Shown piece by piece: positions 1-64,000 of a stretch of DNA of 64,000 nt; position 1 is the stretch's first letter; each line of letters starts with the position of its first letter. Made by a program: the position numbers and the translations under genes. The DNA lies in contig JAADVB010000007.1 of NCBI GenBank assembly GCA_023334545.1, forward strand, positions 1 through 64,000. Direction: 5' to 3'. This stretch comes from Salisapilia sapeloensis CBS 127946 (Eukaryota > Protista > Oomycota). The notes under the pieces were generated by a model. The model ran no database searches. It saw only the letters and a list, made by a program, of their open reading frames with translations, and was not told the DNA's origin.

Positions 1-2100
1 CTTTCACGGGCGTCTGCTTCGGCAGTGCCGGCCGCATCTGCTGTCTCGCCACTGCGAACGCTGCCTGGATCGGCGTCAGACCTCGGAACGGCTGGTCCTT
101 TGCCAGCATCTCCCACAGCACGACTGCGAACGAGTAGACGTCTGCTTTGCTACTGTATGGTTCGTGCCGGATGACTTCGGGTGCCATCCATCGGTACGTT
201 CCGGTCTCAGCCGTCAAGTCTGCAGACGCGGCGCCCATATCCAGGACACAACTTAGTCCAAAGTCTGAGATTTTGACTGTCCCGTGTGCATCTAACAAGA
301 CGTTGGCAGACTTGAGGTCTCGATGCATGATCGAGCACAAGTGGAGGTAGTTCATACCCATGGCAATCTCTTTTGCTATCCGAAAGAACTCGAGTGGAGA
401 TCGACGCTGGCGAATGAGGTCCGTCAACGTCCCCTTTTCCATAAACTCAAACACGAGGCAGTACTTTGGTGGACTTACGGCTGCACCTAGGAAGAGTACG
501 ATATTCGGATGACGCAGTTTGGACACGACCGCAACTTCTCGTTGGAACTCATTCAAAAGCTCCTGTCCAAGACCTTGCCCATGTGCAGACGCGTCCACTA
601 GTTTAGCAGCAACGTGTGTGCCTCGCCATCGGGCGCTGTACGTGTTGCCAGAGCGTCCATTGCCGACCGCCTTGTCCAGTTTAATTTCACTCAGCTTGAG
701 CTGCCACTCGGGCTTGTCCTCGTTTTTCCCCTGGACCATATCCATGACGCCCAGTTTCTCTGCCAACGTTTCGACATCCGTGCTTTGCTCTTTATCCGAC
801 TCTGGTTCCTTGGCACTCAGACGCAGCAGATTGTCCTCAACAACTTGCTGCAATTGCGACAGACGAGCGGCATCGAGGAAGTCTCCTTTCACGACGAAAC
901 GATCCAACGTGACGCCGTCGTGTGTAGTCATAACGTCGGCATCGACGATAGAGCCCTTCATACTCGTCAAGGCTCTCGTGATGGCGTCCAGGAGACTGTC
1001 CTTGTCGGACGAAATGACGACGACTTCACATAAATTCTGCACAGTGTTGCCATCATCGTCCTTCTTGGCCTGGGAACTAATGTTAAGCTCTTCGGGGTGA
1101 CGCTGGTGACGAGACAGGAGACGCATGTGCATCGGGACGTCGGCAGGGTCAACGGAAAGAGCGTATCGAGCTGGGAAACGAGCAAAGTGGAGCTTCACAG
1201 ACTTGAGGACAGGTTCATACAAGTGATTCAGCACTTTGGTGCTGCCAAAGTCGTGCGAAGACGGAACGTACATGTCGCCGACGATATGCTTGGCCACAGC
1301 TTGGCACATGTCGTTCACGACAGAGTTCTTCAGACCGCGGTGGAAACCGGATGTGGGTTTCGGCGCAGCAGGAAAGTAGCCTTGCTTCTCCAAGTCTGCT
1401 AGACCATTGTGACTCGTGGCACGACGGACGCTGGAGAGAGACTTGGACGGAGTGGATAAATGCCTGTTCTTGTCTTCTGCAGAGGATGATAGCAAAGACG
1501 TTTGAGCTGACAGACCTTCTCTAGCAGCGATTTCCTGTGACAGTAACTTGGCATGGGCGTCTGGGTCATGCGCATTGGCGTACAAGGTCGAGTTTTCCTG
1601 TCGCTCCGAGATGCGAGGGAGAGATCGCTGGTCTGGTGAGCCTGCCGTTGGTCGAGACGGTTGTTCGAATGGAGACCGACTTAACGAGTCTGGTACATGT
1701 CTAGAAGAAGCGAATGAGTACTTTTGTACATGTACGTCGTGTGCATGGAAACAAATGGTCTTGTTTCGTATTGCCATTAATATTTAAAAATGTACACATG
1801 TATCTTGATAACTTACATATCGCTCATGTCTGTGGAGTTGAGTGCGTTTGTGGGGGCAGCTGCGGCGTCACTATTCGCGGAGCCCGTGCGCCACTGCCGA
1901 TATAAAAGTCGAGCGTCCTGACTCGAATGCGCAGGTGGGGGTGACTTGGAGTAGTGGTGTGCAGCCAAGTCGTCGTTCGCACCTTCCGAGAACTGTTGCT
2001 GGAAAAGTGCGTTCTGGACGTGATGCGGTGACGAAAATGCTTGGTTGGTGTCCGAAGGGTGGTTTGCGTCCGTCGAAAACGTATAGATCGGATCACTCAT
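1..2100 (-). CDS. ACT-domain TKL-group Ser/Thr/Tyr protein kinase (STY8/17/46-like); 3' end runs off the window
   Basis: Not listed as one ORF in the track; translated by hand. Exon 1 starts MSDPIY (ATG 2100), intron 1816-1701 (GTAAGT...TTCTAG), then one open frame to base 1. It contains HFARFPARYALSVD and EVVIVSSDKDSLLDAITRAL (ACT-like), then EFQREVAVVSKLRHPNIVLFLGA, HRDLKS, DFG, AETGTYRWMAPE and KADVYSF. Confidence 0.85.
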
Positions 2101-2779
2101 TCGCAAGGGGAAAGAGTCGTGCGTTGTCAAGATGCGGCCGGACGAGCAAAGGCGGTAGGGAAGCGCTCGGCGGCAGAAGCGGACTGGTCAAAGCTCGTGT
2201 CTTTTCCAAAAGTGAGGTGAGGTAGTTGATGTAGCGGAGGCTGGTCCTTTGCTTGTGATTGGCACAAAGGCGCCATGACGGGACGCAAAGATTGGTGGAA
2301 ACGGGTGTCCCACAAAGAGGCACGCAGATGACTTGGAATAATGACGTTAGAACGAATACCTACGAATGGACGCTGCACGAATCTTGCATCTATTTGCACG
2401 CGAAACGCACGCCAGAGTTTGTATGCAAGTAAGAAGGGGCACTAGATTGTAGACGAGCGTGAATACTATTATTGATTTGAAATTGGGACGGTTAGAAGCG
2501 TGCAGTGCTTTAGAATCCGTTTGCCACGTCTAAGGACAAATGTGACGGTGCTTCAACCTGTGCGCGCAATTGATTGGCTGGTAGTGTCCACCAAGCAGAC
2601 ATGTCACTTTTTGTATGCCCCGCACCGGAAAAGCACAGTTGGCTACTGCTCGATATCCAGGCTCATGGCGAGACGTCCTCGAGTCTGGGGCAAAGCACGC
2701 CCCTTTTGATTTGCAACACGAGACATCCATCCAAGTCGGAAAACTATAGTTATCTATGCGCTCGTCCACGCCGACAAAA

Positions 2780-3503
2780 GTTTCAAGACAGCTGAAAATG
2801 GACGCTACTTGAATGACCGGAAGTGTGCATTGAACTTGAAGGTTCAATGGACGTCAGCTCGAAGATTCGTGACACCAGATTATGGATTCGAGGACCCGTC
2901 CCTCCGATATTTGGAAAATCATGTTCTCCAAGAGAGTCTACGACACAGAAATGTAACGCCCGGTGCCCAAATACTAGTCGTAGACGACGCCCTATCCGTG
3001 ACCTTCAACATCCAACAAAGCTCCTTCAAGCATGTGTTGTCGTCATAGGTTTACACTCGTATTTGCTAACGTGTCCCTAGGTACCATACTAGACGCTCCT
3101 AGTTAGCACAATGTTATCTTGTGCTGGTATTTTAAATCCAATTTCGCATCCCCATACGAGTAGACAGATGGGCGCAAGTCTATTTTTACAGTTGCTCTTC
3201 ACTATGAAGCTGAACCCATAGGACGTCGTCGGAAAGATAATATCCAACCCCACGTTTCCTGCTTGTTGATCGTGGTATTATCCACTAGATCACAGACCGC
3301 GTACGAAAGAGCTGCTCGAACGATTTGTATCCGAGTGCTGCATAGACAGCGTGTTTCTCTACACGCACATGATATGATGGAAGGTGCAAGGTACTGTATT
3401 CGTAGTCAAAGGCAGACAAGGCGTAGTTCTCACAGACCTCTTCTGCCCCATCGAGGCTCAATGGAAGTCGAAGGAAGATTCCTACAAATCTGTACCTTGC
3501 TAA
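2780..3503 (+). CDS. Possible multi-exon hypothetical protein (gene model unresolved)
   Basis: Intron-like segments (gtttac...gctaac...ccctag ending 3080; gtactgtattcgtag near 3391) and coding-looking pieces (RPRTKELLERFVSECCIDS; GRQGVVLTDLFCPIEAQWKSKEDSYKSVPC*). No recognisable family. Confidence 0.2.
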
Positions 3504-3557
3504 TGAAAGAAATGTACACGAATCTCTTGCATCTCCAAATAGGACTCCTGCTTTTTT

Positions 3558-5030
3558 CTATCGACTTGACACGACGTGTTCGCTCGCAGTCTTTGGAAGC
3601 AAAACTTCCCGCTCACTCTCCTCTCCATTTATTTCAGATCCGTCGCTTTTGCGAGGTAGCAGCGGAAGAAAGGCAAGTACAAGAAGCTGACCAACAGCAG
3701 AGGTGACAACAAGTAGCCACAATCGACTCCAATCCACTTGCTCCGTGTGAGAATCGATATGGATACCCATTGCTGATACAAGCAAGGACGTAAAGAGTCC
3801 GGATAAGAAACCTCCAAAGTCCATGGCCGACAGAAAGAGAGCATACGCCAACCCATGCGTATCTTTCTGAGCCGGGCAGTAGAATGTCGCAACCACGAGC
3901 AATTGCAACAAGGCAAACTCGGACGTAAAGGAAGTAATAAAAGCCTCTCCTGTCGCAAACTGGCACGTCGTCATGTGAAGATTTGCTTCGGTGTCTACTG
4001 GACTGTATAGAGGAGGTGCGAGCAGCAGTCGAGGTAGTCCTGCAAGCACGGATACGGTTGTGGAAACGACGAAAACACGACGAACATCAAAGGACGTGAA
4101 CCATTGAGCGTAGACGAGGCAAGAGGTAAAGCGGCCGATCATGCCTGCCAGTGAGAGGTACTGTAGACACTCTGGCGCATGACGTAGTAATGCAAACGTG
4201 TACTGGTACCAAATGGTACTGTCGCTCGGAATGGCATTGCAGAGACAGAAGAATGCGAGCGGAGGTATGAGTGGTTGCATCCGCTTCCACTGGCGCTTCG
4301 TCTTCAAAGTTACGTGCTGACAATACATTCTGATCTTATTGGCAAGCGAAAAGGAAGTTGTTGGATCGTTACGCACATTAACCTCCATGCCGTCATCCTG
4401 CAGGAGATGTTCAGAAAGCTCTGAGTAGTCATCTGATGACGAGGCTGTACGCTCCGAAAGACCAAAAACGCACACTACAATGGCTATGAATGGTAGAAAA
4501 CTCGTCCATTGGATAACTGTCTGCGGTCGGATGGATTTGTCGGCGTAGACAGGGATACCGAGGACTAAAGCAGCAATGGACGCGATGTTTTTCGTGGCAT
4601 TGGCAGCAGATTGCACTGACGCACTCGTCTTACTCGTACTATCTTTTGCAGCGATATCAACGAGGAAGATCCCCAGCATAATTTGGGAGAAGGACTCGAA
4701 AACTGCATCTAAAATCTTAACGACAAAAGCTCCCGTGACGCTGTGTATCCAAGTGCCTGTAATGAAAAGAGAAGTTGCCGCACCAAATTCACAGAGGATA
4801 ATGTAAGGCTTTCGGTGAAGACTGCCAAGCGGAAAATGGTCGGAGATGTAGCCGTAGACTGGTTTTAAATTCCATGGGAAGAACGCAAGGGAGTAGTAGA
4901 TCGTCGTCGTAGCTGGTGGCATGTGAATAATGTTGAACAGCCACTCTCCATACGCTGTCATCGGGAATGTCTGTATAAATGCATGTAGAAAATAGAGCGC
5001 GAGGAGCGCTACAGGCACCGCAACTTGCAT
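3558..5030 (-). CDS. Folate-biopterin transporter (BT1/FBT family, MFS)
   Basis: Single long ORF, first ATG at 5030 (MQVAVPV). BT1 signature FFPWNLKPVYGYISDHFPLGSLHRKPY, many hydrophobic helices, and a later YALFLSAMDFG motif. Confidence 0.85.
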   Translation of the reverse strand: MQVAVPVALLALYFLHAFIQTFPMTAYGEWLFNIIHMPPATTTIYYSLAFFPWNLKPVYGYISDHFPLGSLHRKPYIILCEFGAATSLFITGTWIHSVTGAFVVKILDAVFESFSQIMLGIFLVDIAAKDSTSKTSASVQSAANATKNIASIAALVLGIPVYADKSIRPQTVIQWTSFLPFIAIVVCVFGLSERTASSSDDYSELSEHLLQDDGMEVNVRNDPTTSFSLANKIRMYCQHVTLKTKRQWKRMQPLIPPLAFFCLCNAIPSDSTIWYQYTFALLRHAPECLQYLSLAGMIGRFTSCLVYAQWFTSFDVRRVFVVSTTVSVLAGLPRLLLAPPLYSPVDTEANLHMTTCQFATGEAFITSFTSEFALLQLLVVATFYCPAQKDTHGLAYALFLSAMDFGGFLSGLFTSLLVSAMGIHIDSHTEQVDWSRLWLLVVTSAVGQLLVLAFLPLLPRKSDGSEINGEESEREVLLPKTASEHVVSSR

Positions 5031-5261
5031 CACGGCCCTCCCGACGCAATGCCTGTCAGTGCGGCTATAATCAGATCGCACGACGAATATAAATAAACCA
5101 CGAGTGCAGATTATCCCCTACTTTATCCTACATTAAGCAGTACATATAGTATAAATGCGGTGTAGGATTGTTGAATGGACACAAATCGTGACAACGAATA
5201 CTCAAACTGGTTGGTGGGCAGTACTTGGTCCTAGCAGTCATCCAACACTAGTTACTTGATC

Positions 5262-6455
5262 ATGCCGACTAATCCCTTTGATATTGACGCTGCTGAAGAC
5301 TATGATGATGGTACCAAAGCCATCACATATTCGAGCGATGAAGATGCCCAGGAAGTAGCTGGTTTAGACCAAAATCGTGCTACTGCTTCCAAGTTGCGTG
5401 TGCAAAATTGGGATGACGCTAGCTTCATGGAGTCGCCTGCGTATCAAGGCAAAGTCGTGAAACGTAGTGAACTGGAAGACTACATGAGTAACAAGCAGGA
5501 ACCGGAAGGCGATGAGTCTCCGGACGAGGATGCAATGGAAGGGTGGTCTGAAGCAGAACCGTTTGGCGAATCCGAGGAAGAGGATGACGCGAGTGATGAA
5601 GACAAGAAGGATGCAAATGAGGATGCTAACGACGCGATCAGAAACATGGAGCAGGAGGATTCGGCACAATTGATGCGATCCAAGGACACGACGCAGGTGC
5701 TGGACAAGGCCAAGCACGTTCGAAACCAAAAGCGCGTTTGGGAGAAAGCCCTCGAAGTTCAGATCTATACAAAGCGTTTATTAACGTCCTTACAGTCATC
5801 CCAAGGCACGGATTCGTCCAGTATTGCAGAGAAGCTTCGTTCATGCATCACCAACATTGATTCCATTCAAACGTCTTTGAGCTCTGCCATGCCAGAGTTA
5901 GCACACGAATCTTCTTTAAAAAAACGTAAGAGAGAAGATCCATTGGATGAACTGTGGGACGCTATTCAGGCAGACAATAGTGACCTACAAACACCTTACA
6001 GCACCATCCTGAACCGGCATACAAGACAAACGAACTTGTCGTCTACGTCTCAGTCGAATAAATTTAAGGCTGTGAACCAAGAGATCATGAGCCAAGTGGA
6101 TGCTGTTCTAGCGGACAAACAGCGCGTGAAGCGTAAGGCACACGCACCTCTCGACACGACCAACGAGACGGATGAAGAGCTGGATGAGACGACGTACGAT
6201 GACTCGGACTTTTACCAGCAACTTTTAAAGGAGTTGATCGAGGCGGGAGGCAGCAATCAAAGCGCAGAGGCTATATCTCGTCGTGCGAAGAAGAAACGCA
6301 AGAATGTGAATCGCAAGGCTAGTAAAGGTCGACAACTCCGGTACGCCGTCCATCCGAAATTAGAGAACTTTATGTTCCCGGAACCGTATGCGAAGCCATC
6401 CATGGATGTCGATGAGCTCGTCCGGTCGCTGTTTGGGCAAAGAAGAGCGGAATAA
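5262..6455 (+). CDS. AATF: AATF/Che-1/Bfr2 small-subunit processome factor
   Basis: Acidic N-terminus, KAKHVRNQKRVWEKALEVQI, and a TRAUB-type C-terminus YDDSDFYQQLLKELIE...RKASKGRQLRYAVHPKLENFMFP. Intronless. Confidence 0.9.
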   Translation: MPTNPFDIDAAEDYDDGTKAITYSSDEDAQEVAGLDQNRATASKLRVQNWDDASFMESPAYQGKVVKRSELEDYMSNKQEPEGDESPDEDAMEGWSEAEPFGESEEEDDASDEDKKDANEDANDAIRNMEQEDSAQLMRSKDTTQVLDKAKHVRNQKRVWEKALEVQIYTKRLLTSLQSSQGTDSSSIAEKLRSCITNIDSIQTSLSSAMPELAHESSLKKRKREDPLDELWDAIQADNSDLQTPYSTILNRHTRQTNLSSTSQSNKFKAVNQEIMSQVDAVLADKQRVKRKAHAPLDTTNETDEELDETTYDDSDFYQQLLKELIEAGGSNQSAEAISRRAKKKRKNVNRKASKGRQLRYAVHPKLENFMFPEPYAKPSMDVDELVRSLFGQRRAE

Positions 6456-6497
6456 ACTCAATTGATTTGTAAGAACTCCAAACATGTATTTCACGCA

Positions 6498-9474
6498 CTA
6501 GACCAGATCGACATCTTCTTCTTCCACCTCCACATGATGCTGCTGCATCTCCAGCGTAATCGCTTCCACTTCGCTCACGCGACATTCATCACATGCCGCA
6601 GTTGCACCGACCTTGCCAACGATCTGGACAAAGTTGAGCACTTGCTCTGCCAGTCTGCTTACGTTTGCTGCATGCTGTCTCTTTCCTCTCACTATCTTTT
6701 CCATCGCTACGCGTTCTTCCTGCACGAACCCCAAGGCAGCGTGTGCCAACGGAATAGCTGCATTCATCAACTCCTGTCCCCTGTCGTCAAAGCGTTCAGG
6801 GATCCGTTCGTCTCCGAGCTTGCGTCGTTCATGCTCAAATAATGCATTCTTAAATACTTTATGACGAAGCTGGACTGCTTCCTTTAGTAGCTCTCGGAAG
6901 CGGAGGACAAGAGTGCTCTTATCAGTTGCTGTGGCTCGAAGTGTCGTGGGCGCTTGGACAAGTTGATCGTGCTTGTCTTGTAGCTGGGACGTTGTGGATT
7001 GCAAGAAAGACAAGCTCCATAGACGGTTATATGCCCGGGCAGCATTCTGCCGGTCGTCGTCGGAAAAGTATTTTGTGTTCGTGTCTCGACTGCGCATGTG
7101 AAGCCGATTCGACCAGCACTCTTGCTCCTCTGCACCAAGCAGTAGACCGACATCTTCCAACTGCCTGGAAATGTCCACGTAGAAGCGCATGGCATGCTCA
7201 TCGTCCTCAAATTCAGTTGTCAGGATACATGTAAAGAAGCGACGTATATCATCCCTCTTCTCGACCAGTTTCTTATTCTCTTTCCGTCGAGCCTGTCGCT
7301 CCAGCTCTTCAATCAGACCACTCTTACTACTTGGAGCAGGAGCGTCTTCACTCCCAAAGATAGCGGCGACGGCACTTTCACTACTCACACCTTCATTTGG
7401 CGTCGGATCGGCAGATACCGACTGACGAGAGGTTGTTGTCGTCTGTGCCACGATGTTGCCACGAGAGACTACATCCGTACCACGTCAGTGGACGAAGGCT
7501 AAATTATGAGAACAAGAAGAAACCTTGTTGGATGATAGCTTGCTGCTCCATGACCATGTCATAAAGCTTTTGGATGGACACTGGTGATGACTCGTCTCGA
7601 GCTATTGGCTCTTTCGGTGGTCCAGGATCATTCGGAGATGCATCGTCCGGTCTATCTAGATCGACAACGCCAACACCATCTCTCTCCATCTTCATCTGAA
7701 TGTGCTCCATAGGCATACCCATCTGCTTGAGCTTCATGTACTTCGCGTACACTGGGTCCTGGGCAATGGTCATGGGATTGTACGCAGGTCTACGTGCTTT
7801 CGGCTGTCGTCCAAGCTACGGAAACAGTTGTGATTGTCTGTACGATAGAACATGCAACATGCAGTCGAAATGTATTCAAAAGGTATTCTCTTCATTGATG
7901 CAAAATATACAAGCCTCGATGGTCTCCTTTGATATAATGATGTATATCGTATTTACAGAGGTCCCCAACTTGTCTTCAAATCATCCTGGTCATCACTGTC
8001 CTCCACATCTGTCGTAGGGTATGCCGACATGTTGGCCATCGGATTGGATCGAGGAGATGCGGAGGCAAGTGATGACGAAGAGACTGAGTTATAAGGTTTC
8101 GAGGGACCTCCAGTGGAGAATGAGGAAAAAGAGGCGCGAAGAGATAGACTACTCCGACTAGGAGTATAGTTCGACCTGGACTTGGACACAGCATGCAATG
8201 CATCACTCACCCCTGGGTCGTTCGGAGATGGTCGGCCGGGGTGCGAAAGCAGGTCGGGGTCCACACCCTCGGCTTCCATCTTCATATGGATCGCAGCTAG
8301 TGGCATGTCCAAACGCTTAAGCTTAAAGTACGGTTGGAACATCGGATCTTCTGCCACGGTCATCGGCACGTACTCATCTTCTGCAGGCTACTCGACACGA
8401 TTAGACTAGCAGATACACGAGATGACATATACTCTTACGCCTGGGTCGTTCGGAGACACGTCGTCCGGACGGTCAAGCAGCGTCACGTCGATACCTTCTT
8501 CCTCCATCTTGCGTTTGATCTGGTCCAGCGGCATATCCAAGTCTTTGAGTTTGAAGAATCGACGAAACTCTTCATCTTCCTTCACGAGAAGAGGCCGGTA
8601 GAACTTTGGTCGGACCCCCATCATCATGGATTCGCGCATGGAGGTAGCGGAGCCATAGGAAGCCAGCATCGCGCCCGAGCCTAAGGTTGGTGCAGATGCT
8701 GGCGGAGCGACGACGTCCTCCTGCTCCTTCCGCTCCTGTAGCTTTTGCGTCCGTTCTTCCAAGAGGTCGAGTTTCCGCTGGAGCTCTTCCAGGTCTTCCG
8801 TCGTGACTGTCGACCGGCGGTTGGCATTTTCATCCTCCGACTGGCGGATGCTCATGAAGTGCGCAATCTGTTCCTTGAGATGACTAATGGACGCGACGGC
8901 ATCACGCGTAGTCTCTTGACTGGCATCTCCATTGGACAATTCCATCAGACGCTTGATCTGGTTCTTACTCAGACGCACACGACCGGACTTGGAACTTTTG
9001 GAACTGATCATGCTATGACTGAGTTTGGAGGATCGGTTCTGCCGAGTGTTCTCATCCACCTGTGTGTCCTCCTCTTCCTCCTCACTCTCTTCATCCGAGG
9101 ACGAATCGATCGACTCGTCATCACTCATGTCTTGCATTCGAACTATGGGCGTTGGATGAGTATAAGATTTTCGTATGGAGAAATGGAGGAGGTACCTGTA
9201 ATACAGTAAGCTCGATGTGCTTTTCCATGCCTTCGAAGGCACATCTATCAATTTCAATAGTTCACGTTAGATGCATACAATCGTACTAGATTAGACTGAT
9301 TTCTACCTCATTGCAGTACAGGACAGCATGACACATTTGGCATGGTAAGGTGGCATCCATCGCACCGCAAGAGGCACATTCTTCTGCCTCAGCCTCCAAT
9401 AACGAGTTATTGTCTCCTCGGGCCATGCGAGTAAGCCTCATCATGAGTTCATCGTCACTGTCGCTGTCTCCCAT
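6498..9474 (-). CDS. MYND zinc-finger protein with coiled coil, three WASHC3/CCDC53-C-terminal-like motifs and an unknown helical C-terminal domain (multi-exon)
   Basis: Splicing the first exon (ATG 9474 to 9307) to a small exon near 9244-9196 gives CASCGAMDATLPCQMCHAVLYCNEMCLRRHGKAHRAYC (MYND pattern). ORFs 8406-9257, 7953-8369 and 7504-7773 each carry a motif copy, and a GT donor near 7520 links to ORF 6498-7451. The junction between about 7955 and 7820 is not resolved. Confidence 0.7.
7620..8595 (-). repeat. Three diverged ~50-codon protein repeats (Y.P...DP.(F/Y)..(F/Y).KLK...MP...I..KM..(E/D)G......L..P...SPNDPG)
   Basis: Copies read YRPLLVKEDEEFRRFFKLKDLDMP...SPNDPG, YVPMTVAEDPMFQPYFKLKRLDMP...SPNDPG and YNPMTIAQDPVYAKYMKLKQMGMP...SPNDPG. 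The DNA ctgggtcgttcggaga is shared by copies 1 and 2. Confidence 0.85.
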
Positions 9475-10894
9475 ACTACGAGTAAGTCCAAAGAGTGAGG
9501 AAGAGTCGTGATACAAAGGTCGAGAGCCGTCCAGAAGTGAGAGGTCACGCGCAGTCTCGGTGGAACGACCGAAAACACGATTCTATTGCTTTCGTCCTGT
9601 AGTAGTGTTTCCTGCGACTAATGCTGGACACTTTATCGTTATTCAACGCATAGGCGTCCAATGATATGAAATAGAAGGAGATTCAGTAATTGTGGTCCAC
9701 ATAAGTGTGGAATTTTTTGATCGATGAACCCATCGAGCCTGTGAAGGGACGCAATCTTACTCGAGATATTAAAAGCACTCGTGCATGCTTCCATGCTTTT
9801 TGACGTTTTGTTAAAGATGTGCAAGGACAGCGTATAGTGGATACAAGCTTGCATGCAAATAGCGAATGCATTTTCTTTAGATTTGGTGTTTTGTGTTAAA
9901 TGTGCAAAACCAAGTTTTTATCTGATCGACTTTATACTACGCTGAAATACCTTTGACGTCCAGTTTTGGTAGTGGTAAGCAATGCGCTGGACACAAAAAG
10001 CTTATCTGACACGTTGCGACTGCACACAGCTTTACAAGTAAAGGATAGTGGCTATTTAATTGATCCAGCTCTTCTAATTGAAATGAGCTACTTTAAGATA
10101 TTTACTATGTGTCCAAAGGATTCCATATGCAGGCAAGTAAGCATTGCATCAACTTGTAAATTGAGGAGAGGAAAGCCATAAAAGCTTTTTGGATTCACAT
10201 ATCTTCCAGTATGGATCAGTCACGAAGATGGGAAAGACAAGACGGCAGGAGAACCAGACGAGAAGAAAGTGAAGCGTAGTAAGCAAAGGTCTTCAGAGAC
10301 GGTTTACTTAGTCCATAGAGAGCATAACGGATGGATTGTAAACATAAGACGGGAAAAGCAAACGACTGTGCAGAAACGATAAATTGAATACTGCGTACTG
10401 TAGCTCAAGATGAGCGGTTCAAGGTCCGTATCGATGAACGCTGTCTAGTAACGTTGATCTTTATTACCTAAGAAATTGTTTTACGATCCATTAAATATCA
10501 GCATGTGAGTTTTAGTTCCTGTACCATGAACCATGAACCAAATCTAGGTCTAACTCAATCGGCAACAATGGATCCAAAGCCAGAGAGACCATAACTCTCT
10601 ATTCCATTGAGCTATACAAGCATTGTGCTAGTTACAGCATAACGAAGACATTGATGCCGTTACGTGCCGATACTTAGACCATAAAGTCTGGTCTGTTCCA
10701 CCGGACATTTAGTTTGTAACTCATGAGAGCACATTCCACCTTTTACTTTCCTACAATCTAACTATAACATTCAAGTGCATGTCAGTCGCTGACCTGTCAA
10801 AGATTTATCGTACGATCGTCACGAGTTCATTAATGATCAAATCTGCTGGTACAAAAGGATTCAAGTATGTATTCGATATAATGGTGCTTCAAGT

Positions 10895-11720
10895 CTATCC
10901 AAAGGCTGGGAATTTGCATTCTGGACAAGTCGCTTTCTCCTGAAGCCACACGTCGATGCAAGCCGTGTGATACCGATGGAAACATTGTAAAAGTCTAGCT
11001 TGATCGCCGACCTCGAAATCTGAAAGACAAATAGCACATTGTTTTCGCTCCTCACTTGAATTCTCCAGCATCTCGCGTCTGTCGTACCTGGTTAATGATC
11101 CATGCTAAAGACATATTCCATGCATCAACGTACGTAAAGGTGACGTGAGGCAGGCGTGCAATATCCTGGAGAGAAGCTCCGTGATTCTTCTTTTCATTGA
11201 ATTGTTCCAGTTGTAAAAGCCATTCGTAGTCTACCGAGGCGGTCAATATGATACGAGATGAACTAGATAGATCCTTCGTACCGTTGCTATCGAAATCTCG
11301 GCTAGATAGTAGACGCCGGAGCGTAGCGTTGTCCAAGCGATCGTACACACTGCGACTCAGACGAAGCGAGCTCGTCTCCCGACGCATACGGTGGCGAAGA
11401 ATCTCTTCTCGGCGTTGTTTGGCTTCCAGCCGCATGAACGACGCCAAGGCGTAGGTCGCAAATGCGACAAAGGGTAGCACTATAGGAACACAGCATGAGC
11501 TTTTTACTTTCGATATGATTCGCGAGATCATGTACGAGAAATAACGAGGGAGAGTGCATCGTCCTGCGTGCCATAGGCAAAGGCTCCAGACGCAGCAAAG
11601 AGCGTCGTCATTGACACGGCCCACATTGCGGAGGTCCAGCTTCCAAACATCACGGGAATTCTTATAGTTTATTCGAGTCCTCTTGAAGATCGGAAGCGCC
11701 AGATTGTAAGGTTGCAACAT
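10895..11720 (-). CDS. RING-H2 E3 ubiquitin ligase with a predicted transmembrane segment
   Basis: The last exon, translated by hand, reads CAICLSDFEVGDQARLLQCFHRYHTACIDVWLQEKATCPECKFPAFG* (stop 10895). Upstream ORF 11052-11720 has IVLPFVAFATYALASF and DYEWLLQLE...GASLQDIARLP, typical of sequence preceding a RING-H2. Confidence 0.8.
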
Positions 11721-11976
11721 ACGCTAATTCGACGAATGACTTGCTGTTAAAATGCAACTTTTTCTAGACTGGCGAATGAAGTGTACGGTTCTTATTTTCG
11801 ACCAATCACAACTACCGACTTGGCTGCAGCCAAATGTCTATTGCGGTTTGTATAGGTGTAATTTTCGACACGACAAAAAGCGGACGACGAGCGATAGCGA
11901 GGGAGAAGCAGAAGCACCTCTTCGTTCGAGCCCCCTTGCATAAGATAAAGGTAACAGCGTACGGACGAAAACTAGG

Positions 11977-12843
11977 ATGAGTGCCCAGAACAAGGAATAC
12001 AAATTGGTACGAAAGAGATTGTGTGTGTCTGTGAATTGGTGGAAATGGCTGACATTGGAACGACCAGGTCGTGCTTGGAAGTGGAGGTGTGGGCAAGTCG
12101 GCCCTCACGATTCGACTCGTGACGGATAACTTCCTCGAGGACTATGACCCGACGATCGGTACGTTATCCTCCTAGGTTCTGTGTGCTACAAGAGTGATGC
12201 TGATGAACATGACAATGGCAGAGGACAGCTACCGGAAGCAAAGTGTGATTGACAACCAATCTGCTTTGCTCGACATTCTCGATACGGCCGGCCAAGAAGA
12301 ATATACGTCCATGCAAGACCAGGTACACGCTCTCTCTTCCTCGCATTTGGTGTAAACTATCGAGAGGCACTAACATGGTGAAACTTTCTCGATGATACAG
12401 TGGATGCGTGAAGGCAAAGGATTCTTACTCGTCTACTCCATCACCAGTCGCAGTACCTTCGATGACATTGCGACCTTCAAAGACAAGATTCTACGTGCAA
12501 AAGACGTCGACAACGTCCCCATGTACTCGCTTCTTCTTCACACAACCTTCGTGCAACCTGATGTACTCATCCTGCCTCTTGTAGTGTCCTCGTCGGGAAT
12601 AAGTGCGATTTGGAGGACCAGCGTGCTGTGTCGGCTGCGGAAGGCCGCGATTTGGCACGCCGATGGGGATGCTTCTTCATGGAGACGAGTGCCAAGGAAC
12701 GGATAAACAATGAAGAGTGTTTCTATCAGGTCGTTCGAGAGATTCGAAAGTCGGAAGCGCCCGCTCGGCCTGTGCAGCAAAAGCCCGCGTCGAAAGCGAC
12801 TCGAGGCAAAGACAAGAAAGACAAGAAGTGTTCGATTCTCTAG
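11977..12843 (+). CDS. RAS: Ras-family small GTPase (5 exons)
   Basis: Spliced product [10 protein letters not shown]|[14 protein letters not shown]...YDPTI|EDSYRK...DTAGQEEY...|WMREGKGF...|VLVGNKCDL...ETSAK...KKCSIL*. All G-boxes are present, plus a CaaX box (CSIL). Confidence 0.95.
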
Positions 12844-12942
12844 ATTCGTCTTCTTTCCGAGATTTTTCCCATCCTCTTCCTCTCTTCTTTAGACCAACAT
12901 GACATCCGTTTCTCTCTTTCTCTCGTCTTGTCTTGCTTCCAT

Positions 12943-14517
12943 CTACTCGAGCGACACGTTATAGGCAGAGTAGCCTTCACCAGATATCTCATGATCGACA
13001 TCCAAGTACGACGGAATGTCCACTGGGACGTTCGCGCCAGACGCTTGGACGTGCAGAATGCTCAGACCAGACACACGCTCCGGTTCCTTATACACGTGGA
13101 TCTGGTACGATTGGTTCTTGTCTAAAAAGCAGATCCGCTGCTGTTTAATGACCTGACGCGTCGGATCGGCTCGATGACGAACGGCGTACGAGTACTCTCG
13201 CGCACTTAGCACGCGCTTCAAGTGGACACTAGAGGCAGTTTAGTACACGATCGAGACCATGCAAGCAAGTACGTACGCTTCGCCCGAGCTGAGGTACCGG
13301 ACTGTCGTCATGCCATAGGCTGGGATTCCATACTGCGACCGACAGCGAACAAAAGAGTAGTCCTTGTGATCCTTACTCGCTACGGAATCGTTAGTACGTA
13401 TGCTTTGACGATTTATAAGACATAATACCGTTTGTTTCCGGCTTGAGGTATACTTTCTCCACTTCAAAGTCTTCGTGATAGATTGGAATGTCACTCGACT
13501 TGGGTGGAGACTTCAAAAGGTACTTTCGAGGAGCCTACTCAAGCGATGAATACAACCTTTCGACTACCATCTGATAAGATACAATCGACCTTGACAGTCG
13601 TCGGAATACCACACAACTCGGCAGCTGTGTCCACAAGACGCTGCATCTTGCCTTCAAATCCAGTCGAATTATCTATCCTTCCGCATGAAAAGCATGTCGT
13701 AGCTAGCATATTTCTATCCAAAGTACCGAAGATATAGAGCTTTGGATGGCCGATCCAGGCGTTGCGCGTGCGAGCATCGACCGCTCGCGCTTCTTCCACG
13801 GATTCGATGCGAACGCCATTGTTGTCCAGTGTATAATACTTTTCAGCACCGTCTGCCGCAGTGACGAGGTGGAAGATGGCAATGTAACGTCTACAGGGCT
13901 TTATAATTAGGATCGAGTAGACGCATCAAGTAGGTACAACGCACGTGTCCCGAAGCGTGACGGTGTCCAAATCGTGCTGGTTCTTAATTTCTTCCCACTG
14001 TTCCTCCGTGACGTAGGCGGATCCGTCCATGGCTCCTCGGTCACAGAGGAGGACGCATGGCTTTCCACTGTCTTGTGCCAAGGAGTAGAACGAGTCTTCC
14101 AAAGACATTTGGAGCTTGAGGATTTGCCATTGGAAGTTGATAATATCCTTTTCTTTCAAGTCACTAATTTCAGTGGTTAGTATGCTGTGCAAAACGGATG
14201 CCGCAGCTCTTCGGCGCATGGAAAGCAGAAATAGATAGCTCGAAAGCTTTTGGATAGTCTAGATCGAACGTACAGGAAGAATGCACCACCAGTTTGAAGT
14301 AATGTAGACGCTTCTGGAACGACATATACGCGGAACCCACGATCGCTAGTAGAGGAGATGAGTATCACATCGTAGAAACGTTGCAATGAGATGTGCACCG
14401 AAAGAAAGTCGAGAGGCGATCGAGGGAAGTCGTTTTCCCAGCACAAGGTCCACCTGTCAGCACGAATTTATATATAGGTGCTTCCTCTCCCTTTCCTGCG
14501 TGCAAAGAGCTCATCAT
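12943..14517 (-). CDS. Ttd14 (TRPL translocation defect 14)-like P-loop AAA_28 protein with CYTH-like C-terminus (multi-exon)
   Basis: KFVLTGGPCAGKTT (Walker A), RVYVVPEASTLL, LLCDRGAMDGSAY, WIGHPKLYIFDN-type exon, and C-terminal VDHEISGEGYSAYNVS. The start codon is uncertain. Confidence 0.85.
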
Positions 14518-14725
14518 CGGAGGCTCCTCCCCATTCACCGGCTCGCGGCAGTCCTGAGACCATCGTCGCGTAAGGCTCATCGTCGATCAATTCTGATGGA
14601 AATGAGTCGCCGAGCGCATTTATCAGATCGCACAACGATTGGTCTTCCTGATCTTTAAATGCGCCTGCTGTCAGCCGAAACAGCCGTTTCAAGCGAGGTG
14701 AATGTGAGGATCTTGAAAGGGCGCA

Positions 14726-15133
14726 ATGGATGTGACCACGCCGGCGTTCGTGGCGGCGTTGAGGAAGGCAGTCAAGGGTACGCTTAGTGATAATGAAACT
14801 GCTGTCTTGTTAAAGGATGTCATGCCTGTGCTTATTAAAGGTATACCTTTGTGTACATCCGTTGCATGCTAGTAAAATATAAAACGATGTGTAGGTCTGG
14901 AGGACTTGGCACGTGCGAATGAAGAGATTACGACTGATATGAGCAGTGAGCGTTGCTTGAGGGATATCAAGCCTCTAGACTACCTTGCGAGATATCTCTA
15001 TCGACATAATCCGCGCCACAAGAAACCTGTAAGACCTTTTTTCTTCTTTCTATCGAGAATCCTAGGGCTAATGATGCTTCAGACAATGGAAATAGAGCAG
15101 CTACAAGAGTACATGAAGAGTTTAGAATCGTAG
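14726..15133 (+). CDS. Small Dpy-30/RIIa-type dimerisation-motif protein (3 exons)
   Basis: Spliced product MDVTTPAF...KDVMPVLIK|GLEDLAR...KPLDYLARYLYRHNPRHKKP|TMEIEQ...ES*. The P.L..GL..LA...P.DYLA.YL...NP pattern matches the Dpy-30 motif. Confidence 0.65.
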
Positions 15134-15164
15134 CTCTAGAGTAAAGTCGATGAATCACGTTGTA

Positions 15165-15986
15165 TTAAGAGCTTCCGAAAGGTACGCCTTCTTCCGTGTC
15201 GAGCATCGGCAGGTCATCCAGGACCATTTCCAATTGCTCATCCGTGTTATTCAGCATCTGCTGCTCGAGCATACGTTCGTCGATACCCATCGAGCTACTT
15301 GCGTTTTCTTTTGGAGCTGACGTCGTCTGCGTCGATGGTTCCGGTTTCGCTGGTTCTGGAGTCGGCTGGCGGCTAGTGTCAGGAGACGATGACGGCGCAG
15401 ACGTAGGAGTCTTGTACGCCTGACCATCCGACTTGGTGGGAGGAGATGACGACGGAGGGGTCTTCATGTTCTAGTGGCGATTGAATTCCCTGACTCATGT
15501 GTGTCGCACATTCGTAAAAGATCAAATGTACCTTTGGTGGTGGCTCTGAAAGCAATTCTAGTGGTGCATCCAGATGCTGCCGAACGCTACGAGTCATACG
15601 ACCCATCTCCACTGCTCCTCGCTTTCGTCCTTTGTATGTGTAAGTCGGTGTGGACCAGGATAGGCGCAGACAGAGCTCAATGACGTACCTTTGGATTTAC
15701 GATTTGCACGACTCTGTAGTGCTTCTGTCGGTTTCTAAGGTCAGGCAGCAATCCCGTGAGTCCAGTCAATATGTGTTTCCTCATTGTAATATGTACCTCT
15801 TGATCTAAATCGGTTCAGCGTCAGTAAAAACAGTCATTAATATCCACGCATATGCACTTCCTAGATGAAAAATCCTACTAGTAGAGATATCATACCTGGC
15901 ACCCACTTACGAAGCGTAAGGTGGCCGACCGTCTTGACCTGCTTGCTCCACTTGCGGCATCGCAGGTCGCTCGTCGCGACGGCCAT
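15165..15986 (-). CDS. BCL7-like (SWI/SNF accessory subunit) protein, about 5 exons
   Basis: Exon 1 MAVATSDLRCRKWSKQVKTVGHLTLRKWVP resembles the BCL7 N-terminal motif (RKWEKKWVTVGD..L.I.KWVP). It is followed by short GT-AG exons and a Ser/Pro-rich acidic tail (ORF 15165-15467). Confidence 0.55.
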
Positions 15987-16323
15987 GCTGTTTCCGACTT
16001 GTATTTATTTTTTGTCGTACTTGCTTTTCGTATATTCCAATAAAGTTCAAAATAAACGTACTTGATCGAAGCAATCGAGCTTTAGCGGGTGGAGCGTCAG
16101 TAACCTCAGTCATCATACCTCGTCTTAGTTCTACCGATCTGCTTTCGATAGATGGGTCGAACACAATACGAGAAAAGAGTAAGCTCGGCATCACTCTTAC
16201 CACTTCGTTTCCAATTTCATACTGTACCCGATCAAGTGGTACATAGACCGTGAGCTCTCTGGACTCCATCATTTCGTCTGAGCCTACGGACAATTGAATT
16301 TCGTCAATAGACCAGAAGCGATC

Positions 16324-17667
16324 ATGGCGTTGGCAGCATACGATCGCCTTCCAGAGAGACTGATGCTCACTGAAGACGAATCTGAGGCCTTTCGACACCA
16401 AGCTGGCGAACTGATATCGGAGACCGTCGAGGCATTCGAACGATTCGTGGACGACGGTCGACAGTTTTCACCATCGGATTGGAAGGTAGTCAAGAAAAGT
16501 GGCCGATTTACTGCATATCGAGACCGGTCACTTCGTAGTCGCGATCGACAAGAAGAGAGCTTTGTCTACACTGACCCTTCCATGCCAGAGTTGATTCCCT
16601 CACTGCGAGGGGTAGACGCAGATGTCTCGCTTCGGTCGAACTATAGCACGGTCTCTAGTCGCTATAGTCAATCCATGTTATCCTCTAAACCATCGCACAT
16701 GCCAGCTCTAGTCGCGTCTGGTACGGTTGATGGGACCGTGAATGAGTATCTACTCGGGACGCTAACGGATACGTCTACTCATCTACATCACGACTACTTT
16801 CGCAAAGTTTACATGGAAAATGATTTTGATTGCTGGAAAGTCTTGGCCGTGCTCGAGAGTCCATCCATGAATAGTTGCTTTCAGTATCTACGGATCATTT
16901 GGGCGGCAACAAGTCGTCCGATTCAGGACAAAATCGTATCGCCACGAGATTTTCTCATTCTGGAAGCGACCGGAACGCGGCCTGATCCGACCGGTAGTGG
17001 ACATCCACTTGGGTACCACCTGGGTCATACCATCTCTACCGATCAGATTCAACCATTTCCTCGAGTCATTCGCGCGGAGTTTTCCTTTTGTCATATCTTG
17101 CGACAAACGACATCAGATACGGTGGAAATGTATTCCCCAGGCTTTGTCAATCCATTCGGCAGAGTATTAGACGCGATGGCTTTGCACGTATCCATTCGAA
17201 TATTGTTCTCTACACCGACATTTATTGAAGCCGGCCGACGAAAGAAGCTTCAGTGGTTCACGGAACGAGTACAAGAAGATAAGAGGGAAATGGTGAAGAA
17301 GACAGAACGACTATCACGAAAGGATCCGGCCTATTGCAAATCCTGCGATAAGCGCATGAACAAAATCAAACCTTTGAAAGCAAAACGCCTATGTCAAATC
17401 TGCTCTGCCGTACGTGTCTACAGGCGCAAGCTCCAAAGCATTCTCAAATTAATGTTTCTGGTAACGTAGGTTGTCTGCTCCAAGTGTGGCATCATCAAGA
17501 CGTTGGTCCTAGGAGACGCCAAGCACGGATTCAGTCATGCTCCCCAACGCTTTTGCAAGGACTGCGTCAACCACGTCTACAAGTTGTCTGCCGAAGTCAT
17601 CGCGCTGGCGTCCACAGGCCCGATGCCAAGTGTCTCGTATAAAGTGCACGATAGCCGTTCCAAGTAG
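16324..17667 (+). CDS. START-like lipid-binding domain + FYVE-type zinc finger protein (oomycete-expanded family)
   Basis: WKVVKKSGRFTAYR, ASGTVDGTVNEYLLG, RDFLILEATG, then CKSC...KRLCQICSA|VVCSKC...FCKDC across an intron at about 17410-17469. The last exon end is uncertain. Confidence 0.75.
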
Positions 17668-18147
17668 GTACCTTCAATCTGGCGTTTGCACGTTAGTTAG
17701 CAATACGATGCAGCAGCGACCGTCAAGCCAGATAGTCTAGGTGATGGGAGCACTCGTGAACGCACTCTTGCGTACTCGCCCAAAGCTGCCGCGCGGAGCA
17801 GAAGAGGCGAAGGACGGACCTCGATCTCATAATATATATTAACATTGCTCTTGTGGTTTGTATGCACTCTGACGTCTGTTTTCCTTGACGTTTTCAGTGG
17901 CAAAAAGAAACACAAAAAACTTTTTTCCGAGAGCAGACCAGAGCCGTAGTAGAGCGCCGTGCCGAGTACAGCACTTCCTCTACATCGCCCTTGAGCATAT
18001 TTCGTAGAGTCTAGTACGTTCTGACACGGCCATTCATTCGTACGCCACCGTCCATTCTTCTCTTGACCGTGTACAACACTTTTTCCGCATCGTTTCTTTA
18101 CGCGCCGACCTGGCACTTGTTCCCTATCGTCCTACCAACTCTTCAGC

Positions 18148-20940
18148 ATGGATCCGTCTGAAGTCTCTGTCCTCGTGGTTGAAGACGATGAATTCACGCG
18201 CGTCGCCACGCTAGACATTCTCCGTTCCTGTCGTTATCAAGTAAGCATGATTTCTTCTATATGGTATAGAATATCTTGTTGATCGCGTCGCTACTAGGTG
18301 CAATCGGTCGATGATGGAAAGCAGGCACTTGATTTGCTACAGAACAACCATGGAAAGATCGATCTCGTCTTATGCGACGTCATGCTACCCGTCTTGAACG
18401 GCATTCAGCTGCTCGATGCGTTGCAGTCCGACGAAAACTCTGCGACGCTTGGGCACATTCCTGTTGTCATGACATCCTCCAACGAAGAAATGGATGTCGT
18501 CACGTCCTGTCTTAGTCGTGGTGCGAAAGACTACCTCATCAAGCCCATCCAAGTCAACACAGCCAAGACGCTCGTGCGCCACGTATGGCTCAGTCGAAAA
18601 CTTGAGAAACATGCGCCGAAAACCCTGTGGAAAGACATTGAGGTCATTCGTCGTATTGGCAAAGGCACCCACGGCACCGTTCAACTCGCTCGACGCAAGG
18701 TCGACGGAGCGGTGGTGGCCGTTAAACGTGTCAAACTGTCTGAAATTAGCGAGAACGGCCGAAAGCAGGCGGATAACGAGGTCATTCTGCTCAAGTCGCT
18801 GTATCACGTGAACATCGTGCGTTTTTACGACCATTTCCTGGCAGACGACGACCTTAACATTGTCATGGAATATGCGGACGGCGGCAATCTTCGGCAATTA
18901 GTGAAACGTCGTGTGAAAGATGGCATGGGTCCATTCCACGAATCGACGATCCTGTCATGGTTTGCTCAACTGGTGCTCGCCGTGTCCTACATTCACGGCA
19001 AGAACGTGCTCCATCGTGATTTAAAGGCACAAAATGTGTTCTTGACGCGTCGAAATGTGGTTAAATTGGGTGATTTTGGTATTTCCAAGGCACTTTCAGG
19101 AGATGAATCTGCCAATACTGCGTGCGGTACGCCTGAGAGCATGTCTCCTGAAATCTGCCGAGGTGAGCCGTATGGTAAAAAGTCGGACATTTGGAGTCTC
19201 GGATGTATCTTGTACGAAATGATCAACCTCGCCAGACCTTTTGAAGCATCCACTCTGCCTGAAATCTTCCAGAAAATTTGCAAGGGTGAATACCCACCCA
19301 TTCCAAACGGATTTTCACGTGAACTTCGACTGCTGGTGCAACTCATGCTGCAGCAAGACCAGTCGAAACGACCTTCGATTGAAGATATCTGTCGCTTTCC
19401 GTTCGTCCAGGCGCCAATCCAAGCGTTCTTGAACCAGCACGTTGCAGAGTTCCAAGAAGCTTTAGAGCTCGAAGCCAAGTTGCATCAACCGAATCGGAAT
19501 ACACAAAGCTCGGATGAGAACATGAACGCTCCGGCTAGTGTGAGTGAACAGTCTGGCGTGAGTGAGAACGCGACCGACGGTTCGAATAGTGAACAAGATG
19601 CGCCGAACAGTGTCGGAATCGGTCAATTCCAACCACCAGGATCCGTCGGTCGAAAGCAAATGCCTGGTGATCCGATGGAAGCAGTGAATGAAAAGTTTGC
19701 TCCTGCACCACTACGAGGTGAGGACAACGCGAATAGTCATTTGGCCGACTCGGCGATGGCATCTGCTGTCGTCGGTCTATCGGTTGAGTCGACGCCAGGT
19801 TTCCATCACCAAGCAAGCATGGACATTTCGTCCGACGTGAACCCTGGCATGGAAGACTCTGTTCTAGATGAAGTGCGAGCGCAACTGACCGTCGGATCCA
19901 TCCGCATCGGGTTCTTTACGACACATGCGAACTGTGTGTCCGCGACGGAACTCGTTGGCGTCCTCCATCGTCAGTTTGGAAAGACCGCGAAACAAGCTGG
20001 TGACTTGCTTCGACAGTACGTGTCCGCAGGAGACTTGCAAGTCGTTGCTGCGGAAGACCTTGATGCTCCAGACCTAGAACGACCGGACACGTTACTGCGT
20101 TTCCGCGTCGATGATGACAGCGTCCCGTTGAACCAACGCTATGCCTGTCCAGAGGAAATGAAAGGACAGAGCGCAATGGAGACTGCACTTAGTGTGCGTG
20201 AAGCCATGGCGGAGCTGCATGCGATGGATGAGTTCCCGTCCCGCATCTCGATGGGATTCCAGAAAGAAGACCAAGAGGCGCCTCCGTTCCACGCAGCGAT
20301 CTGTCGCCAGTACCGCAAGTTTGTTCGTTTGTCGAACGCCTTGCAGCACGTTGACATGAGCACGTTGCCGAAACACGAACGTCAGGCGTTCTTTATCAAT
20401 GTCTTCAACACGCAGGCTCTCCACGCTCTGATTGAGTTCGGTCGACCGGAGACGTTGAATGCCGTTCGAACGTTTGAAAGAGAAGCTAGATACGCGGTGG
20501 GCGGCCTGCTCTTCTCTCTCAGCGACATCAAGCACGGCATCCTTCGATGCAACAGGAAACCTCCGGCGAACTATTGGGAACGCCAGCTCCACGCGCAAGA
20601 CGCGCGGCTGCACTATATGCTGCACATTCGCGACCCGCGTAGTCTGCTTGTGCTGGTGGACTGCTCGGAGCCGGTGCCGCCACCAGAAGACGTTCCGATC
20701 CTCAAGCCTGGACGCACGGATACGGAGCTGGAGGAACAGGCGATGCGGTTTTGCTCGGAGAAGGTGGGTGTGGACCAGGACGCGATGGAGGTGTGGCTGC
20801 CGCGTCTGTTCCGGACGTTCCGAGACGACTTTGGCGCGTCGGAAGCTGAGATGGTGAGCTGGTTGGCTCAGTATATGGACGACGCGCCGAATGACTTGTA
20901 CAACTACAAGGTCAAGTTCCAAGCTGGGAGAGCAATGTAG
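18148..20940 (+). CDS. Response-regulator receiver - NIMA/NEK kinase - DEP-like - DUF547 fusion protein (2 exons)
   Basis: Exon 1 MDPSEVSVLVVEDDEFTRVATLDILRSCRYQ, intron 18241-18297. REC motifs DLVLCDVMLP, IPVVMTSS, YLIKP. Kinase motifs GKGTHG, VAVK, HRDLKAQNVFL, KLGDFGISK, KSDIWSLG. DEP-like CVSATELVGVL...LLRFR. DUF547 motifs AFFINVFN, YAVGGLLFSLSDIKHGILRCN. Confidence 0.9.
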
Positions 20941-22037
20941 GAGACTGCACAGGACTTTGATTGCATTTCGTCATAAGAAACATGGAAAAACGTAGGACGA
21001 GTTGGTGTGTTTTAACAAGGTGGAGGATGTCTGTATTGGGCAGAGCGAGTTGGAAGTGGACGGTGCGGAGGTCTGGTCATGACGAAATGGAGGTGAGTAG
21101 ACTAGGAAGTAAAGTGGTAGCACGTCTTTGCGTTTACTGGATGCGAATGCCATCGGATACTTGAAAAGGTGCAGGGTATCACTCTTCGGTTGTCCTGTCT
21201 GAGAGTAATTTCTCTAGTCGCACTAGGACTATCGGAAATTGAGAGACACGGTCAGATGACAAGAAGTAGAGTATTGATATGTTAAACTTCCTCTTTCTCG
21301 TTTTAGACACGAATGTATCATGATGTACGAAGTAGCTTGAAGTACTTCAAGTCCTTTTAGCGCTAATCCCCAGGAATGTTTACTTGTATGACCAGCTCAT
21401 TCTTGCCTTTCAGAAAATCGATAGAGAAAGTGCAGCATTCGTCTAGATAGATAGATGAGCATGTGCGTAGCCTGGAAGGTCACTCGGATAGCACCATGTG
21501 CTCGGACAAGAATGCAACCTCAAGTACAAATCTTTTCATTAGGAAAATTCAAAGGTAAGCTTTTTGTCTCATCCTTTGCCAGCAAATGAATTAAAGGACC
21601 GGTCGCGCTTCCTGATCTTTCAAAAGCGCTTTAGTGGAAACTTGGTGATAGCTGTCCATTTCAAAAGTATCGAAGCCCTCTACAAATTAATATATGTGTT
21701 AAAGTACGAAATATGATGTATCTTTACCATGGACAGCAAAAAAGCTTAAGAGAATAGTTGACTGCTTTAAGGATACACACATTTTAGTTATTCTTTATCT
21801 CTTCTTTGTCATCCTCTTGTTTAAAAACTTGCGTTATTTACGAGACCAAGGTGCAAGAGTAGCTACTTCTATAGCTGATAAAACGTTTTTACTAATATAT
21901 GAACATAGAAAGGTGGACACAACATCCGACAAGGCCAAAGGATCAGCCCAACAATTGATCTCGAGACCAATTTCTCGGCGAATTTCTTGTAAGTTCCCAG
22001 TCAAGCATCAGGTAACAAGACCCAAACTTTGACTACG

Positions 22038-22053
22038 TCATTTTCAAATTTCC
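22038..22053 (+). promoter_or_regulatory. Oomycete-type INR+FPR core promoter element
   Basis: TCATTTTCAAATTTCC about 40 nt upstream of the SMP-30 ATG; matches YCATTYY followed by a MWTTT-like FPR. Confidence 0.55.
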
Positions 22054-22091
22054 ATCCGAAGCGCAAGACGACATCTTTACAACCGCTCGCA

Positions 22092-23150
22092 ATGGCAAAC
22101 GACGAGTTATTCAAGCAGGAATCTCTTAGTGTCATCAACAATTTCATTCTACCGGGATGGCTCGGAGTCTGGCTCTACCGCTATCTAACACGCCGTGGAT
22201 CACTTCCAACGGACCCGAAAGTTGTCGTGGACAATCTCTACTTTTCTGAATGCCCACGTTTCCGCAGCACTGAAAACGCCTTGTACTTTAGCGACATCTT
22301 TGGCAAGAAGGTCATCAAGTACGACTTGGAAAGCCAGTCATCAAATGTAGTGGTCGAGTCCGATGACTACACTGGTGGTATCGGATGGCTACCTGATGGC
22401 ACCATGCTCGTTGTTGGAGCTGATAAACTTCAGCTTTTGAGTGTCAAACCTGACGAGACAGAAGTAAAACCGAAGCTGTATGCCAATCTGGAAAATTGTA
22501 CAAAGCATCGAGTGAATGACATGGTGGTGGCAAGTGACGGGCAAGCGTATGTAGGGAATTATGGCTTTAACTTCTTTTCTTCGTATTCTCCGATTTCGAC
22601 GACCCTTGTGAAAGTCGATACAGACCAGAACGTGACAGTGGAGTCGACACGGATGCTATTTCCAAATGGAAGCGTTATTACGCCAGATGGGAAAACGTTG
22701 TTAGTTGCAGAAACATTCCGTGCATCCATCGCTGCATTCGACATTAACGCCGACGGATCCTTGTCCAATCGACGCGAATGGGCCAACATTGGTCTTCCTC
22801 CCGATGGCATTACACTAGACGCAGAAGGTTGTGTCTGGGCAGCCATCCCACAAGTTGGTGGCTACTCAACCGCCGGTGGAATTGTTCGTGTCCAAGAAGG
22901 TGGCAAGATCCTATCATACTATGGATTCGGCGATAAAGGTATGACAGGCCATGTCGTGGCTTGCCAACTAGCAACGGATAAGAGCACTGGAAAGCACTTG
23001 CTCTTCTTCTGTGAATGCGAGAACGTCCCCAAGGAGATCATTTTCGCTATGGAAAAGCCTACAAGCAATGCGGTCGTAAAGGTGATGGAAGTCGAAGTTG
23101 GACCAGCGACCATGGAAGGCAACTCGAACTATAGTGGTGGATATTGCTAA
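22092..23150 (+). CDS. SMP-30/gluconolactonase (SGL) family six-bladed beta-propeller enzyme
   Basis: Intronless. FSECPRFR, LYFSDIFG, GIGWLPDG, RVNDMVVASDGQAYVGN, FPNGSVITPDGKTLLVAET, PDGITLDAEGCVW. Short hydrophobic N-terminal segment. Confidence 0.9.
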   Translation: MANDELFKQESLSVINNFILPGWLGVWLYRYLTRRGSLPTDPKVVVDNLYFSECPRFRSTENALYFSDIFGKKVIKYDLESQSSNVVVESDDYTGGIGWLPDGTMLVVGADKLQLLSVKPDETEVKPKLYANLENCTKHRVNDMVVASDGQAYVGNYGFNFFSSYSPISTTLVKVDTDQNVTVESTRMLFPNGSVITPDGKTLLVAETFRASIAAFDINADGSLSNRREWANIGLPPDGITLDAEGCVWAAIPQVGGYSTAGGIVRVQEGGKILSYYGFGDKGMTGHVVACQLATDKSTGKHLLFFCECENVPKEIIFAMEKPTSNAVVKVMEVEVGPATMEGNSNYSGGYC

Positions 23151-23532
23151 TAGGCCATGGTGTAGAAAGGGCTACGGGCTACAAATACCTTTGATTTAGT
23201 AACTCCTACTGAGCCACACAACAAATAATTTGTTTGGTGTAATTCTTGTCTCGTTTGCATTAAACGTGGTGTCTATACGTACTACATGTTTACAAGGGTA
23301 ACTATCCCTGATGACATGCAATTGGCACTCGATATACGCTATAGCTGTAACGTATACCAGTTTACCACTGCCATAGAAGCGATATAGAACTCTCCTCCCG
23401 TCAACATGCACAGGAATAGCATAAAAATCGTATATGTTCTTTAAAGATCGAGGATACATATATCCTTATATCTTTTAAAAACGAAAAAAGTAGCAACTTC
23501 ATGTATCGAAAGTCAAACCAAATCAAAACATC

Positions 23533-25817
23533 ATGATGAGCAACCAGGAACACGGCGTGTCGGCCCTCTTGTGGGCACAGGCCAAACCTCGAGCTTACCA
23601 GTCACTATACCATCCCTTCGTGACGTCTCTCGCGAGTGGAACATTGTGTCAAGACCGCTTCCAGGCATTCTTACTGCAAGATGCGTACTACTTACAGGCT
23701 TTTATCAAGGTAGATACGACTATTAACGAGTTTCATGACGTTTAGTTACAACTAAAAACACGTTTTAGGCATTTGGCTTTGCAATGACCAAGACGACGGA
23801 CCCGACCGTGCTCCGTACGCTTGTAAAGCTCATCCAAGGCATTGAAAAGGAGCTGGCAACCCATCATTCTTTCCTGAGTGTATGTCTCTAGTTACATGAG
23901 GAAGGCATGATCTCATCTACTTCATAGTCCTTCGGCATCGACACTTTTACCATTGAAAAAGCATCCGCTGCATCCTCGACATTGTACTACACCAGCTTCC
24001 TCCTGGAGACTGCACAGGACAGTGCGACCGTCGCCCCCATCCTGGCAGCTATGGCACCTTGTGTGAAGCTCTACAGCTTCCTTGGTAGTTCCATTGCTGC
24101 TCTCGTGGACAAGGCATATCATCCGTATACGAAATGGATCGACACGTACGCGTCACCGGGGGCTAGTTCCGATGCTGATTTAATGGAAAATCTACTGGAT
24201 CAAGTTTGTCGTCAAGAAGACGTGGGCATGGAGGAACTGACGATGCTGTACAACACTGGGATGCAGCTAGAACTAGAGTTCTTTGAATCTTTCTATCCCT
24301 GCCAAGAAGCGTATAACGAAGGTCTATGGACGCACTTCAGTCGCCAACTTCCTTTGACTGTAGCCATCGAAGCAAAAGGTAGTGTCTAGTCAATTCTTTT
24401 ATTGTATGTATATCGTCGACCAGCGAAGATTAACCTCAACGGCAGCAAGGGGCGCCTTGGACCGAAAGGTCTTTGGCTGAGAAGCTACTCTTACTACCTG
24501 ATCCAGGTCATACTGGCGGAGGGATCGCTGTGTTGAATCTTTTGTATGCACCATAGTAGTCTAAAGCCGAACGATGGACACGTGAGTAGATGACCATGTC
24601 ACTGATTCTACCAGTGACAAGCCAGGTACGTTCTCTAGATGCACTCCGTCTGTCCCTCCAGTAACATTATACCAGGAGTGTATGCGCTTACACCCGGCTC
24701 GTCGGGCGTATCGCTATCGCCACTGCAAGTGGAGAAATATGTTACATATTCCACACCCTTGTACTCTCTCATCGTCCATCCACAATCCTCTACCAACGTG
24801 TTTGCATCATCTACTGAAGCGAATACGTTTATCCGGTGGATGAATTGTCATGGATCCTTTGATACGTACAAGGAGAATGTGTCGGATCTAACGTCCAAAC
24901 TGCGTAAAGCAGCCAGTACCCTTCCACGAGTCCTCATCATTGCTGGTTCAGACTCTGGAGGTTTTATTTGTGTTTATAAAATCTCCAAGAATCGATATGA
25001 ATGCGTTTGTAGGTGGAGCTGGTGTCCAGGCGGACTTGAAGACTTGCACCAGTCGTCGTGTCTACGCTTCGAGTGTCCTGACAGCCATCACTGTCCAGAA
25101 CACACATGGCGTCCATGGCGTGTCTCCAGTTGATCTGGATGTCGTGCGAGACCAATTAAAGTGCGTGCTATCGGATATTGGGACCGACGTCATTAAGACT
25201 GGAGCTTTGATCAATCGTGACATGATTCGAATGATTGCACATGAGCTGAAAGATGTTGATATTCCACTTGTAATCGACCCTGTCATGGTGTCTGCTAGTG
25301 GCAGTCGACTGTTGGATGACAATGCCCAGGAGACGTTGGAAAAGGAATTGTTGCCACTAGCTACGGTCTTGACGCCTAACATTCCAGAAGCAGAGTCACT
25401 CCTACGTCAATCCATTTCGCAAGTGTCTGAGATGCAAAAAGCTGCAAAGACGTTGGCCGACAAAGGACCTCGTTTTGTTTTGCTCAAAGGTGGACATCTA
25501 GTGTCCAAGGATAGTCAGGTACGATGTATGACGTTGACGTCATGAAGGAGACTTATGTTAGTTAGTAGGTCGTGGACGTGCTTTTCGACAAGGAAAAGGA
25601 TGAGTTCTTTGAGTTTAAGCACTCTCGTATTGATACGAGGAACTCGCACGGCACTGGATGCACGTTGGCTTCTGCCATGGCTGCGGAAATAGCCAAGGGC
25701 AATACGATTCCAGCGGCAGCAAAGAAAGCCATTGCGTACGTCCAATCGCTCCTAGACAAGAGCAAAGCGATGCAACTTGGTAGCGGAAGTGTCGGACCCA
25801 TGATCCATTTCACGTAA
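23533..25817 (+). CDS. Thiamine-salvage fusion: TenA (thiaminase II-like) - uncharacterised linker - ThiD (HMP/HMP-P kinase), multi-exon
   Basis: TenA: HPFVTSLASGTL...FQAFLLQDAYYL, AMAPCVKLY, YTKWIDTY, MQLELEFF. ThiD: RVLIIAGSDSG|GGAGVQADLKT, IKTGAL, VIDPVMVSASG, VLTPNIPEAE, VLLKGGHL, TRNSHGTGCTLASA. Confidence 0.85.
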
Positions 25818-26066
25818 ACCTGGAGTAGCTCATAACCAAAAGCCATGGAATATAATCACTTCCATCACATGGGTGCGACTACTTTATCTTGGTGATCGCT
25901 CGTACCCGGTCTACCGGGAGGTAAAAGCATCGAAAAGAGTGGCTAGAAGCCCAGAGAGATGCGGTGGATTATCAGATTAACTGTCCTCTGCCTAGCTGTT
26001 CCTTCTACATATCTAGTGTCAATAAATCGAAAGCAGACGCTCGTTCGATGGTGGCTCCATCTTAAC

Positions 26067-26285
26067 TTATCGGGTCCCTCGCCACGGAGCAACGGCATGA
26101 TGGGCGTCTGTGGCGGCTTCCGAAGCCTGATTGGAAGCATGTGCGTTCGAATCGAAAGCTTGGGTTCGCGTGTAACCGACGACGGCCGCGCAGGATGCGA
26201 CGAGAGGCAGGACCGCGATGCCAGGCTTGGCTTGCGTCTTCTCGGCCACAGCGGTGGCAGTTGGGAAGCGTAGACTGGACGGCAT
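26067..26285 (-). CDS. Small hypothetical protein (72 aa) with one hydrophobic segment
   Basis: ATG 26285 follows a CT-rich leader; MPSSLRF...IAVLPLVASCAAVVGY...WRGTR*. No family recognised, and further exons are possible. Confidence 0.3.
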   Translation of the reverse strand: MPSSLRFPTATAVAEKTQAKPGIAVLPLVASCAAVVGYTRTQAFDSNAHASNQASEAATDAHHAVAPWRGTR

Positions 26286-26765
26286 TGCGAAGTACGAGAT
26301 GAGGTTTGTCTGGAAGAAGTGGCGAGATGCAAAGTGTGGTGCACCGACAAGAAAAGAATGGATCTCGAGGAGCCACGAGAACGTTGCGTGGTGCTGATCC
26401 GTGCCAGCCAATAGTTTGAAACAGGTACGTGCGCACTTGAAGCAGTGATTCTATTTTCAACGGACTTACGAGAAAGAATGGTGTGTAGCATTCGTGCTCC
26501 GTTCTATTTGCGTACGAAACACCGATCCGATATTCTCGACATGCCTCCTACGCCATCGAGTAGGCAATTCTCAGCTGACCTCGCATACAAGAAAGAGTGC
26601 GGATTGTTCGAAACAGAAAAAAAAACGATTCCGTCTCAGCTCCTTTGACAGCGCATCCGGCTATTCGACGAAAACAAATCGATGCGTTTCGATTCGACTG
26701 GCACAAATACAGTAGTACGCTGCATCTTCCTGCAAATCAAAGGAATACATCAAATTCCCACCAGT

Positions 26766-27540
26766 ATGCGCAAACTCGACATAGAAGAAAGGTTGAAGCG
26801 ACGAGGCTACTTTCCTTCATCCTGTATTAAGCAAATTAGCGAGGGTGCTAAATTCTTGCACAGCATGACAAGCAAAGTAGCGGATACACTAAATCGTACT
26901 TGCGATCTCGGACTATCTGTTCCTGCGATATGTAAGCGTCTGCTGTGGCGCTGGTGCGCGCACGGAACCAACAAATACGGTAGAGAACACAAGTAATACT
27001 TGGATCGTGTCACGAATGGCTTCACTGCGACAGTCCATGCTTTCGTTGATCGAAAGATAATATCATTCGCGTCTTTTGAGGTCCGGCAGACGAAGCGCAT
27101 TTATTTCGAGTAAGCAGATACATTCCCCATTTAGATTGTTGTGGACTACTAGCGTGATACCGTACGCTCCAAAAGCGGACACGAACGTGCACCAAATGCG
27201 TTCAGAAGAGTACTTTGCAAAAGTGTCACCAATTCGTGCGATCGACCTGTTGTTCTCTACTTACGTCTAGCTGAAAATCCACTTTATTTGTAGCCCATTG
27301 CACGCAAAATTTCAACCCCACAGCGTTACAATTCCCATCTACGGTGCGGAAGGGTGGCAAGCAACTGAATAAGAATGGAGAAAGGGGCCCTTTTGATAGT
27401 GACATGCTGTTCTGTATGCATACAAACTCCAAGTCAATCGTCACTGCTTACTTATATGAGTGTTATTTCAGATTCGTTAATGTTCTGGGTATCACAAAGC
27501 ATCTGCTTCGTTTATTTCAAAATCGAGTGGGCTGCGATTA
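26766..27540 (+). CDS. Possible multi-exon hypothetical protein (model unresolved)
   Basis: ATG 26766 (MRKLDIEERLKRRGYFPSSC) and several GTAAGC...TAG intron-like segments. No consistent spliced product was derived. Confidence 0.2.
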
Positions 27541-28205
27541 GGAGGTAGAGTAATCCAAAGGCCAAGGGAGCTCGATCATCAGTGCCGGAGAAAGCCGCAG
27601 GAGCTCTCATTCTTTCACCAGAAGCAAGTCCACCAGCCGACCAACCCGATTGGCCCGTTACAGCAAGTTTTTGCCGATCTTATTCGGTTCGTCCACATAG
27701 TACGCGACCCCCTTTTACTCGTCCGGTCTCAAGCTGCTTCCCGAGCTCGCGTCTTGGTCAGCCCTGTCGAGTACGTCTTTGCATTCGCAAGTCCAAGTCT
27801 CCTGTTGCATCCGCGGTCACCTCCGGAACGTCTGCAAAACCTTCCCCCACTCGGACAAGTCGAGTCGAGCGAAAAGCAAACCGTCTCGGGCTTGTATTTC
27901 GCAGCCATGAGCAATCACAGACCACCGAATGCCCAAGCTACGGCCACGTCTAGTCACGAACGCAGTCGGTACGTACTTTTTCCAAAACTCTCCTGCATCT
28001 ACACGTTTATGCATTCGTATGAAACTTGGGTCGATGTCTGATGATGAATCGTCGGACCAAAAAGATACTTTTTGAGGTTTTATATCTGACCCTTGTGGTT
28101 CGGGCCGTCGCCCCAAGCCCATACTCTTTGCAAGTCAAACGATATGATGACCTAATCCCGATTGCCGTGCTTACCTCGTCTAATTCTTCCTTTTGTATAA
28201 CCTCG

Positions 28206-29809
28206 ATGTACGACCACTTCTCTGTGAAACGCCGCAGTCGACCCGAGCCCCCGTCCTACCAGCCGCAGCAGTTGGAGCACCAGCCCCAAGGCCTCTACAA
28301 TTTCACTATCCCAAATGCGTCCGCACCACCGTTCCCCGTGCCCCAAACGCAGTACCCGAGCCGCTCGTTCCCTCGTGCTGACGTGACTGGCGAAGAGCTC
28401 AAGTTCGACTCGTACGGAGGAGATCAATTCCCGTACTCGGAGGCCTACAATGGCTACAGCTACCCAGGCTTCGTACCTGCGTACGATCCGCAGCAAGGGG
28501 ACCAAGATCGGTCCAAGATGTACTCGTACATGTACGCGTCTTCTGATCGACCGGACTCGTTCCTACAACCGAGGATGCCGCCACCGATGGAGCGGGCCAA
28601 TCCCTACGCCGGTACGGTTAGTCCACCAGCCTTCTTCCAGCACCAGGAAGCTGCACAGCGTTCACAAATGGAGGTACCTCTCCACATGAATTATGGTCCT
28701 CCCCCCATGCCAGGTAGGTACAATCCCGCGGCTAGTCGCTCTCGGACTCTACGGCCTCGAGGAGACATTCCATCTTTGCAGGAACAGGATACACGCAAGT
28801 CGGACAAACCAGCGCAGATGAACATGCCGTACAATATGCAAGAGCCTCGGCAAGAAGCCTTGGCGACACCCAAAGTCGAGGTCGTGCAGAGGAACTGCTG
28901 TCTGTGCATGGAAGGTGGGAGTGATCACACGGCACAGCCTTGTGGACATCACTTTCATGATAGATGCCTGCGCTCTTGGAATAGCCATGCCTGCCCTGTG
29001 TGCTCTCAGGTTACACTCTTTGTCTAGATAACGCCATCAGGTTACTCAATATGTTGTAGATGGCGCAAGCGATGGGATCCATGCCAGAGTCGAGCATTCC
29101 CATGTCTACGGATAGGTCTGTCAGTCGTTTGAACAGGAATAAGGCTGGTCTAATAGGGAAAGCCAACTTGGAAGCGACTGCTGCGCCCGTGAAACCGAGT
29201 TCACGCAGAGGTCAGAAGAAACACAAGAGCTGCTCAGTAGCCGGGTGCAACCGTACGGTTCGATCCAAAGGACTCTGCAAAGGACATGGTGGCGGACGTC
29301 GGTGTGGAGCGCAAGGATGCGGATTGAGTGACCAGGGAGGTGGCTTTTGCATCAGTCACGGCGGAGGTAAGCGCTGCATTAAAGAAGGGTGTAGCAACTC
29401 GGCGCAGTCAAGAGGACTGTGCAAGCTCCATGGAGGTGGCAGTCGTTGCACGGTCGAGGGATGTGCCAAGAGCAGTCAGGGCAATGGGCTCTGCCGTGCT
29501 CATGGTGGCGGCAGACGGTGTCGCGTGGAAGGCTGCAATAAGACGGACAGGCGCGCTGGGTTCTGCGTGACCCACGGCGCAGATCGCAAGTGCCTCGTTC
29601 CAGAGTGCAGCAAGACAGGGAAGATGGAACACCTTTGTACGAAGCACTATTACGAAAAGTATAATAGTGTAGCACCTTCTCACGAGACGTGGAGCGAGGC
29701 GTCTAGTGAGAACAGGATGAATGCGGTGAATACGCCGACCTTGTATGGCGTTGCGGATCGATTGAATGAAGGGATGAAACAGACGGAAGGACAGACGTCG
29801 GAATTTTGA
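28206..29809 (+). CDS. RING-finger + WRKY19-like C-x4-C-x7-C-x2-HGGG repeat zinc-finger protein (at least 2 exons)
   Basis: Pro/Tyr-rich N-terminus, CCLC...QPCGHHFHDRCLRSW...CPVC, phase-0 intron 29011-29059, then tandem CxxxxC...C..HGGGxRC repeats (e.g. RSKGLCKGHGGGRRC, QSRGLCKLHGGGSRC). Confidence 0.75.
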
Positions 29810-30008
29810 CGCAAGTGGATGATAACAGAGACAAGTGTTGAAGTGGACAAGTGAAGGAAACCAAATGCCTTAGGACTGAAATGAAGATGAAGAAATGCAG
29901 ATGAAAGAACAGTTGAAATGGATTGAAAACGCAAAAATTGGACAAGTGAAACTTTTAAATTTGAAACCAAATGCAAATGAAGCGAATGGATTGTTGAGAA
30001 TTACTTGT

Positions 30009-33000
30009 TTAATGTGTCGCTAGAGCTACTTGGTCCAAGTATTCGCCTCGAGACTTCTCCACCTTACCAATAATATCCTGTAGTTCCTGCTGCATCTCAG
30101 CATTCAGACTTTCACGTGCTTGTTGTAGGTTGTCCAGCCGAACATGAGAAGCCGAAAGCTCTTCGCGATGCATCCAAGTTTCTTCGTCCACTTCAGACTG
30201 AGTGACATGGCGCAAGACGTCTTCAGAAATGATCTTCACATCCTGCTGGTAATCTGAATTCGTATCTGCATATCGACTTTTCATTGTTGCAACCATACTT
30301 TCATCGATGCCAAGCTCTTTGGCACAGGCAGCAATATCTTCATCCGATCGTCCCAAATACATCATACGAGATAACTGGCCGTTAGTGGCTCTATTGACGG
30401 AGGCACTAATCCACTCGGCCTGCATCTTCTCAAATACCTCTTCTTGGCGCCTGTCAAGAGCGAGTTGGACAGTTTCCACGCTCCAGCACGACAAAGTCCA
30501 TTCAAGGTTAGTCTCTGGACGCGCAGACATACATCCCTGCTCTATCACATTTGTACTCTCCTCTTGGTCTGTTGTTATTGCGTCGCCTTTGGATATGATT
30601 TCAATTGGTTCCGGGGGTGAGGTAGTCTCCTCTGTTGCTGTATTGAGTCGATTTCGGAATGGTCGAATGGATCGGAGCTCATCCGATAGATTACACTTTG
30701 TTGCATCGAGTCTGGCCTGAACAATATACTTACTCTTGGCTGGATCAGCTAGTGGAGGTAGCTGCAGCATAAAGACTTGGTTCATGTTAGACAAACTAGC
30801 AATAACAGCATTCGTCTCAAGATCGAGGATTTCCAGAATCACAAATATTCCTGGGGCCACAGACCGTGATCGTTCACCCGATTCCTCAAGATAGTTGAGC
30901 TGCAATCGGAAAGATGTCCAGATGGAAGAAGCTGGCGTAGATAGTACATCTCGAAACAAAAGCAACGGTTTATTCGCAGTATATCTACCACAGAAGCAAG
31001 TGTGTTCTATCCGCTGAGAGGCTGATGACACCACACTGCATTGGGCACTACAGACAGTCAGGTACCATTGTCCAGGTGAAACATCTTGAGTAGGTGTATT
31101 CACCTCGCATACGATCGTGTATGATACGCTGCTTTCGTCACTTGTAGATACATCCTGCAGTTTGATGCGATTATTTTGTAATAGCGGAAGAGTTTGGAAA
31201 ATACTTGTTGCATCATTGATCAGACGGATCGTGGTATACTTTCCAAGAGCGTGGTCAGAAAGCTGGAGATCAACCTGAAGAAATAGATCGTCCTCCGTGT
31301 TTGGACGCTGCAGCTGAATCGAGTGTTTAAATAGGATAGTATACGTACTTTTGGCTAGAGCAGGGTATTCACCCTCTTTTTCAACAATATGAGCATCCGG
31401 TGCGTTTCTCCAAAGTGCTGATACAGTCTGGAAGGCTGGTGTCACATGATCACTTTCGACTTCGAGTGTAAATCCGTATTGGACACTAGGCTGAACGATC
31501 ACTTGGAATGCCACTTCCCCATCTTTCACATTTCGATCTCGATTGATAAAGTCTTCTTTTGCAATAGTGATCGTTCTGGAAGACTTGGTGTCCAGCTTTA
31601 CTATGAGCGGTACTTGAGCTGGAGCTGTATGAGATGGCGTAGCCAATCGTTGACAGAGCGGTTGCTGCATTAGGACTAGACTACCATTCAAGTCTAAGCC
31701 CAACGCTTTCATCAGTTCAATGTTAAGTTCATCTTGTGAATCTGAGCTTGCTGTATTCGCATGTGGAACACGTGATAAACGTAGGTGGATGGAAATGTCA
31801 CCCTGCTCGTCCCTATCATAAGTCTCCTGCTGTTCATTTTTTAAATGGAGTACAAGGTATTGTGTTTTGGGATTAAAATATGGAACAGTCTCGCTCATAG
31901 TCTTATCATCAACTTCGTTTGCACTCTGTGGCCATAATTGCATTAAGATACATGCGTGGCGACTCGGCGGATGGGCCAGAAACAATTGAAAGTCGGACTG
32001 ATCGATAGAGGATCGTGGAATTTCCTCCTGTGCTAAATCTCTTTCTGCACAAACTTGATCGCGAGTATCATCGGCATTTGCTAAAAGACCACATTCGCCG
32101 TAGGCAAACTTGTGAGCACCATGGATATTGGTGCAAAGGACAAAGACTCGTGCATGGTGAATTGCTCCCGGATCGTTATCAGCATTCCTACCTTCTTCTA
32201 TGTTATCCTGAATGCTATCTTCCTGTTGTGAAGGGAGGTATGGTTGTAGTTGTTGCAATGTTTCATTCTTTTGAAGTGGAAATGTGGTAATGTGCCATCC
32301 AGTTAAACAAGTGATCATGAGATGCATTCTTTCCTCTTCTGTAACTGGACGCGTCTTCATCCAAGTTTCCACCTTTAAAAGTGCTTTTACAAGTAACGTT
32401 GGCCATAACTCGTTACGCATGGAGCTTCCAAGGATAATGCATTCATCTCGCTGGTTGAGAGGAATTCGGTCATCGACCTCAATCTTTCTCCATTTGCCTA
32501 GAAGGTATAATTTGACGAGATACTTTCCCCCGATATTGTACACCGGAATTTTGGATTCATCCTGCGGGTAAATTGTTTGCCAGAGACACGGTATCTCGTC
32601 CTTGTCTTTTAATTGTGCATGTAGAGTTTCAACCATTCGAAAGTAGGTTGCAAATTTGCTATCTACCACTTCACCTTGTGGCTCCGACGGTCGTTCAGTT
32701 AAATTTGGCGCGATGTGAACTACAGGAGGTCGGTAGATGCTGAGCGGATCTGTCAAATCCATGGTGTCATCATCATTTTCATCGTCTATAAAATCTTCCG
32801 GTGTGATGTCAATGTCTTCAAAAGCTGACACCACAACTGGCCGGTTATTTAATACGTTCGAGACCTTTTCTTCAAAGCCCATGTTCTGTCTTTCCACGCG
32901 TTGTGTTTCCTGCTCTACTCGAAGTTCCTCCTCATCAAAATTAACTAGAGATGCTCTTTGTTCAGCACTCCACTGCCGACGGAAATCTCGCGGAATTAAA

Positions 33001-33701
33001 CCAGTTAAGGGAATATTCAATTTGCTGTTCGAAGAGTTTCCGAAGTAGACGATCTACGATGATGATTGCGTTAGAACATACTTAACAACGACAAGAAGGA
33101 AGTGTACATGAGCATGTTTTGGTCCAGGTGGATGGAGCGTATCAGGTTCTGCCTTCTTTCCCATTTTCTTATTAGTAGTCTTTACCTCACGAATACTGTC
33201 TGTGGACGGCGATATATCTAGGATCAACGGCAAGTATTCACTTGGCCGTTTCCATACAACTCCGTCTGAAGGAATCTACAATGAAAATAGTATTATGCAT
33301 AATGTATACAGATAGCTAAAGCCTCAACCTGGGGAAATGTCGATTGACTATCACAAAACGGCTCCTCCATTGTACACCAATTCTCATTAGCTACAACATT
33401 TATGCACTATCATTACTTGTGTCTTTAAAAAGACTTAAAGGTCAGGTACCGAGCTCATTCGCTGAAAGCCATTCTGGAAAGATGGACTTTGGTCGTGAAG
33501 ATGAAGCTTTTAGTGGGGTAATCGACTCAATCGTTGGTGGAGATGCAAGCGGTAACGGCTATGATGGCATATATGATTATAATCAACGAAAGTATAATAG
33601 AAGTATGATCATACCTGCCGTGCATGAGCTGGTGGCGTAGGCGGAGATGCGACCAGCGATGCTTGACTTGACAGCTTGGCCGTCTGAGTCTTTGTTGGCA
33701 T
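30009..33701 (-). CDS. Androglobin-like protein with a calpain-like N-terminal region (multi-exon 5' end)
   Basis: The 5' exons give SIFPEWL and VVWKRPSEYL. The long ORF has YNIGGKYLVKLYLLGKWRKIEVDDRIP and ELWPTLLVKALLK, plus a later YTANKPLLLFRDVL, all as recalled from ADGB-family proteins. Confidence 0.65.
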
Positions 33702-34483
33702 GATTCCTCTTTGTAATATTGGTGTGAAGAGCCATGCAAGGTGGTTTCAAGCCGTTGGATGGTGCAAAAACGTATTTTTATGATAAATTTGATTCATGTT
33801 AGCTCTTCTCGGAGAACGTTTACATTCATAGCAAAGACAAACAAATTATCAAGAGCTCACTTTCCTTAAAGACGCGCTCAAACTTTTGTTGTTTGGATAA
33901 GTAGGAAGGATTATAAAAGATTACCATATTCTTGAGTCTGAGCTAGTCCAAATCTATATGCCTTGCATCGAACTGCAAATGGTTTTGACCATAAATCATT
34001 TGTTAACCCATTCGAAGAGCTTTCGTCACTAGGATACATAGCGTGTTGTATACTTGCTCCATACTTTCGCTTGCTCTTTCGCGAATTGTGTGACGTTTCC
34101 ACCACGACCTCCGGCGTATTAACTCATACAAAAATGGCTGATTGAGTAAAAAAGAAACTACATTCGCTAGATTAAGCTACTTTAACTGCCTATCTGCTAG
34201 TCTTATGGTAATCGTGTTTTCGTTTCCACTTGCTCCTTCCAATTTTAAACAGAAAAACTAGAAACCATGAACCAAGACCGAGTGATTAACTTGCCATTCG
34301 ATCATCTCAACTTCAGATAGAGCTATCTACAGAGTAGCATACTTGATGACGAGCAGCATTGACGATTTTCCTCGAATGAGAACCCACTACCTTGTATTAA
34401 CTACCAATCACAACCCACCTTTTCTCGCCAAGTCATGCATTTTAACTTACACATAAGTCGAATTCGAGCGCACCTCTGCTACG

Positions 34484-35664
34484 ATGAGCTCCGACCAAGT
34501 GTAAGTACCCCAGTCTATCTAGAATCAGCCATATCAAAGGCTCCTTTCAAAGGATATGTAGCATACAGTCAAAGCTCTTATCATGGCTATAATAAAGCAC
34601 ATACTCATCGTTCTCTTCCACTATTATAGAGACACTCGTGCAAACGCACCAAGTTCAGGGAATAAAGAAGCTTGTTCACGATGGTATTACAACTCATCAT
34701 TCATCAAAGTACTCCATTATACTCACGTATTGCTATTCACAGTACATTCCTGAACGAAGCTTCAGCAACGTCATGCGAAATGTGTGGGTACGTACGATAC
34801 GAAGCCCTCCATCTTACTCCCATTAACATCTCTTTCACTACTATAGAAAAGAATTTGCAGAACTACCACCAGTGCATGAGGTCTTTGACAATGGCTCGTG
34901 GCAATGTGGCGCCTGGTACGTCTCTTCATCTTTCCTCTCCAAGCGTCTAAACTAATCATCTACGCAGCACGATGCTGAATCAAAAGACATCTAGATCCTG
35001 TGAAGCCTGTGAAACGAAATTCACTGCGCCACTGCCAGTTTCCACCCGCATTTTTTGTGAAAACTGTGGCTTTCTCAATGAATCGAATGACAAACCAGAC
35101 CAGTGCTGCACCAGTTGTGCGAAACCTTTGCGCTCTCGACTCGCGCACCTGACCTCCGACATTCGCGGAAGCACGAACGACGCAGTTCGGGACTTTGGCA
35201 TGAACATCAACGTCAAGTGTCCAGGCTGCCATGCCTTGTGCTCCGTCCCGCCAGCCACATCCTGTCTTCGCTGTGGCCAGTGCCAAACGTACTTTGCCTC
35301 TCCATCCGTCGGAGAGCTGACGAACTTCCACTTTTCTAAGCTCGCATCGTCCGTCCGAGGGTTATTCCAATCCAAAAAAGAAGCTCCAGCGTCCGAAGCT
35401 CCAGTCGGACGTTTGATCGCCATGGGTGAAAAGGTCGCTGCGATCGAAAAGCAAAAGGAGGTGAAGAGTTGGTTGGATGAACGAAAGAGGGAGCCGAGTC
35501 AGACGTCCAAGGAGTCGAACTTTGTTCATTTACCAAAGGAACAACGGATGGCGAAAAGTGAAGGTCGGAAGAGTTCACCGAAACCCACTGGTCGAGCGAG
35601 TATGAGTGATGCTGATCACCATGAAGAACTCATACCTGTTGAAGGAGACCTTGTCGAACTTTAA
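34484..35664 (+). CDS. Multi zinc-ribbon protein with RanBP2/NZF-type fingers (4-5 exons)
   Basis: Hand splicing gives ACSRC|TFLNEASATSCEMCG| and WQCGAC|TMLNQKTSRSCEAC, followed by CENCGFLN...CTSC and KCPGC...LRCGQC. The ORF track shows only the last exon. Confidence 0.65.
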
Positions 35665-35707
35665 TCTTTTATCACTATTGAAAACGAAATCACGTGTTTT
35701 GTTTGTT

Positions 35708-37160
35708 TTACCATCGATTCGAGTACCCTCGATACGACGGCGGCGGATCTCGGTCTCGTGGGGAATCCCATCGTCGAGACCTCTCGTCGTACCCATTGAA
35801 ACTACCTCGTCGGTCGCCAAAGCTCTGCGAATGCTCCAGTCGTGGACGCTTCGGAGCGTATCCGTCCTGCGAATCCACGTCGTCGTACCTTGGTGGCGGG
35901 TTGTACGAAGTGCTGAATGAGTGGTGTCGCCTGAAGGGTGGAGGCGGCGGACGATTCGTCTGCATCGGACGCTGGGGAGGACGTGGCGGATAGTTGTACG
36001 TATCACCTGGAGACGAGTACGATCGAGAAGCCGTCGGCGTACTCGTACTCCTCAACCTCTCTCGTTCCTCTGTTTTTCGCTGTTGCTCCAGCGTTTCTGC
36101 TTCATCACATAAGACATAAACTCGTTCCAACTCTTTCTCTTGGTGTACTAGTTCCTGCAGATTCTTCGCATAAACTTTATCATCATTGAAAAACGAGAAA
36201 GACGAAAGTGATCTTAAATGCGTCAAGAGGGTCGATCGAGACTCCATCTGTCGCTCTAACTGGTCTCGATATTGCTGCACGTGCTCTTGACTATTGTCCA
36301 CGTCTAAATCAAACACGGCCGGGTCGAGAGCTTCCCAATCCATCGACGTTTGATTCGAATCGGACGCTTGATGGAAGTTCGTCAGTCGAGATTCGAGCTG
36401 GAACATTCGATCGCTCAGGAGATCTGTATTGATCGTAGCGTTCACGAGCTGCTGCATGAGCTTAGAGGTCGTGGAGGTGATGCTGGATTCTTCCAAGATC
36501 GGCATGTTCTCCAAAGCACGCTCCGTGGCTTCTGCCGAGGACAATTCCGCCACGAGCTTTTCTTCCTTGGACTCTTTTGGCTTCATTTCCACATCCTGAT
36601 TGTCAGCTACTGGATTCCTATCAAGTATGGTGAGTACTTGACATAGATATATGCACACAAAAGACGTACTCTTGTGGCTTGTGACCGGACGCGATGGCTT
36701 GGAGAGCCGAGAGGAGCGTCGAGTCGACAATCTTACGCTCCTTCCAGATACCCACGACTTTCATTAGACAACGCTTGACACGCTCGTCAGCGTGCTCCAT
36801 GATGTAGTTCGAGACAGGTTCGAGCTTTGGTTCCCATGCTTTTGGAATGTGGCTACCATACCGCCGACTCCCGACCTTTTCAATCGACATTGTTAGGCAT
36901 CGTACAAGTATACATAACTATAATGAATCTACCTGCATCGTTTCATTCGCAATGTACAGAGCAGCCATTTGCTGCGTACCACTGGACGTGGCGCGAATGT
37001 GATTCTCCCAGACTTGGACAATGTCGTTCATGTTCGACCGACGGTCGAGTATCCACATCGCAACTGCCTGGATGTCTTGCTGTGTGATCTGAGCTTTATG
37101 TAGACGTCTAGTAAGGCTCTCCTCTGCATACATCGGCTCCTGATCACCCTCGGAAGACAT
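35708..37160 (-). CDS. RNA Pol II CTD-interacting-domain (CID/RPR) protein, RPRD/Rtt103-like (3 exons)
   Basis: EESLTRRL...TQQDIQAVAMWIL...WENHI...AALYIANETMQ|...KVVGIWKERKI, then a coiled coil and an Arg/Pro/Ser-rich tail. Confidence 0.8.
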
Positions 37161-37267
37161 GTCGACTCGCGGCCTCTTCGATCAATTGATTCAAACGATT
37201 GTTTCGAGACTACTGGAGCAAATTCACTTGACTTTTGTATACTCAAAAGCAAGAAGCTCAGCATCTC

Positions 37268-37850
37268 ATGTTGGCACCACGGAAGACACTGCACTCAACG
37301 CCTATACCAGTGTTCGAAAAGGCATTGGACATCGTAGGTGCAAGGGAAGAGGATGTGCTGTATGATATTGGGTGTGGAGATGGGAGACTTGTCGTTGCAG
37401 CAGCAGAGTTGTATGGTGTCAAGAGCATTGGTGTCGAAATTGATAGAAAAAGGATCGAAGAAGGCAAGACACGAGCGAGAGAGGCAAATGTCGAGCATTT
37501 AGTTGAGTTTAGACAGGAGAATGGACTCGAAGTAGATCTACAGGATGCAACGATTATCTTTCTATTTCTTATTGAAAGAGGATTGAGGTACGTCCTCTTG
37601 GTAGATACATGAGCGATCGAGGTGGATTTATATATGAAATGGTAGGCTTATGAAACCTCGGCTGAGCGCTTTCAAGACACCGTGTCGTGTCATCACGTAC
37701 TTGTATGCGATTCCAGGTCTCGAGTACGCTGAAAAGCACTTCGTGTCGACTACCAAGCAGATTAATACCCAGGCGGGAGGTGGAAAAGAAGATGTGCAGT
37801 TTCCTATTTACATCTACCACTTCCCAATCCACTCATCAGGAGATGCATAG
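37268..37850 (+). CDS. Class I SAM-dependent methyltransferase (FAM173/ATPSCKMT-like), 2 exons
   Basis: STPIPVFEKALDI, motif I VLYDIGCGDGRLV, GVEID, ATIIFLFL, then exon 2 CRVITYLYAIPG. Confidence 0.8.
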
Positions 37851-37893
37851 CTACTCACGCGACAGGTCATCGCAAACTTGGCTAGTAATAAAG

Positions 37894-40178
37894 TTATTTC
37901 GGCTCGACCAAGTGGTGCTTGAACCGCGTTGCACCCTTTAGCTGTGGTAGTGTGTACGATCCGCTCCGTGGACTGAGCGAGCCACCTGCATCGGCAGTTG
38001 TTAGTCGACAAGAACCACTTGAAAAAGTATCACGAGATAACGCATCGAAGCTTTTCCGCCTAAGATCAGATACAGACACATCAAACTCGCTATTACCACC
38101 AGTTTCAATTAGCCTCATGGCATCTGGAGGTGGAGCAGGCATCGATATGCTCAACCTTAGACTATCCTCAAGTTGTGACTCCTTCAATGCCGGCGTTTCA
38201 CCGGATAATGAACTATCAGCCGATACTTGTTCATCCATTGGCGGTGGCAAGCCGACTTGATTTGCCGAAAGAGCCTGATCACACTCACTCCTAATACACA
38301 CTGGTTGCATATTAGGCTCTGATTGTATGGCGTTCTGTATATCGTCTCCTTTTCCATTCATCGGTGGTATCGACATGGGTGCTAATTGTTTTCGTCCAGT
38401 TAAATTACCTGCTTCCTGCGACCTCGGACTGGTAGGGGGCAAGCGTGCAGATGCAGGTTCATTACTCCAATGCTGGAGCGTCTCCAGACTAAGCTGCAAC
38501 CTTCTTCTTGGTCGCCACTCGTCAACTAGAGTTGCGATGTATTCCGCACACTTCGTGATCGTATCGTACGGAAACGTGCTATTCAGCTGGAAGATGGCCA
38601 TCGCTAATCGAGCACAGAGTGCATCCTTCATGCCAAAGTGGTCACTTGGAGACAAGTCCACTTCATTATGTTTATACTTGTTCAAACGTAGTTGCAAGCG
38701 CCGGATGCAGTTCAAGAGACGATCGAGCGTCTTGATAATACAGTTAGGAAGTGTGTTCAACACTCGGAAACGTTCGTCTATCAATTGCGTCGTAACACCT
38801 TCGGACACTGGTCCAGGTAAAGTAGAAGCAACTTTAATGTCTAATAGCGGCTCTCTCAGATGTTCCAACCAAGTCAACAAGAGGGCAGCATAGTAGTTGG
38901 TGTTTGGACATTTCGTAGTTGCTACCTGCCAATTCCATGGGCCTAGATTAAAAGCCACTTTAGCTGGAAACAAATCATTCTGACTGATGCAACCTTCTCC
39001 ACGATTGCTTCGACTGTTTATAAGCGTCGATGGACGATAAGCGTTTGTATCCTGGGTATCTCGTGAGAGGTAGATACCGTAGACAGTAGTCAAATGCGCC
39101 TGGATTACGCCCCGACGATCAGCGCCGACCATGTTGTCCGAACCAGACGAAAGCGGTACATGTTCGACTAATGTCTGGATGATTTCATAAGAATTATCGT
39201 GACTTGCATCCTCCACTTGTTGACACAGAAACTCTAGCACTGCTGGCAGTCCTCCACGTGGACCAACCATCTCCTCTCCATGCATCACTCGGGTTTGGAG
39301 TTCAGTCAATTCGATAGCAGTGAATGGCTCGTGAATAAACGGTAATGCGAAGACGACGTGAGCGACGCTGATGTACTCGTGAAACTCACGAACGAACTTG
39401 GCTTGAGCGGACGTTTGGATAGAACCAGGACGGTCTCTCCGTACAATGTAAATAGCTCGATCGGGACTTATGCGATGGAGGAAAACGAGAGCGCATGCAA
39501 TCGCAAGACCTGTTCGACCATACCCAGCGTGACAGTGCACTGCAATCTATTTCCACGTCAAACAGTGAGCTTCTTTACGTCTGAAGTGATAGTAGGATGT
39601 AAATACCTTGCTATGTCCATCTTCTAAAACAGATACCATTACTTTGACGATGTCTGCCATCAGTTTCAGTGACGGTGTAGTCATGTCTTCCCATCCAAAA
39701 TTGTAGAAACCAACTAGAGTTTCATGTGTGGGATGAGTTGAATAAGAATACATGATCTAATAGATACAATTTACTTTTTTCTGCCATGAGATCTTTCTCT
39801 GGATCGTATGGGAAGCCACTGGGAAGCAATGGATCGCCGCAATACGGGTGTTCACCTGGGAGTGTCAAGTTAAATACTGCCGCTATCTTCAACCTGCCAT
39901 CGAGTCCATTAGTTGGTATGGTAATGAAGAAGTATAATTATCTGCATGTACTTGTGGAATTGGTCGGCGATTTTGTACGCCTTCATGAGTCGTGAAGATG
40001 GACGCATCATGCCTAGCAACCGGTCTGTTACGAAGTCAGCGTGAAGACCTTTAATAGGGGAATCTGTCTTGGCGATGGCAGCGCTCTCACTACACCTCTT
40101 GCATTTGGCTCCCCCACATAGGCGGCACTTGACTGTCAGCAGCTTGTCCCATTCCCGAGGTTTAACAGGGGAGCCCAT
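37894..40178 (-). CDS. PTPDC1: Protein tyrosine phosphatase domain-containing protein 1 (dual-specificity PTP), multi-exon
   Basis: N-terminal CRLCGGAKCKRC...IKGLHADFVTDRLLGMMRPS, YNFGWEDMTTPS, catalytic VHCHAGYGRTG (CX5R), and RRDRPGSIQT..QAKFV.EF. Confidence 0.85.
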
Positions 40179-40299
40179 CCTAGAAGTGATGGTAAGGCGG
40201 TCGCAGGCAAGTCTACCGACGTATCCGTTTCATAGCCATCATGTTCTTGGATTTCTATATTTAAATGATGTAAGTTGTGAGCTACTTGAGCAAGTGACA

Positions 40300-43200
40300 A
40301 TGAAATCCAGTGATGGAGGTCGATCTGTTCCACCTTCAGCACGCCATGATGCATCCCCCTTAACATCATCGCAATCGAAGAAACTTGTGCGTAAGGCGTC
40401 GAGTGGAAAAGGTAGTGGTATGGACTCGACTAACAGAGACAATGGCGCTCGAAAGAATGCAACGCCACCAAGTTTCCTTCCAAATGATGCCTACTACTCC
40501 ATGCATACACAGCAGACTCCGAACAGCTATCAGCATCCAACACTTATGCGAATGCCATCATTTGCTTACCCATCGCCATCGACACCAGTGTTTCCTGTTG
40601 TTGGCACACCACAACTGCTTCAACCAGCAATTGATGCACCGGTTGATGACTCTGGATCACTTTTACAAAGTCTGGAGAAGAAAGACCAAATGATCTCTCA
40701 ACTCGGCACAGTCCTAGCTCAAATGCAACAGGATACACAAGGTACGGCCCACGTTTGGAAGGAAAAGTTGCAAGAGGTAGCAAATTTAAAGCAGCAGCTT
40801 AATTTGTTGGCACAAGAGTTGGAAGCTACTAACGTTCAAAAGCAAGAGCTGACGACGCAATTGAATGAATTTAATCAAGTGATGAATGCACAAAAGGAAG
40901 AAAGTGAAAAGACAAAGGAGAAGCACTTGGAAGAGTTGAAGATACTGAACGAGGAAATTGGCAAGCAGCAGAACGAAGCTAGTCAACTGGAAAGCAAGTA
41001 TAGGAAAGAGTTGGAAACGATGGCTGATGAATTGAATAGCACCAAACAAAGCGCTGCATCAAGTATGGAAAGTCTCATGGCGTATAAAGAGGAGATTTCT
41101 ACCCTTCACCAGAAACTCGACGAGTGTAATCGAGAAAAGAATGATGCAGCAGTCGCTGCAAAGGAGATGGCTCAGGCCTTTGAAGTCCATAAGCAAGGTA
41201 TGGAGAGAGAGAAACATGAATTGGGACAGCATCTATGGAATGCAACCAAAGAATTAGAGTCAAGTAAAGGACGAGAACAAGAGATGACACAAAAATATGA
41301 GGAGTTTGTCAAAGAGTACGAGAAAGCTCGTGTCGTTTGGAGCCAGGATTTTGAAGCGATAAAAGCGGAGCGCATTGAACTCATGAATGTTCAGCAGAAC
41401 CTAGAGAGAACAATCGAGGGACTGAAAGAGCAGGTTGATATTGAAAAGAAGCAGAAGGAGGAACTAAACGGCTACATTGGGTCCGAGTTACAAAAATTAG
41501 AGGTAGCAAAAAAGGGGGAAGAGAGTAGCAAAGCACAGGTAGCAGCATTGAGTGACGAGGCACAACATTGGAAAGAGACGGCTATGAGTACGGAAAAGCG
41601 TTTGGAGGAATCACATCAACAGATGGGTAAATTGGAGAAGGAATTGTCAGAGGTACGAGATCGTCTAGAACAAGCTGAAAAGGAAAGATTGGATCTTGAA
41701 CAGAATAATTCGGAGCGTTCTTCTATTGTGCAAGAGCTAAATGATAAATTGAGAGAGACCATGGCTGAAAATGAAGAAGCTAGTAGTAATCTGGAAAAAT
41801 TATCCTCTCGATGGGAACAGCATGAGCAAGCGATTGATACATGCTTGGAGCTACTGTTCTCATCTTCTGACAAAAACGAATTAGTGAATATGAGAGCGGA
41901 AGCTTTCCCCACGGCTATTATCGATGCTGTCGCAACATCTGTGGACATTGAAAGAGCGATGGAGCAACTGAAAATGGATTTGCTTGAGGTGAAACAATTG
42001 AGAGATTCTGAGAAAGACAAATATCAGGCAACAGAGCGGACACTAGTTGATCGCATCAATACGCTTAACGAAGAACTTTCTTCGACAAAGGAAGATGCTG
42101 TGACGCTGACAAAGGAACTAAAAGAGCTTCATAACGCATCTGGCGGTCAGGAAGCTGCATTGTCATCACAAGTAGAGAAGCTTTCGAATGAAATACAGCA
42201 AGCTCATGCAGATTATTCACAAAAGTTGACCCAACTTCAGAAAGCGCTCGAGTCACAACGCAATCGAAATACTAAATTGGAAGAGGACAAAAAGGAACTG
42301 CTGAAAGAAGCAGAAGATTTGAATACGTCTATCGAGAAGTTGTATGCTGCGGATAAGCAGAAGCAGTTGGAGTTGGATCAGGTGCGAGATGTGTGGAAAG
42401 AGATACAAGTGCAGCATAACGATTTAAAAGAACAGTATGAAGATTTGCAGACAACATCTTCATCTTCTATAGATGCATTGAACCAACGTTTGTCGGAGCT
42501 TCAGGAATCCAAGCAAGCGCTAGAACACTTCCGTTCGGATGCAGAAACAGAGATGAAGAAGCTGGCACAGGCGTTGGATGTGGCACAGGGAGAAATTCAA
42601 GATCTATCGAGTGAGCACACGAAAGCTTCGGAGCAATGGAAGAGCAAGGAAGAAGAGTATGTGGAAACGATTACAGAGAAGAAGGATCGACTGGAGGAAA
42701 TGATGGGTATGCTAACACAGCTTCGGTCCCGAGGTGAGTACTTGGAAAAATCTCGAGAGGAGGATACGAAGAGTGCTCAGCAATCGATGGAGCGCATGCA
42801 ACAGCAACTTCGAGAGCTGGAGGATGAGAAAGCGAAGCTAGAGCATGCTTATCTATCGTTGAAGAAAGAGCATGAAAGTATGTCACGAGAGATATTTGCA
42901 GAGAAAGAGAACGTGACGCAGCTACAGCAATCTCGAGCAGAGCTGGAGGAAGCAAACGAAACATTGACGCAAGACACTCAGCGCCTACAGAGCGACTTAG
43001 AGCGAACGCTACGGACGAAATCAACGATTCAGTTGGAATTAAATCGTTGTCAGGATGATTATGCAGACATACAGAGACAACTCGAGGTCGCTCGTCGCGA
43101 CGCACGATTGATTGAATCCCAGAAGGAAGATGAACTCGAGAAAGCACGCTCGGAAATGGAGGAAGCTCAAGCTGAAGTGACAGACCTTACGTCTCAAGTA

Positions 43201-44795
43201 GAAAGTCTTCAAACCAAGATGGCCTCGATTCAAAGTGCTGCAAACGCAACCATAAATGATCTTATGACTGAATTACAGAATGCACAAGATACGCTTACGT
43301 ATGAAAAGTCTCGTAGTCAGAAGGATGCGGAACAGTGGAGAGCACAAGTATCTCAATTACAAGAGCAGTTATTTGTGAAAGAAAGGGAAGGGAAAGAGAT
43401 GGAGCTTGCGATGAAGCAGACTCAGCAGCAGACAGGAGACACTGCTGAGCAGTTAAATTTACAACTAAGCCGTACCAAAGCTACGTTAGATACTAAGAAG
43501 CAAGAGGTGGAACGATTGACACAGGAATTGGAACACAAGACTACCAAGTTGAGCGAATATGAGCGTAAGTTTGCTCCTCTACAAGCGACCAAAGATCAGT
43601 TACAGGCGAAGCAAATAGAGTTAAAACAAAACTTAGAGTCGAAAGTAAAAGAGCTTCGTGATTTAGATGAAAAGTGGAGTAAGGAGGTAAGTCGGATGAC
43701 AAAAGAGAAGAGGGATGTGGACATGCGGTATGCGGCACTCAAAGAAGAAATAGAGATGAATGGAGATAGGACTGGACACTTGAATAATGAAATCAAAAGT
43801 CTCAAGAGTGTGCTCGAAAGGACGAAGGGGGAGTTGTCGAAAGCAAACGCTGAGTTACGAGCAAGTCGACAGCAGACGGAGAGTGTACAAGCAGCAGCAA
43901 ATGAAACAATTAATGAATTGAATATAAAATTAAAGAAGAGTGAGAGTCAGTTGGAGACTGCTGTGGCACAGTTAGAAAACAAGCTAAAACTGGAGCAGGA
44001 TAGGAGAAGAGAAGCTGAAGTGCAAAAGCTCGAACTCCAAACGAAGGTGGCACCTGCCGAACCATCCACCATCTGCCACTCGATACCAGTCAGATCTGCA
44101 TCAACATCACAGTTAGAACAAGTCGGTCTTAATCTGCCGCAAGGAGACATCTCGTCACCTGTTGAAAAGGAGAGTGAAGAGTCTAGTGTAAGCTTGGACA
44201 AAAATACCCATGACCATTTTTCGGATGGACAGGAGATGCGTAATCCTGACGAATTTGGTAATGAAAAGGTATGGTCTAAATCGGACTTGGCAAATATGCC
44301 AATTGCGATGATCAAGGCACAGATTGGTCTCGAGATGTCGTCTACGCGTAAGAAATCTTCAAGTCGAAATGCAAAGCATCCGAACCCAGGAAAGAATAGT
44401 CCGATGCGAAAGCGAAGTTCAAGATCCAACAGTATCACTGAAAATGAGCAAGAGACGTCTCTAGATACAGTCAACGGGATTCCAAGACTTCCACTAGCCG
44501 ATGTTACCAGGTAAGACAAACTCCATATGTGTTTTTAATTACTCAATAACGAAATGTTGATCCTTTGGTTTGACGTAGTGATACATCGGGTCTAGCAATG
44601 AAAAGTGGCAGGTCTGCATCGCATCAAGGGCTTTCCACTACACCGTTCCTCTCGGGTGCATCAAGCAAATATCGATCATCACTGAATATGAATAATTCGG
44701 TAGAGAAGAAGCAGTACAAGAAGGCATCACAATCTCCTCAGACAAAGACAAAGAAAAGCGGAAACAATGCAGTCCTCCCTCGCATCATGCAATGA
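40300..44795 (+). CDS. Large coiled-coil protein (~1470 aa; golgin/centrosomal/myosin-tail-like)
   Basis: A 4.2-kb uninterrupted E/K/Q/L-rich heptad ORF from MKSSDGGRS. A GT donor at about 44511 and an in-frame last exon (SDTSGLAMKSGRS...LPRIMQ*, to 44795). No globular domain recognised. Confidence 0.8.
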
Positions 44796-44895
44796 CAGGT
44801 AGTATTAGAATCAATGATCGACATGACAACGTGGACGTAAAAGTGTCGCTTCTTTCCTTTTGCTTGTACCATGCCCACGATTGCTTTTGACTGCA

Positions 44896-46280
44896 TTAAG
44901 CATAGACTTTAGTCTTTCTCGTGAGTACCTGGCAAGTGGTGCCGACGCGTAGCTCGCCTTCCGTCTCTGTGATCATGTTCGATCCAAAGTAACACTCCTC
45001 TGCTTGACCATCAATAAAGCCCAGCACTTGTCCATTGCGTTCCGATCGAAGCGTACGACGTGGCTCTTGTCGCGCATGGCGGACCCCTTTATCTTGATCG
45101 ACGGTCGGGACGGTACAACGGCTGCATGGTTTCACATTCCGGAATGCAAAGTCGCCAATTTTCACACAGCTCCATTCCTCATCTGCGAATGGCGACGAAT
45201 ATGCCAAGACAATACTAGCATCGGATCATCAATAAACAAAGAGGACAGTAAAATGTAAAGATGGAAGCACTTTGGTCGGAATCGATTCATCGGGATCTTT
45301 TCTTCCAGGGACTCATTTAAACGATCGAGAGACGACTGCTGAGCAAGCAAGAAGGGGAATCCATCCGCAAAACCTACGATAGTCTTCATATATACTGCTA
45401 GCATAGTACAGAAATGGCACGACATACCGGTGGCATGTCCAGGAGCATATTTGGGCGCTGTCCATCGGTTATGCGAGTCTTTAACGCGCACGAGGCGAAC
45501 TTTGTCGAATTTATTCTGGAGGAATTGGTCCATCCAGTCTCCAGCTGCGTCTCCTTGGTCAATTGCAGGAAGAGTGTCCTTCCAGACACGAACCTCCATC
45601 TCTGGCACATCCTCACCTTCACGCACAATCGGAACATGCAGATCTTCCATTCCTTCTGCCGTTAGAACCAAAGCCTTTTACATTAGTTTAGCATCTACTG
45701 GAAGATAATAATAATATCCGTGACTACTTGTGGGTGGACGACGTCTGGAATAAGTTTCGGTCGAATGAGAGACATCTTGGGCAATCGACGCTGTGTCAGC
45801 ATTTGACCTTTGGACGTCACAAACATCCAAGATCGGTCATTCTGAATGCCCTTGCCTACGTAACCATGTCTATTACCTTTCGTCACGAAATCAAAGCAGA
45901 GAGCGAAAGCGTACGTGTAACTTGGGCAGTATCAAGACGGATGCCACCACACGACTTGATCGGATACACAAACAAATCTTGCACGGATGGTGCCATCACT
46001 TGGTTTTCGGAGACCCATTCGGACTGACCATCTCTTTGGACTTGATACTGCTTCGTATCGGCGTTAAAAGCAACGATGGTGGAGCTACGACCGTCTTGAA
46101 GGAGGGCTTGGCAGCCGTTCGGATACTTTTGACCACTATGTTCTGCTGCAATCTCAGCAGGTCGATCCACCTGTAATACACTGCCATTTGTCTTCTTATG
46201 GAGATACAGGTACGTTAAAACAAGAGCACCAGCAGTGCAAATGGTTGCGAGCGTAGAGATGACGCTGATATGTCCATCCT
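44896..46280 (-). CDS. MOSC-domain protein (mARC-like molybdoenzyme), multi-exon; 5' end uncertain
   Basis: VQDLFVYPIKSCGG, DRSWM-type exon, FADGFPFLL, MNRFRPN-type junction, VKPCSRCTVPTVDQ, and FGSNM. Confidence 0.85.
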
Positions 46281-46688
46281 TTCAAACAAGAACCATGAGT
46301 TTTCATTCAATCTAATTGAAAGCAAAAGAGATGAACCATGATAGACGTGATTTGCACAAGACAAGGGAAAGTTTAACGCTTTCTAGCAACTGATTCTCCC
46401 CACCAAAGAGTAGACCTATGATGGGAACTTGGTCGACGTATTTGGATAAGATATCAATATCACTAAACTCACATCCCTTTCTGACTAATGAAACGTATGT
46501 AGCATTGTATATAGTAAACAGATTTCGTTTATAATAACAAATATAGGGCGTAGAAAAATTAGAAATGACAGCACAAGGCCATTAAGCTCGGAGACAAGCA
46601 CCTGTTCGTCGCAGACCTGTCTCCTCTGCCTTCTACCGATCTTTATTCGCTTTCTCTTTCTCTGCATTTGCATATACATCCTACGACC

Positions 46689-48616
46689 ATGTCTGCACCT
46701 GCGTCTGCTACGCCACCTACCTCGAATGACGCGAATCAAGACAAGCCTCGAGCTGGCTCCAAACCACAGGCCAAGCCCAAGGCGAGACAGCGCAAGCAAG
46801 CGCCACCCGTTACGCCGGCTCCGTCCTACTTTGAGTCAACTTTAGCCAAGTTTAAGAAGCAATGCACGTCCAAGTCAGCTGAACAGTTAGAGCAGCAGCT
46901 CCAGTCCTTGCTTCTCCAAGGCGCCTTGGAAGATGCAGCCTACTTGATCGCTGCAAGTGAAGCTTTAGGCGAAAAGTATCATATTTCCGACACGGTCCGA
47001 CTTATGATCGAACAGCAGCACTTTGATACGGCAGCTAGAGTCATTCGTGATATGAAGCTGCAGGAGACGACACCGGAGATCGTCACGATGCTCATCAGCG
47101 CTCTCGTCACTCGAGTTCAGTTCCAAACAGCCATTCGTGTAGCACAGGAAATGGTCCCTGCTTTTCGTGATACCGAATCGAATGCACAGGAAAAAGCGGT
47201 GTGGACGCCCATGGCCATGGTCCAGGCGATGGTCCGTGCCAAGCAGTTCCGACTGGCACTCAAATACAGTCGCCAATTCAAATTAGAAGACCATTTTCCA
47301 GCTCCAAGTCTCGTCTCGAAACTATTTGAGAATCGTAGTTGGGAAGATGCTGTCTCTGCTGTCCTCGTACGTACTTCCAAAAATTGTATAATATCTACTT
47401 AACTAATAAATCGTAGGAATACAAACTGTATGATGAGTATCCTTTGGACGGATTGACGTCAACGATGCTCGCGAATAAACAGTGGGGACTAGCTGTCAAG
47501 GTAATGGGACGACTAAGTCGGGAAGACCAGGGTAAATGGAAAGAGCAGCTCGTTCGACAAGCTGCTGCGAGTGGAGACTTTATCTCTTGCATCAAGTACC
47601 TTCGAGAGTTCAAGTTGGATGATCCAGCTACGTTTTCGGAACTTTTGAAATATCTTGTCGATGAAATGTTGCGTCATGATGAACTGTATAAAGCAATCAA
47701 GTACGCACACAAGTTTGAACTCGCGACGTACTTCCAGGAGAACGGACAATCGTCGTACGATGTCAAGATCCTCATTCGTTTAGCGATGCAGAGAAACCAG
47801 CTACACGTAGCCTCCACGTACATTAAGAAACTAAAGCTACAGGATGCATTCACAGCTGAACTGGCGTGGATGAAACGACAGCAGGAAGCGCAAGTCGCGC
47901 AGTTCCGACAATTCTTTGCCTACAGACAGAACCAATTCGCTCATCCAGCGTTCCAGCAGGAATTGCAGAGGCTTCTGGCATCACAATTGCAAGAAGAGAC
48001 GTATGTGGAGCAGGAAGGAAAGCAAGTGGAGAAAGTCATTAGTTTGAAAGAAGAAATAGTGCCGAAACGTAGTGAAAGACAGCAAGTTGATAAAAGCAAC
48101 GAGGTGTCGCCTGGAAACGCCTCAACAGAACAATCTCGCTTTAACTTTGCACGGCCGCAGGAGAGAACTCCGGCACCTCCACCTGGATTGGCGCCAACGC
48201 CACCTTCGCCAGCTGCGTCGCCTCCCTTGCCACAGTCACCGGCCGTGTCGCCTCCAATGGCATCGCCTCCTGGATTCAACTTCCAACAGTACCCGTCGAA
48301 TGTGAATATGCAGAACGTGTCGCCGATGCATCGACCGCCGATGCCTCCCATGACACCACAGTACTCTCCGTCGTATCCAGCTGGGTCTCAGATGAGAGGT
48401 CCTTCTCCATCGGTGCCAAGAGGTAGCCCACAAGCACCTGGAGGTACGGATGTGGCAGCTCTGGCCATGCAGTTCCACTCGCTCGGGAGCATGCCATCGA
48501 GTAACTCGAGCCCAGGACAGACTAGTGGCTACTACAACGCCTCTGCGTCTTCTCCTTCACGCTTTAAACCGAGCGTCGGGTACACGACCGTGACGACGAC
48601 GAGGCAACCAAAGTAG
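46689..48616 (+). CDS. Helical-repeat protein (FRIGIDA-like or EXD3/Mut-7 N-terminal-like) with a Pro-rich tail, 2 exons
   Basis: Recurring A.K....FKL...F units (ALKYSRQFKLEDHFPAPSL; CIKYLREFKL; AIKYAHKFEL; YIKKLKLQDAF), intron at about 47369-47417, and a Pro/Ser-rich C-terminus. The family call is tentative. Confidence 0.6.
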
Positions 48617-48676
48617 AATGCTAGCTATACAGATTGCTCCTGAAACGAAAAATACATTTCTACTTTGCTATCGAGC

Positions 48677-50519
48677 CTACGATCGTCGGTGGGATTTTGG
48701 ATCTTTCAAACGATTCGGAATCTCTTCCCACGCCTTGCCTTTTACACTGAGCAACCGAGTCGCTCGTTCATCCAATTTGCCGCTAGAAACATTTATATGA
48801 GTGATAGAAAAATGTTTATGCAAGTAGAGCAACGTACCCGCATTTAAGTCCACGCATCTGTAGTTCTTGCTTGAGACGATTGAGACCATACGTCTCCAAC
48901 TCCTTCGCAGACGTGACGTTTGACAAGTCGATCGGCTCCACTTTCTCTTCAACAGCTTCATCACTCTTGACTGGTTCTTCTTCTGTCTTACTCTCTTCTG
49001 TCTTCGTTTCTTCTGCCTTTGTCTCTGCAGTTTCCACTACAGGAACAGTAGCATTAGCTGGAAGGACATAGGCATGTGCGACTGCCTGGTATCCTTCTGG
49101 GAGCTGACTTAACTCCTGTCCGCCAATGTTCACAAGCACAATTTCAGTCGGCTCGAGACTAATCGCTGGTATCATCTCTTCCTCTATCTTTAAACCTGTG
49201 AATGCTGCTTCCATCCATTCTCCGTTGAGAGAAAACCGGATCTCGCCACTGTCCGTATCCAAGAGACAACCAACGACATCGCCCTTCTCCCATGCCTTTC
49301 CATAGGATTGCTCTGTACCGTTGTTCCATTTTAGCTGACGACAACCGTCGTACGCCCACGACTGAGCATGATCCCCGACGCCATCTCCATCGTCGGAATT
49401 GGCAGTGAACGAAGCACCTGCCCAACCGATCTGCACGATGCCACTCGTCACGAGCTTGACTTCGTAGTACCACTTGCCTTTTGACAATCTACAGGAAACA
49501 CCAACTGCCGTGCCAAAGTTACTCTTGCCACGTAGCTCACAAAGACTATGCTTAAAGGTAGTTCCCACTTGTCCGCCAAGTGCCGTGAGCCACTCTGCTC
49601 CATCCAACGAAACGTTCGTACTCTTTACCTCTACTTTTCCCTCTGATTCAGTAGTTTGTTTAAGTTTCCGTTGAAGACCTTCCTGAATCGCTGACTGAAT
49701 ATCGTCCGGTACGTCCTGTTCGTAATCCACGTACTTTTGCTTTTGAGCATTTGCTTCCTGCTCCTTCTTTGCTTTCTTCTGTCGCTTGTGTTCGGTCAAC
49801 GCTTCTCCTCTCAGCTCATCTTCGCCATGTGCAAACTCACAAATACGGCCTCGAGGACAACCCCACCACTTGGGCGCATTCGGAGGAGGTACGACGCCAC
49901 CTTCTCTTGCACTCTGCCAATGACGACACAGTTGAGTCTTTCGACGACGCTTGATACGAGACTTTTTGATACTTTCCGTCCAAGACGGTGTGGAGAGGTA
50001 CCACCCAGGAATCCCGCTCGGGGTTTCCTCCTCCGGGATTTCTTGCTCACTCAAATGCTGCTGGCGCTGTTGTTCTCGAATTGGCGCTTCTTCACGCCAC
50101 TTGTGCATAGCAACTTCTTGATTGACGTGGCGAAGTCGACGGCCGTGGAGATCACGACAGGCACCGAAATCAGTCGTGACTTTGGCGCCAGCACCTTTGC
50201 CCTGACTTCGGAGCATACCTCCAAAGCCACCTTTGCCTCCGCACAGACCTTGTGTAAGTCTCGCTTGAAGCATAATCGGCTCCTTTGAAGCACATGAACC
50301 AATATCATCGACAAGAGGTCGTCCATTGCGAAGAATATCAAGACGGGAGCTGGGAATGTGCTCGCGTTTCGAGATCTCTTCTTTTACGAGCGATAATGGC
50401 GACTCAGTGCCACGAGGGACACTGATTACCATCATATTATTAAACTGAACAAGGAACTCTTGCATCTCACCATCTACGACGGAAGGGAAAGCATCGGTGT
50501 GAGCACAGGATGGCGACAT
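48677..50519 (-). CDS. SDE2: SDE2 homologue with inserted CCCH zinc finger and SPRY domain (2 exons)
   Basis: Ubiquitin-like N-terminus ending LCGG|KGGFGGMLR, CRDLHGRRLRHVN, CCCH finger, SPRY (GKWYYEV...GDVVGCLLD...FSLNG), and C-terminal LETYGLNRLKQELQMRGLKCG|GKLDERATRL. Confidence 0.85.
48972..49030 (-). repeat. Imperfect 15-bp coding tandem repeat (AETKA/EETKT/EESKT)
   Basis: + strand ttcttcttctgtcttactctcttctgtcttcgtttcttctgcctttgtctctgc, inside the SDE2 linker. Confidence 0.6.
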
Positions 50520-50654
50520 GATAGCTGCTCGGACCATCCGTTCTTAGTATTCGTATCGGAGAAATTCTACGCATTTGACTGTACATAGATATGCGAGAAA
50601 AACCACTACTTTAAAAAATAACTTCGAAATTGATTTGCGTTTGATAAATTTGTC

Positions 50655-51860
50655 TTAAGCCTTGACACATTCGATCAGACCAGCGTTGCCATAGTTGCCA
50701 TTCCAACTATTGATATAGATGTTGCTGATCTTGAAGCCAGTGCTTTCGAGTAGCGTTTTCCATTGAGCCTCCGTGCGTTCCTTTGAGGCTAAGAAAGCGA
50801 GCATCACCATGTCCAGCATGGTCGATCCTTCCGATACATTTGTCTCTGGCAAAATGGATTCATTCACGAGTAGGATGGAGTCGTCGCCCATGGCTTCATA
50901 TGTGTTTTGCAGGATTTTGACAGCCTGCATGTCCGGCCAGTCGTGGAGGACGTTGCACATGTAGTAGCACTTTGCTCCTTTGACCGGGTTTGGCTGGAAC
51001 AAGTCAAATACTTGTGCGTCGATGCCGCTTGGTAGTGGTGTCTTAATGTCATTGATCACCACTTCCAAGTCTTGGAGTACCATTTTTCCAGGCAATTCAG
51101 GATGCTTCTTCTTGAAAGACGAGATGTGGCTACCGACACCACCCGCGATATCTACGAAGACAACCTCATCCGACTGCACTTGTAGCTTCTCTTCCACAGG
51201 ATAAATCTCATGCCATTCTTGACTCGGAGTAGACTTTCCGGTCGCCAACGCCAGGTTGAACGCGTGTTGCTTTTCAGTAGCAGTTGCGAGGTACTCGAAG
51301 AAGTGCTTGTCCGTGTTGAGACCAAGCTGAGCGGGACTGTCCCAACCGTCTACGGGCTCTTTGTAGTGATGCTGCTCAAAGTACTCTCGCAAGTGACTAG
51401 TAACTTGAGCAAGGTCTTCATAATGGAGGAACTGCGCCTCTGCGACGGAACCTGAGGTGCAGACGAGAGCTAGCGGTAACGGCTTGTACATTTCCTTGCC
51501 AACTTCCTTGACAAAGCTTCGGCAGATGAGGGCGCGCAGGATACGAACAAGCAGATTCTTATCTCCTCTCGTATGCTTGTTCAGCTCATCAGCAGTTTTG
51601 ACACTTCCATCGTTCATTGCGAGCGCATCGAAGAGACCCATACCAATCGCAACGTAGACGGCACCGAGGAATGGAGAAGAAGTGGCCATTTTAAATGCAG
51701 TAAGGCTTGGTGGCTCAATTTGAAGTCGCAGCATATCGAGCTTTTCACTGAGCTCTGCACGCTGGGCATCTTCAAGTTCGTGCGTCAGTACAGGATCAGC
51801 GATCAGATCATCGAAAGCTTTGTTCAAGGCTTCGACTTTCGGATTGATAAACTTTGGCAT
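50655..51860 (-). CDS. SAM-dependent O-methyltransferase (Methyltransf_2), fungal secondary-metabolite type
   Basis: Intronless, 401 aa. Winged-helix dimerisation N-terminus, VFVDIAGGVG, GKMVLQDL, DLFQPNPVKGAKCYYMCNVLHDWPD, and KERTEAQWKTLLESTGF. Confidence 0.92.
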   Translation of the reverse strand: MPKFINPKVEALNKAFDDLIADPVLTHELEDAQRAELSEKLDMLRLQIEPPSLTAFKMATSSPFLGAVYVAIGMGLFDALAMNDGSVKTADELNKHTRGDKNLLVRILRALICRSFVKEVGKEMYKPLPLALVCTSGSVAEAQFLHYEDLAQVTSHLREYFEQHHYKEPVDGWDSPAQLGLNTDKHFFEYLATATEKQHAFNLALATGKSTPSQEWHEIYPVEEKLQVQSDEVVFVDIAGGVGSHISSFKKKHPELPGKMVLQDLEVVINDIKTPLPSGIDAQVFDLFQPNPVKGAKCYYMCNVLHDWPDMQAVKILQNTYEAMGDDSILLVNESILPETNVSEGSTMLDMVMLAFLASKERTEAQWKTLLESTGFKISNIYINSWNGNYGNAGLIECVKA

Positions 51861-51906
51861 GGTCGAATTATGTTTTTTGGGATGCTTGGAGTGTGGTGCT
51901 CGAGGC

Positions 51907-51920
51907 GAATTGAGAAATGA
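51907..51920 (-). promoter_or_regulatory. Oomycete-type INR+FPR core promoter element upstream of the O-methyltransferase
   Basis: Minus strand TCATTTCTCAATTC, 47-60 nt upstream of ATG 51860. Confidence 0.55.
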
Positions 51921-54781
51921 AAAATGAAAGCTAGATTAGATTGGGCCGAAGTTTCGCTATCTCCCAACTTCAATGACTCGCTTTCGGCAATGTCTTACCA
52001 TTCAGATACTTTAAAGATCGGACTAATGAATAGAAGTTCTGCATCATCTAGATTCACCATGCCTCATCTTGCACAATGTCCTACCGATCGGATATCGTGA
52101 TGTTCGGTCTATGCAATAGATAACATGACGTACGGATCAGGTGATACGGAATGTACCGTTTGCTTTGTGTTCACCTGTTCAACTTGCTCTTCGTCTATGT
52201 ATCTACCAAGTGCCCATGCGTACATTAATGGCCATGCTCTCAACTTTAGTCCCTTTCATGTTCGGATCAGTACCAAGATTATAAATGATCACCTATACAG
52301 GTCTTCGTCTATGTAGCGTGGTCTGCTGCTCCGTACATTTAATAAAAATACAAAACATTGCATGAAGAGTCTATGTGCCTCTACGCAGTCCACAAGGGAT
52401 AATAACACTTCTGCAATTGCCTTAAAGTTTGGTGCAAATCATGAAGATAGCGGCAAGAACGGTAAGAAGGATCTATCTCATGCTTTTAAACACACCAAAA
52501 TAGTAACTCAAGGAAACTGGTTGATAGAGACAAATCAATGATTACTTTTGCGTTCGGAATACCGTCGAAAGCATCTCATTTGGATTCCTCTTCTTTATCA
52601 GTTCTAACCGCAACTCAAAAGCCAAAGATGACGCCATCGAATAGCTACCAGGCAATCGATGCATCTCCGAAGGATCTCATCTGCAGCTTCAACACTTCTA
52701 TCTAAAGTGAAGCTCACAAGGATGTCATTATGAGTTGAAGTAGAATAAACAGAGTATACAGAGTATAACTTGCTTGGAGAGTGGACTTTAAAACAGAAAC
52801 ATAGATCGTCAGGTATACTGGCGAAAGGAAGCGTGTAGCAAGTTGACGTTGAAGAAAGGCTAATGTTCGACAGGACACAAGATCGTTAAACTCTTTTCGG
52901 TGGTCATTGCTTTTATGAGCTTTGATTTTCTTCACACTCTCAAGCAAGCTTAATGTCGGACGTGAGCTATAATCTCCTTTTTCATTTCGTGGTTACAATG
53001 CGCATTTCCTGTCTATTCGCTCGAGCGTGTATCGCCAAATCTGATCCCAGACTTGACAACCTTGATGACGAAAGCATAGTTGCGGTCTTCAACTTTTTGA
53101 CTTGATTAGTTAAGCCGATGGTAGCCCAGTAATCGCTTGATCCCACAGTGCTCTTTCTCGACGGCCAATCCTCATCTGCTTCAATGCAACATTGCGTCGC
53201 AATTGCTGCGAGCGTCAGAACATGGGCCTGTCTTCAATTACATCTTTTGGTAGTATATAGTTATGAAAATTAATATCGAAAATATGAGGATGCTTTTTTA
53301 ATGGAGAGAATCAGTGCTTGAACATCAAGCAAAGAATTATCATGTTATGAGTCTGCGACTATCATCGCCTGCCTTCGTATCGTCATTTCCAAAAAAAATT
53401 ACCGACTACCTGCTATTCTAAGCGAAAATGAAAGAACACTAGCATTCGTACTTGTCTCCCATATGTGCCCAACAATATATGGATGTGGTTGGCTACGTGC
53501 TTCTGCAACACTAGTGCTACTGATTTTTACTCCCACATGATTTCCAAGCAGTGTTTAAGGCACCCTCTTCTTCACATCTCCAATCGTCCCGCGTCAGCGC
53601 TCGCACATCTTCTCCTGTCCATTTCGCTCGTCGAACCTTCAATTGCTAGCGGTCTTCTAATGCTGACTCCTTCAGGTTGATTTGCGAGTTTTGTTAAGTG
53701 CAATGCATTTCAGTTATACTTCGAGCACCCTCCGGTTAAAGGGCAAACGCTGGTGAAGAGGTGACCTCCAGGAAGACACGGTCTCTCCGGAGGTCTTGAA
53801 CGATAAGCTACGGTGGAGACTTGTGGGCGCGACCGGAAATCGGAAAAGTAGCAGTTCTGTACAAGGCTCGAAAAGAAGGGTAGATGTGAGTTTAGACTGG
53901 AAAGATAGCCGAAAGGTCCGAGAGGACTACGATAAATAAACGTAAATAGAAAAGATAGGATAATGAATAACCAAGAGATACAATGCTCAACACGAAAAGT
54001 CTTTAGACTGCAGTCGTGTTCCTTTTCTATCCATCATCCTTCAAAATATATCGTGAATCCGATAAGATTTTCTTCTGCCGTTCCGAGAACTGCTCAGCAA
54101 AGTCCTCCTCGTTTCGCATTTTTCGTAAATACATTTTTGGCAGCCTATAATTTCCATTTTAGAGGTCTATCGATTCGAGTGGCGATTCAATGAACTGCCA
54201 TAGGAGAGTTTGAGTAGAATGAACAATAACTTTTAGACATATAAAAGTTGGAAACTCTCTGCTTCAATTTCGCTATAGCAATTTATAACATATAAACATA
54301 TGTAGCTGAATATGCTAGACTTCCATGAGACTTTTGTGAAGCACGTGTCTCTCGTACTACGTACAAGAGCTGACTGAACTGCATGCACTTCCGTCAACGA
54401 TCGGATGCATCGATGCATCGATTTTAGGTTATTGGTTGCGCAAGTAGTGCGATCGGAAAGTCAAAAGATCAGCAGTGGAGATATAAACTTCTACAACGGT
54501 TTTGGTAACTTCGCTACGCATCATTCCTTATGCTGCTTACGGTTAGGCAATGCATATTTCTTACTTATAAGAACGTATTATTTTCTTAAATGTAGGCGCA
54601 AGTTTTCGTAATGGTCAGCATCATAAATTTTCAGTTGGAGCACTAGGAAGAAGTCTGACTGCGAGCTTTTCAAACGGACAAAAGTCTTGCGTTGAACTTA
54701 ATGGACATCGGATATTAAGCTGCCGTAGATCGGTAGAAATTATATCAAACGTCAGCTTAGGCCTTTAATCCCGAAAGCTTA

Positions 54782-55066
54782 TTATGATTGGTTTTGTCGC
54801 TGTATCTGACGTCTCCGCTCTAGCGGAGACTGAGCTATCTCTTTAATCGTTTGGAAACCTCCGGTTCGAACACGTACATTTTCGCAACGTCGGAGCACTA
54901 CGGTTGGTTTCTCTTCCTTTTCGAGTGAAGCAGAATCTTGAATATTGTTAATGTCCATCCTTTCTGTCGATTGGTTTGATTTGTGTCGCGACGACAAAGA
55001 TTTTGAATTCCGTCGATCTTTGGCTAGCCTAGCGGGTCTGTCTGGGATGTAAGGCAAGGGATCCAT
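54782..55066 (-). CDS. Isolated 94-aa ATG-started ORF, possible orphan gene
   Basis: The longest ORF in the track within the gene-poor tract; charged, low-complexity sequence with no motif. Confidence 0.2.
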   Translation of the reverse strand: MDPLPYIPDRPARLAKDRRNSKSLSSRHKSNQSTERMDINNIQDSASLEKEEKPTVVLRRCENVRVRTGGFQTIKEIAQSPLERRRQIQRQNQS

Positions 55067-55921
55067 CCTACTTTGACGATAAAGGGTAGACTGACAGCGA
55101 TTCGTGCAAGCTATTTTTACTTTTCATTTGATAAACTATTTGATCGCTTGTAAGTTCAAATTATAGTAACTACTGCATATTACTTTTTGTACGCATACTC
55201 AACTACATATCCCTTTGCGGTTTCAGTCGATTAAGATGTCGTTGATACATAAAAGTGAAAGCCTTCTGTGGTTTAGCTTACGTGTCCTGCTAAATTTTGC
55301 GATACGCGAAAACTTTACTGATTTTTCCTGATTGTCGCGAAGTAGACACATAACAGCTCACCGACTGCTTTGCCCCAAAGTCATCGATTAAATGACGATA
55401 ATGTTACTAAAGACTGGGCTTGCTTGTTTCCGAGCGATATATATTGAGCATTTACAAGGACAAGATGATGGCTCACCATTTCATAGCAAGACTAACATGA
55501 ACAACATGATCGTTTTGAAAGGCATCACTGGGTTACCATAGTAGCTCTTAAGCATCCTCATCCACCTTCCCGCGACCATGGATGTTCTTGATGAACTCTA
55601 GCGCTGCTTCGATGTATGAAAGTTTAGTAGTCTACTTTCAAAGCAGTCAAAATACAGACCACTACCTCTGCTTCAGGCAATACACCACCATATTCTCTTT
55701 CCTTTGGAAATAGTAGTACGAAAAGGATAAATTATCCTATCGACTTCTATACACTCTTTATGTCTAGATTGAACCTATTATCATGTAGCATGGTCACCAA
55801 CAAGTAGACGTAAAACGTTAAATATGTCATCTATTTCTCGTTTCTTGTAATTACAAGCTGCACATTTTGTACGAACGCACTTCCATCTCTTCCACTTGCC
55901 ACTATGATTCACACTTGTCCT

Positions 55922-57599
55922 CTACGCCGCTGCAACTTGTGGCTGGACGACGTTCGATCCAAATTGTCGACGACGAAAGAGTAGCCGAAGTTGATTCAAT
56001 CGAAACATGCGTGCTAAAATACACGTCGAGAACCAGATCGTAATGACAATACAAACAGACGCTTCCGAACTAAAGAATGCAAACAACGACTTCTTGGCAT
56101 GCAATGGCGCAGTCAGCTGTCCAAAGACGCTAACAATGTACCTACGCTCGACTTAGTAAGATACTTTATACAAATAGCAAACAGACGTACAGCTTATGAG
56201 TCGCATGATAGACGACACTGGACCAAATGATGTAGGATGACGTGCCTTGGATCCAGCACATGATGATGCGAGAGCCAATGAATAGAAGCGTAAAGGCAGC
56301 GAGAACGTACAAGATACTAAAGTCTTTCGTCTCAACAACAGCATAGCCAGATCCTTCCGGTACGAGCTCCCATGCATCGACAAGGATCATTGGCCAATGG
56401 TACACTGCCCAAACCAGCCCCGTCACAGCCGACGCAAGTACCGGGCTATGACTAAAGACGATTTCTAACGCTATTTCCATTGATTAGAGATACCACTCGC
56501 GACAGTATTTTGATATAGGTACCTGGGAATAACGATCCGCTCCATCCAATTTCTTGGATAAATCCATAAAGAAACCAACTGCAGCCTATAATCTTCCTTC
56601 AATACAACTTTAAACGTTGCTCTACTGCACATGTGCGTACCTATTGCACGTTGACCAATGGCAGTTCCGAGGTCGTAGCGAGGAGGTGGGAGTGGATCCC
56701 AAAAGATACCTACGAGTGCTGTGTAAAAGACGTAGAAGACGAGACCAGAGTCCAGAGCATCTACGTTGTTGTAGCTAAATGTCATCTCTAGTTCACGCAC
56801 AAACGGCCTGTTGAACTGCATACGCGACGTTAAGTCTACAGTAGATACAATGACAAGCAAGAGGACATACTGGATTGACCATGTGCGTTGCAGCTGTGAA
56901 GGAGAAGGCAGCTACTTCACACAGAGTTGGAATCGCGTAGCTGAGTAAGAATAGACGCAACATGGTGTGCATTGAGTAGCAGCGGAAGAGATGATGAAAG
57001 GGAGGGATGTTCCACTGCGGAGGCGTGTGACAAGCAGTCAGCCTCTTATTCGCAACTACATGCATGTATATAATTAAAAGCACAACTAGAAACACATCTC
57101 AAGGTAACGTACTGCGTCGAAGCGCGACGGCACTAATACAGGGCCCAAACATCCACAGCGCTCGAAAACAAGCGACGGTGATAGACCTCGTGGGTATGCC
57201 CCACTGCTTACAGAAGACCAATCCAGTGATCGCCAATATCGTCGTCGAGAACAGTACCACCAAGTACGCAGTGACAGCATCTCTGTAGGCCCACATGACG
57301 TCCGTGGAAAACATGCCATGGAAAAAGTAATTGGAAAACCCGTCGCCATTACGCTGATGATGATACTGATGTGCAGGTTGGACGAGTGGATAGTACTCTT
57401 CCCAGATATTCTCCTTATCTGATGAAATCGCACTCCCATGAGATTGTTCCGCAGCAGATCCAGTCGGAAGTGAAGCATCGGCATGTACGTCAGATGTAGA
57501 GTAAAAGGAGCTATTATGCGCGTGTGCAGGCATATGATACGAGCTCAGTATCGTGCCGTAGGTACTTGATTGCGCTGCTTCTTGCGTGTGGCGCCCCAT
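55922..57599 (-). CDS. CPBP (type II CAAX protease/Rce1/Abi) family membrane protein with degenerate motif 1, multi-exon
   Basis: Spliced WFLYGFIQEIGWSGSLFP|ALEIVF...GLVWAVYHWP...SSVVYHATH, with multiple TM helices and a long hydrophilic N-terminus. Confidence 0.75.
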
Positions 57600-57744
57600 C
57601 GTCTCCTGCTTCTACTTCTGCTTGGTGTCGGATGCGGAAAGTTTATTAATGAAGAAAGTAGCTCATGGAGATACGAGTGTTCGGATATTTAGATGCATTC
57701 GACTAAATTTTGTAGATGTGGTAGGAGGTAGTTTAATGGAACAT

Positions 57745-58284
57745 CTAGGACAGCTCTTCGAGGCGCGTAGCAATGCTTCGGGCGGTTCCACCCGCCTTTT
57801 GCACATAGAAAGTGGCATCATACTCTTATCTACTTGTTTCGTGTCGATTACAAGTGTAAGCAATGTACTGCTGATTTCGGTGCTTTCCCTCAGACGATCA
57901 ACGGTCAACGTCTTGTCTGTACAAGATGTGCAGGGGATGCATGACGCTGTCGAGGTGGATCCAACCGCAGCCAGCAAATGGATCTTGGGCGATGCTCATT
58001 CGTGTGACGGCGGTCGTGTCATTATAATTGAAGTTGCGTTGAAGTAGTCGAGTACGTGCTGAAGAGCACTCGGTTCCTTCAAGTGCCTCGAGTAGGAACA
58101 GAGCCTTGTCTATCTCTGAAAGGTAGAGCTAGGAAACGAGTATAACTAGATGTTGGCTTGTAGTAGACGTGTCTACTATGTTTGCTACGATACAAGTAGC
58201 TACGTGACGGATCGAATGAAATCTAGGAAAGGTATGTGTGCAATTGATCACTCGTTCCGGACAGCCAATGTATCGAGTGGCCAT
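57745..58284 (-). CDS. Hypothetical small multi-exon protein
   Basis: Hand translation gives MATRYIGCPE..., IDKALFLLEALEG...SIAQDPFAGCGWIHLDSVMHPLHILY and ...YDATFYVQKAGG...LEELS*. The + strand ORF 57586-58047 is mostly its antisense shadow. Confidence 0.3.
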
Positions 58285-58359
58285 GTTCACAACACTTTGT
58301 CCTCTCCTGGTATCTTACCAACACCATTCCATCGCAACTTCCTAACTGGAGACTACGTC

Positions 58360-60573
58360 TCACAGGCCCAAGATGTCATCTTCCAGATCATCCAACTACA
58401 CACCACCATTAGTTTCTATCTAGAACACATTACAAATCACTCTTACATCCTGCTCTTCCTCCACCGTCTTCCTCCTTTTCGCCAAGACATCTCGTACGTC
58501 CGTCGACTCCAACTTCCTCTTCTGCTCCTGCTTTAAATCCTCTTCTTCTGCCTCCTCTTCCATTGCCAAGAGTCTCGACAATGCATCATCCACATCCTTC
58601 ACCTCCTCCTTCTTCTCCTCCACCTCTCTCTTCTTCTCCTGCTTATCCACCTTCACCTCTCTCTTCGACTTAATCTGCGCTATCCTCGACACAAAGTCAA
58701 TCGCTCCGCCACTCGCAACCGTCCCCTTCTTCTCTACATCCAACGCCATCGGTCGACGCTTCACTGGTCGCTTCTGACCTCCTGCACCACTACTCCGCGC
58801 TCGTACCAACACTTTCTTCTCCCGTGGTTCCTCCGACACGGCAAAGCTCACATTCCTCTTCGGCTTTTGCGTCACTTGCTCAGAGCTCTTCAAGATAGAT
58901 GAAGGAGGTGTTGTCTCCTTTGACGCAGAAGGTTCTTCCTTCGGTGCAGGAGGTTCCTCCTTTGATGCAGGAGGTTCCTCCTTTGACGCAGGAGGTTCCC
59001 CCTTTGATGCAGGAGGTTCCTTGGGTTCCGTTGCAACCTTTTTGACGTTCCATTGATCTGCCAAGAAGAGACTTTCGTCTGCTTTCTCCCAGATCCGAGC
59101 AGACTTGAGAAGCCACTCGGGCGTCACGACATAGACACCGGCCATCGCTTTCACCTTTACATGCTTCTGTGTACCTAATCGACCAGGATGAATGACGAGG
59201 TGGGTGATAGGAAAGTCTTGCAGTGTCATGCTGGGCGAAGCGCCCAGATCTAGAGCGAGTCGCCAGAGGTAGTGGTCTTGAGGACCTCGTTGGTCTCCAA
59301 TAGGAAAAACACCACTAAAGACGAGATGGCAGTTCGCCAAGATCGTCTTCTTGAACTCTAACAGGATAGACTTGACGTCTCGACCTTGACCTGCTATTTG
59401 CTTTTCAAACGTTAATTCGTCGTCAGAGACGTCGTAGAAGGACGTATGGACACGTTCCAAGACGCTCTTGGCTTTACTCAAGTGTCTATCCTGACTCTCC
59501 TCTGTCTCTTGACTCGATCCGTTCGCTTCAAGAGATCCACCAGACGCATTGTTTAGCTCGTTCGTGACATGGAAATAGTGATACGGTTCAATGAGAAAGA
59601 CATTCTTTTCATTCTCTTTCCACACGTCCATCCGGTCGTCGACGATCAGGATCATCGAGTCATCACAGGATGGGAAGAGGAGTTTCAAAGACTTGTGCTG
59701 CATCTCTGGTGTATCGGTACGAGACACGATACGTCGTTGGAAGATCGTATCGTACGGATCAATCAGTTTGGCTATCTCCTCTGCGTACGTACGTGTTCCG
59801 TGTGTGTAAATGAACAAATCGTATTGAATACTCAAGTCTTGTAGAAAGTCATGCAAGCCAGGTCGAAGCTTTACGACATGTTGCTGCTTGGAGAAACCTG
59901 GTAGATAAAAGTAATGCATATCATCTATCCAGTATTTAGTATATGCTTCTACGTAGGAAAGAAGAGCCCAGTCTACCTGTTTCTTGGATCGTACCAACGA
60001 TATCATCCACACGGACGGCATGAAGTAAAGTGTGGTCTAAGTCTAGTACAAGGGATAGTTTCTTGGACACTAGCTGCCGTTGGATCGTTTCCGTATCCAA
60101 TTGCTCTACCCAAATGCTGTCAGGAGATGCTATGCTTTCTACATAAGAAACTACTTACTAGCTGTTTGAACGTTCATGGTCAGACGTTGACCGTGGGATA
60201 CGACATTAACAGACTGCCGTTCTCCGTATAAATCTTCCTGACTCTCATCCACCACGGCTAAGCACATCATACACGTTCGACCGCTCACGAGTGGATGGAT
60301 GCAGTACTCGACGTACCCGACTGCATCCAATAAAGTTCCTTCCTGGTCATTACCCACCATTTCCGGGGATGTGTTCATATACAGCTTGCCTGTGCATGGA
60401 GCTGCTACATGGCGTAGCGTACCATCATCCAGTTTTCCGTACGTTGCGACCCATTGACCAGCATCCACTTGTGCGCCACTCTCAGCCGTCCAGGCAATGG
60501 AAGCTGCAAGAGCGTGTGGACAGACGACGTCTCTACGACGTAAATGGTCCTCTGCTCCTGGTTTACTCTCCAT
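58360..60573 (-). CDS. FCP1: RNA polymerase II CTD phosphatase FCP1/CTDP1 (multi-exon)
   Basis: N-terminal barrel-sandwich-like region and CIHP....RTCMMC, catalytic VLDLDHTLLHA (DxDxT), VKLRPGL, YTHGTRTYA, ILIVDDRMDVW, a BRCT domain (CHLVFSGVFP...THLV...VTPEWL), and a short last exon LDDLEDDILGL*. Confidence 0.9.
58901..59028 (-). repeat. 21-bp coding minisatellite (about 5-6 copies; EPPASKE)
   Basis: + strand unit tttga(t/c)gcaggaggttcc(t/c)cc repeated with small variations; encodes PKEPPASKGEPPASKEEPPASKEEPPAPKEEPSASKE. Confidence 0.9.
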
Positions 60574-60887
60574 ATCCTTCTCGCCTCGACGTCGATGGAG
60601 AAACCTCCACCAGCTTCTGTGTGCGGCTTAAGGTGTCAAAAACTCAGATAAAAAGCATCCTTTCCACCAGATTAAGTGACGCTACGTTTGTCTAAAATAA
60701 TACGGATCGCTGTGTGTGTTATTGATCTTGTTTAAAGTATGCTAGAATTTCCAATGGACACAATTCACGCACGAATTCCATCATTGTATCAGTGACCTGT
60801 CGACGAGGTACAGAGGACACTTTTACGCATTTACTAGTGCTTTTTGTGACATTGCAAGTACGTCAGTATTTAGACAAGTAGCTTAAC

Positions 60888-62441
60888 ATGTCATTGTCAA
60901 GGACAAAAGCCTCGGAAACGGAGTTTCGAAGACTCCAGCTCAAGCAGTTCCCGTCGACGGTCCAACAGCCAACGCCGGAAGCGACGTATTGGCAAAAATT
61001 CCGCACTTCGACGGACTTGTCGCTTGTCGGATCGATCACAGACATTGATGTCAACCCTGCTAACCCACAAGATGTCGCTGTCACTGCTTCGACGCGCGTT
61101 AGCATCGTGAATACCCAGACAGGCAAAGTGACCAAGGCCATGAGTCGCTTCCGAGACATTGCTTACTCTGGTCGGTATCGTTCAGACGGTAAGCTTCTAG
61201 TTGCAGGCGGCAAGAACCCGGTCGTACAGGTCATGGATGTGGCTTCCAACGCAGTGTTGCGTGGGTTCCGAGGCCACTCGGCTGCTGTGCGAGCCACTGC
61301 CTTCAGCGCCGACAACATCCACGTTGTGTCCGGGTCAGACGATAAGACCGCTCGATACTGGGATTTGGCTACAGGCAAGCCAGTTGCTCTCCTCGCCGGC
61401 CACAAAGATTACGTTCGAGACGTGAGTACTAGCGCGTCTTCACCGCATCTGTGGGCGACGTCCTCGTACGACCACACGGTCAAACTGTGGGACCTCCGTT
61501 CTGCCTCTGAGAATGGAACGACGAAGGCGACATTCAGCCTCGACCACGGAGCTCCAGTCGAAAGCTCGCTCATTACGCCAGGTGGAGCTCTACTCTTGTC
61601 TGCAGGCGACAACGTCGTCAAAGTGTGGGACTTGCTCTCCGGTGGTCGTCTTCTGCATGAGTTTAGTAACCATCAAAAGACGATTACAAAGATTGCACTG
61701 GATGGCACCGGCTCGAGACTCTTGTCTAGCTCCTTGGACGGCCATGTCAAGGTGTACGACCTCCAGACATACGAAGTCGTGCATGGCTTCAAGACCGATG
61801 GAGCCGTTTTGTCTTTCGGCATCACGCCAAGTAACTCGCATGTGTTCTTTGGTGGTCTGGATGGAAAGCTCGGTGTTCGACACCGATCCGTTCGGAAAGC
61901 CGAGCTGCAGCAACAGCAAGCACGCCGTACGATGGCTAGAGCTGGGACGTACCAGTACTTTATTCGCGGTAAGAATGCTAAGCCTTCCACGAATGACTTC
62001 ACGATCGCCACTTCCCGCCACAAAAGACTGCAGCCGTACGACCGTGCTCTACGTAAGTTTGACTACAAGAAGGCTTTGAACGAAGCCTTGGCCACACGCT
62101 CGCCTGTGGTCGTTGCGAGTATGCTGGAAGAGCTTCGCCTTCGCGTCGGACTGAAGCGAGCGTTGGCTGGACGAAGTGAAGAGTCGTTGGAACCGCTCTT
62201 ATCGTTCCTCTTGCGATACGTGACGGACCCCAAGTACGCTTCACTACTTATTCCAGTATGCTCGATGGTCGTGGACTTGTACGCGTCGAAGTTGAGCCAG
62301 AGCGTGCTGCTAGATCAGCTCTTTGTGAAGCTTTCGGATAAGGTGACGGAGGAACTAAAGACGCATCGGGATATTCAGGACGTCGTTGGGATGCTGGACA
62401 CAGTCATGGCTGCCCAGGCCAATAGTATAGGGAATGAATGA
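60888..62441 (+). CDS. UTP15: U3 snoRNA-associated protein 15 (WD40 + UTP15 C-terminal domain)
   Basis: Intronless. WD40 repeats (GHSAAV...WD, GHKDYVR, SYDHTVKLWD, NHQKTIT), SRFRDIAYSGRYRSDGKLL, and C-terminal YDRALRKFDYKKAL...LKRALAGR. Confidence 0.92.
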   Translation: MSLSRTKASETEFRRLQLKQFPSTVQQPTPEATYWQKFRTSTDLSLVGSITDIDVNPANPQDVAVTASTRVSIVNTQTGKVTKAMSRFRDIAYSGRYRSDGKLLVAGGKNPVVQVMDVASNAVLRGFRGHSAAVRATAFSADNIHVVSGSDDKTARYWDLATGKPVALLAGHKDYVRDVSTSASSPHLWATSSYDHTVKLWDLRSASENGTTKATFSLDHGAPVESSLITPGGALLLSAGDNVVKVWDLLSGGRLLHEFSNHQKTITKIALDGTGSRLLSSSLDGHVKVYDLQTYEVVHGFKTDGAVLSFGITPSNSHVFFGGLDGKLGVRHRSVRKAELQQQQARRTMARAGTYQYFIRGKNAKPSTNDFTIATSRHKRLQPYDRALRKFDYKKALNEALATRSPVVVASMLEELRLRVGLKRALAGRSEESLEPLLSFLLRYVTDPKYASLLIPVCSMVVDLYASKLSQSVLLDQLFVKLSDKVTEELKTHRDIQDVVGMLDTVMAAQANSIGNE

Positions 62442-62490
62442 TGCATTTGGACAAGTGTACTAAAACGGAGTTGTTCTCTTCTTTGGAGTT

Positions 62491-63301
62491 TTAACGAGAT
62501 AGCGTCTGAACCACCTGCATAATGTCTTCCACAGCAAAACTCTCCTGGACCTTGCCCGGGCGCGACTGGTTGTCCTCGTTCGAAGGGATCTGAGCCTTGC
62601 CGTCGACCACCTCCCAGCCTTCCTCTATACGCGTAGGAGTGAGTGCATGTCGTTTGAAATGTAAGGAGGACGTATATACTTTGAATGGCATCCTGGGTCT
62701 CTTTGTCCGACAAGCTCAGCTTGGAAGAGACCACGGACGTGGAGATGACGCTATGGCTACGAGCAATCGTCTGCATCATAAAGGCACGAACGGCGTCTTC
62801 AAAGCCTGGAACGTGCTTCTTGGCGAACGACAAATCTTCCTTCCACAAGTCCTAAGGAGAAAGCTGTTCAGATACATGCAACCTAGTGTGATATAGGAGT
62901 TTCCGTACGTCGAAGAGACAGCTCTGGAGCTTGAATCCGGCAGAAAGCGTGCTTTTGACGCTCTCGTCCTCTTTCAGTGACTCTGGGACCATGGCGGCCG
63001 CACCGATAAAGGCTGAGGACGGTAGAGCAGTCACCAACTTTGCCAAGACCTTGGCGACCTTCTCACCACTGATGTGACCAGGGAAGATCGAGTATAAGCG
63101 CAGAAGGGCCAAGTTGGCTTCAATATCAACGCTCTGGTCGTTCAACTGGTCCGCGAGGTACTGCTCAAACGACTCGATGTGTGCCTTGTCATACACTTGA
63201 GCATTGTCACGAGCCTCGAGGAGCTTCTTTTGACTAGGGGAGGCACTGGAAGCCTCCACGCTCGTGTAGCTGATGAGCTTTGGTGCTGAGAACGCCGTCA
63301 T
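62491..63301 (-). CDS. EIF3K: Translation initiation factor eIF3 subunit K (3 exons)
   Basis: YLADQL...DIEANLALLRLY..FP, AGFKLQSCLFD|..W, VPGFEDAVRAFMMQTIARSHSVI, EEGWEV, and a C-terminal E....VEDI. Confidence 0.85.
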
Positions 63302-63676
63302 CAGTCCGAAATGCTTGGATGCTATTTCTTGTCCAGCCAACGGTGTTGTCCGGAGAAATCTGATAAACCCGTCATTTACCATCTTTTCAACCGTTAAGAC
63401 CGATCATAGGTTTTAGAAATGCATCTTGCACGTGATAATTACTTCGATGGTAATCTTCCTTGATATGTAGGTATATCTACATAGTCATGAGGACATAAAT
63501 GTACTTCTCGTAAAAATGATAGATGTCTTTTGTTCATGGAAATGTCGGTGGTACTCGTTTTGAAATGTTGTGAAAACTGAAGGACGTTCGTAACATGCTG
63601 ACACCTCCACCTGACGAATATCGAAAGTTTTCACGACTGGAGACTCGTCGTGATGGCTCTCCGATTGCCAATCTCG

Positions 63677-64000
63677 ATGCTATGGGCAATTTTGCTATCT
63701 ATCTTCCTCATCTCCAGCAATGTGTCTAGTACACTCGTCACAGGACCCGATGACCTCGTCACAGTCCATGTACATCCTCTCCCACGATTCTCATGCCCAC
63801 CACTAGCATACTAACTGCATGTGATGCTAGACTCCGAATGTCATCCTAGACCAAGTTCCTTTCAGCATCCGGATCCAAATGCATGAACTCAAGAATGGTA
63901 CATCTTTATTACTTTGTTATGTACCTTGTTATCAGACATTGACTCCGGCGTGCTGTTATCAGGTATTGTCTACCCCCGTGTACTCGCTTATGAGATCTCG
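63677..64000 (+). CDS. 5' part of a signal-peptide-bearing protein, truncated by the window end
   Basis: MLWAILLSIFLISSNVSS-TLV (signal-peptide-like), GT-AG introns, and exon TPNVILDQVPFSIRIQMH. Confidence 0.4.

What the first reader, a model, noticed from the sequence alone, without database searches (positions are those of the whole stretch)
18148..20940. Two-component receiver wired directly to a NIMA/NEK kinase, then DEP-like and DUF547 domains
Seen: a REC domain with all canonical residues intact (acid pocket EDD, phosphoacceptor D in LCDVMLP, S/T in MTSS, K in IKP), an intact NEK-like kinase, a disordered linker, a DEP-like fold and DUF547. Known: receivers are phosphorylated by His-kinase phosphorelays; NEKs control cilia and the cell cycle; DEP+DUF547 normally occur with glutaredoxin in plants and algae. 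Inference: one polypeptide converting a His-Asp phosphorelay input into NEK Ser/Thr output, possibly membrane-targeted through DEP. This would be a candidate regulator of zoospore/flagellar or hyphal development, and it is the most system-like locus in the window.
Basis: partly seen in the sequence, partly recalled or inferred. Interest (0 to 1): 0.75.

Follow-up and report, generated by a model that had tools for sequence, protein, structure and literature searches.

The report
Receiver-fused NEK kinase gene of oomycetes
This is a real, expressed two-exon oomycete gene for one protein that joins a two-component receiver, a NEK-type Ser/Thr kinase, a DEP domain and a DUF547 domain. The P. infestans orthologue has been catalogued since 2010 but never studied, the family also occurs in ciliates and chromerid algae, and it is a plausible but untested output of the oomycete histidine-kinase relay.

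Summary
The gene has an ATG at 18148, a 57-nt GT..AG intron at 18241-18297 and a stop at 20938-20940. Intron-less transcript contigs from four public runs cover the whole coding region, so receiver and kinase lie in one mRNA.

- **Domains.** Pfam finds Response_reg, Pkinase (nearest solved structures are NEK1, NEK7 and NEK2) and DUF547. The DEP domain is weak in Pfam but is confirmed by a family profile (DEPTOR, E 2e-8) and by fold (pleckstrin DEP, Z 10.6).
- **Residues.** All receiver and kinase catalytic residues are intact, and most are invariant in the orthologues aligned.
- **Not new as a kind.** Full-length orthologues exist in every oomycete order. The P. infestans orthologue PITG_03934 was tabulated in 2010 as a NEK with a receiver domain. 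I found no functional study.
- **New here.** The same architecture occurs in ciliates (Blepharisma, Paramecium), in chromerids (Chromera, Vitrella) and in an unidentified EukProt taxon.
- **Against a flagellum-only role.** Hyaloperonospora, Peronospora and Bremia downy mildews keep the gene intact, and PITG_03934 mRNA is flat across hyphae, sporangia and zoospores.

The phosphorelay-to-NEK reading is plausible. Oomycete histidine kinases carry their own HPt domain, and the receiver most resembles the plant ARR1 receiver. It remains untested.

The parts
17826..18147 (+). 5' leader (approximate start). It contains an 8-codon uORF beginning near 17863.
   Evidence: Transcript contigs begin at 17854 (X1) and 17826 (X3). 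Contigs cannot define a true start. There is an in-frame stop and no ATG upstream of 18148.
18148..18240 (+). Exon 1: 31 codons holding receiver strand beta1 and helix alpha1, with the acidic pocket VVEDDEF.
   Evidence: It matches the N-termini of the orthologues residue for residue.
18241..18297 (+). Intron, 57 nt, GTAAGC...CTACTAG, with in-frame stops.
   Evidence: Skipped exactly by contigs of four runs (table 5). Sequence.
18298..18597 (+). Remainder of the receiver domain (exon-2 aa 1-100). Phospho-acceptor Asp27 at 18376-18378, Ser/Thr of VMTSS, switch Tyr and Lys82 of DYLIKP (Lys at 18541-18543).
   Evidence: Pfam Response_reg 59.5 bits. D27, K82 and P83 are invariant in 13 sequences that include a ciliate and a chromerid. 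The closest solved receiver is Arabidopsis ARR1, 74.7 bits (query was orthologue P0005).
18598..18636 (+). Short receiver-kinase connector, poorly conserved.
   Evidence: 15-38% identity. The distance from HVW to GKGTHG is 23 residues in the Peronosporales/Pythiales-like sequences, 30-36 in Saprolegniales and 36-54 in Albugo.
18637..19407 (+). NEK-family kinase domain (aa 114-370). Catalytic Lys143 at 18724-18726, HRD Asp241 at 19018-19020, DFG Asp259 at 19072-19074, activation-loop Thr274 at 19117-19119, P+1 loop GTPESMSPE at 19126-19152.
   Evidence: Pkinase 225 bits. PDB scores: NEK1 212, NEK7 187, NEK2 180 bits, against 146 for the next family. 79-88% identical to oomycete orthologues.
19408..19512 (+). 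Conserved helical extension after the kinase (aa 371-405).
   Evidence: 49-74% identity within oomycetes. Helices are predicted at the equivalent place in the P0005 model.
19513..19854 (+). Variable, low-complexity linker.
   Evidence: 9-24% identity and variable length.
19855..20124 (+). DEP domain (aa about 520-609).
   Evidence: VIA-align: pleckstrin DEP Z 10.6, rmsd 2.4 over 88 residues; P-Rex1 10.3; Epac2 9.5; DEPTOR 9.0. Family profile against DEPTOR, E 1.9e-8. Pfam DEP is below threshold for the window piece and above threshold in P0050, P0155, P0164, P0262 and P0277.
20125..20358 (+). Helical connector between DEP and DUF547.
   Evidence: Model helices H112-127 and H152-170. 33-47% identity within oomycetes.
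20359..20751 (+). DUF547 domain (aa 688-818), with the conserved motifs FFINVFN, HGILRCNRKPP and RDPRSLL.
   Evidence: Pfam DUF547 83.2 bits against a cut-off of 27. Motifs are nearly invariant. No solved relative was found.
20752..20940 (+). C-terminal tail that packs with DUF547 in the model, then the stop codon (20938-20940).
20941..21175 (+). 3' UTR (approximate end).
   Evidence: Contigs end at, or change at, 21072 and 21175.

Best explanation
The locus is the orthologue, in an unidentified oomycete, of a conserved single-copy signalling protein. In P. infestans it is PITG_03934, annotated 'NEK protein kinase'. The protein has four modules: a receiver with a full phospho-accepting Asp pocket, a NEK-family Ser/Thr kinase, a DEP domain and a DUF547 domain.

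The most likely mechanism is inferred, not shown. The receiver is a terminal acceptor of the oomycete His-Asp relay. The soluble multi-PAS hybrid histidine kinases carry their own receiver and HPt domain, and the HPt passes phosphate to Asp27 (exon-2 numbering). The phosphorylated receiver then changes kinase output. It could do this by releasing an inhibitory contact or by dimerising and so promoting trans-autophosphorylation of activation-loop Thr274. DEP and DUF547 would place the kinase at a membrane or G-protein-signalling site or dock substrates.

Control is probably post-translational and not tied to one life stage. The family predates oomycetes.
For: - **Gene and mRNA shown.** Spliced contigs of four runs span all four domains.
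- **Domains shown.**
- **Receiver.** Acidic pair, Asp27, the hydroxyl residue, the switch Tyr and Lys82-Pro83 are all intact. Asp, Lys and Pro are invariant in 13 sequences from oomycetes, a ciliate, a chromerid and others. The (beta-alpha)5 fold is modelled at pLDDT about 90 in orthologue P0005. The closest solved receiver is the HPt-dependent plant ARR1, at 74.7 bits against no more than 62 for bacterial receivers.
- **Kinase.** Catalytic residues are intact and the domain is 79-88% conserved across oomycete orders, which indicates strong purifying selection.
- **Upstream partners exist.** P. infestans and Albugo histidine kinases have the layout PAS array, HisKA, HATPase, receiver, HPt. Knock-out of one P. 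sojae histidine kinase abolishes zoospore chemotaxis.
- **Phyletic fit.** The family was found in ciliates, chromerids and oomycetes, lineages that have histidine kinases. It was not among the hits from apicomplexans or dinoflagellates, which lack them.
- **Flat mRNA.** The P. infestans orthologue is near-constant across stages, which fits post-translational control.
Against: - No experiment on any member was found.
- The AlphaFold model of receiver plus kinase has pTM 0.57 and a low-confidence connector, so no receiver-kinase interface can be read from it.
- The connector length varies from 22 to 54 residues among lineages. This argues against rigid helical coupling.
- Diatoms and brown algae have histidine kinases, yet no member turned up there. 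My searches cannot show absence.
- Other receiver-like proteins exist in this genome (unchecked notes), so this need not be the only or the main acceptor.
- The function of DUF547 is unknown.
Confidence: 0.55

Rival explanations
1. The receiver no longer takes part in phosphotransfer. It acts as a constitutive dimerisation or scaffold domain, like plant pseudo-response regulators, and the NEK is controlled by activation-loop phosphorylation from other kinases.
For: NEKs are generally activated by dimerisation and autophosphorylation (general knowledge). The connector length varies. The paralogue P0155 in the EukProt taxon has a degenerate acidic pocket, D-G-N. Many receiver-like domains noted in this genome were read as pseudo-receivers (unchecked).
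Against: Every residue needed for Asp phosphorylation is kept. The acceptor Asp and the Lys-Pro are invariant from oomycetes to ciliates and chromerids. Pseudo-receivers normally lose them.
Confidence: 0.2
2. The receiver controls the DEP-DUF547 end, that is localisation or partner binding, and not catalysis. Alternatively the protein acts mainly as a phosphate sink or scaffold for the histidine-kinase pathway.
For: The DEP-DUF547 module is an independent unit found with glutaredoxin, with RGS, or alone. A long flexible linker separates it from the kinase.
Against: The receiver sits directly next to the kinase, 22-54 residues away, in all members. The kinase is the best-conserved part.
Confidence: 0.12
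3. It is a flagellum- or zoospore-specific NEK.
For: NEKs of Chlamydomonas and Tetrahymena regulate cilia. The histidine-kinase knock-out affects zoospore chemotaxis. Family members occur in ciliates.
Against: Intact orthologues are present in Hyaloperonospora, Peronospora and Bremia; the kinome paper notes that the downy mildew H. arabidopsidis lacks zoospores. The mRNA is flat in hyphae, sporangia and zoospores of P. infestans.
Confidence: 0.1
4. The four-domain protein is an artefact of gene prediction that merges neighbouring genes.
For: None beyond the in-frame stops between 18241 and 18297.
Against: Spliced transcript contigs join exon 1 to exon 2 and run to the stop. Exon 2 is a single 880-codon ORF. 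About 50 orthologues have the same layout.
Confidence: 0.01

Closest known systems
Oomycete 'NEK protein kinase' orthologues, e.g. P. infestans PITG_03934 and P. sojae PHYSODRAFT_551172
   Same: Same four-domain layout, same length (about 880-900 aa), 49-64% identity overall. Receiver and kinase motifs are identical, including the P+1 loop GTPESMSPE.
   Different: Only species-level divergence. The 2010 kinome table lists only 'ResponseReg' as the accessory domain and not DEP or DUF547. No function is known.
Ciliate and chromerid receiver-NEK-DEP-DUF547 proteins (Blepharisma stoltei CAG9330490, Paramecium, Chromera velia Cvel_4985, Vitrella)
   Same: Same domain order. The receiver Asp and Lys-Pro are invariant.
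   Different: 27-31% identity over the full length in the family alignment; 37-42% over receiver plus kinase. They keep an aromatic or Leu residue in the P+1 loop (GTPY.., GTPL..) where oomycetes have Glu. In the kinase tree they group apart from the oomycete clade, which sits on a long stem, and a single origin is unresolved.
Human NEK1 and NEK5 (NEK1/3/5 group) and other NEKs
   Same: The kinase domain is most similar to NEK1 (212 bits), with an activation-loop Thr at the NEK position. The best human match of PITG_03934 is NEK5.
   Different: In most NEKs the kinase domain is at the N-terminus; here a receiver precedes it. The P+1 loop is GTPESMSPE, not GTPYY.SPE. Phe replaces the 'Tyr-down' residue of NEK2 and NEK7; this residue's position and role are recalled from memory, while the motif NIVRFYD is.
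Arabidopsis type-B response regulator ARR1 (receiver domain)
   Same: It is the closest solved receiver (E 7e-20), sharing the D-D-K residues and the DYLIKP motif. ARR1 is phosphorylated by HPt proteins (general knowledge).
   Different: The output of ARR1 is a Myb-type DNA-binding domain, not a kinase.
Response-regulator control of Ser/Thr kinases in trans: yeast Ssk1 to Ssk2/22 MAPKKK, plant ETR1 to CTR1
   Same: In both, a His-Asp relay is converted to Ser/Thr kinase output (general knowledge; the principle is mentioned).
   Different: There the receiver and the kinase are separate proteins, and the kinases are MAPKKK or Raf-like, not NEK.
Plant class IV glutaredoxins (GRX-DEP-DUF547)
   Same: They share the DEP-DUF547 module. 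Structural matches have TM by query 0.63-0.68.
   Different: Their N-terminal partner is a glutaredoxin, not receiver plus kinase. They too are uncharacterised.

Membership tests
Response regulator receiver (REC, PF00072) | Profile match above the curated threshold | tested here: met
   59.5 bits against a cut-off of 30.2, on exon 2 alone. Orthologues with exon 1 included score 82-95 bits.
Response regulator receiver (REC, PF00072) | Acidic pair, phospho-acceptor Asp, Thr/Ser, switch aromatic residue and Lys-Pro | tested here: met
   The motifs are VVEDDEF, LCDVMLP, VMTSS and DYLIKP. Asp, Lys and Pro are invariant in alignments A2 and A3.
Response regulator receiver (REC, PF00072) | (beta-alpha)5 fold | tested here: met
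   The model of orthologue P0005 shows five strands alternating with five helices at pLDDT about 80-96. The window's own joined protein was not folded.
Response regulator receiver (REC, PF00072) | Actual phosphotransfer from a His donor | not testable with these tools
   This needs biochemistry.
NEK (NIMA-related) kinases | Kinase domain closer to NEKs than to any other kinase family | tested here: met
   NEK1 212, NEK7 187 and NEK2 180 bits, against SIK3/MARK at 146 or less. PITG_03934 was placed in OTHER/NEK by the kinome paper, which assigned families by phylogenetic analysis against human ePKs.
NEK (NIMA-related) kinases | Intact catalytic residues (GxGxxG, VAIK Lys, alphaC Glu, HRD, DFG, APE) | tested here: met
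NEK (NIMA-related) kinases | Kinase domain at the N-terminus and a GTPYY.SPE P+1 loop | tested here: not met
   A receiver precedes the kinase. The loop reads GTPESMSPE in all oomycete orthologues aligned. These features are typical of NEKs, not strictly defining.
NEK (NIMA-related) kinases | Placement in a named NEK subclade | tested here: inconclusive
   The quick ML tree leaves the oomycete clade in an open polytomy with the other NEKs.
DEP domain (PF00610) | Profile match above the curated threshold | tested here: not met
   The window piece scores 12.8 bits against a cut-off of 32.7. P0004 scores 25 and P0005 27. P0050 (36), P0155 (44), P0262 (38) and P0277 (45) pass.
DEP domain (PF00610) | Homology by family profile, and the DEP fold | tested here: met
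   Profile A1 against DEPTOR DEP gives E 1.9e-8. The top 11 structural matches are all DEP domains, ten of them at Z 8.2-10.6 (the eleventh 7.1), above generic winged helices.
DUF547 (PF04784) | Profile match above the curated threshold | tested here: met
   83.2 bits against a cut-off of 27, covering profile positions 2-124 of 125.

The most novel reading that the evidence does not exclude
The receiver-NEK-DEP-DUF547 protein is the main terminal response regulator of an ancient His-Asp phosphorelay shared by stramenopiles and alveolates. It would couple multi-PAS or other hybrid histidine kinases, through HPt, directly to NEK-type control of microtubules or the cell cycle. In oomycetes it would be the missing step between the histidine kinase needed for zoospore chemotaxis and the cytoskeleton.
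Probability: 0.3. Interest if true: 0.75.

Novelty: new member of a known kind. Interest (0 to 1): 0.5.

Why it matters
In the papers I could search, nothing is described downstream of the oomycete histidine kinases. One of them is required for P. sojae zoospore chemotaxis.

This gene is a canonical, strongly conserved receiver fused to a kinase, so the downstream question becomes directly testable. The tests are phosphotransfer assays, Asp mutants and epistasis with the histidine-kinase knock-out.

The same architecture occurs in ciliates and chromerids. That suggests an old and unstudied route from two-component signalling to Ser/Thr phosphorylation in protists. It also gives the uncharacterised DEP-DUF547 module, which plant class IV glutaredoxins share, a second context in which to study it.

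Oomycetes include major crop and animal pathogens, and the pathway has no animal counterpart.

Tried and rejected
- **C-terminal half against PDB sequences (phmmer).** No hit. Only the family profile reached DEP.
- **Foldseek on the C-terminal model.** It gave DEP domains only at weak E-values of 0.02 or more. VIA-align was needed.
- **DUF547 fold.** I do not claim a new fold.
- **Word-based search with the C-terminal half.** It found only oomycete orthologues.
- **Receiver-plus-kinase model of P0005.** It came out at pTM 0.57, so I draw no conclusion on domain docking.
- **Literature.** I found no papers for PITG_03934 or PHYSODRAFT_551172, for the GILJ/GILK accessions, or for a receiver-NEK fusion. 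PMC1474788 (Tetrahymena NEKs) is not held.
- **PeerJ survey of two-component proteins.** It has no usable oomycete data.
- **Gene-fusion artefact.** Considered and rejected.
- **Immediate neighbours.** An ORF with no Pfam match lies at 16294-17469 and an SMP-30/gluconolactonase gene at 22029-23150. They are unrelated to signalling, so there is no operon-like context.
- **Organism.** The species was not identified. The best orthologues are only 62-64% identical.
Full report
**Gene model**

The stretch 18148-20940 holds a two-exon gene on the + strand.
- The ATG is at 18148. An in-frame stop lies upstream of it with no intervening ATG.
- Exon 1 is 31 codons and ends ...SCRYQ at 18240.
- A 57-nt intron (18241-18297, GTAAGC...CTACTAG) carries in-frame stops.
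- Exon 2 is a single 880-codon ORF that ends at the stop at 20938-20940.

Public runs settle the model. Contigs of 3.3-3.5 kb from runs X1, X2 and X3 are identical to the window, and a 3.0-kb contig from X5 comes from a roughly 96% identical relative. All four are colinear with the window from about 17826/17854 to 21072/21175, except that they skip exactly 18241-18297.

The runs are only guessed to be RNA. A GT..AG skip that the genomic window does not have can only come from spliced RNA. So the receiver, kinase, DEP and DUF547 coding parts lie on one mRNA, and exon 2 has no further intron.

Exon 2 was searched by reference. Exon 1 is too short to hit Pfam. Orthologues stood in where a complete N-terminus was needed.

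**Domains**

- **Pfam on exon 2.** Response_reg scores 59.5 bits over profile positions 26-107, with the missing beta1-alpha1 in exon 1. Pkinase scores 225 bits and DUF547 83 bits.
- **Kinase family.** The kinase is closest to NEK1 (212 bits), NEK7 (187) and NEK2 (180). SIK3 and MARK follow at 146 bits or less.
- **DEP by sequence.** The DEP claim was the weakest. The window's own piece scores only 12.8 bits. A profile of 26 family members hits the first DEP domain of DEPTOR at E 1.9e-8.
- **DEP by fold.** An AlphaFold model of the C-terminal 366 residues has mean pLDDT 83 and pTM 0.83. Its first 95 residues match pleckstrin, P-Rex1, Epac2, DEPTOR, Dishevelled and RGS7 DEP domains at Z 8.2-10.6. 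Generic winged helices score no more than 7.1.
- **DUF547.** It has no solved relative by sequence and no clear structural match. I could not fold it alone, so this is not evidence of a new fold.

**Residues**

An alignment with 38 homologues, 37 of them oomycete orthologues, and the tool alignments give the following.
- **Receiver.** The receiver keeps the acidic pair (VVEDDEF), the acceptor Asp (LCDVMLP), the hydroxyl residue (VMTSS), the switch Tyr and the Lys-Pro (DYLIKP).
- **Kinase.** The kinase keeps GKGTHG, VAVK, the alphaC Glu, HRDLKAQN, DFG, an activation-loop Thr (ANTACGTP) and SPE.
- **Conservation by part, within oomycetes.** Kinase 79-88%, receiver 69-81%, DUF547 57-70%, DEP 22-47%, and the linker between kinase and DEP 14-24%.
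- **Two oomycete-specific departures from NEK norms.** The P+1 loop reads GTPESMSPE, against GTPY../GTPF../GTPL.. in non-oomycete members. The motif NIVRFYD has Phe where NEK2 and NEK7 have an autoinhibitory Tyr; that Tyr's role and position are from memory.
- Both departures are fixed in every oomycete order. They are derived features of a functional kinase, not decay.

**Is it known?**

Full-length orthologues with the same architecture occur in Phytophthora, Pythium, Globisporangium, Lagenidium, Hyaloperonospora, Peronospora, Bremia, Plasmopara, Albugo, Aphanomyces, Saprolegnia, Achlya and Thraustotheca. Several are named 'NEK protein kinase'.

The P. infestans kinome paper (PMC3019232) counts one kinase of the OTHER group with a 'Response Reg' domain. 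Its Table S1 identifies it as PITG_03934: NEK, 897 aa, 'ResponseReg', best human match NEK5.

It is not among the six combinations that paper calls novel, and it is not discussed there. DEP and DUF547 are not listed for it. No paper in the library names PITG_03934 or the P. sojae orthologue in its main text, and I found none that describes a receiver-NEK fusion. So the kind is catalogued but uncharacterised, and the window holds a new member.

**Range beyond oomycetes**

I ran an exhaustive HMMER search with receiver plus kinase, a profile search, Pfam scans and name look-ups. They show the same architecture in:
- the ciliates Blepharisma stoltei (all four domains above Pfam thresholds) and Paramecium;
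- the chromerids Chromera velia and Vitrella brassicaformis;
- several metagenomic proteins;
- two paralogues of an unidentified EukProt taxon (GILJ/GILK).

A Chlorokybus protein has NEK, DEP and DUF547, but its model is cut at the N-terminus, so its receiver status is unknown. The acceptor Asp and the Lys-Pro are invariant across all 13 sequences aligned.

In a quick kinase-domain tree, the oomycete proteins form one clade (SH-aLRT 100) on a long stem, and all 13 other receiver-NEKs form another (SH-aLRT 89). The two clades join the remaining NEKs in an unresolved polytomy. A single origin is therefore neither shown nor rejected.

**Mechanism**

The receiver looks like a working acceptor, and its nearest solved relative is the HPt-fed plant ARR1 receiver.

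Oomycete histidine kinases are unusual in carrying PAS arrays plus HisKA, HATPase, a receiver and their own HPt domain. That layout calls for a separate terminal receiver. Knock-out of one in P. sojae abolishes zoospore chemotaxis.

The family was found in lineages that have histidine kinases (ciliates, chromerids, oomycetes). It was not among the hits from apicomplexans or dinoflagellates, which lack them. This is suggestive only.

I therefore favour HK-HPt phosphotransfer to Asp27 that switches NEK output, at about 0.55. DEP and DUF547 would target the protein. DUF547 also occurs with RGS, DEP and glutaredoxin, which hints at membrane or G-protein signalling.

How the receiver acts on the kinase is open. 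The connector varies from 22 to 54 residues, and the two-domain model is not confident about orientation. Release of inhibition and dimerisation-driven autophosphorylation are both possible.

A flagellar or zoospore-specific role is unlikely.
- Hyaloperonospora, Peronospora and Bremia keep intact, equally conserved orthologues. The kinome paper notes that the downy mildew H. arabidopsidis lacks zoospores; the status of the other genera is my own knowledge.
- PITG_03934 mRNA is nearly constant in hyphae, sporangia and zoospores: 1.31, 0.78 and 0.94, per-gene normalised.

**Surroundings**

The neighbours are an ORF with no Pfam match (16294-17469) and an SMP-30/gluconolactonase gene (22029-23150). 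Nothing suggests a linked system.

**Verdict**

The gene is a new member of a catalogued but unstudied family. It is of moderate interest, mainly as a testable candidate output of the oomycete, and possibly wider protist, His-Asp relay.

Noticed in passing
window 21073-21137: One transcript contig (X3) that continues past the gene's 3' end skips 65 nt with CT..AC ends, which is a GT..AG intron on the minus strand. No ORF of 70 aa or more lies between 20960 and 22000. This may be an overlapping antisense or non-coding transcript, or the UTR of a neighbour.
   Followed up: partly
window about 17863-17889: An 8-codon upstream ORF lies in the roughly 300-nt 5' leader of the gene. The contig of run X2 runs on upstream of 17700, so the leader may overlap the 3' end of the upstream gene's transcript.
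   Followed up: no
window 19126-19152 and 18817-18837: There are two oomycete-specific changes in the NEK domain. The P+1 loop reads GTPESMSPE, with Glu-Ser where NEKs have Tyr-Tyr. The motif NIVRFYD has Phe at the position of the NEK2/NEK7 autoinhibitory Tyr. Both are fixed in all oomycete orders and absent from the ciliate, chromerid and EukProt members.
   Followed up: partly
run X5 laid on window 17941-20991: A second organism ('organism B', runs from 2025) carries the same gene at about 96% identity with the same intron. Nearly all the differences listed fall at multiples of 3 from the exon-2 start, i.e. at third codon positions.
   Followed up: no
P0023 and P0026 (Albugo candida); P0050 and P0155 (EukProt GILJ taxon): Albugo and the unidentified EukProt taxon each have two paralogues. 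P0155 has a degenerate acidic pocket (VDGNE), so one copy may have become a pseudo-receiver.
   Followed up: no
P0277 (Chlorokybus atmophyticus): A streptophyte alga has a kinase-DEP-DUF547 protein. Its kinase domain starts at profile position 51, so the gene model is probably cut short at the N-terminus. Whether it has a receiver is unknown. Its kinase does not group with the receiver-NEK clades.
   Followed up: partly
   Followed up: partly
window 16294-17469: The upstream 391-codon ORF has no Pfam match at E 0.001 or below. Its C-terminal end is Cys-rich (CKSCDK...CQICS).
   Followed up: no
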